Assembly: GCA_045862955.1 (NCBI GenBank)
Contig: BTVI01000033.1
Span: 1-36,699, forward strand
Source: Fimbriimonadales bacterium
GTDB taxonomy: Bacteria; Armatimonadota; Fimbriimonadia; Fimbriimonadales; JABRVX01
DNA: 36,699 nt
Direction: 5' to 3'
Positions 1 to 36,699 of the stretch are shown in pieces. A program made the position numbers and the translations under genes. Positions within the stretch are counted from its first letter, which is position 1. Each line of letters opens with the position of its first letter. Under the pieces are notes generated by a model. That model worked only from the letters and a program-made list of their open reading frames with translations, was not told the origin of the DNA and searched no databases.

Positions 1-95
1 TGCGGAATCATCCCCTCCGGGTCTTGTGCAGGGCTGCGTACCAGTGAATGCCTTTGGATTCGAGAACCGCCGAGATTCGGCTCTCCGAAATGTTC

Positions 96-171
96 TGGGG
101 CGGCGAACGGGTCTCGAACCCGCGACCCCCTGAGCCACAGTCAGGTGCTCTACCACTGAGCTACCGCCGCC
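96..171 (-). tRNA. tRNA-His (GUG), with encoded G-1 and CCA
   Basis: Reverse complement reads G-GCGGCGGTAGCTCAGTGGTAGAGCA-CCTGA-CTGTGGC-TCAGG-GGGTCGCGGGTTCGAGACCCGTTCGCCGC-C-CCA: cloverleaf, anticodon GTG, G-1:C73 identity pair. Confidence 0.97.
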
Positions 172-179
172 ATCCATCT

Positions 180-421
180 CGCTCTCGTCACGGCCGCTGA
201 CAAAGGCCCGGAGAGGCCCTAGCGCCCATCCAGCGGTCCACATCGCGCCGCTCGCCGGCAAGGTGGACTGGGCCGACGAGGACCTCCCGCATCAGCCTCG
301 CGCTCGCCATAGTCCGCGGCGGCGTGCATAGCATCCCCGCTAGCCTGGGGGCACCGTGCCAGGATGAGTTAGACGCCCAACGGCCTCGCCCCCAGACGCG
401 TAGCGCAAGGCCCCGAGAGCG
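180..421 (-). ncRNA. Putative structured non-coding RNA/leader upstream of tRNA-His
   Basis: No credible ORF. Nested long-range stems 414-421/180-187, 402-412/215-226 and 384-395/268-281. The 5' arm begins ~6-7 nt downstream of a TAGAAT -10 box (427-432). Confidence 0.4.
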
Positions 422-668
422 CGCCGATTCTACCTCGCATCAAACACCCCGCGGCAACGCCCCTAGGGGCCCCAGGGGCGAGTACGTTCGGGACTGAACC
501 GCTCACGCCGGCGGCGGCACCGAGCTGTGGCCACCGGACCCGCAGAACGCGCCGAGCGCCCAAGCGCTAGGGTGCAGCCTTGCGCACCCCGCCGACGCGC
601 ACGCCGAGCCGCAGGTGCGCGACGAGGCGCGGCCACCGCGTGCCGGCTTCCTGGGCTACAATCTCTCC

Positions 669-2870
669 ATGCTAGGACTTCTACTGGCCCTCCTGACCCT
701 CACTCCGCACTCCTTCGGCTGGAACGACACGGACTTCCTTCTGGACGGACAGCCGTTCGTCATCCGTGCGGGCGAGGTCCACTTCAGCCGCATTCCGCGC
801 GAGTATTGGCAGCACCGACTCCGCATGGTTCGTGCAATCGGCTGCAACACCGTGTGCGCCTACCTTTTTTGGAACGTCCACGAGCCCGAGCCCGGCAAGT
901 TCGACTTCCGCGGGCAAGCCGACGCGGCAGCCTTCTGTCGCATGGCACAGCAGGAAGGGCTGAAAGTGATTCTGCGCCCCGGGCCCTACTCGTGCGCGGA
1001 GTGGGACGGAGGGGGGTTCCCGTACTGGCTTCTGAAGAACCCCGACATCAAGCTCCGCACCCGGGACCCGGTCTATCTCGCCGCCGTCAAGCGCTACCTG
1101 CTAGCAGTGGGCAGACAGCTTGCCCCCCTCGAGTGGTCGCGCGGCGGCCCGATTCTGATGGTTCAGGTCGAGAACGAATACGGCAGCTACGAAAGCGATA
1201 GGGAGTACATCGGTGTGCTGCGCGACTACCTGAAAGAAGCGGGCTTTGCCGGGCCGTTCGTCACCTGCGACGGCCCTTCGCAGCTAAAGAACGACACGCG
1301 TGACGACATCTTCTGCATGGTGAACTTCGGCAGCGACCCGGAGGGTGCTTTCCGCGCACTACGAGAGGTCCGTCCCAAGGGACCTCTCCTGTGCGGCGAG
1401 TACTACCCTGGCTGGTTCGACCACTGGGGTGGCAGACACGCGAGGGGTGACACGGAGCGGATTCTTAGAGATCTGGAGTACATGTTAGCGCACCGAGCAT
1501 CGTTCAGCATCTACATGGTGCATGGAGGTACATCGTTCGGTTTCACCGCAGGTGCGAACAGCCCGCCTTACAGACCGATTGTCGGAAGCTATGACTATGA
1601 TGCACCGATCACCGAGAATGGCGACCCGACGCCGAAGTTTCACGCGATCAGGGAGCTGATGGCGAGGTACTTGCTGCCGGGCGAGTCCCTACCACCTATT
1701 CCGGACCCGATCCCCGTGATTAGTACCCCGTCGGTCCGACTGACCCCCGTAACGCCGCTCCTCGCGAGCTTGTCGAAGCCGCGCAAGTCCGAAACGCCAC
1801 TCACGATGGAGGCATGCGACCAAGCAAGCGGTCTGATCCTATACCGGACGAAGCTGCCACCCGGCCCAGCTGCCCGATTGACAGTACGCGAACCCCACGA
1901 TTATGCGATCGTAATGCTGGATGGCAGACGTCTCGGGACCTTGGATCGCAGGCTGTCGCAAAACTCTTTGGACATCCCCGAGCGGGTCGCGACTTCCACG
2001 CTGGACATCCTGGTGGAGGCCATGGGTCGTGTGACGTATGGGCAGGATCTCCATGACCGTAAGGGTATCACTGACAGCGTTTCGGTCACGACAGCCGAAG
2101 GGGAGACAACACTCAAAGGCTTCGAGATATACAGCTTGCGGTTAGATGCCAACTGGTTGTCCAACCTTCGTCCAAGAGGGCCCGGTGGTGGGCCCCTCGT
2201 GTATCGCGGAGCGTTGCAGGTAGATGACGTGGGTGATACCTTTCTCGACATGCGCGCGTGGAACAAAGGCTTGGTGTGGGTGAATGGACACAACCTCGGT
2301 AGGTATTGGCGTATCGGGCCGCAGCAGACGATGTATGTGCCGGGAGCGTGGTTGCACAAAGGGAAAAACGACGTGGTAGTGCTGGACCTCGGGGAGACAG
2401 TGGACGACCCGGTAGTACGTGGGCTGCAACGTCCGATTCTCGACCATCAACGCTCGGAAGTGCGTGTATCGCGTCAGGCAGATCAGCTTTTGCAGCTCGA
2501 GGGTGTCCCAACGGTGGGGGAGGAGGCGTTCGAGGTAGGACGGTTGCCCACCGACCTGTGCTTCCATGCGGCAGTGGGCTGCTATGTGTGCTTCGAGTCG
2601 CCGAGTGCCTGCGACGCCCACCCATTTGCGAACTGCGCAGAGCTCCTCGTCCTCGATGGCAAGGAAGCACTGCTTCCGAGGACCAGCTGGAAGGCGCTAT
2701 ATGCTGACAGCGAGGAGCTGTTCGCGATGCCGGGCCGGGCAGCGTTCGCCCTGGACGGCGACAGCAGCACGATCTGGCACAACCAGTTTGCATTGCCCCC
2801 ACCATCTCGCCCCATGGCAACTCCCGGTGGGCCTGTACGAGGTGGTCGCACTGAGTGGCATCCGCTATGA
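669..2870 (+). CDS. Glycoside hydrolase family 35 beta-galactosidase, secreted, with a degenerate/frameshifted C-terminal F5/8 (CBM32) domain
   Basis: GH35 motifs GEVHFSRIP, LRPGPYSCAEWDGGG, QVENEYG, EYYPGWFDHWG, YMVHGGTSFG, SYDYDAP, NLGRYWRIGPQ. Start placed at ATG 669 (hydrophobic signal MLGLLLALL, with TACAAT 6 nt upstream). Confidence 0.92.
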   Translation: MLGLLLALLTLTPHSFGWNDTDFLLDGQPFVIRAGEVHFSRIPREYWQHRLRMVRAIGCNTVCAYLFWNVHEPEPGKFDFRGQADAAAFCRMAQQEGLKVILRPGPYSCAEWDGGGFPYWLLKNPDIKLRTRDPVYLAAVKRYLLAVGRQLAPLEWSRGGPILMVQVENEYGSYESDREYIGVLRDYLKEAGFAGPFVTCDGPSQLKNDTRDDIFCMVNFGSDPEGAFRALREVRPKGPLLCGEYYPGWFDHWGGRHARGDTERILRDLEYMLAHRASFSIYMVHGGTSFGFTAGANSPPYRPIVGSYDYDAPITENGDPTPKFHAIRELMARYLLPGESLPPIPDPIPVISTPSVRLTPVTPLLASLSKPRKSETPLTMEACDQASGLILYRTKLPPGPAARLTVREPHDYAIVMLDGRRLGTLDRRLSQNSLDIPERVATSTLDILVEAMGRVTYGQDLHDRKGITDSVSVTTAEGETTLKGFEIYSLRLDANWLSNLRPRGPGGGPLVYRGALQVDDVGDTFLDMRAWNKGLVWVNGHNLGRYWRIGPQQTMYVPGAWLHKGKNDVVVLDLGETVDDPVVRGLQRPILDHQRSEVRVSRQADQLLQLEGVPTVGEEAFEVGRLPTDLCFHAAVGCYVCFESPSACDAHPFANCAELLVLDGKEALLPRTSWKALYADSEELFAMPGRAAFALDGDSSTIWHNQFALPPPSRPMATPGGPVRGGRTEWHPL

Positions 2871-2961
2871 GCCACGGCCGACAGGGCAGCGGGGGAAGCC
2901 CCGATGGCACCGCGCTTACGGGGCCTCCCACACCAACCGGAAGCCTAATCTCTCTTAAGTG

Positions 2962-5475
2962 CTACGGTATCTTAACCAGCTTCACACAGGCTTCCTTGTG
3001 AAGCGCTTGTCCCGACAGCGGGTCCGCTTTTGTCGGTCGCAAGTAGGAGTCGGATGTACCACGACTCTTCGCATTTCTACCTAGCGCGGTATGTCCGAAT
3101 CCGTGTTGGAGCCCGACTACATCCGGGTGAATGCGCTCAGAGACACGGACCGTAGCCTTTGTCTTACCGTATGGGGAAACTACCATCACACTATCACCGG
3201 TCTTCAGCCCGTGTTTCGCCGCGGTAGTAGGATGCACTATCAGCGGGTTGGTCGGCTTGATTCCGAGCAGCAACTCGTTGTTCTGGGTGCGCGAGTGCGT
3301 GTGACTCGCTTCCTTCCAGTTGATCAGGTAGTACGGGAACTCCGCGGATGGTTGCCAGTCTCTGGGCTCGTAGGCAGGCAGCGGGTTCACACGCTTGCCG
3401 GTAGCATCCAGCTTCCCATCGAGGGTCTTCGAGAAGAACTCGACCTTGCCACTCGGAGTCCCGAAGCCTTTCACCGCACGACCACCTATGACGGTTCCGA
3501 TCCGCTTCCCACCGCTATCCTTGGGCTTATCGTATATCGCTGTCCCATCGCGGCTGCGGTCACCGTCGAACCAGGCGGTGGCGAGCTGAGCTTCGGTTAG
3601 TGGAGCGGCATACTTTTCATATGCGGTTCCCTTCGTCGAGACCCACACGGCGCCGGGAAGTTCCTTGAGCTGCGCCAGAGTGATCTTCGGAGCCCCTTGG
3701 AGCAACTCGTTGGACAGGTAGTCCTCATACCATGCTGTTAGGTTTTCGATTGGTTGTCCTGTCGTCGGCCCGATCGTGAAGAAGTCTCTGCCGTTGCCGT
3801 CACGCAGGCCAAGCCTACGCCCCAACGCGGCGACAGTTTCGTACTCGGCGAGCTGTCCGAACATGGGCTTGACCACGGGCTGACGGAGGCCCAAAACGGG
3901 CCAGGTGACCCAGTGGCTGTTCAGGTCATATCGCTCGAGATACACCGTTCCTGGCAACACGTAGTCTGCCAGCTGTGCGGTCTCACTGAGCATAGTATCA
4001 ACCACGACGAGTGTCTCCAGCTTCGCGAGGGCCTTGGCAACCACCTGACTCCCCGGTACCGCCATCATGGGGTTCTGGAAGATGCACATCAGCATCTTGG
4101 GCTGGTAAGGGCCCTTATCCTCTGCCAGGTTTTCGAACAGCTTGCAGTACACCCCCGAGCTGTGTCCCAAAGGGAAGCGATTCAGCTCGTCGAACCTCGG
4201 TTGAGACAGAGTCTTCTTGGCCGTCTCATCGGGTGTCACCTCTACATGCTTGTTCCCTTGTTTGTCGGGAATGATCATGGTGCCGGGGCGATCATAGCCG
4301 CCGATGAGCGCTGCCAGCGCCGCGATCGCGCGGCCTCCCTGGACTCCGTTGCTGTGCTGTCCCGGGCCGCTCCATACGTCTACACAAGCCGGCTTGATGG
4401 TTGCAACCTCGCGCGCCAGACGCTCGATCGTCTCGGCGGGGATCCCCGTGATTTCACTAGCCCAGGCTGGCGACTTGTCGCGTACGTATGCAGCGAACTT
4501 ATCGAAGCCTTCGGTCCATGTGGTCACGAACTGCTCATCGTACAGTCGCTCAGCGATGATGACATGACACATAGCCAAGGCCAAAGCACCGTCGGTGCCG
4601 GGGCGAATTGCCACCCACTCGTGCGCCTTAGCAGCAGTGTCGGACAGGTACGGGTCCACGACTACCAGCCGGGCACCACGCTCGATACCTCGAGTGAGGA
4701 TACGAGGCAGATACACCCACTTGATCGCGCTGGTAGGGTTCCAACCAAACAGCAGAATGTATTTGGACTGGATGAAGTCCGCGAGGGGCCTATCGTGGCC
4801 CATCACCGACTTAAACGATGCTTTACGAGCAACGTCGCACAGGTTAGAGTGCATTCCGTAGTTCGGCGTGCCATAGAGCTTACAGAAGTCCTGTTGGATA
4901 TGAGTGAAGGAGTGGTCCTCGCTGATCCATAGCAGCTTGTGTGCATCGCCGGCTTCGCGCAGCTGTTTCATCTTGGAGGCAATCTCCGACAGTGCCTGCT
5001 CCCAACTGATCTCTTGCCACTTCGGATCGGCACCTGGGAACTTATCGGGATTGCCACGCTTCAGCGGTACCTTCACGCGATCGGGGTCGTAGAGCTGCAA
5101 GATTCCGGCGTGTCCCTTTGCACATATCGAGCCACCCTCAGCGCACCCGTACTGCTCGGTATAGCCCTCGAAAAAGTCCGTGGAGATGTTCGAGTAGTTG
5201 TTAGGGTTCCAATGGTTGGGCTCGATCTTGGTGACGACTCCATCCACGACGTGAACCAGAATGCCGGACTGCCCGCCGCACATGTTGCAGCATGAAGGAA
5301 TCCACTCACCGGCCTCTCGACCCCACTGCCGCCGTCCCTCCGCATTTCGCGAGAGCGATCGCTTCTCCGGCACTGTAGGCGCTTGAGTGCGCCCAGCAAC
5401 TCCTCCCAGAGCGGCCGCAGCGGTTGCGGTTTTCAGGAACATCCTTCGGCCAATCTTCTCATCGTATACGTACAT
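2962..5475 (-). CDS. Tat-exported molybdopterin (DMSO reductase family) oxidoreductase catalytic subunit, PsrA/PhsA/ArrA-like
   Basis: GRRMFLK twin-arginine signal, N-terminal Fe-S motif CNMCGGQS...CAKG, YDPDR, HSNLC (Cys Mo ligand), RPGTD, ADYVLP, molydop-binding C-terminus. RBS GGGGAGGAG before ATG 5475. Confidence 0.9.
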   Translation of the reverse strand: MYVYDEKIGRRMFLKTATAAAALGGVAGRTQAPTVPEKRSLSRNAEGRRQWGREAGEWIPSCCNMCGGQSGILVHVVDGVVTKIEPNHWNPNNYSNISTDFFEGYTEQYGCAEGGSICAKGHAGILQLYDPDRVKVPLKRGNPDKFPGADPKWQEISWEQALSEIASKMKQLREAGDAHKLLWISEDHSFTHIQQDFCKLYGTPNYGMHSNLCDVARKASFKSVMGHDRPLADFIQSKYILLFGWNPTSAIKWVYLPRILTRGIERGARLVVVDPYLSDTAAKAHEWVAIRPGTDGALALAMCHVIIAERLYDEQFVTTWTEGFDKFAAYVRDKSPAWASEITGIPAETIERLAREVATIKPACVDVWSGPGQHSNGVQGGRAIAALAALIGGYDRPGTMIIPDKQGNKHVEVTPDETAKKTLSQPRFDELNRFPLGHSSGVYCKLFENLAEDKGPYQPKMLMCIFQNPMMAVPGSQVVAKALAKLETLVVVDTMLSETAQLADYVLPGTVYLERYDLNSHWVTWPVLGLRQPVVKPMFGQLAEYETVAALGRRLGLRDGNGRDFFTIGPTTGQPIENLTAWYEDYLSNELLQGAPKITLAQLKELPGAVWVSTKGTAYEKYAAPLTEAQLATAWFDGDRSRDGTAIYDKPKDSGGKRIGTVIGGRAVKGFGTPSGKVEFFSKTLDGKLDATGKRVNPLPAYEPRDWQPSAEFPYYLINWKEASHTHSRTQNNELLLGIKPTNPLIVHPTTAAKHGLKTGDSVMVVSPYGKTKATVRVSERIHPDVVGLQHGFGHTALGRNAKSRGTSDSYLRPTKADPLSGQALHKEACVKLVKIP

Positions 5476-5515
5476 CGCTGTCTCCTCCCCTATCAATATG
5501 CGGTTGCCCCTGCTG

Positions 5516-6394
5516 CTACAGCAGGTAGTAGACATTCGGCTCGAGGCCGAGCGACTCGTGGAGACGTACCCGCTTCCGCTTTGTCCTCAACAGGCGCGAC
5601 ACATCACTGTCCGGGTCGTTGAAGTCGCCGAAGTGAATGGCATGACCAGTACAGGTCTTAGCACAAGCGGGCCAACGCCCTGCCTTCTTGGAGTAGTTAC
5701 CGTTCTCGTCCTGGAGGTGCAAGCAGAACGTACACTTTCGAGCCTTGTAGATTGGGGGCTCGTCTTCCTTGCGTCTCCGATACTGCTCGTACTCGGGCGA
5801 CGGTACTCGGGCGAACGCGTCACTCGATTCGAAAACGACGTAGTTCTTGCCCTCATCGAATGACCTTGCCCCATATGGGCACGCCTCGACGCACGCCTGG
5901 CATCCGATGCAGAGATCGTAGTCAACTACGACAATGCCATCCTCCGCCCGCTTGTAGGTGGCTGCCTTCGGTTTTACGGGACATACGGGTAGACAGGCAG
6001 GCCTCTCGCAGTGAAAACACGGCTGCGTCAAGAAGACCGGCCGGTCGTTGCGCATCTTTCCTAGATATGTCTCAGTGACCTTGTTGTAGTCTACTCCCGG
6101 CGGCGTCTTGTTCTCCATCTTGCATGCCGCGACACAGGAGCGGCAGCCTACGCACCGCCGCACGTCTATCACCATGCCGTAGCGTTTCTTCGTACGAACA
6201 GGCGATGCAACGGCTGTTAGGTTTGAAGCCGCCTTCAGCGGCGAGGTTGCACCTAGTGCAACAGCGAGGGCTCCGGCACCCATCTTGACGAGTGTGCGAT
6301 TGAGTTCGCGGCGAGTCATGACGGTATCGTCCCGAGATCGGGTCCCGTTGGTTGCTCGACTCTCGGGAGTCGCAACGGATGAGCTCTTGTCCAT
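5516..6394 (-). CDS. 4Fe-4S dicluster electron-transfer subunit (PsrB/TtrB/NrfC-like)
   Basis: YGMVID-CVGCRSCVAAC, CFHCERPACLPVCP, CIGCQACVEACP, KCTFC...PACAKTC, PNVYYL; N-terminal TRREL plus a hydrophobic stretch (Tat-like); RBS AAGGAG. Confidence 0.92.
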   Translation of the reverse strand: MDKSSSVATPESRATNGTRSRDDTVMTRRELNRTLVKMGAGALAVALGATSPLKAASNLTAVASPVRTKKRYGMVIDVRRCVGCRSCVAACKMENKTPPGVDYNKVTETYLGKMRNDRPVFLTQPCFHCERPACLPVCPVKPKAATYKRAEDGIVVVDYDLCIGCQACVEACPYGARSFDEGKNYVVFESSDAFARVPSPEYEQYRRRKEDEPPIYKARKCTFCLHLQDENGNYSKKAGRWPACAKTCTGHAIHFGDFNDPDSDVSRLLRTKRKRVRLHESLGLEPNVYYLL

Positions 6395-6405
6395 ACCAAT
6401 CTCCT

Positions 6406-7566
6406 TTAGAACTTGATGTCGGCACGAAGCGATATGCGTCGCTCGTCGGGCTTGCCCGATCCGCTCGCATACTCCACGGTCTCGTAATCTAACAGTGCGA
6501 GCACGTTCGAGCTGAATCGGTGACCAACACCGAAAATCCAGCGCTCGACGTTATTGTCTGCTATCTCGTCATCGGGGTCCAAATGGTCGAAGCGTGCAAG
6601 GATGTCCCACTTGCGCGCATCCGCCCCCCCGCCAAAGGTGCCGAGATTCACAACCCCGTACAGCGAGTACCCCAGTGCATCCGAAACCTGACCGGAACGC
6701 GCGCCGAGGCTCGGGTACCGCGCCTTCATCTTGTCTGCGGGATCCGAAGCCCAAAGGTACTCCGCTCCAAGGTAGCCCGAGCCCGCCTTTCGATAGCCGA
6801 GTTGCACGATCGCGCGTTGACGATCTCGCGGCCCCGAAATCACATCGTCGTACGCGCCGGTAGAGACGAACCCGGACACGAAGAGGTTCTTGACTTCCTC
6901 TCGGCTCTTGGCGAAGGGGAATGCGGTTACCCGCAGGTGGAAGTCCTTGTGCTTGCCGCGCTCTGGGCTCTTCCAGCCCTCTCCGTTCACGAATGCCGCG
7001 TGCCAAGTGCCGTAGCCATCCGGGATCGCCCCGCCGAAGCTGAGACCCAGGTCCGTCGAGCTCAAGTAGCCAGAACGGTCCGAAAACACGGTCCCCTGTA
7101 CGCGATAGCCCCAGAGGTCTTCTTGGAACGGCACCCAGGGCTGCGGTGCTTGCCCGACGCGCACGAAGCCGGAGCGATACAGCGCATCCGTCACCTCGTA
7201 GAAGAAGTACTTCGTCTCGACATCCATCGTTGTCGAGGTCTTCTCGAGGTTGCCGCCAGACAGACGATACTCCGAATCACGGATCTCGCCGCCCTCCAGC
7301 GTGTATTGCACCACGCTCTTATCCGATACCTTGGACTTGAATGTCAAGTACACGCGGTCCACCGCAAACTCGTTGAAGTCGTCCTTGGACGAGGCCAGTT
7401 CGTAGCCATAGCGAAGGAAGGCGCGCCCGGAGATCGAGAGCCGGTTGACCCAGTCCGGGACAGAACGGTCGTTGCTGCCGCGATCCTGAGCCGAGACAGC
7501 GGTACACATGCTCATGGCAACCACGAAGTTGGTTGCGAGTGCGGTCACCCGATGAATGTTATCCAT
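6406..7566 (-). CDS. Putative outer-membrane beta-barrel porin
   Basis: Signal peptide (AVSA-Q), alternating amphipathic strands rich in Gly/aromatics, C-terminal Phe signature ISLRADIKF; RBS GAGG before ATG 7566; 11 bp upstream of the Fe-S gene. Confidence 0.75.
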   Translation of the reverse strand: MDNIHRVTALATNFVVAMSMCTAVSAQDRGSNDRSVPDWVNRLSISGRAFLRYGYELASSKDDFNEFAVDRVYLTFKSKVSDKSVVQYTLEGGEIRDSEYRLSGGNLEKTSTTMDVETKYFFYEVTDALYRSGFVRVGQAPQPWVPFQEDLWGYRVQGTVFSDRSGYLSSTDLGLSFGGAIPDGYGTWHAAFVNGEGWKSPERGKHKDFHLRVTAFPFAKSREEVKNLFVSGFVSTGAYDDVISGPRDRQRAIVQLGYRKAGSGYLGAEYLWASDPADKMKARYPSLGARSGQVSDALGYSLYGVVNLGTFGGGADARKWDILARFDHLDPDDEIADNNVERWIFGVGHRFSSNVLALLDYETVEYASGSGKPDERRISLRADIKF

Positions 7567-7640
7567 CCTCTTTGCTCCGAATGTTGTGGTGGGACTCCCC
7601 CACATGCAGGTCGTCGTGGCTCCCGCACAGCCCCCCGAGT

Positions 7641-7658
7641 TTGTGAAATAAATCATTC
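7641..7658. promoter_or_regulatory. Possible Rex/CRP/FNR-type operator upstream of the porin-FeS-Mo operon
   Basis: TTGTGAA-ATAA-ATCATTC: perfect Rex/CRP left half-site with a partial right half, in the only AT-rich patch of the intergenic region. Confidence 0.3.
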
Positions 7659-7841
7659 TCCAGACATGCCTAAAATTCCTTCTTTACATGCCGACGATGC
7701 CGTCTCGGTTCTCGATCATCCGGTTACGGGCCTGGGCGGCACTGGCCACAGCGGGTCTCCGACCCTGCGGAAACGAAGAACCGCCTTCCAACGTCCAACA
7801 ACATTGGATAGAGCGTTACCGCGCTGTCCGGGAGGTGCGAG

Positions 7842-8399
7842 ATGATACGAGGCATGACGTTGCCCGGCATGCTATTCGTCTGCTTGGTGGCCGCCTACGG
7901 TCAGGCCTTCGAGCCGGTCGGGCCGAACACGATTATCCAGGACAACCGTTGGGGGCCGTACACCGTGGACATCGTTCCCGGCCCGTTCGACCTGGAAGAG
8001 GCGAACCGGCGGGCGCTCGCAGCCGGCTGGCTCTCCGATCCTTACTTGCGCAACATCGTGCCTAGGATGTCCGAGACCTTGGACGTCGAGATTTCGGCCG
8101 ACGGCAAGCTTACGATTGCTTGGGACGGGCGAAGCGAGTTTCTCAGCGGCGCTTACGTTGCGCTCCTGGACAAGAGCAAGAAGGAAGTGCTCCGACACCG
8201 GTTCGAGAAGCTGCCCATCTCCTACAGCAAGGAACCGCCCAAAGAAGCCGCGTACTACCGCCTCGTCCTCACCTATGTGAACGGCGCGGTCAGCACCTTC
8301 ACCGGTCCAATCCAGGTACCCGCGAAGTCGGCCACCGAGGAGAAGACGCCGGCAAAGCAGCCCACGGTGAAGGACACCACCGGTCTTCTCGGCCCATAG
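7842..8399 (+). CDS. Hypothetical exported protein
   Basis: GGAGG RBS, N-terminal signal peptide, coding-like codon usage. Confidence 0.75.
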   Translation: MIRGMTLPGMLFVCLVAAYGQAFEPVGPNTIIQDNRWGPYTVDIVPGPFDLEEANRRALAAGWLSDPYLRNIVPRMSETLDVEISADGKLTIAWDGRSEFLSGAYVALLDKSKKEVLRHRFEKLPISYSKEPPKEAAYYRLVLTYVNGAVSTFTGPIQVPAKSATEEKTPAKQPTVKDTTGLLGP

Positions 8400-8411
8400 C
8401 GTCCGGCCGAG

Positions 8412-9803
8412 TCAGCGTTCTAGGGCTTCCTCGGCGGTCGAGGCGCGCCCCATCCATATCTCCTGCGCGAGTGTCAGGGCCACGCCGGGCCGAAGCGCTG
8501 GTCGGGCGAGCAGCAGAGTGCCGTAGAGACGACCGTTCCTCCCCCGTGAGGCCACGACTCGGCCTTCCGCGGCGCTATGTTTGGGCCAGTGGACCGCAAG
8601 CCCGTAACGGATGCGGCTCAGCTTGAGCGTCATGGCGCAGCCTGTCTCCGACTCGGCGTAGTCGGTCGGCTCGGCGCCATCGGGCAGGCAGATGCTCGGG
8701 CCCTGCAACCCGGTCAGCCTATGAGCCTCGCTGACTTCGTAGCGACAACAAAGCGCCAACCGCGAGCGGTCCGGCTTGGGAGTGACCGAGATGCTCCACG
8801 AGGCCCACTGGTCGTGATTGCTCATCGTGAGCGACGTGCCTTCCACCCTAGAGCGCTTGCCGTAGAGGGCGCGCGGCGGCTCGCCCGGCTCCCCTAGCGC
8901 CGTCGCCAGAGACCGAATCCATCCAGCGAAGCGCAGCGGGTCACCCAACTCGAACTGCCCTGCCCCGAAGCCCAACTCGGACCTTGGCAGAACCATGCGG
9001 AAGCTGGGGGTAGCCACCGAGATCGTCGAGCGGCGGATCCAAACGCCTCGGTGGCGGGCTTCCGCGCGGACCGGCGGATCGCTTGCGACCACGTCGGTGC
9101 CGCAGTCGGCCCTGCTTCTCCCACTCCGTACGCGAACCACGGCACCGTACAGTCCCGGCTCGTACGGCGCGATAGCCCACACGGCAACCACGCTCTCTCC
9201 CGGCAGCAGGCTCGGCAGCGTCTTCTCGGGCTCCACTCCGGCAGCAAGCAGCTCCCGACCCGACCGCAGGTCAGCAACGGGATGTGCCAGAGCCTCGCTG
9301 CCCGTGTTGCTCACCACGCACCGAAGCTCTGCGACCTGTCCGACCAGAACCACCGGCTGCAGCGTGTGGAACTCCGAGATCGCGAGTCGCGGCCCCACCG
9401 GCTCGAAGCTCACCGAGCGAATGGTTAGTGACCCTCTTAAGGTGCCGACGCCGACGAACGCGTGCTTGGCCCACCGAGGCGCGACTACTTCCTCCACGCA
9501 GTGCCGACTGTCGAGAGGGATCACCTGACTACCGATCTCTGGTGCTCGTTCACCCATCCAGGCGACGCGCAGGGCAGCGCTACCGTCCAGGCTCTCGGCC
9601 TCTACTGCCACTCGATATGCGGCGGCAGGCGCCACATCCACGGGGCCCGACGTGACTGCCACAGGTTCGGTGCCGTTGCTCACCAGCGAGACGAGCTGCG
9701 TCCCTCCGGAGCGTATCAGCGTTGCGCCTTGACCCGTCGTCTTCCACCCGTTCAGCGCCTCACGGAAGTCGTGGTTGGGGAGAAGCTGCGTTCGTCGTTC
9801 CAC
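8412..9803 (-). CDS. Hypothetical protein with an N-terminal CBM-like jelly-roll and a CARDB/Ig-like domain
   Basis: LLPNHDFREALNGW (CBM4/9-like start) and VVSNTGS...TLPSLLPGESVVAVW (CARDB-like). Start uncertain (GTG 9803 or ATG 9812); the longer ORF to 10217 overlaps tdh. Confidence 0.65.
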   Translation of the reverse strand: MERRTQLLPNHDFREALNGWKTTGQGATLIRSGGTQLVSLVSNGTEPVAVTSGPVDVAPAAAYRVAVEAESLDGSAALRVAWMGERAPEIGSQVIPLDSRHCVEEVVAPRWAKHAFVGVGTLRGSLTIRSVSFEPVGPRLAISEFHTLQPVVLVGQVAELRCVVSNTGSEALAHPVADLRSGRELLAAGVEPEKTLPSLLPGESVVAVWAIAPYEPGLYGAVVRVRSGRSRADCGTDVVASDPPVRAEARHRGVWIRRSTISVATPSFRMVLPRSELGFGAGQFELGDPLRFAGWIRSLATALGEPGEPPRALYGKRSRVEGTSLTMSNHDQWASWSISVTPKPDRSRLALCCRYEVSEAHRLTGLQGPSICLPDGAEPTDYAESETGCAMTLKLSRIRYGLAVHWPKHSAAEGRVVASRGRNGRLYGTLLLARPALRPGVALTLAQEIWMGRASTAEEALER

Positions 9804-9902
9804 AGAGCCCATATTACAGCATCGGTGAGTTGTTCTCGGGTCGCTGCCACCCGGGAGCGGCGAGGGGGAGTACAATGGGTCGCGGAAGGAGAACCGATCC
9901 GC

Positions 9903-10931
9903 GTGAAAGCCATTGCCAAAACGCAGCCCGCCCCCGGCTGCGATCTCATCGAGGTCCCCGAACCCACCGTAGCCCCCGGCACAGTCAAGGTCCGCGTGCA
10001 GCGAACGAGCATCTGCGGGACCGATTATCACATCTGGAAATGGGACCCTTGGGCCGCCGGACGCATCCGCCCTCCGCGTGTCATCGGCCACGAGTGGTGC
10101 GGCATCGTCGAAGAGGTGGGCGAGGGTGTGGAACGGGTCCGAGCGGGTGACTTCGTTGCTGGCGAGTCCCACATCGTGTGCGGAAAGTGCGTGCAGTGTC
10201 TGGCGGGGCAAGGGCATGTGTGCGCTAACACACGCATTATCGGTGTAGACATAGATGGCTGCTTCGCGCCGTGGCTAGTAGTACCCGAGGCCAACGCGCG
10301 GGTTACCGATCGCTCGGTGCCACCCGAGGTGGCGACAGTGCAGGACCCCCTGGGCAACGCCGTGCATACCACGCTGGCAGGGCCCATCGAAGGACGCACC
10401 GTGCTCGTTCTCGGCATGGGACCGATCGGCCTATTCTCGGTTGCGATTGCCAAGGCGTGTGGCAGTGGAAAGGTGATAGTAACCGAGGTGAGCGACTATC
10501 GGCTCGCGATGGCGGAGGCGGTGGGGGCGGATCTGCTGCTCAACCCTACCAAAGACGACGTGGCGAAGCGAGTGTATGATGCCACCGATGGCGTCGGCGT
10601 GGATGTGGCATTAGAGATGTCGGGGCATCCGCAGGCGTTCGAGCAGGCAGTGGAATGTACGCGAGCGGGTGGGCGCATCAGCATGCTCGGCATCTTCCCC
10701 ATGAACCTAACCGTGGACATGGACAAGGTGATCTTCAAGGGCCTGGAACTGCAAGGCATCGTGGGCCGACGTTTATGGGAAACGTGGGATCAGATGGGGG
10801 AGCTGCTATCTTCGGGACGGCTCGACATCCGCTCGGTGATCACCCACCACCTCCACTACACCGAGTTCGATAAGGCGATGGAGCTGATTACCCTTGGACA
10901 GTGCGGCAAGGTAGTCTTTACCGTAGACTAG
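9903..10931 (+). CDS. tdh: L-threonine 3-dehydrogenase
   Basis: SICGTDYHIWKWDPWA, GHE, GESHIVCGKCVQC...C, DPLGNAVHT, GMGPIG, LEMSG, GIVGRRLWETW, GQCGKVV; GAAGGAG RBS before GTG. Confidence 0.95.
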   Translation: MKAIAKTQPAPGCDLIEVPEPTVAPGTVKVRVQRTSICGTDYHIWKWDPWAAGRIRPPRVIGHEWCGIVEEVGEGVERVRAGDFVAGESHIVCGKCVQCLAGQGHVCANTRIIGVDIDGCFAPWLVVPEANARVTDRSVPPEVATVQDPLGNAVHTTLAGPIEGRTVLVLGMGPIGLFSVAIAKACGSGKVIVTEVSDYRLAMAEAVGADLLLNPTKDDVAKRVYDATDGVGVDVALEMSGHPQAFEQAVECTRAGGRISMLGIFPMNLTVDMDKVIFKGLELQGIVGRRLWETWDQMGELLSSGRLDIRSVITHHLHYTEFDKAMELITLGQCGKVVFTVD

Positions 10932-11070
10932 CCGCGCACAGCGGGACGTGCACTGTGCTGACCAGAGTGCGGCAAGGTGGTCTTTACCGTAGACTAGCCG
11001 CCCGCAGCGGGACGTGCACTGTGCTGACCAGAGTGCGGCAAGGTAGTCTTTACCGTAGACTAGCCGCCCG
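10900..11070 (+). repeat. 66-bp tandem repeat (~2.6 copies) containing the last codons and stop of tdh
   Basis: GTGCGGCAAGGTRGTCTTTACCGTAGACTAGCCGC recurs at 10901, 10967 and 11033. Confidence 0.95.
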
Positions 11071-11150
11071 ATCGTCGTGCTCTGGTCCTCCGCGCCGTTG
11101 AGACGTCGTTTTCGGTCTGGCGAACCGCCTCACACGTCACGCTGGGCCTG

Positions 11151-11540
11151 CCATCCCTCCACATCCGCGATGTGGAGGGTAGAGTAACGATAGGAACCTA
11201 CCATCCCTCCACATCCGTGATGTGGAGGGTACAGGCGCGATAGGAACCTACCATCCCGCCATCCCTCCACATCCGCGATGTGGAGGGTGCAGGAGTGATA
11301 GGAACCTACCATCCCTCCACATCCGCGATGTGGAGGGTAGAGGAGCGACAGGAACCTACCATCCCTCCACATCCGCGATGTGGAGGGTAGAGTAGCGATA
11401 GGAACCTACCATCCCTCCACATCCGCGATGGGGAGGGTAGAGTAGCGACAGGAACCTACCATCCCTCCCCATCCGTGATGGGGAGGGTAGAGTAACGATA
11501 GGAACCTACCATCCCTCCACATCCGTGATGTGGATGGATG
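11151..11540. repeat. Tandem array of eight ~50-bp hairpin units
   Basis: CCATCCCTCCACATC-CGC-GATGTGGAGGGT-(variable ~8 nt)-GAYAGGAACCTA at 11151, 11201, 11259, 11309, 11359, 11409, 11459 and 11509. Confidence 0.95.
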
Positions 11541-12790
11541 GCAGCAGCAGCAGCCCTGCATACCGGCTCGTGCCCACACGGTCCCAGGTATCACCCCCCC
11601 GTGCCGTAAGCGTCCGCACTACCATACCCGCCGCCATACCCTCCACATCGCGGATGTGGAGGGATGGCAGCCAGCCATACCGAGCCTGTCGCGTCATGCT
11701 CAACCCGGCGTCATCCTGAAGCCTTCGTCATGCTGAGCCTGTCGAAGCATGACGTGAGAAAAGGCATACCATACCCTCCACATCGCGGATGTGGAGGGAT
11801 AGCAGCGGACCCTTCCCCTCGCAGTGGTGAGGGATGTGGCCGGTAGCCGCTAGCGGAGCATGCACAGGCGATATGGGGCGGCCTGCGGGGTCATGCTTCG
11901 ACAGGCTCAGCATGACGTGGCAAGGGGCCTGTTCATGTCCCCCACCGCTTTCAGATCCCGCACCTCTTTCATATCCCCCACCACCCGGAGAGCGGGGGTC
12001 ACCGGCGACGTGATGCTGACCCTGTCGTCAGGCTGAGCCCGTCGTCATGCGCCATCCGCCATCCCTCCACATCCGCGATGTGGAGGGTACAGGAGCGATA
12101 GGAACCTACCATCCCTCCACAGCCGCGATGCGGAGGGATGGCATCCGTGCATACCGGCTCGTGCCCACACGGTCCCAGGTATCACCCCCCGTGCCGCAAG
12201 CGCCGGCACTTCCATACCCGCCGCCATACCCTCCACATCGCGGATGTGGAGGGATAGCCAGCCATACCGAGACTGTCGCGTCATGCTCAACCCGACGTCA
12301 TGCTGAAGCCTTCGTCATGCTGAGCCTGTCGAAGCATGACGTGAGAAAAGGCATACCATACCCTCCACATCGCGGATGTGGAGGGATAGCGGCTGAGCCT
12401 GTCGCGTCATGCTCAACCCGACGTCATGCTGAAGCCTTCGTCATGCTTCGACAAGCTCAGCATGACGTGACAAGGGGCCTGTTCATATCCCCCACCGCTT
12501 TCAGATCCCCCACCACCCGAAGAGGGTGAGGCACCGGCAACGTGATGCCGACCCTGTCGTCACGCTGAGCCCGACGTCATGCGCCATCCCTCCACATCGC
12601 GGATGTGGAGGGATAGCGGATAGCAGCCCTGCATACCGGCTCGTGCCCACACGGTCCCAGGTATCACCCCCCCCGTGCCGTAAGCGCCGGCACTTCCATA
12701 CCCGCCGCTATACCCTCCACATCGCGGATGTGGAGGGATAGCCACATCCCCCACCCTCCTTCATATCCCGCACCGCTCGCAGTGGTGAGG
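11541..12790. repeat. Mosaic REP-like repeat region 1 (CCCTCCACATC hairpins, GTCATGCTGAGCCTGTCGAAGCATGAC units, duplicated linkers)
   Basis: 27-bp units at 11727, 11890 (reverse), 12314 and 12440 (reverse); linker ATACCGGCTCGTGCCCACACGGTCCCAGGTATCACCCCC in three copies; no credible ORF. Confidence 0.9.
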
Positions 12791-13029
12791 CATAGCGGCC
12801 ACACGGATCATCGCGCAGCAGAGTTCCGCCAAGGCCGGGAAGCCGGGCGTCGTGCACTACCAAAGGACGAGCAGGCTCGCGCACCCTTGCCTGGGACGGT
12901 CTCAGATCCCCCGATTCCTACCGGCCCCAACCTGGAAAAACGGCATAGCCCGAAAGAGCCCGCTGCGTGGCAAGAGCATCTCGGCGGTTCGATGGGACCG
13001 TAATCACTGGCGTTGAAGGTGGGCTCGAG

Positions 13030-13236
13030 ATGCAGGTTATCAAGGCGAAAAGCTTCATCGGTTACCGGTGCGAGATCATCTCCTCCGACCGTACCGGGGC
13101 AGAGATCCGAACCGAAGCAGAGATCCTCGATGTAATCTATATTCCACTCTACGGTTCGTGCCTGGTCACGGACAGCGGCGAGATCATGCTGGACAAGGTC
13201 CGGCTCATCCAGCCCCTGGAGGTCGCCGCGGCGTAG
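13030..13236 (+). CDS. Small hypothetical protein (68 aa)
   Basis: GAAGGTG RBS, globular composition (MQVIKAKSFIGYRCEI...YIPLYGSCLVTD), GC3-rich codons. Confidence 0.7.
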   Translation: MQVIKAKSFIGYRCEIISSDRTGAEIRTEAEILDVIYIPLYGSCLVTDSGEIMLDKVRLIQPLEVAAA

Positions 13237-13281
13237 GGACGTACGGAAGGATTTCGGCACCGAGCGGGCCGCCTGCCACGG

Positions 13282-13746
13282 TCAGGCCTGCTCGGTGTTT
13301 CCTCCCTCTTTTTTAAGCGACTCGGCCACGGCCTCCCATTTGCGAACGGTGCGCAGCGATTGCCTGCGCCGATCCATCGCCTGCTCCACCTTGATGGCCA
13401 GCAGCTCGTACACGTCCACCCCGGGGGTGTTCTTCTCCACGTAGTCGAAGGCACCGCGCCTCATGCATTCCACGGCATTCGTTACGTTGCCGTAGGCGGT
13501 GAGCACGATCACCTCGGCGAACAGGTCGCGCGCTACGGCGGCGTTCAGCACGTCAATCCCCGAGTCCGGCTTCTCCATAGACATGTCGGTGATGATGACG
13601 TCATAGGGCGGGTCCGCTTCGCGGATCATCAGAATGCCCTGCGCGGCGGAGCTGGCGTCGAACACCTTAACCCCAGAACGCTCCAGCCTGCGCCGAACCG
13701 CTTTGCGCACGTCCGGCTCATCATCGATAACCAGTGCTCTACACAT
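13282..13746 (-). CDS. Response regulator (receiver domain plus short helical tail)
   Basis: LVIDDE, DVIITDMSM (phospho-Asp), LTAYG, GAFDYVEK; start overlaps the kinase stop. Confidence 0.92.
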   Translation of the reverse strand: MCRALVIDDEPDVRKAVRRRLERSGVKVFDASSAAQGILMIREADPPYDVIITDMSMEKPDSGIDVLNAAVARDLFAEVIVLTAYGNVTNAVECMRRGAFDYVEKNTPGVDVYELLAIKVEQAMDRRRQSLRTVRKWEAVAESLKKEGGNTEQA

Positions 13747-15487
13747 TCTTAGCCTTCCTCTCGGGTGTCTTGCCCACCGGCAGCAGTACGACGAACCGGG
13801 CACCTTCGCCGGGTACTCCGTCCTCGTAAAGGCGTCCGCCGTGAGCATCCACAATACCTTTCGCGATCGAGAGCCCCAGACCCATTCCCTTCACGCGCGA
13901 GGTTCGGAAGGGATCGAAAATCGACAGCTTCATGTCCGCCGGAACGCCTGGCCCCTCGTCCTCGAACACCAGCTTCACGTATGGGCGACTAGGTGTGGAC
14001 ATTCGCGCCGACCGAAAGTCCTGTTCCTCGGCCAGTGCAGTGCTTACGCGGAAAGCGCCGCTCTCCTGAAAGTGCAGTGCGTTCTCGATAATCTCCGCCA
14101 CCACTCGTCGCATCTTGCCTGCATCGCACTGAATGGGCGGCAGGTCCTTTTGCAACGACACCTTCAGCTCGATTGCCGTTCGCTTGGGGAACATCTCGTC
14201 CAGAGTGGATTTGACCAACTCGTTGATGTCCGTCGTCTCGAGGGAGAGGTGGGTCGCTTTGACGAAGTCCCGGAACTCGGCAAGGATCTCCTCCAGTCGG
14301 TCCAGGTTGGCGCTGAGGCTATCTACGAGCTCCCGGACGGTGCCCATGTCCGGGTTCGGCTGCTCGATCACGTAGCGGAGCTCGTTCAGGTCGCCTTGGA
14401 TCGCGAACGCTCGGTTTCCGATCATGTGCGCACTGCGAGCGGACATCTCGCCCCAAGCCGCCATCCGCTCCGACTGCACGAGGCGGCGCACGGCTCGAAT
14501 GCTTCCCAGGCCGGAGCCCAGCAGGGCGGCCAGTGCCGCCAGTACACGCTCGTTGTTCGCCGTAAAGCTGTTGTCTATCCAGGGGCTGCCCCGCCGCCTG
14601 CGTAGCACGCGCATCACGCCGACCATCCGGTCCCTTCCAGGGATGGGCACGGCGAGAAAGGCGCTGATCTCCTCGGCAGGCATCTCGAGGTACTTCCCGC
14701 GCCAGTCTGGATGCTCCGTGGGGTTGGCTAGTCTGATGGCCGTGCCAGTCTCCGCGACCTTGCCGGTCAGTCCTTCACCGTCGGTATACATCGCCGTACC
14801 GACAAGGCCCTCGAGGTCGCCGCGCGTCGCCCGAAGCACGTAGGCGCGCGCCTCCGAGCTCCATACGAAAATCGAGCACGCCTCGAAAGCCAGCATCTCC
14901 GCGGCGATACGGAGCACTTCGTGCAGTAGGGTCTCCTCGTCTGGGTCCGAGGCGAGAACGTGACCCATGCTAATGAACGCTTCCTGGCGTCCCCGCTCGA
15001 CGCTCAGTTGGAGTGCCAGCTCGCCTAGGGCGGCCAACGGCTTGAGCAGTGCGATGTGCTCGTCGCTGAAGGCGTTGCCCTTATCGCTTTCGACGTTGAG
15101 CACGCCTCGGAGCCGGTCATGGTTGTCCACGATGGGTAGCGCCAGTTCACTACGGGTGGAAGGCACGAAACTGCGGTAGTGGGCATCCGCGGCTACGTCG
15201 CCGCTGTAGTAGGGCTGGCGCGAAGCGGCCACGTACGCAGTGATGCCCAGCCCCCGGTCGTCTCCTACGCCGATCTCGACGCTGCGTTTGCTTTCGTCCC
15301 AGGCCGCTCCCGCCCCGCCTTCGATGCGGAGGACGCCCGCAAAGTAGTCCACCACAGCCACGAGGGCGTTGTCTGCCCCGGTCAGCGTGATGGCGGCCTC
15401 GCTGACCCTGTCCAGAAAGGACCGGATTTCGGGCGCGCCGTCCAGCTCGGTAATTAGGGCCGCATACTTCTCCGTGGCTTCGTGCAT
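13739..15487 (-). CDS. Cytoplasmic GAF-GAF sensor histidine kinase
   Basis: Two GAF domains (GITAYVA...SELALPI; GEGLTGKVA...AFLAVPI), H-box SAHMIGN, N-box ENA, DEGPG, IFDPF, GMGLGL; no TM helices. Confidence 0.92.
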   Translation of the reverse strand: MHEATEKYAALITELDGAPEIRSFLDRVSEAAITLTGADNALVAVVDYFAGVLRIEGGAGAAWDESKRSVEIGVGDDRGLGITAYVAASRQPYYSGDVAADAHYRSFVPSTRSELALPIVDNHDRLRGVLNVESDKGNAFSDEHIALLKPLAALGELALQLSVERGRQEAFISMGHVLASDPDEETLLHEVLRIAAEMLAFEACSIFVWSSEARAYVLRATRGDLEGLVGTAMYTDGEGLTGKVAETGTAIRLANPTEHPDWRGKYLEMPAEEISAFLAVPIPGRDRMVGVMRVLRRRRGSPWIDNSFTANNERVLAALAALLGSGLGSIRAVRRLVQSERMAAWGEMSARSAHMIGNRAFAIQGDLNELRYVIEQPNPDMGTVRELVDSLSANLDRLEEILAEFRDFVKATHLSLETTDINELVKSTLDEMFPKRTAIELKVSLQKDLPPIQCDAGKMRRVVAEIIENALHFQESGAFRVSTALAEEQDFRSARMSTPSRPYVKLVFEDEGPGVPADMKLSIFDPFRTSRVKGMGLGLSIAKGIVDAHGGRLYEDGVPGEGARFVVLLPVGKTPERKAKNV

Positions 15488-15592
15488 GTGTGAGCGGGAT
15501 TATACCGACCGGACGCACAAGCCGAGGCGCGGGCTCCTTCCTCGAGGCAGCCCGCGCGCCGCAGGAACGGGAGCGGCCGCTCCCCTACGGCC

Positions 15593-16654
15593 TCAGCGAT
15601 CGCCAAAGAGGCCGAAGTTCAGGCACAGGAGGTTCAAGTCGTAGATGTCGACAAGGCCGGTGCCATCCATATCGGATCGCCACAGGACCGTGTCCCAGTC
15701 GTACATCAACTGGTTGATGTCACGCAGATCGATCTGATTGTCGCCGTTGGCGTCTCCATTGATCGGATGCCTCGGGTTCAGATCCGTAGTTCCGTCTAGG
15801 CGGATGGGACCGTGGTTGATTTGCAGCCAGTGGCTCGGCTTGGTCATGATGCTGTAGGTGCCGATGTTGTGGCTCACCACGCTGTAGCGCCCCTGGGCGT
15901 CGAGCGTGGTAGTCAGCGTCTCCACCACCGTGTCGCCGTCCTTCAGGACCACTTTGAAACCCTTGTTCATCGGTGAGCCATAGTATTGTCCGAGCTCTAC
16001 CTGTCCTCGGATGGTTGCTGCAATTGTGGCCTCGACGTTGGGTGTCTGGGCCGCGTTGCCACACTGGTCGAAAGCCACGATGCGAATGCGGTGCGTGCTA
16101 CCTGCAGCCACCCCCACAGTGCTCCACACATACTCGACGTTCGGGCCATAACCCTTCTTCACCCTCACACCGTCTATGTACAGCCACCACTCACCCGGAC
16201 CCATGTAGTTGTCGAAGACCTCGCCTTCGATCCACACGTCCCCACTAACGACCTGTCCTTGTGTAGGCTGCAGGAGGCGAACTGTGGGTGGTACCGTGTC
16301 CACTCGCAGGAGCAGAGAGGCTCGCGCCTCGTTGCCTTGCTCGTCCCCCGCCCACAGGAACAGGGTGTGCTCACCATCGTCCAGTCCCAGCGCCTTCGGG
16401 TCGAATCCCACGCTGATATACGGAGGAAGCGAGCCGTACCACCGCTCATCATAGATGTAGTGACCGACCTCATCGCGCAAGGTGATACGTAGCGGTGCAG
16501 GACCAGTCACCCGAAAACTTACATCCTGGAACCATCGAACGCATGCTCCGTCGGCAGGATGCAAGAACTCTGCGGTGTAGAGCGGGCCGTCCGCGAAGGA
16601 CGGCACAGCCATCAGGAGCAGTGATACAAAGGCTGCGGATCGGACTCGGTTCAC
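15593..16654 (-). CDS. Exported protein with Ig-like domains and a C-terminal dockerin-like Ca-binding domain
   Basis: Signal peptide (PSFA-D), DTVPPTV Ig boundary, GDANGDNQIDLRD and DMDGTGLVDIYD EF-hand-like pair; GGGAGG RBS before GTG. Confidence 0.8.
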   Translation of the reverse strand: MNRVRSAAFVSLLLMAVPSFADGPLYTAEFLHPADGACVRWFQDVSFRVTGPAPLRITLRDEVGHYIYDERWYGSLPPYISVGFDPKALGLDDGEHTLFLWAGDEQGNEARASLLLRVDTVPPTVRLLQPTQGQVVSGDVWIEGEVFDNYMGPGEWWLYIDGVRVKKGYGPNVEYVWSTVGVAAGSTHRIRIVAFDQCGNAAQTPNVEATIAATIRGQVELGQYYGSPMNKGFKVVLKDGDTVVETLTTTLDAQGRYSVVSHNIGTYSIMTKPSHWLQINHGPIRLDGTTDLNPRHPINGDANGDNQIDLRDINQLMYDWDTVLWRSDMDGTGLVDIYDLNLLCLNFGLFGDR

Positions 16655-17128
16655 GGTCTTCCTCCCTTGGGTACATAACCCGCCCACGCCGCCATCCTTC
16701 GTCGTGAGCGCTCTCCGTTCTCGCCCGTCCGCTGCACCGATTCACGCGGAGCCGGTGCAGCGGTTGGGCAACCTGTGAGGAGAAATCCATATCGGGGCGC
16801 TCCGCTCACCGGCATGTCTTCGGTTATTGAGATGTGCGAATTGCGGGAGTTGTGAGAGATCCTACTGCATTCCCGTGAAACGACTGGCTCACGGCCTCGA
16901 GCACTACCCGGACAAAACCTGTGCACAGCCATCGCTTCGGTCAGTTCAACCCCGCTGCTACGCCATGCGCTTCGCTACCAGCGAACGGGGTCCCCAAAGC
17001 CTAGCAACGATCTCGGCCCTACGATACGGGGAACCAACCGTAAGGACATCGGGGCTCTTAGCCTATCCCTGGCACCATCGTCAGCTGGGGCGTGAGCACC
17101 GTGTACCTAGCACGAGAGATGTAGTGCG

Positions 17129-18712
17129 TCAGAACCGCAGGCGTGTACCAGCGAACATCGCGCCCATCGGCTTCGGCGTGCTACCGTTGCTAAGGTTGCT
17201 CAATGGGTCCGAATCGTACAGCACGAAGTCTGCCAGCATCCCTGGTGCGATGTTGCCCAATTCGGCTTCTTGAAAGCCGACGTACGCAGAGCCTTCCGTG
17301 TAGCATCGCAGCGCTTCTGCAGGCGATAGTGCCTCTGAGAGGTCTAGTTGCGTCCCCTTCGCCGAACGCCTATGTACAGCCGCGAGCATTCCATCGGCAG
17401 GGTCACCCGGCACGATGGTCAGGTCCGAGCTAAAGCCGATTGGCACACCCGCATTCAGCAGCGATCGCATCGGCTTGACGCCCTTCGCGCGCTCTCCCAG
17501 CGCCTGCAGGTAATCGTCGGCAAAGCGTAGCAAGAACTCGGGTTGCATCGTCGCGCACACACCCGCTCCCACATACCGACGGATGAGATCGGGTGTCAGC
17601 AGCATGGAGTGCTCGATGCGATGCCGGTGATCGGCCCGAGGTTGGCGGGTCAGCGCCTTCTCGATAGCAGTTAGGCATGAAGCGATGGCACGATCCCCGA
17701 TAGCATGTACTATTACTTGCCTACCAGCTCGGTGGATGTCCCATACTGCTTGCTCTAGCTCCTCCTGTGGGTGGATCAACAGCCCGCTACCGCCCGACAG
17801 GAACTCGCCGGTTATCGCCGCGGTGCGCGTGCCGATGGCTCCATCGGCAAACAGTTTCACTCCGCCGATTGCCACGGTAGGATGGCCGCGAAGCGGATCC
17901 CACTCATCCCGAGTCGGCACCTCGCCGCGTGCCGCAAGGAAGTCATACAGCGGTGTCAGGCGAATCCGCAGAGACATGCCACGCTCGGCTGCCGCGCGGT
18001 ACGCCCACAGCTCCTCTTCCAAGCCGAAGCGAAACGAAGTCGCGTCCGTCGCCGCGGTGATACCCATCCGATTAAGGTGCCGCGCTGCCAGCACCAGATT
18101 GTCTGCAAGTTCCGTCTTGCCCATCTTGGGTTGCACCCGACGTACCAGCGCGACTGCATCTTCGAACAGCAGCCCGTTCAGCCTACCTTGCAGGTCTCGG
18201 CCGATCTTCCCGCCTGGTGGGTCCTCCGAATCCGCGCCGATACCTCCCGCACGAAGTGCTAGGCTGTTAGCGATCATGCCATGGCGGCTAGCGTGCCAGA
18301 TGATTGCCGGTCTATCAGGCACGGCGGCGTCCATCTCTGCCAGCGTGGGATATCGGTTCTCGACGACCGCTGATGCCAGGTAACCGTGCCCTGTCACCCA
18401 TCGCCCGCTCGGTAGGCAGCGGGCATGCTCCTTCATGGCATCCAGCACGGAAGGGATCGTCGGGCATCGCACGGCACTCACGTCCACGAAGCCGAAGCTC
18501 TCTGCCAGCATCGAGACGTGACAGTGGCAATCGTTGAACGCGGGGCACACGAATTCCCCATCGAGGTCCTCGAGCACGGCGCCAGAGCGCGGCAATCCCT
18601 CACCGACTGCACGGATGCGCCCTGCCTCGACCGCTATTTCGCCTCGACGAAAGCCCGAGCCGTCGAAATACTTCAGGTTGTGGAAGAGCGTAACGCCATG
18701 GTTGCTAGACAT
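17129..18712 (-). CDS. Amidohydrolase, YtcJ/NfdA-like (amidohydrolase_3)
   Basis: PAFNDCHCH, ANSLAL, DPPGG, VKLFADG, HAIGD, RIEH, MQP, SSD, GNIAPGMLADFV. Confidence 0.9.
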   Translation of the reverse strand: MSSNHGVTLFHNLKYFDGSGFRRGEIAVEAGRIRAVGEGLPRSGAVLEDLDGEFVCPAFNDCHCHVSMLAESFGFVDVSAVRCPTIPSVLDAMKEHARCLPSGRWVTGHGYLASAVVENRYPTLAEMDAAVPDRPAIIWHASRHGMIANSLALRAGGIGADSEDPPGGKIGRDLQGRLNGLLFEDAVALVRRVQPKMGKTELADNLVLAARHLNRMGITAATDATSFRFGLEEELWAYRAAAERGMSLRIRLTPLYDFLAARGEVPTRDEWDPLRGHPTVAIGGVKLFADGAIGTRTAAITGEFLSGGSGLLIHPQEELEQAVWDIHRAGRQVIVHAIGDRAIASCLTAIEKALTRQPRADHRHRIEHSMLLTPDLIRRYVGAGVCATMQPEFLLRFADDYLQALGERAKGVKPMRSLLNAGVPIGFSSDLTIVPGDPADGMLAAVHRRSAKGTQLDLSEALSPAEALRCYTEGSAYVGFQEAELGNIAPGMLADFVLYDSDPLSNLSNGSTPKPMGAMFAGTRLRF

Positions 18713-18764
18713 GGACCGATTGTAGCGCGGGGCGACTGCTCTTAGGTCGCCCCGCGCACGGATG

Positions 18765-19520
18765 TCAGTCGCAGGCCCAGTACCAGCTGCCCTCTGTCGG
18801 ATGCGGTGCACCACTCTCGTGCCCCGCGGCGTCCACGAACGTGGCGTCGAAGGAGGCCGGCGATGTTACGAACTTGGCGTGCCCGTCCGCAAAGATCAGG
18901 GTCCCGCCAGTCGCATGCCACTCGCGGAAGTAGTCCCAGGGCGGGTCACAGTCGTAGCCGTACTTCGCACAGCCGGGATCGTGCTTCCGTGAGAAGAACG
19001 ACATCATCTCATCGCGCATGATCCGCGTGTTCGCCGGATACTGAAAGCTCGAGTCCCGCGAGATGTAGGTGTAGTCGCGCAGCCGGTTGTTGGAGCTGCT
19101 GTACCCCGCAATGGTGGTGTACACGCACTTGGTGTAGCGGAAGCTGGTGCCGTAGGCGTCGAGGTAGCTCCTCGTACCCGGCACGTCCAGCTCTTGGTAG
19201 GGTCCGCCTTTGTCCTCGGCACACCCGAACACCCGTTTGTCTTTGACATAGGGGTAAAGCTGCACTTCTACCCCCTTGTGGTCGGGATGCCCCGCGGGCG
19301 GTTGGCTGTTGTAGGCGAAGAAAATGGGCCAGGTGCCGTTGTACGCATCTACGTACATGCGGACCGCCATGCCCACCTGCCTCGCGTTGGACACACACTG
19401 ACTTACACGCGCTTGGCGCCTAGCACTCGAAAACACCGGAAACAAGATCGCCGCGAGGATCGCGATGATGGCGATTACCACCAAGAGCTCTACAAGAGTG
19501 AACCCGCCGAGCCTCTTCAT
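18765..19520 (-). CDS. Prepilin-type N-terminal cleavage/methylation protein with H-X9-DG motif (DUF1559-like)
   Basis: [35 protein letters not shown]-terminal [17 protein letters not shown] overlap with the upstream gene. Confidence 0.92.
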
Positions 19521-20185
19521 CGGATTTCAGCCCCTTCGGGCTTTTCGGTAGAGACCTGCACAGCGGCACGCGTGAAACGATCTCTCCAAACCATTTGTCC
19601 AATCCAACAGCTAAGAGCCCCGGCCCACATCATTGCTATGACCGAGGTAACGAGTGTTCCCCACAGCTGAGATGTTCCAGCGAAAGCATAATAGTGAGTC
19701 ACGTAGATTCCCGTCAACCACTCCATTACCGCGGCGCCAACGCCGCCCCAAAGGAATGGCGCATAGTTCCAGTTGTCGTAACGGTATAGCCCGAGTGCGA
19801 GCTCCCCACCCACGCCCTGCAAGATGCCGACGAAGAACACCACATTGAACACCTCCATGGTTCGTCCCGACATCTCGATGCGCGTATACACCTCTCCACT
19901 CACGTTGATTGGATACTGTGCACCCACGAGATGGATTGTGCCTACTTCAACCAAGGCAGACAGCGCTTCTCCGAGGAGACAGGCTCCTGGCTTGCGGATG
20001 AGGGCGGCAGCGAGGAATCCACCCATCATCCACATTCCGTTGATAAGACTCGTAGGTGCCAGGTTCCAGCCGATTTCTAGTAGCCAGTTGTACAGATGGT
20101 CCCACGCGATGTAAACCAAGCCGAACGGGATGGCAACTGCAAGCAGAACTGCTACATCACGTCCGGTCCAGCGATATCGACTCAT
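19517..20185 (-). CDS. ECF transporter S component, YkoE-like (thiamine/HMP related)
   Basis: WTGRDV...FGLVY, GMWMMGG...IRKPGA..LGE..SALVE, GILQG.GGEL..LYRY..W match the YkoE-type pattern; about six TM helices; GGAGGAAGG RBS. Confidence 0.85.
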
Positions 20186-20197
20186 CGTTCCTTCCTC

Positions 20198-20899
20198 CTA
20201 GTAACAATCGAACCAGTGCTCCGAGGTCACCCAACCGCCGGGAGAAACGAGAAACGATGCGAACTTGGCGGGATTGGTGACGAACTCTGCATGACCGTCT
20301 GCGAACACACAGCTTCCTCCGAGTCGGTGCCAAACGGCGAAGTACTCTGGTGGAAAGCTGTAGGGTGGTTCGTCGAACCAGGGGAACTCCACGTCCCGTA
20401 TTACTCGCGTGCGTGCCGGCTCGACGAACGCAGAGTCCTTTACGATGCGAGTGAAGTCGTATACGTATTGGTTGATGAACGACTCCCCCGCGATGATAGT
20501 GAATGAGCAGCTGGTGAACTGATAGCTTGTACCGTAAGCCTCCATGTAGTTTTTGGCGCCTGGCACTTCCGTTTGCATGATCGGGGTGCCTCGGTCCATG
20601 GGGCACAGGAAGACGTGCTTACTCTTCGTGTACGGGTAGATCAGTACTTCGATCCCCTTGTGTCCTGGTTGCCAGCCAGGAGGGTCGGGGTCGTATGCGT
20701 AGAAGATCGGCCAAACCCCGGCGTGATCGTCGATGTACATGCGCAGCGCCAAGCCGATCTGCCTGCAGTTGGATAGGCACTGCTTGTCTTTGGCAGTCTC
20801 CCTGGCACGGGAAAACACCGGAAACAAGATCGCCGCGAGGATCGCGATGATCGCGATGACGACAAGTAGCTCGATTAGCGTGAACGCTCGCTTGCGCAC
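20198..20899 (-). CDS. Prepilin-type N-terminal cleavage/methylation protein with H-X9-DG motif (DUF1559-like)
   Basis: [51 protein letters not shown] start with GGGGG SD. Confidence 0.92.
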
Positions 20900-20974
20900 T
20901 ATTCGCCCCCTTACGTAGGTTCAGGGACGGACAGGGCGGTCGAGGGAAGAGGTTTGGTACTTTCGAAGAACCAT

Positions 20975-21098
20975 CTGCTTTCCTCCGCCGGTATTATCCG
21001 TCTCAGGTTCGAAGGGTTTGCCGTCGAACGGCATCTCAGCCACGGACCCATCGGGATGCGCATCGCATCGCCGCCGGAGCCGTTGGCTCCCCTAGCAG
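20975..21098 (-). promoter_or_regulatory. TPP riboswitch (thi-box)
   Basis: Minus strand: CTGCT-AGGGGAGCC...GGCTGAGA-TGCCGT-TCG-ACGGCA-AACCCTTCGAACCTGAGACGGATAATACCGGCGGAGGAA-AGCAG. P1, UGAGA, P3a and the P4/P5 loop AUAAU are all present. Confidence 0.92.
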
Positions 21099-21107
21099 AA
21101 CGCCTTC

Positions 21108-21135
21108 ATTGTACACCGAACGGTGGTCCCGTCAA
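21108..21135 (-). promoter_or_regulatory. Sigma70-type promoter of the TPP-riboswitch operon
   Basis: TTGACG (21130-21135), 16-bp spacer, TACAAT (21108-21113), just upstream of riboswitch P1. Confidence 0.7.
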
Positions 21136-21172
21136 GAGCAGGACCCCGGTCGCTTGCCGCGAATCGCGAGGC

Positions 21173-23104
21173 GTGCATGACCTAGACCTCGACCTCATTC
21201 CCTACACCAACATCGGCGCCAATTGGATCGGGCGCCATTCGCGCTTCGGCGTGTTCTGGCCGTTCCGTGAGCTTTCGGGCCTGCAGTCGGTCGGCGCCAT
21301 CATCGGCAACCGGCTGCACGTTCTGGGAGCGGGTGTGCTGCGCTGGCGCGTCTCTCACGAGGGCGTTGAGCACGCAGCGGGCTTCCCCCAGCGCTTCTAT
21401 TACCCGTGGGCCGTTGTGGAAGAATGCGACTTCGGTCCAGTGGGTGTCCGCGCCACGATGGCATTCGTCAGCGAAGATGCACTGCTCTGTCGCCTCGAGC
21501 TGAGGGGTTCGGGCCGAGCACGTGTGGAGTTCGAGAGCCCATGGGAACCGGGACGGCCCATTCCCCACTTACCCCGGCACCCGTGGCCACCCCACGTGTA
21601 CACCCCGGCCACCGAGCCCGTCGCCCAGCCAGTGGTAGAGCGTTCCGCAGGCGTGACGGAGTGCGCTTTCGACTACGAGGTGTACTTCTTCTACGGCCCG
21701 CCGGACTACCCTGGATACAAGGGGATGAAGAAGGGAGACCGAGCGCAGAGCTTCTGGCTGGCCGACACAGAGGGCTGGGAAGGAGACCTTTCGCCGGATG
21801 CACCGGTGGTGCTGAACCGCTGCGTGAGCTTCGGTTTTCGAGAGCAGGAGGCAGCCGGGAACCTTCACGAGGCCAAGCAACAGGCTGCGCGTTGGGATTT
21901 CGAAGCTGAGCGAGAGCGCACGCAGACCCTCTATCGGGCTGTCTCGGAACTGCCCGACTCGCTGGCCGACGACCCCGCGATGGCGCGGCTTCGCAGACAT
22001 GCTATCGTCGGGCTGCTGGGGAGCGTAACGCGCGGACGCGGCGGCTTTTGGGGCAACAAGCGCATCACGCTGGCCGCTCGCTATCAGATCGTGGGCCAGT
22101 GGTACTGGGATACCGCCGTCGCCATGCTGGGGCTTCGCGAGTTCGCTCCGGACATTGCGAGGGAGTCCTGTCTCGCTCTGCTAGAGAACCAGACCGAGTA
22201 CGGCGCCGGTCCACTGACCTTGACCGACACGACGCGGCACGGCGAAGGGCAGAGCCCGCTTCTGGCCTGGGCAACCTGGATGCTGCACCGTACTGCGCCC
22301 GACCGCGGCTTCCTCGAAATGGTCTACCCGATGCTGCGGCGCAACGTTGAATATTGGTTCGGGCGCCGGCTGTCGAAGAACGGCCTGCCGATGTGGTCGA
22401 ACGCCGCCCAGTCGGCAGACAACGATGCGCGGTTCGCGCCTTGTGGCACCACCGACCTAACCGGGAACGTGGACGTGCATTCTGTGGAGTCCGTAGACCT
22501 CAGTGCCTTTCTGGTTGCCAAGATGCGATTCCTCGGCAACATCGCCGAAGCTCTGGGCAGGGCGGACGAAGCGAGTGAATGGCGACGCAGGGCAGAGGAG
22601 CACTCCGCAAAGATGGTAGAACGGTTCTACTTCGCGGACGAAGCCGTTTTCTGGGACACGCACGAAGATACCGGCGAGCCGTTCACCAAGGCACTCACTC
22701 CGTTCGCCTTCTTGCCGCTCTGGGCCGGGACGCCGCTCCCGGAGGACGAGAAGCGGCGAATCATCGAGGAGCATATGCTGAACCCGCGCGAGTTCTTCGG
22801 CGACTACCCCTTTCCCAGCCTCGCCTACAACCATCCCGAGTATAACCCCCACAGCTATTGGCGGGGCCGCATCTGGCCGCACGTGGTGTACTGGATGATC
22901 GAGATCCTCTGGGATCACGGGTACCGAACCGAGGCCGAGCGGACGGCCCGTCGAATGCTGCAGATATTCCGAACCACACCGTATTTGCACGAGTGCTATC
23001 CGAGCGACGGGTACGACCCGCACATGGGTCTGCCCGAGTACAACTGGTCCTGCGCCATCTGCCTGGAGCTGCTGCTGGAGCGATACAAAGAAGGGCGCTT
23101 CTAG
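21173..23104 (+). CDS. GH63/MGH1-like (alpha/alpha)6 glycoside hydrolase
   Basis: QWYWDTA, QSPLLAW, SADNDARF, VDL, YWRGRIWP, ECY, YNWS motifs. Start placed at GTG 21173 because the longer ORF overlaps the riboswitch. Confidence 0.82.
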   Translation: MHDLDLDLIPYTNIGANWIGRHSRFGVFWPFRELSGLQSVGAIIGNRLHVLGAGVLRWRVSHEGVEHAAGFPQRFYYPWAVVEECDFGPVGVRATMAFVSEDALLCRLELRGSGRARVEFESPWEPGRPIPHLPRHPWPPHVYTPATEPVAQPVVERSAGVTECAFDYEVYFFYGPPDYPGYKGMKKGDRAQSFWLADTEGWEGDLSPDAPVVLNRCVSFGFREQEAAGNLHEAKQQAARWDFEAERERTQTLYRAVSELPDSLADDPAMARLRRHAIVGLLGSVTRGRGGFWGNKRITLAARYQIVGQWYWDTAVAMLGLREFAPDIARESCLALLENQTEYGAGPLTLTDTTRHGEGQSPLLAWATWMLHRTAPDRGFLEMVYPMLRRNVEYWFGRRLSKNGLPMWSNAAQSADNDARFAPCGTTDLTGNVDVHSVESVDLSAFLVAKMRFLGNIAEALGRADEASEWRRRAEEHSAKMVERFYFADEAVFWDTHEDTGEPFTKALTPFAFLPLWAGTPLPEDEKRRIIEEHMLNPREFFGDYPFPSLAYNHPEYNPHSYWRGRIWPHVVYWMIEILWDHGYRTEAERTARRMLQIFRTTPYLHECYPSDGYDPHMGLPEYNWSCAICLELLLERYKEGRF

Positions 23105-23232
23105 ACGAAGCCGAGAGCAGCAGGGCTAGGGATGCGGGAGTAGAATAGTGCTTCTTGCGCTCCCCTCGGGTGAACCGAGGTGCAGGCGCTTTGGCGGGTG
23201 ATGCGGCCCGACCCAGAAGAAAGGAATCGACG

Positions 23233-24597
23233 ATGATCCGTTTCGGCAAGGATAACTTGAGGATTCCGAGATTCGAGCGGCCGGTGTACATCGTGGCAGG
23301 CGGTCTCACAGACTTTCGGAAGCGGTACCCAGAGAAGTGTACGGAAGAACTGATCGTAGAGGCCACCAAGATGGCCTTCGAGGAGAACGATCTGAAGGTG
23401 TCACCGCAAGAGCTGCGGGACATGGTCAACTTCGTGGTGTACTCGCAGTTCGCCGACCACTTCGGTGACCAGCTCCTGGCTGCGGCACGTGCCCACGATG
23501 CGTTGGGGTTCGACCCGCTCGGCAACATCGAGGTCAAGACCGGCGGTGCCACGGGGGGCAGCAGCGTGCTGGCAGCAGCCATGGCCGTCGCCTCGGGGTA
23601 TGCCAGCTGCGTCCCGGTCGTCGGTTGGGAGCGGATGGACGAGGTGCCTACGAAGGTAGGCAACTCCTACATCGCCTCGGCTGCGTGCAAGAACTTCGAG
23701 TCCGAGCTGAGCTGGATGTACACCACCTACTATGCGCTCATGGCACAGCGCTACTTGCACACCTATGACGTACCCAGGGTGACGTTGGCGAAGATCGCGC
23801 AGAAGAACCACGGTTACGCAATGTTCTCACCCTTCTCCCAGAATCCGATGGACCTCACCATCGAGGAGATTCTCGAGAACGACATGGTGTCGGACCCACT
23901 CTCGTTCTTGGAGTGCTGCGTGATGAGCACGGGAGCTGCTACACTGGTGCTGGCAGACGAAGAGACGGCATTCAAGATCACGGACAAGCCAGTGCGACTG
24001 AAAGCCATCGCTGGGGGAACACACACGCTGCGAACGGCCGACCGGCGTGACATGCCCGTGCTGCTCCTACCGAACGAGACACCCGAGATGTACGCCGACC
24101 GCAAGGAGGACTGGCCGGGATTCACTAGCTTCCTCGCCGCTCGGATGGCGGCATACCTTGCCTATCACATGGCGGGGATCACCGATCCGGTCGAGGAGTT
24201 CGACATCCTCGAGACACACGACGCGTTCACGATCAGTGACATTCAAACGTACGAGGATATCGGACTGCGCCCTTACGGCCGCGGCCGCGAGTTCATCGAG
24301 AGCGGCGAGGCATACTTCGAAGGCAAACTACCTACCAACTTGAGTGGTGGTCTTATCGGAACGATGCACGCAGTGGGTGCCACCGGCATTTTCCAGATGG
24401 TAGAGATCTTTTGGCAGATGCGTGGAGAGTGGGCGAAGTTCCACGAGCGTGAAGAAATGTGGTCGCGTTATGGAAAGAAGAAGCCGGAAAAGTGGCGGAA
24501 CCTGCAACTCGATCCGCTGCCGAAGCTTGGATGTGCGATCAGCCATGCGGGTACTGGCAGCCACGTGACCTGCGCGATTATGGAGAGGGAGGCCTAA
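23233..24597 (+). CDS. SCP-x/archaeal-type thiolase-domain protein lacking the nucleophilic Cys
   Basis: Thiolase fold motifs LAKIAQKNH, CVMSTGA, ETHDAF, NLSGGL, HAVGATG; EVKTGGATGG stands in place of (E/N)xACASG; AAGGA RBS. Confidence 0.88.
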   Translation: MIRFGKDNLRIPRFERPVYIVAGGLTDFRKRYPEKCTEELIVEATKMAFEENDLKVSPQELRDMVNFVVYSQFADHFGDQLLAAARAHDALGFDPLGNIEVKTGGATGGSSVLAAAMAVASGYASCVPVVGWERMDEVPTKVGNSYIASAACKNFESELSWMYTTYYALMAQRYLHTYDVPRVTLAKIAQKNHGYAMFSPFSQNPMDLTIEEILENDMVSDPLSFLECCVMSTGAATLVLADEETAFKITDKPVRLKAIAGGTHTLRTADRRDMPVLLLPNETPEMYADRKEDWPGFTSFLAARMAAYLAYHMAGITDPVEEFDILETHDAFTISDIQTYEDIGLRPYGRGREFIESGEAYFEGKLPTNLSGGLIGTMHAVGATGIFQMVEIFWQMRGEWAKFHEREEMWSRYGKKKPEKWRNLQLDPLPKLGCAISHAGTGSHVTCAIMEREA

Positions 24598-24598
24598 C

Positions 24599-25099
24599 AT
24601 GCCGAGCGTAAAGCTGCTGAAGAAGGGACTGGAAGTTCTCACCGAAGACCCGATGGTGGTACGCAACCCTCGGGGCCACGATCACATCCACACCTATGGC
24701 GGTCTCACGCCTTTCTACAAGGGTCTGCGCGAGGGGAAGTTGATGGCCACACGATGCCCTTCCGCAGAGTGCAGCGAGAACCGTCTTTGGCTCCCACCTC
24801 GACCCTACTGCCCGGACTGCTGGACGCGGTCGGTGTGGCAGGAGGTGCCGCCGCGCGGAGTGCTATATACGCACTCGACGGTACTGTATCCCGGGTTTTA
24901 CTTTCGCCTCTCTTCGCCGTGCCCGCTCATCTCGGTGGAGATCGAGGGAGTGTGCACCAAACTGATGTCCTACCTGAAGGAGGGGGAGCCGGAGATCGGG
25001 ATGCCCATCCGCGCGGTGTTCAACACGAAGAACCCGACGAACACCATCCTGGACCTTGCCTGGGTTCCCGCAGATTTCCAGGGCGAGGTGGAGTGGTAG
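24599..25099 (+). CDS. DUF35 Zn-ribbon/OB-fold protein (thiolase partner)
   Basis: FYKGLREGKLMATRCPSAEC...PPRPYCPDC, G.LYTHSTV, IGMPIRAVF; starts 1 bp after the thiolase stop. Confidence 0.9.
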   Translation: MPSVKLLKKGLEVLTEDPMVVRNPRGHDHIHTYGGLTPFYKGLREGKLMATRCPSAECSENRLWLPPRPYCPDCWTRSVWQEVPPRGVLYTHSTVLYPGFYFRLSSPCPLISVEIEGVCTKLMSYLKEGEPEIGMPIRAVFNTKNPTNTILDLAWVPADFQGEVEW

Positions 25100-25198
25100 G
25101 GACCCATCACCACCTCGTACTCACCGATCTACTGGGAGGCAAGACCCGGGCAGATAGAGCACCCAGTGGTAGGGACCCATCGCCACCTCGTACTCACC
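25092..25198 (+). repeat. 34-bp direct repeat spanning the DUF35 stop codon
   Basis: AGTGGTAGGGACCCATCRCCACCTCGTACTCACC at 25092 and 25165. Confidence 0.9.
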
Positions 25199-26637
25199 TA
25201 TCCCTCACCACTCGCAGAGGTGAGGGATAGGTAGATATCCTTGCAGCACCAAGCCCCCAACAACCGTCATGCTGAGCCTGTCGAAGCATGGCGGTCCTGG
25301 ACCCGGGATGCTCCGCGGCCGCCTCGACCACGCTAGCTCCTGCAGACCCAACCATCGTCTCGGTCGTCATGCTGAGCCTGTCGAAGCATGCGACCGCACG
25401 CCGCAACCTCCCGCACATCGCCACCACGCCCCCCACGCACGCCCCAACCCCGTCATGCTGAGCCTGTCGAAGCACGGGACCGCCGGCCGCAAGCTCTGCG
25501 CCTGCAGACGAAACCGTGCGTCGCTCGAGGTCATGCTTCGACAAGCTCAGCATGACGGCATTGGGCCTGCCAAGCGTTGCGGCAGCCGAGGTCATGCTTC
25601 GACAAGCTCAGCATGACGGTGTATGGGTGTTAGCTGCAACCCGTGTGCTTCCTTCTGGTGCCTCCAGACCCCCGGGTGGGGGCTCCAGCTCCGACGAGAT
25701 CACCATGACGGCACCGGGCCCGGCAGGCGGCGCGGCCGCCTCGACCGCGATGGCTCCTGCAGACCCAACCATCGTCTCGGTCGTCATGCTGAGCCTGTCG
25801 AAGCATGCGACCGCACGCCGCAACCTCCCGCTCATCGCCACACCTCCCCCACGCACACCCCTGCCCCGTCATGCTGAGCCTGTCGAAGCATGACGGTCCT
25901 GGACCCGGCAGGCGGCGCGGCCGCCTCGACCGCGATGGCTCCTGCAGACCCGACCATCGTCTCGGTCGTCATGCTGAGCTTGTCGAAGCATGCGACCGCA
26001 CGCCGCAACCGCCCACACATCGCCACCACGCCCCCCACGCACACCCCTGCCCCGTCATGCTGAGCCTGTCGAAGCACGGGATCGCCGGCCGCACGCTCTG
26101 CGCCTTCAGACGAAACCGTGCGTCGCTCGAGGTCATGCTTCGACAGGCTCAGCATGACGGTGTATGGGCGTTGGCTGCAACCCGTGTGCTTCCTTCTGGT
26201 GCCTCCAGACCACTCGGTCGGGGGCTCCAGCTCCGACGAGATCAGCATGACGGCATTGGGCCTGCCAAGCGTTGCGGCAGCCGAGGTCATGCTTCGACAA
26301 GCTCAGCATGACCGTGTATGGGAGTTAGCTGCAACCCGTGTGCTTCCTTCTGGTGCCTCCAGACCCCTCGGTCGGGGGCTCCAGCTCCGACGAGATCAGC
26401 ATGACGGCACTGGGCCTGCCAAGCGTTGCGGCAACCGAGGTCATGCTTCGACAGGCTCAGCATGACGGATTCCATTCACCCACCCTCTGTCAGCATGACG
26501 GACGCCGCCGAGCCACCCGCTGCGAGGCACCCCGGATACCACGGAGCCACGCGCTGGCAGCGTGACGGCTCCCGATCGCCCACCCTCTGCAAGCATGACG
26601 TACGCCCATCACCCACCCTCTGCGAGGGGTGAGGGAC
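25198..26637. repeat. Modular REP-like array 2
   Basis: Twelve 27-bp GTCATGCT...AGCATGAC-type units (25266 to 26466) in both orientations, separated by recurring spacers and bracketed by inverted TCCCTCACC-CTCGCAGAGG elements. Confidence 0.95.
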
Positions 26638-26673
26638 ATGAGAGAGCAAAAGGGTGGTAGGACCGGAGAGAGC

Positions 26674-28086
26674 CTACGCCATACCGTACGCTGCAGCCAG
26701 GACGAGCAGGAGACCGTTGTAGACTGCATGCATCACAGCGCAGGGGATTAGGCTGCCGGTCTCGCGCAGGATCACGCACGCCACGATGCCCACACCCATC
26801 AGCGGTAATAGACCACCGAGCAGCGTAGGATGCACCGCTGCAAACGCGAGGGAAGACAGCACGGCAGCCCACCAAAACGACCCTAGCCTCCGCCACAATC
26901 CCATGAACAGCACGCCGCGGAAGAAGACCTCCTCTGCGACGGGCGCTATCACTACCCCACGCACCAAGGCCAAGATCGCGCCCCAGATGCCGCCGCTCGC
27001 CGCAAGTTCTGCAACAGGGTTCGTGTCCTGCATCGAGTTCGGGAATAGCAGCAAGGTGACGAGAGCCCCGATTGCTAGTGCCCCGAGTGATGCACATGCA
27101 CCCAACACGCCGATGCGCAGACTCCTCAGGTCGAGCCTGCCCCGGATTCCGATGTCCTGAATGAAGAACCCGACGTTCCGGGCCAGCCGATTGAGAAACC
27201 ACAGGGAAGCCACCAACCCGGCAACCGCGGCGACTGCTTCCACGCTGAGGACCAGAATCCCACCACCGGCAGCATCATGAGGCAACGCCGCCAGGGGCAA
27301 CGACAACACCACTCCCGCAAATAGGTAGAAGAGAAACGCTGTGGCCATCGAATCCCCTGCACCGAAGCCCCACGGACCCCTATAATCACGCTCGCGCGTC
27401 GGCTCCTGCGCCAGATAGCGGAGCATGATAGCGAGGCCGAAGACCGCCATACCGGCAAGCCCGATCGTCAAAAGGCCGGCCGGGAGCAGCCTCCAAGGCG
27501 ACTTGACCAGGGCCCTTCGCTGTGCCGCTGCCTCCTCATCGCGCCCCGTCTTCTCGAGAAGGTGGATTTCCGTCAGGCTTGCCACGGTCGGATAGCCCAG
27601 TTCCTGCAGTAGCTCCGGGGCTTCGGCAACGTCACCGGGGAGGAAGCGCCGCTCGCCATAGATGGCTTTCCAGATGCGGTTCAGGCGGCGTTCGCGTTCA
27701 TCCTTCGCATCCCGGCTGAGCCCTCGAACGGTCGCCGCAGGGTCGCCGAAACCGTATTCCCACTGCAGCACCGCTGCCACGCGCAGGGCGTGGTCCCGCC
27801 CGGCACCCTTGGTCTTCAGCAGCTCTTGCACTCGCTTCTTCGCGGTCGGCGCGAACTGCTGGGCATCCGCTCGGCCGGTCGTCACAGCGAGTTCGAGCTC
27901 ACGCTCAGCATCTACGACCGCCCTAGGCAAACGGTCCCCCGTAATCGAGGCGGCCGTATTCAGCACGAAGAGCAACAGCACGACCAGCCCGACAATGATC
28001 CAACCGACGGGGTTGCCGGACTGGGGCGATTCTTCGGGGAGATGAAACTCTGGCTGCGGAATAGTCGGTGGGTGCTCTTCGTCCAT
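26674..28086 (-). CDS. CPBP (CAAX protease/Abi) family intramembrane metalloprotease with an N-terminal soluble domain
   Basis: APVAEEVFFRG, FAAVH and HAVYN motifs; multiple TM helices; GGAG RBS before ATG 28086. Confidence 0.9.
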   Translation of the reverse strand: MDEEHPPTIPQPEFHLPEESPQSGNPVGWIIVGLVVLLLFVLNTAASITGDRLPRAVVDAERELELAVTTGRADAQQFAPTAKKRVQELLKTKGAGRDHALRVAAVLQWEYGFGDPAATVRGLSRDAKDERERRLNRIWKAIYGERRFLPGDVAEAPELLQELGYPTVASLTEIHLLEKTGRDEEAAAQRRALVKSPWRLLPAGLLTIGLAGMAVFGLAIMLRYLAQEPTRERDYRGPWGFGAGDSMATAFLFYLFAGVVLSLPLAALPHDAAGGGILVLSVEAVAAVAGLVASLWFLNRLARNVGFFIQDIGIRGRLDLRSLRIGVLGACASLGALAIGALVTLLLFPNSMQDTNPVAELAASGGIWGAILALVRGVVIAPVAEEVFFRGVLFMGLWRRLGSFWWAAVLSSLAFAAVHPTLLGGLLPLMGVGIVACVILRETGSLIPCAVMHAVYNGLLLVLAAAYGMA

Positions 28087-28163
28087 GCGACTCCGTGATA
28101 CCACATTGCGGTTCTCCTACCATGGGAGGATGGGTTAGTGAGAGCGTACACCCGTCCGGGACC

Positions 28164-29520
28164 GTCATGCTGAGCCTGTCGAAGCATGACGGCGCTGGGC
28201 CTGGCAGGCGGCACGGCCGCCTCGACCGCGATGGCTCCTGCATATCCAATCACCGTCTCGGTCGTCATGCTGAGCCTGTCGAAGCATGCGACCGCACGCC
28301 GCAACCTCCCGCACATCGCCACCACGCCCCCCACGCACAGCCCAGCCCCGTCATGCCGAGCCTGTCGAAGCACGGGGGCGCCGGCCGCACGCTCTGCGCC
28401 TGCAGACGAAACCGTGCGTCGCTCGAGGTCATGCTTCGACAAGCTCAGCATGACGGTGTATGGGCGTTGGCCGCAGCCCGTGTGCTTCCTTCTGGTGCCT
28501 CCAGACCCCCAGGTGGGGGCTCCAGCTCCGACGATCTCAGCCTGACGGCACCGGGCCTGCCAAGCGTTGCGGCAGCCGAGGTCATGCTTCGACAAGCTCA
28601 GCATGACGGGAGGCCCGGCATGACAACCAGCTCACCATGACGGTGTATGGGCGTTGGCCGCAGCCCGTGTGCTTCCTTCTGGTGCCTCCAGACCCCCAGG
28701 TGGGGGCTCCAGCTCCGACGATCTCAGCCTGACGGCACCGGGCCCGGCATGACGACCAACTCAGCATGACGGTCCTGGACCCGGCAGGCGGCGCGGCCGC
28801 CTCGACCGCGATGGCTCCGGCAGACCCAACCATCGTCTCGGTCGTCATGCTGAGCCTGTCGAAGCATGCGACCGAACGCCGCAACCTCCCGCACATCGCC
28901 ACACCTCCCCCACGCACACCCCAACCCCGTCATGGTGAGCCCGTCGAAGCCTGACGGCACCCTAATCCCTTACGCCTCGCAGTGGTGAGGGTCGCGCATG
29001 CTACACCGTCATGCTGAGCCTGTCGAAGCACGGGATCGCCGGCCGCACGCTCTGCGCCTGCAGACGAAACCGCGCGCCGCTCGAGGTCATGCTTCGACAG
29101 GCTCAGCATGACGGGAGGCCCGACATGACGACCAGCTCAGCATGACGGTGTATGGGCGTTGGCCGCAACCCGTGTGCTCCCTTCTGGTGCCTCCAGACCC
29201 CCGGGTGGGGGCTCCAGCTCCGACGATCTCAGCCTGACGGCACCGGGCCTGCCAAGCGTTGCGGCAGCCGAGGTCATGCTTCGACAAGCTCAGCATGACG
29301 GGAGGCCCGGCATGACAACCAGCTCAGCATGGCGGTGTATGGGAGTTAGCTGCAACCCGTGTGCTCCCTTCTGGTGCCTCCAGACCCACGGGTGGGGGCT
29401 CCAGCTCCGACGAGATCAGCCTGACGGCGCTGGGCCTGCCAAGCGTTGCGGCAGCCGAGGTCATGCTTCGACAGGCTCAGCATGACGGGAGGCCCGTCAT
29501 GACAACAAGCTCAGCATGAC
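28164..29520. repeat. Modular REP-like array 3
   Basis: About eleven 27-bp units (28164 to 29486) with the same spacer modules as array 2, plus a new short module GGGAGGCCCGGCATGACAACCAGCTCAGC. Confidence 0.95.
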
Positions 29521-29571
29521 GATGCCAGTGACCCACCCTCGTTGGGTGGACAGGCTGGTGTGGAAGTGGTT

Positions 29572-29606
29572 CGGCTGGGTGGCCGCAGAGAGCGGCCACC
29601 CAGCCG
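29572..29606. terminator. 15-bp GC hairpin downstream of the VOC gene (terminator or RNA stabiliser)
   Basis: CGGCTGGGTGGCCGC-AGAGA-GCGGCCACCCAGCCG; no clear U-tract on the minus strand. Confidence 0.5.
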
Positions 29607-29628
29607 TTTGCTCTCCCGGAGACTGAAA

Positions 29629-29985
29629 CTACTGCGTATGTTGCATGATCCACACCTTGTTTCCGGCGGGATCCTTGAAGCACGCGGTCCGGCCGCCCCA
29701 GTCCTCAGTCTTCGGTTCCTGAACGACCTCGGCACCCCTGTCGCGAATGGTTGCAAAGTCCTCGTCGCAGTTGGACGAATGGAAATAGAGCTGAATCCAG
29801 CCGGGACCCGGGCGAGGGCCCTCGTGCGGCTTGTTGAAGCCGTAGTACATCTCCCCGGCCATCACGCCGACGTGGTCATCCCCCCACGCCTCTCCCTTCG
29901 GAAAACCTAGCTTCTCCTCGTACCACTTCGCGTGCGCTGCAGGATCGTCATGGAACAGCATCACAGCGCTAAGATTGAACGCCAT
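29629..29985 (-). CDS. VOC family (glyoxalase/bleomycin resistance-like) protein
   Basis: WYEEKLGF, LYF, GAEVVQEP..EDWGGR...FKDPAGN; GAGGAG RBS. Confidence 0.9.
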   Translation of the reverse strand: MAFNLSAVMLFHDDPAAHAKWYEEKLGFPKGEAWGDDHVGVMAGEMYYGFNKPHEGPRPGPGWIQLYFHSSNCDEDFATIRDRGAEVVQEPKTEDWGGRTACFKDPAGNKVWIMQHTQ

Positions 29986-30024
29986 AGCGAACTCCTCTCG
30001 TATTCATCCGCCGCGAGGCGGATA

Positions 30025-30062
30025 GTAGACGATAGTCTACATTATGATTGAGCGAATGTCAA
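30025..30062 (-). promoter_or_regulatory. Sigma70 promoter of the VOC gene with an overlapping palindromic operator
   Basis: TTGACA (30057-30062), 17 bp, TAGACT (30034-30039); inverted repeat GTAGAC-GATA-GTCTAC at 30025-30040. Confidence 0.7.
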
Positions 30063-30158
30063 GAGGCTCGCCCACAAAACCGCTGCATTGACCTACCGCG
30101 CCGTCGGGTCGATCACTCAGCCCGGCTCTACGACGTGCGGCAGCTTCTCGGGCAGGAA

Positions 30159-31184
30159 CTAGGGCCGAAATGCAGCCAGCTCGGCTTGCGTCTTCGGCAC
30201 TTTCAGCTCGCCGGAGATGATGCGCTGCTTGAACTGATCCACCTTAGCGAGCACGGCGGGGCCGATTTTGTCCTTCGTGTGCTTCATCTCGCTTAGGCCG
30301 ACGCCGCCTTCGGCAAGTCCAGCCTCGATGTCGCCGCCCTTCAGCTCGCCGTTCTTCAGCATCTGCGCAAGACGGAACACCTGCTCATCCACGCCCTTTA
30401 TCATGCTCGTTAGGATGATGCCCGGTTTCAGCCCGTCCTGATCACTGTCCACACCGATTGCGTAGAAACCCTTTTCCTGCGCTGCGTCGAACACGCCGAG
30501 GCCGCATTTTCCAGCGGCGTGGTAGATGATGTCGGCGCCGTCCGCACGGCAGGCCAGAGCAGCTTCCTTGCCCTTGCCGATGTTGTCCCAGTCTTCGGTG
30601 TACTTCGCCACTACGCGGGCCGAAGGGTTGACTGCCTTCACGCCTGCCGCAAATCCGCACTCGAACTTCTCGATGAGCGGGATTTTCATTCCACCCACGA
30701 AGCCCAGCACGTTCGACTTGGTCATGCTACCCGCGAGCACACCCGCCAAAAACGAGCCTTCCTCCTCCTTGAACCGCACCCCGATGACGTTCGGCAGGCC
30801 GTTCGAGTGCCCGTCTATGATGCCGATGTACACGTCTGGGTACTTGGGCGCGACTTCCTCCACCGCCTTCTGCATGCCGCCGCCGACTGCGATGATCAGC
30901 TTGAAGCCCAGGCGGGCCAGGTCCTCCAGATTGGGCTTATAGTCTATGTCGCTTCGGGAGGAGACCGTCTTCGTGACCATCCCGAGCTCCTGCTCAGCCC
31001 GCGCCCTGCCGCGATCGGCGCTGTCGTTGAACGACTTATCTCCGACGCCGCCCTTGTCGAAGACGATCGCCAGACCGTTCTCCGGGCTCGGCCTGCCCGC
31101 CGAGCCACTCGAGCCTTCCTTTTTTTCCCCACATCCGGCGAGCATCAAGGCGGCGAGCATCACGCTCAAGAACGCGTACTTCAT
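30159..31184 (-). CDS. BMP family (PnrA/TmpC-like) ABC substrate-binding lipoprotein
   Basis: Lipobox LAGC, GGVGDKSFN, FKEEEGSFLAG, GFVGGM, GADIIYHAAG, IGVDSDQ, TSMIK. Confidence 0.93.
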   Translation of the reverse strand: MKYAFLSVMLAALMLAGCGEKKEGSSGSAGRPSPENGLAIVFDKGGVGDKSFNDSADRGRARAEQELGMVTKTVSSRSDIDYKPNLEDLARLGFKLIIAVGGGMQKAVEEVAPKYPDVYIGIIDGHSNGLPNVIGVRFKEEEGSFLAGVLAGSMTKSNVLGFVGGMKIPLIEKFECGFAAGVKAVNPSARVVAKYTEDWDNIGKGKEAALACRADGADIIYHAAGKCGLGVFDAAQEKGFYAIGVDSDQDGLKPGIILTSMIKGVDEQVFRLAQMLKNGELKGGDIEAGLAEGGVGLSEMKHTKDKIGPAVLAKVDQFKQRIISGELKVPKTQAELAAFRP

Positions 31185-31205
31185 CGTTTCACCTTCCTCG
31201 TGTGA

Positions 31206-32756
31206 CTATGCCTTGTGGATGGCGTGGCCTTGGGCATCGTGAATGGCTTCACCCAACGCCTCTGCGAAGCTCGGGTGCGCGTGGATGGTTCGCTCCAGTT
31301 CTTCGAGCGTTGCTTCCATCTGCACTGCTGCGACTGCCTCGTGGATGAGCGAGGAGGCGTGTGGCCCGATCATGTGCACCCCCAACACTTCGCCGTGCTC
31401 TGCGTCCGCAACCACCTTGACAAAGCCTTCCTGCTCCAGCGCTGCCATCGCCCTGCCGAGCGGACGGAACGCAAACCGTCCGATTTTGAGTGGCCTACCG
31501 GCCTCTGCAGCCGCCTTCTCCGTCATGCCCACCGCAGCGAGCTCCGGAGCCGTGTAGACCACGTCCGGCACGGCTTTGTAGCTCATCTCCGCGGGAATGC
31601 CCGCACAGTTCGCGGCAGCTACCAACCCCTCGGCTGAGGCGACGTGTGCTAGCTGAATCTTTCCGATTACATCGCCGATGGCATAGATGTGCGGCACGTG
31701 CGTCTGCATCCGCTCGTTGATCACCTCGATGCCGCGCTTGTGCAGGTGCACGCCCACCTTTTCGACGTTCAGGCCCTCGGTGTTCGCCCTGCGCCCGACG
31801 CCGAGTAGCACCACGTCAACCACGACCTCGGTGACGCCGTCCGGCGTAGTCACGAAACAGTGCCAACCGTCGGTGTTCCGCTCGCACCTCTCGAGCGTGC
31901 TGTTCAAGTGCACCTTGATCTTGCTGCGCCCGAACAGCTTAGCGAGTTCCTTGCCGAGGTCTTCGTCCATCATCGGGACGAGGTTGGGCATCATTTCGAC
32001 GAGCGTAACTTCGGCGCCCGCCCCGCTGAACACGTAGGCGAACTCGCAGCCGACCGCCCCGCCTCCCAGAATTAGCATCCGCTTCGGCACCGAGGTGGCG
32101 GTCACGGCGTCGTCGCTGGTCCACACGTTGTCGCCCGTCAGCCCGGGAATCGGGATGCGTACAGCGGACGATCCGGTCGCGATGATGAAGTTGCGCGCGG
32201 TCACCCTACGCTTCTCGCCCTCCGCAACCAGCTCGACGGTGTTCGGGTCGAGGAACACCGCCTGGCCTTGCAGGTGATCCACCTTGTTCTTCTTGAAGAG
32301 CGCAGCGATGCCACGCCGTTGGGCATCCACTACCTTGTCCTTGCGGTCCATCATCTTCGCGAAGTCGAACGCGGGTTGACCCGGCAGCTCGATTCCCATC
32401 TTGTCCGCGTGTTTCACTTGCTCGAAGCGTTCCACCGCGGCAATCATCACTTTGCTGGGGATGCAGCCCCAGTTGAGGCAAGTGCCGCCGAGGTGGGACT
32501 TCTCGACGCAGGCGGTATGCAGGCCGTGCTGCGCAGCGCGAATGGCGGCGACATACCCGCCTGGTCCTGCGCCGATCACACACACGTCGTACTCGAAACG
32601 ACCGTTGGACATTGGCTCTTTCTTCTCCAGGGGCTCGAGGGCGGTCTCGGGGATGACGTCCGTGCCGTGCGCCCCTTCGATCACACGCTTCCGGCTCCTA
32701 GGCTTGCTAGGGGCGATCACGCTCGCGGGCTCGTTGGAGTGGGACGGGGCTCTCAT
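31206..32756 (-). CDS. lpdA: Dihydrolipoyl dehydrogenase (alternative start ATG 32612)
   Basis: GAGPGGY, GGTCLNWGCIPSK redox disulfide, ATGS, GGGAVGCE, YAIGD, LAH, HPSFAE. Confidence 0.95.
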   Translation of the reverse strand: MRAPSHSNEPASVIAPSKPRSRKRVIEGAHGTDVIPETALEPLEKKEPMSNGRFEYDVCVIGAGPGGYVAAIRAAQHGLHTACVEKSHLGGTCLNWGCIPSKVMIAAVERFEQVKHADKMGIELPGQPAFDFAKMMDRKDKVVDAQRRGIAALFKKNKVDHLQGQAVFLDPNTVELVAEGEKRRVTARNFIIATGSSAVRIPIPGLTGDNVWTSDDAVTATSVPKRMLILGGGAVGCEFAYVFSGAGAEVTLVEMMPNLVPMMDEDLGKELAKLFGRSKIKVHLNSTLERCERNTDGWHCFVTTPDGVTEVVVDVVLLGVGRRANTEGLNVEKVGVHLHKRGIEVINERMQTHVPHIYAIGDVIGKIQLAHVASAEGLVAAANCAGIPAEMSYKAVPDVVYTAPELAAVGMTEKAAAEAGRPLKIGRFAFRPLGRAMAALEQEGFVKVVADAEHGEVLGVHMIGPHASSLIHEAVAAVQMEATLEELERTIHAHPSFAEALGEAIHDAQGHAIHKA

Positions 32757-32776
32757 CCGTGCGTCACGCCTTCCGT

Positions 32777-32860
32777 TGGTGCCCAGGGCGGGAGTCGAAC
32801 CCGCATGAGTTGCCTCAAGGGATTTTAAGTCCCCCGTGTCTACCGTTTCACCACCTGGGC
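32777..32860 (-). tRNA. tRNA-Leu (UAA)
   Basis: GCCCAGG...GGGGA-CTTAAAA-TCCCT, long variable arm TGAG-GCAA-CTCA, GGTTCGACTCC, ACCA end; TATACT -10 upstream. Confidence 0.97.
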
Positions 32861-32885
32861 TCGTCTCGGCAGTATACCTTTGGCC

Positions 32886-34079
32886 TCAGTGCTTCACGGA
32901 GAGGGCAGGCCGCTCGTCGGACAACACTTTCTTCAGCTCGGTTCCTGGGTAGTAGGCAGCCAGAATCTCCTCGTAGCTCTGCCCGGCAATCGCGCGCCCG
33001 GCGGCACCGTACTGGCACAGCCCTACACCGTGGCCCCAGCCGTTCCCGACCAGCGCCCAGCCTTTCGGCATCGGGACGATGTTGAAGAGGGTGCTCTTGC
33101 ACACGTCGTTGCCCAACAACCTACGAATAGCGGCACCCGTGGTCTCCAACACGCCATTCGCTCCCTCGATAGTCACGGACTGGGCGCGGCCGCTCGGCCC
33201 GACCTTCGTGACCTCGACAGACTTCACCTGGCCCACGTCCTTGCCCAGCTGCTTGGCCAACCGCGCCCACTGCTCGGCAGTGCGTTCGACACGCCAATCG
33301 CGGTGGGGGCTCGTGGCGCAGTAGGGGTCGTCGGGTATGCCACAGAGATAAGCCGCAGGACGCCCGAAGCCCATCTCGTCCGATGCAGCCGTGTGCCCTC
33401 CACAATCCGCGCTGTAGACCGTGTCGCAATAGTCGCCGGCGAAAGTGAGTACGAGACCTGCAGTCGCCATAACGGCTTCTGTGGTGGCCGGCTTCTCCGT
33501 GGCAGTGCCAGCGTAGGTCTGAGCACCCTCTCCGTCCGTCAGGTCGAACTCCTTGTCGGCGTTGGCCAACATGCGCTTGAGCATGAAGGTGCGAGCTGCC
33601 ACCGCCTGCGCGCGCAGTGCCTGCTGAGGGAAGCCACTGGGCATCTCGGCGGGCACTACCGACATCAGGTAGGACTCGAGCGCCACCTCGTTGGTCAGAC
33701 GCAGCTTGCCTTCGAGGGCGGCAACCCGCAGCCAGCCGCGATAGGAGGCTTTCTTCTTCTCGGACACCAGGGACACGGCTCCCGAGAGCGGGGCGATAAC
33801 CACCTCGGCCATCGGCACGGCGTTCGGCAGGACGAGGCCGGCGGCGCTAGCCGTGAGGGTGACAGACACCCCGGGCTTTGCCTGGCTGATACGACTGCCG
33901 TCGGAGCCCATGAGCACGAGGCCCGCCTCGGCCGATACTTGGAGTTTCTGGACGCCTTCCCAAGACTTGAGGAGCACCCTCACGGGCCGGAGCTGCGCCT
34001 GAGCGGAGGCCGCGAGCGCAGCGAAAACCGTGATCCAGAAAGCAATCCTGATAACCCGGCAGATCGTCTTAGCCTCCAT
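32886..34079 (-). CDS. SpoIID/LytB domain lytic transglycosylase-like protein
   Basis: YRG, NEVALESYLMSVVPAEMP, ALRAQAVAART, QTY, CGGHT, GWGHGVGLCQYGA, ILAAYYPG; signal peptide. Confidence 0.92.
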   Translation of the reverse strand: MEAKTICRVIRIAFWITVFAALAASAQAQLRPVRVLLKSWEGVQKLQVSAEAGLVLMGSDGSRISQAKPGVSVTLTASAAGLVLPNAVPMAEVVIAPLSGAVSLVSEKKKASYRGWLRVAALEGKLRLTNEVALESYLMSVVPAEMPSGFPQQALRAQAVAARTFMLKRMLANADKEFDLTDGEGAQTYAGTATEKPATTEAVMATAGLVLTFAGDYCDTVYSADCGGHTAASDEMGFGRPAAYLCGIPDDPYCATSPHRDWRVERTAEQWARLAKQLGKDVGQVKSVEVTKVGPSGRAQSVTIEGANGVLETTGAAIRRLLGNDVCKSTLFNIVPMPKGWALVGNGWGHGVGLCQYGAAGRAIAGQSYEEILAAYYPGTELKKVLSDERPALSVKH

Positions 34080-34119
34080 GCACGGGTATTATGGACCGAT
34101 AAAGGGGGGTTTCGTAGCT

Positions 34120-34401
34120 ATGCGCAAAGCTTCAGCCGGTTCACTTACGATGGCGGCCATGCTGTTGGCCGCTGCGGGAATTACCTTGTACGCCGCGATA
34201 TCGCGTCCAGAACCCACCGTCAACGCGAGCAAGGGCGCTGTGTGCCCTGTCAAGGCCGATTGCTCTTCGTCCTGCATGCCCATTGGACCTGCTGCCGCTG
34301 CGGCGGCGGACTCGGGCGACAAGGCCGTTAAGAGCGATTGCGGGGATCCATCGCAGTGCCCCACGGGTACCTGCCCAGTGAAGACGGACGAGACGCAGTA
34401 G
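34120..34401 (+). CDS. Small Cys-rich membrane-anchored/exported hypothetical protein
   Basis: AAAGGGGGG RBS, N-terminal hydrophobic helix, six Cys, followed by a terminator hairpin. Confidence 0.65.
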   Translation: MRKASAGSLTMAAMLLAAAGITLYAAISRPEPTVNASKGAVCPVKADCSSSCMPIGPAAAAAADSGDKAVKSDCGDPSQCPTGTCPVKTDETQ

Positions 34402-34433
34402 GCTTCGCGGGTAGGGTTGCTTCCGACGAGGTC

Positions 34434-34472
34434 ACGGCGCGGACGGCCTAGCCGTCCGCGCCGTTTCCTCTT
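34434..34472 (+). terminator. Probable intrinsic terminator
   Basis: 14-bp stem ACGGCGCGGACGGC-CTA-GCCGTCCGCGCCGT followed by TTCCTCTT, between convergent genes. Confidence 0.6.
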
Positions 34473-34547
34473 GCCAAGCCGGACCGCCGTGCGCCGACGG
34501 CCCTGAACCCCGGAGCCCGCCTCTGCCGGAGACGGGCCCCGCTTGCT

Positions 34548-36699
34548 TTACGGGTGGAAGAGTAGAGCGTTCGCCATCTCGATGAGGAGGCACCCGATGG
34601 GCTCCTCGTCGCTATCCACCAGATACCCTCGCTTGCCGCGCACATCGCCTTGCGACAGAAGCTGCACGAAGTCGATGGCTGACGTCCCCACCACCGTCTC
34701 GAACTGGATGAGAGCGTCCAGATCGTTCGGAATGTCCAGCGCCGCATAGAGCGCCGCCGCGACGTCGGGGGCAATCTTGGGTATCTGCGTCCTGCCTGCC
34801 GCGACAGTCGAGAAGTACTCGATGTTGCAGCGGATCAGGTCTCGGGTGAGCCACCTCTCACCGTTGACGATGACCTCCAGATCAACCGTCTCCGGCGGCG
34901 AGATGCGCCCATCGGGCAGTCGTCGGACGAACGTCACAGACAGGTTGTAAGTCGTGTACGGCGGCGAGAACAGCACGCTTCGGTCACCCAGACACAGGCC
35001 GTTCGAGGTTCCGAACGCGATGCTGCAGATGCTGCGGTACAAGTCGTCGTTGGTGGCCTTCTTCAAGCCGCTATCGAAGTTGGTGTTCAGACCCGATCCC
35101 GGCCCGAAGACGAATGCACCACACTTGTACAGCGGTGAGTGCTTCGTAATTCGCACCGCCTGCAGGATCATGTCGTTCAGAGGCTGCCCGTTACATCGCA
35201 GCACGTCCCAGATGGTGATGCCGTCGATGTTGATCACCTCGGGCCGGAACATGCGCCGAAGCACTCCGTCCACCGGGTCCGTGGCCAGATCGCCGCAGAT
35301 TAGGTTCGGAACCTCGATCGGCGGACACTCGAGGGGCAGCAGGTCCACGCAGTAACAGAGCGTGGTCTCGTTGCCGCAATCGTCCACTGCACGGATGCAG
35401 ATGGTGTGCGGACCGAGCGCCAGGCCCTCGGTGTTCCATATCACACTGCCATTCGGGCCGGTGCCGGACGACGGCGTCAGACCTGCCGTACTACCATCAA
35501 CGGTGACGTACCACGTGACATTCGTCAGGTCGCTGATCGAGAACTGGATCGGTATCTCGAGACCCTTCACCTCGGTGCACTGGCCTTGCGGCGGCACGGG
35601 CGGTGTGATCACCGTGATCTCGGGCTTGGTAGTGTCCACGGTGAAGCTCTTGTTGCTCACGCAGACGTTGCCGGCATCATCGGTGACCTCCAGGCGCAAC
35701 GTGTAGCGACCATCCGCCAGCGGGATGCTGGCAGAGAATGGATCTGCGTCCGTGCCACTTGCCACCTCGACCGGACTACCGCCCTCCGGGATGAGAATGA
35801 GCACCCATCGGAAGCCACTGCAGTTGTCGGTAGCACTCCACGTGGCAGTAACCGGGCTCGAGTTCTGGCATCCCTCGGGTGTCAGCAGCGTGCAGCTCGG
35901 CGGAGTGGTATCCACGGTAGTGGTGACCTGATCCGCACCAACGTTGCCACATGCATCCGCTGCCTCGACACGTATCACGTAGGAGCCTTGCGCCAGCACG
36001 TACGGACCGGCAGTGTGCGAACCCTGCGGCAGGTCCGTGAACGTATCGCTCAACACGCCGTTCAAGAACACCCGAACCGTCAGGTTGCCAGGCAGGTTAT
36101 CCGTCACCGTGAAGTCGACGCTGACTGGCGAGGGGATGCAGTCCCCGGACGGCGCCGTGATGCTGACGGTCGGTGGCGTCTCGTCCACCTTGAAGTTGAC
36201 GATGGCGCTAACACCTACGTTGTCGCAGTCGTCGGTCACGCGCACCTGCACCGTGTGTGGCCCATCGCTCAGCGTGAACGGACCCACCGTCTGAGTGCCC
36301 TGCGGACACGGTGCCGCAGTGTGAACTACCACGCCATCTATCAGCACCTCACATCGCTTCAGTGGCCCCGGGAGGTTGTCCGAAGCGGTGAAGGTGATGC
36401 TAACCTGGCGTCCGGTGCACTGACCCTCGGTCGGAAGATCGACGCGGGCGGTCGGCGGCGTGTTGTCCACCTTGAAGTTGACCACCGTGCTGGTACCGAC
36501 ATTGTCGCAGTCGTCTACCGCGCGCACCTGCACCGTGTGAGGACCGTCGGCCAAAGCAAACGGACCCACCGTGTGAGTGCCCTGGTCGCACGGCGCATCG
36601 GTGTGTACCACCACGCCGTCGATCAGCACCTCGCAACGCTTCAGCGGCCCAGGCAGGTTGTCACTGACCGTGTAGGTCACGCTGACAGGGCTCTTCACG
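34548..36699 (-). CDS. Large Ig-like repeat (surface) protein, 5'-truncated by the window edge
   Basis: Repeated V/TDxTPP boundaries and DG.HTV.VRA.D..DN motifs; 282-bp internal repeat; distinct C-terminal domain. Confidence 0.85.
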   Translation of the reverse strand, partial: VKSPVSVTYTVSDNLPGPLKRCEVLIDGVVVHTDAPCDQGTHTVGPFALADGPHTVQVRAVDDCDNVGTSTVVNFKVDNTPPTARVDLPTEGQCTGRQVSITFTASDNLPGPLKRCEVLIDGVVVHTAAPCPQGTQTVGPFTLSDGPHTVQVRVTDDCDNVGVSAIVNFKVDETPPTVSITAPSGDCIPSPVSVDFTVTDNLPGNLTVRVFLNGVLSDTFTDLPQGSHTAGPYVLAQGSYVIRVEAADACGNVGADQVTTTVDTTPPSCTLLTPEGCQNSSPVTATWSATDNCSGFRWVLILIPEGGSPVEVASGTDADPFSASIPLADGRYTLRLEVTDDAGNVCVSNKSFTVDTTKPEITVITPPVPPQGQCTEVKGLEIPIQFSISDLTNVTWYVTVDGSTAGLTPSSGTGPNGSVIWNTEGLALGPHTICIRAVDDCGNETTLCYCVDLLPLECPPIEVPNLICGDLATDPVDGVLRRMFRPEVINIDGITIWDVLRCNGQPLNDMILQAVRITKHSPLYKCGAFVFGPGSGLNTNFDSGLKKATNDDLYRSICSIAFGTSNGLCLGDRSVLFSPPYTTYNLSVTFVRRLPDGRISPPETVDLEVIVNGERWLTRDLIRCNIEYFSTVAAGRTQIPKIAPDVAAALYAALDIPNDLDALIQFETVVGTSAIDFVQLLSQGDVRGKRGYLVDSDEEPIGCLLIEMANALLFHP

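Follow-up and report, generated by a model that had tools for sequence, protein, structure and literature searches.

A riboswitch-led operon of two prepilins and an S component

The window analyzed here is a 36,699-nucleotide stretch of DNA from a Fimbriimonadales bacterium (contig BTVI01000033.1). Its reverse strand, on which all of the operon's features lie, carries an operon composed of a TPP riboswitch, pilin gene 1 (20198–20899, 233 aa), a gene for a YkoE-like ECF S component (19517–20185, 222 aa) and pilin gene 2 (18765–19520, 251 aa). This composition was confirmed. The gene order, the 12 bp that separate the first two genes and the ATGA shared by the last two are as an earlier note on this DNA had described them. 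The operon closes with a 12-bp GC-rich hairpin that has no U tract (18725–18757) and folds in both this species and the sister species G001; between the two, a G-C pair is exchanged for A-U, both strands of the stem having changed. A TACAAT at 18724–18719, 3' of the hairpin, stands 7 nt ahead of the ATG of an amidohydrolase gene that likely has its own promoter; the hairpin and this TACAAT rule out the amidohydrolase as an operon member, and it was not seen downstream in 40 wide loci or in the other S-component loci. A search of the genome contigs for related loci with two queries gave no match.

The aptamer (20963–21103) has a long P3 extension and matches RF00059 over its full length, scoring 68.9 bits (cut-off 54.3; E 1e-11). 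It encloses the interval 20975–21098 that had been assigned to it by eye, and is the sole TPP riboswitch found by RF00059 search in this genome, which is 97.6% complete. The sister species has an aptamer of 67.7 bits. Upstream lies a sigma70-type promoter-like site (TTGACG, 16 nt, TACAAT; 21108–21135), also proposed previously. Taken alone this consensus match is weak, since the scan found two sites where 1.4 are expected by chance; both hexamers and their spacing are preserved in the sister species.

Constrained folding predicts how the switch may act on the Shine-Dalgarno (SD) sequence of gene 1, AAGGGGGCG (20904–20912). A pyrimidine tract (20923–20951), the putative expression platform, is predicted to be the partner of the 3' part of the aptamer in the ON state, whereas in the OFF state its segment 20938–20923 would instead base-pair with the SD and the start codon. 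The two strands of the SD-sequestering hairpin that the earlier note had claimed, CGTCCCT (20929–20923) and GGGGGCG (20910–20904), are present and pair when P1 is forced. The predicted cost of opening the SD rises from 7.3 kcal/mol in the free fold to 16.1 kcal/mol with P1 forced, and its mean unpaired probability falls from 0.48 to 0.25. In the sister species the anti-SD letters are the same and the shift is smaller (11.7 to 16.3 kcal/mol), so that the predicted switch is weaker there, with the SD closed in both states. Seven of 13 public runs contain part of the stretch, but the four examined gave scattered contigs of 150–330 nt that covered flanking genes as well and are therefore uninformative on transcription.

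The two pilin proteins are 52% identical and both carry a class III signal, with a basic leader, G or A before Phe, Glu at +5 and a hydrophobic helix (one reads RKRA-FTLIE). Both score above the TIGR02532 and PF07963 cut-offs, and the H-X9-DG pattern is literally present near both C termini. Their PF07596 scores (23.4 and 28.1, cut-off 23.3) come from positions 2–32 only, about 30 profile positions. Of the profile matches foreseen in the earlier note, TIGR02532 and, for the S component, PF09819 were thus recovered, but TIGR04294 stayed below its cut-off for gene 1 (14.5 against 19) and was unlisted for gene 2 at E 0.1. The gene 2 protein was modeled with a pLDDT of 96 as a type IV pilin fold along its whole chain, with a long helix at residues 4–54. 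The best structural match was modest (Z 5.2, rmsd 3.8, 119 residues aligned over 1–223), and the 15 best VIA matches were all pilins or pseudopilins. Foldseek matched nothing to this model at E 0.001, PDB sequence matches were confined to the N-terminal helix, and the ESM Atlas returned unnamed clusters only. Among the PDB-sequence and structure matches listed for the pilin head there was no known thiamine-binding fold (ThiB/TbpA, ThiY, YkoF), and structure searches matched no enzyme fold.

The S component matches PF09819 (E 3.6e-19), and its only solved relative is YkoE of Bacillus subtilis (5EDL; sequence E 9e-11), which is also the top Foldseek match of our model (E 4e-5; pLDDT 73.5). The model has the six-helix S fold, in agreement with the YkoE-like assignment made earlier, together with a predicted beta-hairpin insertion at about residues 87–111, between helices 3 and 4, on the outer side. 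Residues W52, E80 and Q123 align to the YkoE pyrimidine contacts W49, E77 and Q95. In the 12 sequences that form a subfamily with this extra outer hairpin, W52 and E80 are invariant and position 123 is Q or E. In the sequence alignment the thiazole contacts are changed, YkoE Y46 corresponding to N49 and D131 to G159; an invariant glutamate, E155, lies one turn from G159. No EcfT (PF02361) was found in this genome. None of the 12 subfamily loci has an ABC ATPase motif in the same operon, compared with both of two canonical control loci. The S component is not solitary in general, since the genomes G001 and G296 encode EcfT elsewhere.

Thiamine-linked pilins across Armatimonadota

Relatives of the gene 2 head domain were found in 161 of 401 genomes of the phylum. 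A TPP aptamer lies on the same strand, 49–228 nt (median 105) before the pilin motif, at 70/70 loci in 66/66 genomes, a count that includes kin genomes, which are not independent draws. Of 47 aptamers tested against Rfam, 46 passed the cut-off, and the rest were called by a model built in this analysis (20/20). The pilin is the first gene behind the switch in all 66 genomes, which span more than 10 families, and is often the only one, as in many Fimbriimonadales-type loci; its neighbors vary, and among 40 wide loci 20 have thiN downstream and 16 an SSS permease. None of the other ~49 prepilin genes in this genome has a TPP aptamer. In six genomes a second, separate pilin clade occupies the same TPP-led position. 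Cobalamin riboswitches lead other H-X9-DG pilins at 15 of 30 loci, and TonB receptors at four others, and the B1- and B12-linked pilins fall in separate clades. No FMN riboswitch was found in 70 genomes, and the comparison therefore covers two vitamins, B1 and B12. Our literature search found no description of a riboswitch-led pilin clade.

Each genome encodes about 50 H-X9-DG/prepilin paralogs, among which the thiamine-linked pilins fall in one clade. The clade keeps the cleavage site, Phe+1 and Glu+5 throughout, with A or G at −1 in 73/73 sequences (a position at which the motif search itself required A or G). The earlier note had pointed to shared unusual segments, and these do mark the clade as YG[TS]S (112/116), H[KL]G[VITD]E (103/116) and PIF-x-AY (99/116), each occurring in 0/35 paralogs, although the exact form WPIF(F/Y)AY is found in only 7/116. 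Residues Y65, H76, E80, S121, R164 and W196 of the head are invariant, as is the polar D207. The protein of gene 1 deviates at 10 clade-conserved positions.

The two pilins are not equivalent in sequence, gene 2 being of the common type and gene 1 of a type linked to the S component. A clade pilin lies upstream of the S-subfamily gene at 12/12 loci from about five lineages, 11 of which have a TPP aptamer, and the complete pilin–S–pilin arrangement recurs in another lineage (L192). Six further PF09819 matches (G070, G119, G225, G233, G314 and G335) were left out of the subfamily; they give 39–46 bits or no match with the subfamily profile, against 273–370 for members, and their loci have neither pilin nor aptamer. 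The S-linked pilins have both R123 and E166 replaced (gene 2 numbering), in 10/10 S-linked pilins compared with 0/115 others. This signature and the link between S subfamily and pilin are new. The conserved neighborhood sought in the earlier note therefore exists, but its picture of two pilins enclosing an S component holds only in part: the pairing recurs, yet the pilins are of two types and the S component is an optional partner that is rare in the phylum (PF09819 in 11/401 genomes versus 161/401 for the pilin). A FastTree grouping of the S-linked pilins was distrusted; IQ-TREE with LG+G4 scattered the same pilins (p-AU 0.20). A mixture model grouped five of seven (89/86; p-AU 0.29), and a single origin is neither established nor rejected by these sequence trees.

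Gene content ties the clade to thiamine. In a set of 80 genomes, a TPP-led pilin was present in 28 of the 31 that lack thiC versus 1 of the 49 that have it. The three exceptions without such a pilin are G004, G129 and G073, the last counted as negative with a weak pilin match of E 7e-11. The exclusion is not strict, since thiC occurs in 9 of another 60 genomes with the pilin. Full-length thiN was found in 36/37 pilin genomes and 0/10 thiC-positive controls, and a thiE match in 7/37 and 10/10, respectively. Thus, the link to thiamine is far stronger than the first note could know, resting on the aptamer in 66/66 genomes, the thiN and SSS neighbors and the loss of thiC.

Searches of this genome for thiC, thiE, thiB, a TonB barrel and EcfT found none of them, which points to intact thiamine as the vitamin taken up. 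ThiB was found in none of five genomes, and TonB receptors in four of the five tested, this genome being the exception. The proposal that the pilins take the place of a TonB receptor or ThiB therefore fits this genome. The failure to find thiE makes capture of a precursor such as HMP, also suggested before, improbable in this organism. A thiN–SSS pair lies elsewhere in the genome (contig C23, 32380–34409), so the S module has been added to it and not swapped for it; replacement of the SSS permease by the S component is ruled out, and both coexist in lineage L192 as well. The genome also encodes three secretins and several PilB/PilT-type ATPases, and no pilus assembly gene was seen within the thiamine operons examined.

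A proposed route for thiamine and its alternatives

With neither B1 synthesis nor a usual outer-membrane importer found, and with the pairing recurring in many relatives, the pilins likely capture the vitamin by an undescribed route. We tentatively favor, at a little short of an even chance, a riboswitch-led salvage operon whose pilins are built into a retractable type IV filament, bind intact thiamine there and hand it on to transporters of the inner membrane. At low TPP, folding predicts that the 3' part of the aptamer pairs with the pyrimidine tract, leaving the SD more open. The prepilins would be cleaved between A or G and the Phe that follows, and would then be loaded by a PilB/PilT/secretin machine of general use, for which the genome has the genes. 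Thiamine binding by the pilins and the hand-over to transporters are steps that we infer; the thiamine site is probably formed by the six invariant head residues Y65 to W196. In this cell, for which no TonB receptor was found, the vitamin would cross the outer membrane as the filament retracts through a secretin. Gene 2, of the common type, would probably serve the SSS permease beside thiN, and gene 1 the S component, which would work without an ECF module, perhaps by way of the extra outer hairpin. Modeling the gene 1 protein and the S component as a complex speaks neither way (score 0.00 twice, mark 0.32). ThiN would then make TPP, and bound TPP is predicted to shut the switch by releasing the anti-SD to mask the SD and the GUG. 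Several results count against this route: the head resembles no thiamine-binding fold among its matches and a pilin only modestly, the operons hold no assembly gene, some pilin genomes have thiC and three genomes lack both, four genomes have TonB receptors, the S component is rare and altered at its thiazole contacts, and the predicted switch of the sister species is weaker.

Much of this evidence, namely the regulon and gene content, would serve equally for pilins that remain monomers anchored in the inner membrane and bind thiamine beside the permease like a periplasmic solute-binding protein (a stand-in for ThiB or YkoF), with passive entry across the outer membrane. DUF1559 is termed a solute-binding protein family in the available part of one study (PMC2754498). 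ThiB was found in none of the five genomes searched, the operons contain no assembly gene, and the S-linked signature would suit a direct partner in the same membrane. We nonetheless regard this as rather unlikely, given that the features of filament assembly are conserved throughout the clade, that this genome has no detected TonB receptor and that B12 riboswitches lead such pilins too. Vitamin B12 is too large for ordinary porins, and an active route is therefore favored. Less probable, in our judgment, is an indirect role in thiamine starvation in which the pilins do not themselves bring the vitamin in. They might be adhesins that keep the cell attached to partners or particles from which thiamine is released, or might act in the envelope as an enzyme or adaptor to liberate bound or phosphorylated thiamine. 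The pilin does stand alone behind the switch in many loci, the invariant polar residues H76, E80, R164 and D207 could be catalytic, and pilin-like proteins of Akkermansiaceae have been put forward as attachment factors in the uptake of glycans (PMC13174399, as far as its available text goes). But no enzyme fold was matched, and both a signature tied to one permease type and separate B1 and B12 clades fit ligand-specific hand-over better than general adhesion. That the pilins came to lie behind the riboswitch by chance or descent, with no thiamine role, has a very slim chance of being correct. Paralogs are abundant and kin share gene order, yet the pilin holds first place across more than 10 families while its neighbors change, a second clade took the same position, and the pilin is mostly missing where thiC is present.

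A separate question concerns the ligand of one branch. Gene 1 and the S component may import another vitamer (thiazole-modified thiamine, TMP or TPP) than gene 2 and the SSS permease, which we consider somewhat unlikely. The S component retains three pyrimidine contacts of YkoE and loses two thiazole contacts, gene 1 departs from the clade at 10 conserved positions, and the S module supplements thiN–SSS; against this, free HMP or thiazole would be unusable where thiE was not found, and the changes may reflect partner contact instead of ligand. This possibility is compatible with the filament explanation, altering the ligand of that branch only.

If the filament explanation is extended, H-X9-DG/DUF1559 pilins might be exchangeable subunits, each catching its own ligand, of a retractable type IV filament that does the work of TonB receptors and brings small nutrients through the outer membrane. 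The locus would then be the module for thiamine, one of its pilin types working with the SSS permease and the other fitted, via the added outer hairpin, to an S component that needs no ECF module. This broader view is less likely than not. In Planctomycetes and Armatimonadota, few families of unknown function are as large as the DUF1559/H-X9-DG proteins. Because the locus singles out a clade, a ligand and residues that may bind it, the family's long-standing "solute-binding" label becomes testable on a soluble head of 200 residues. The S-linked type gives an uncommon opening for asking how a pilin of this kind would contact a permease. Were a pilus to carry vitamins across the outer membrane, porins and TonB receptors would be joined by a new kind of import.

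Relation to known systems

The operon logic of switch, capture gene, permease and kinase is already known, and the novelty is the pilin step, conditional on binding. In the available parts of the papers cited here, the closest parallel is the TPP regulon of Bacteroides thetaiotaomicron, with TonB-dependent OMthi and pnuT-tnr3 (PMC5613172). It likewise combines a TPP riboswitch, an envelope capture gene, an inner-membrane permease and a thiamine pyrophosphokinase, which most genomes keep in a single operon and some divide, but the envelope gene here is pilin-like and not a TonB barrel, and the permease is SSS or YkoE-like and not PnuT. The group I ECF system YkoFEDC of B. subtilis (PMC5037267; 5EDL) shares THI-box control, the W/E/Q pyrimidine contacts and an extra thiamine-related gene in front (ykoF), as far as described there. 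The locus differs from it in having no adjacent ykoC or ykoD, no EcfT found, altered thiazole contacts, the extra outer hairpin, flanking pilins and a diderm-type host with secretins. The solitary S component BtuM (PMC6072759) resembles ours in its S fold, a genome without EcfT and an adjoining envelope capture gene; in the text available, BtuM sits with BtuB and carries B12, whereas here the neighbor is a pilin, the predicted ligand is thiamine and module-free transport is only proposed. SAR11 ThiV/SSSP (PMC11452348), compared at the family level and from part of its source, also places an SSS permease behind a TPP riboswitch. SAR11 imports HMP, whereas thiN without thiE is the usual state of the genomes here, an indication that they take up thiamine whole.

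Competence pili take up DNA. Another type IV-like pilus for nutrient acquisition is the MUL2 pilus of Akkermansiaceae, linked in the accessible text to glycan uptake (PMC13174399). Those pili handle polymers and have assembly genes alongside, whereas here the cargo would be a small vitamin and the subunit genes are scattered. The Planctomycetes DUF1559/H-X9-DG proteins (PMC2754498, PMC10632474) are alike in forming a large paralog family (68 in Planctopirus; PMC10632474) with a prepilin N terminus, a "solute-binding" label and, in the portions available, no known function. In Armatimonadota, by comparison, the Pfam match covers only about 30 positions, and both regulation and gene content link a single clade to a specific ligand.

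A TPP riboswitch-led prepilin operon

A full-length TPP aptamer was found with RF00059 at 20963-21103 on the minus strand (Rfam, 68.9 bits), and is the sole TPP riboswitch in this genome, which is 97.6% complete. A promoter-like site, also kept in the sister species (G001), lies directly 5' of it on the same strand. The aptamer is followed, all on the minus strand, by a prepilin gene (gene 1, 20198-20899, 233 aa), a PF09819 membrane protein (the S component, 19517-20185, 222 aa) and a second prepilin gene (gene 2, 18765-19520, 251 aa) with 52% identity to the first. The three genes are spaced by a 12-bp gap and then an ATGA overlap, bearing out the layout described in the earlier note, and an operon of the same make-up is present in G001. 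A conserved 12-bp hairpin (minus strand) ends the unit. Past this hairpin, a PF07969 amidohydrolase (17129-18712) has a TACAAT of its own, 7 nt ahead of its ATG in both species (18712-18757, minus strand), a spacing that suggests a leaderless transcript. Ordinary neighbours in the window are two tRNAs (99-170 and 32780-32860), a GH35 beta-galactosidase (615-2870) and a molybdopterin oxidoreductase plus ferredoxin subunit (2962-6394); another, an MGH1-like glycoside hydrolase (20954-23104), is transcribed divergently from the operon.

When helix P1 was forced in folding, 20938-20923 paired with the SD and the GUG, and the cost of opening the SD rose from 7.3 to 16.1 kcal/mol in this genome and from 11.7 to 16.3 kcal/mol in G001. 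From this occlusion, translational control of the operon by the riboswitch is predicted. The aptamer also carries a 39-40 nt P3 insertion (21047-21085, minus strand), which G001 keeps in length with a different sequence.

Riboswitch-led pilins and thiamine genes across the phylum

This genome carries approximately 50 prepilin paralogs (51 motif ORFs; 55 matches by a second count). A search with the gene 2 head found relatives, usually a single copy, in 161 of 401 genomes of the phylum; these form a supported clade in the tree (98/93), hereafter the thiamine clade. The phylum, judged by the organism names attached to homologs, is inferred to be Armatimonadota. Besides the relative in G001, the sample comprised 65 of the other 160 matches: the 29 with the highest scores, plus 36 chosen to cover different families. 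In every one of these 66, a TPP aptamer lies 49-228 nt 5' of the pilin motif on the same strand, and the link to thiamine drawn in the earlier note holds. The Rfam cut-off was passed in 46 of the 47 relatives scanned with Rfam; in the one miss and the remaining 19, the aptamer was detected (20/20) with a purpose-built model trained on 22 of the relatives' own aptamers. Among 40 loci with wider flanks, some on contigs that stop early, downstream protein clusters comprised thiamine pyrophosphokinase (ThiN; 20 proteins, 11/11 scanned confirmed) and a sodium:solute symporter (SSS) permease (16 proteins, 5/5 scanned confirmed). At two loci (L057 and L058, from G084 and G257), clade pilins occur as tandem pairs without an S component, and neither copy has the S-linked signature described below.

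In 6 of 80 genomes (G074, G087, G100, G110, G112 and G124; loci L108-L113), all without thiC, TPP switches are followed by pilins of a second clade. An SSS permease follows in three of the six, and thiN is present in one case. The two clades are separate, with forcing them together weakly rejected (p-AU 0.038, long branches).

Of these 80 genomes, 31 lack thiC: 22 have the thiamine clade, 6 the second clade and 3 neither, whereas among the 49 thiC-positive genomes the thiamine clade occurs in one (G081) and the second clade in none. The 13 riboswitches read in thiC-positive genomes precede thi4, thiG or a thi operon. The thiE match of G081 (C1:1958539-1959085) runs across two reading frames, either because the gene is broken or through an error in the sequence. 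Exclusion is not strict, with thiC present in 9 of 60 further pilin genomes. Overall, thiC was found in 10 of 83 pilin genomes versus 48 of 51 without either pilin, counts that include kin genomes rather than independent draws and to which we thus attach no p-value. Full-length thiN was present in 36/37 pilin genomes versus 0/10 controls, and thiE matches in 7/37 versus 10/10. Searches of the genome studied (97.6% complete) for thiC, thiE, thiB, a TonB barrel and EcfT found none, whereas TonB receptors were present in 4/4 other genomes tested; thiN and the SSS permease adjoin on its contig C23, without a riboswitch. This gene content points to intact thiamine as the substrate. G004, which is without thiC, thiE and pilin, has a TPP switch (L107; C33:2273-2380, plus strand) before a membrane-like protein of 227 aa that matches no Pfam family; this may be a further thiamine uptake gene.

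Other H-X9-DG pilins follow cobalamin riboswitches. In the 30 best riboswitch loci, one per genome (L159-L188), such a pilin is the first gene in 15 and the second in 2, compared with prepilins making up ~2% of genes in the genome studied; TonB receptors were led by the switch in 4. These pilins are of more than one sequence type. B1 and B12 switches lead separate pilin clades, so different vitamins have different clades at the usual receptor position. In the genome studied, a weak cobalamin riboswitch match (26.3 bits, cut-off 31.5) lies ahead of an ORF of 315 aa and a pilin resembling the B12-linked type (C15:22750-25489, plus strand), possibly its B12 counterpart. No FMN riboswitch was found in 70 phylum genomes under strict filters.

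An optional S component

In the S-component model, a beta hairpin containing four invariant residues is inserted between helices 3 and 4; the general topology of S components places this insertion on the outer side. The protein matches YkoE, retaining W49, E77 and Q95 but not Y46 and D131; in structure 5EDL, the three retained residues are described as gripping the pyrimidine ring (PMC5037267).

The proposed partnership of pilin and S component is supported by co-occurrence: in the subfamily members read, from six genomes (G000, which is the genome studied; G001, G200, G320, G390 and G296) and six metagenome contigs, a clade pilin lies 5' of the S component in 12/12 loci, which amount to ~5 lineages because several are near copies. 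The aptamer is visible in 11, the twelfth contig ending within the pilin. The pilin-S-pilin sandwich recurs in another lineage (L192: switch, pilin, S, pilin, thiN, SSS). However, PF09819 was found in just 11/401 phylum genomes, and the S component is an optional branch, never alone in the loci read. R123 and E166 (gene 2 numbering) are both replaced, by V or I, in 10/10 S-upstream pilins examined versus 0/115 other clade rows; gene 1 belongs to this S-linked type, gene 2 to the common one. No ABC ATPase was found in the S-subfamily operons, nor EcfT in G000, G200, G320 and G002; G001 and G296 encode EcfT elsewhere. At L144 (6588-7400), L145, L146 and L193-L197, two different PF09819 S components occur in tandem, of which one has the hairpin insertion and the other lacks it.

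Candidate mechanism and known systems

Gene 2 was modelled with high confidence (pLDDT 96). Each of the model's 15 best structural matches is a type IV pilin or a pseudopilin, with a top Z of 5.2 over residues 1-223; the head therefore has a pilin fold bearing large insertions. Residues conserved specifically in the thiamine clade, among them I61, F62, A64, Y65, H76, E80, S121, R161, R164, E166 and F171, may form a thiamine pocket; YkoE and ThiT are reported to contact thiamine through aromatic and acidic residues (PMC5037267). By sequence, regulon membership, gene content, co-occurrence and fold class, the locus is a real, strongly conserved thiamine module on an orphan pilin family, with thiamine binding as a candidate function.

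That the pilins bind thiamine, whether in a filament or anchored in the membrane, is probable. We tentatively favor their acting as subunits of a retractable filament, a reading with somewhat less than even chances; the genome encodes three secretins and several PilB/PilT-type ATPases. TPP would repress the operon; once made, the pilins would be processed and assembled, and their heads would capture intact thiamine. The gene 2 type would hand it over to the SSS permease and the gene 1 type to the module-free S component, after which ThiN would phosphorylate it. The main rival, a pilin that stays a membrane-anchored periplasmic thiamine binder, is rather unlikely by our estimate; DUF1559 has been labelled solute-binding, with no ligand named (PMC2754498, PMC10632474). 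An indirect role, in adhesion or the release of thiamine, seems less likely still.

We found no account of TPP- or cobalamin-riboswitch-led prepilins in the literature, though subscription papers and supplementary regulon tables, largely outside our scope, could list such genes. Because the T and A components are missing, the operon falls outside the group I ECF transporters; its S component resembles YkoE (PMC5037267) and the solitary BtuM (PMC6072759). The layout parallels that of the Bacteroides OMthi-pnuT-tnr3 regulon (PMC5613172), but here a pilin occupies the receptor's place.
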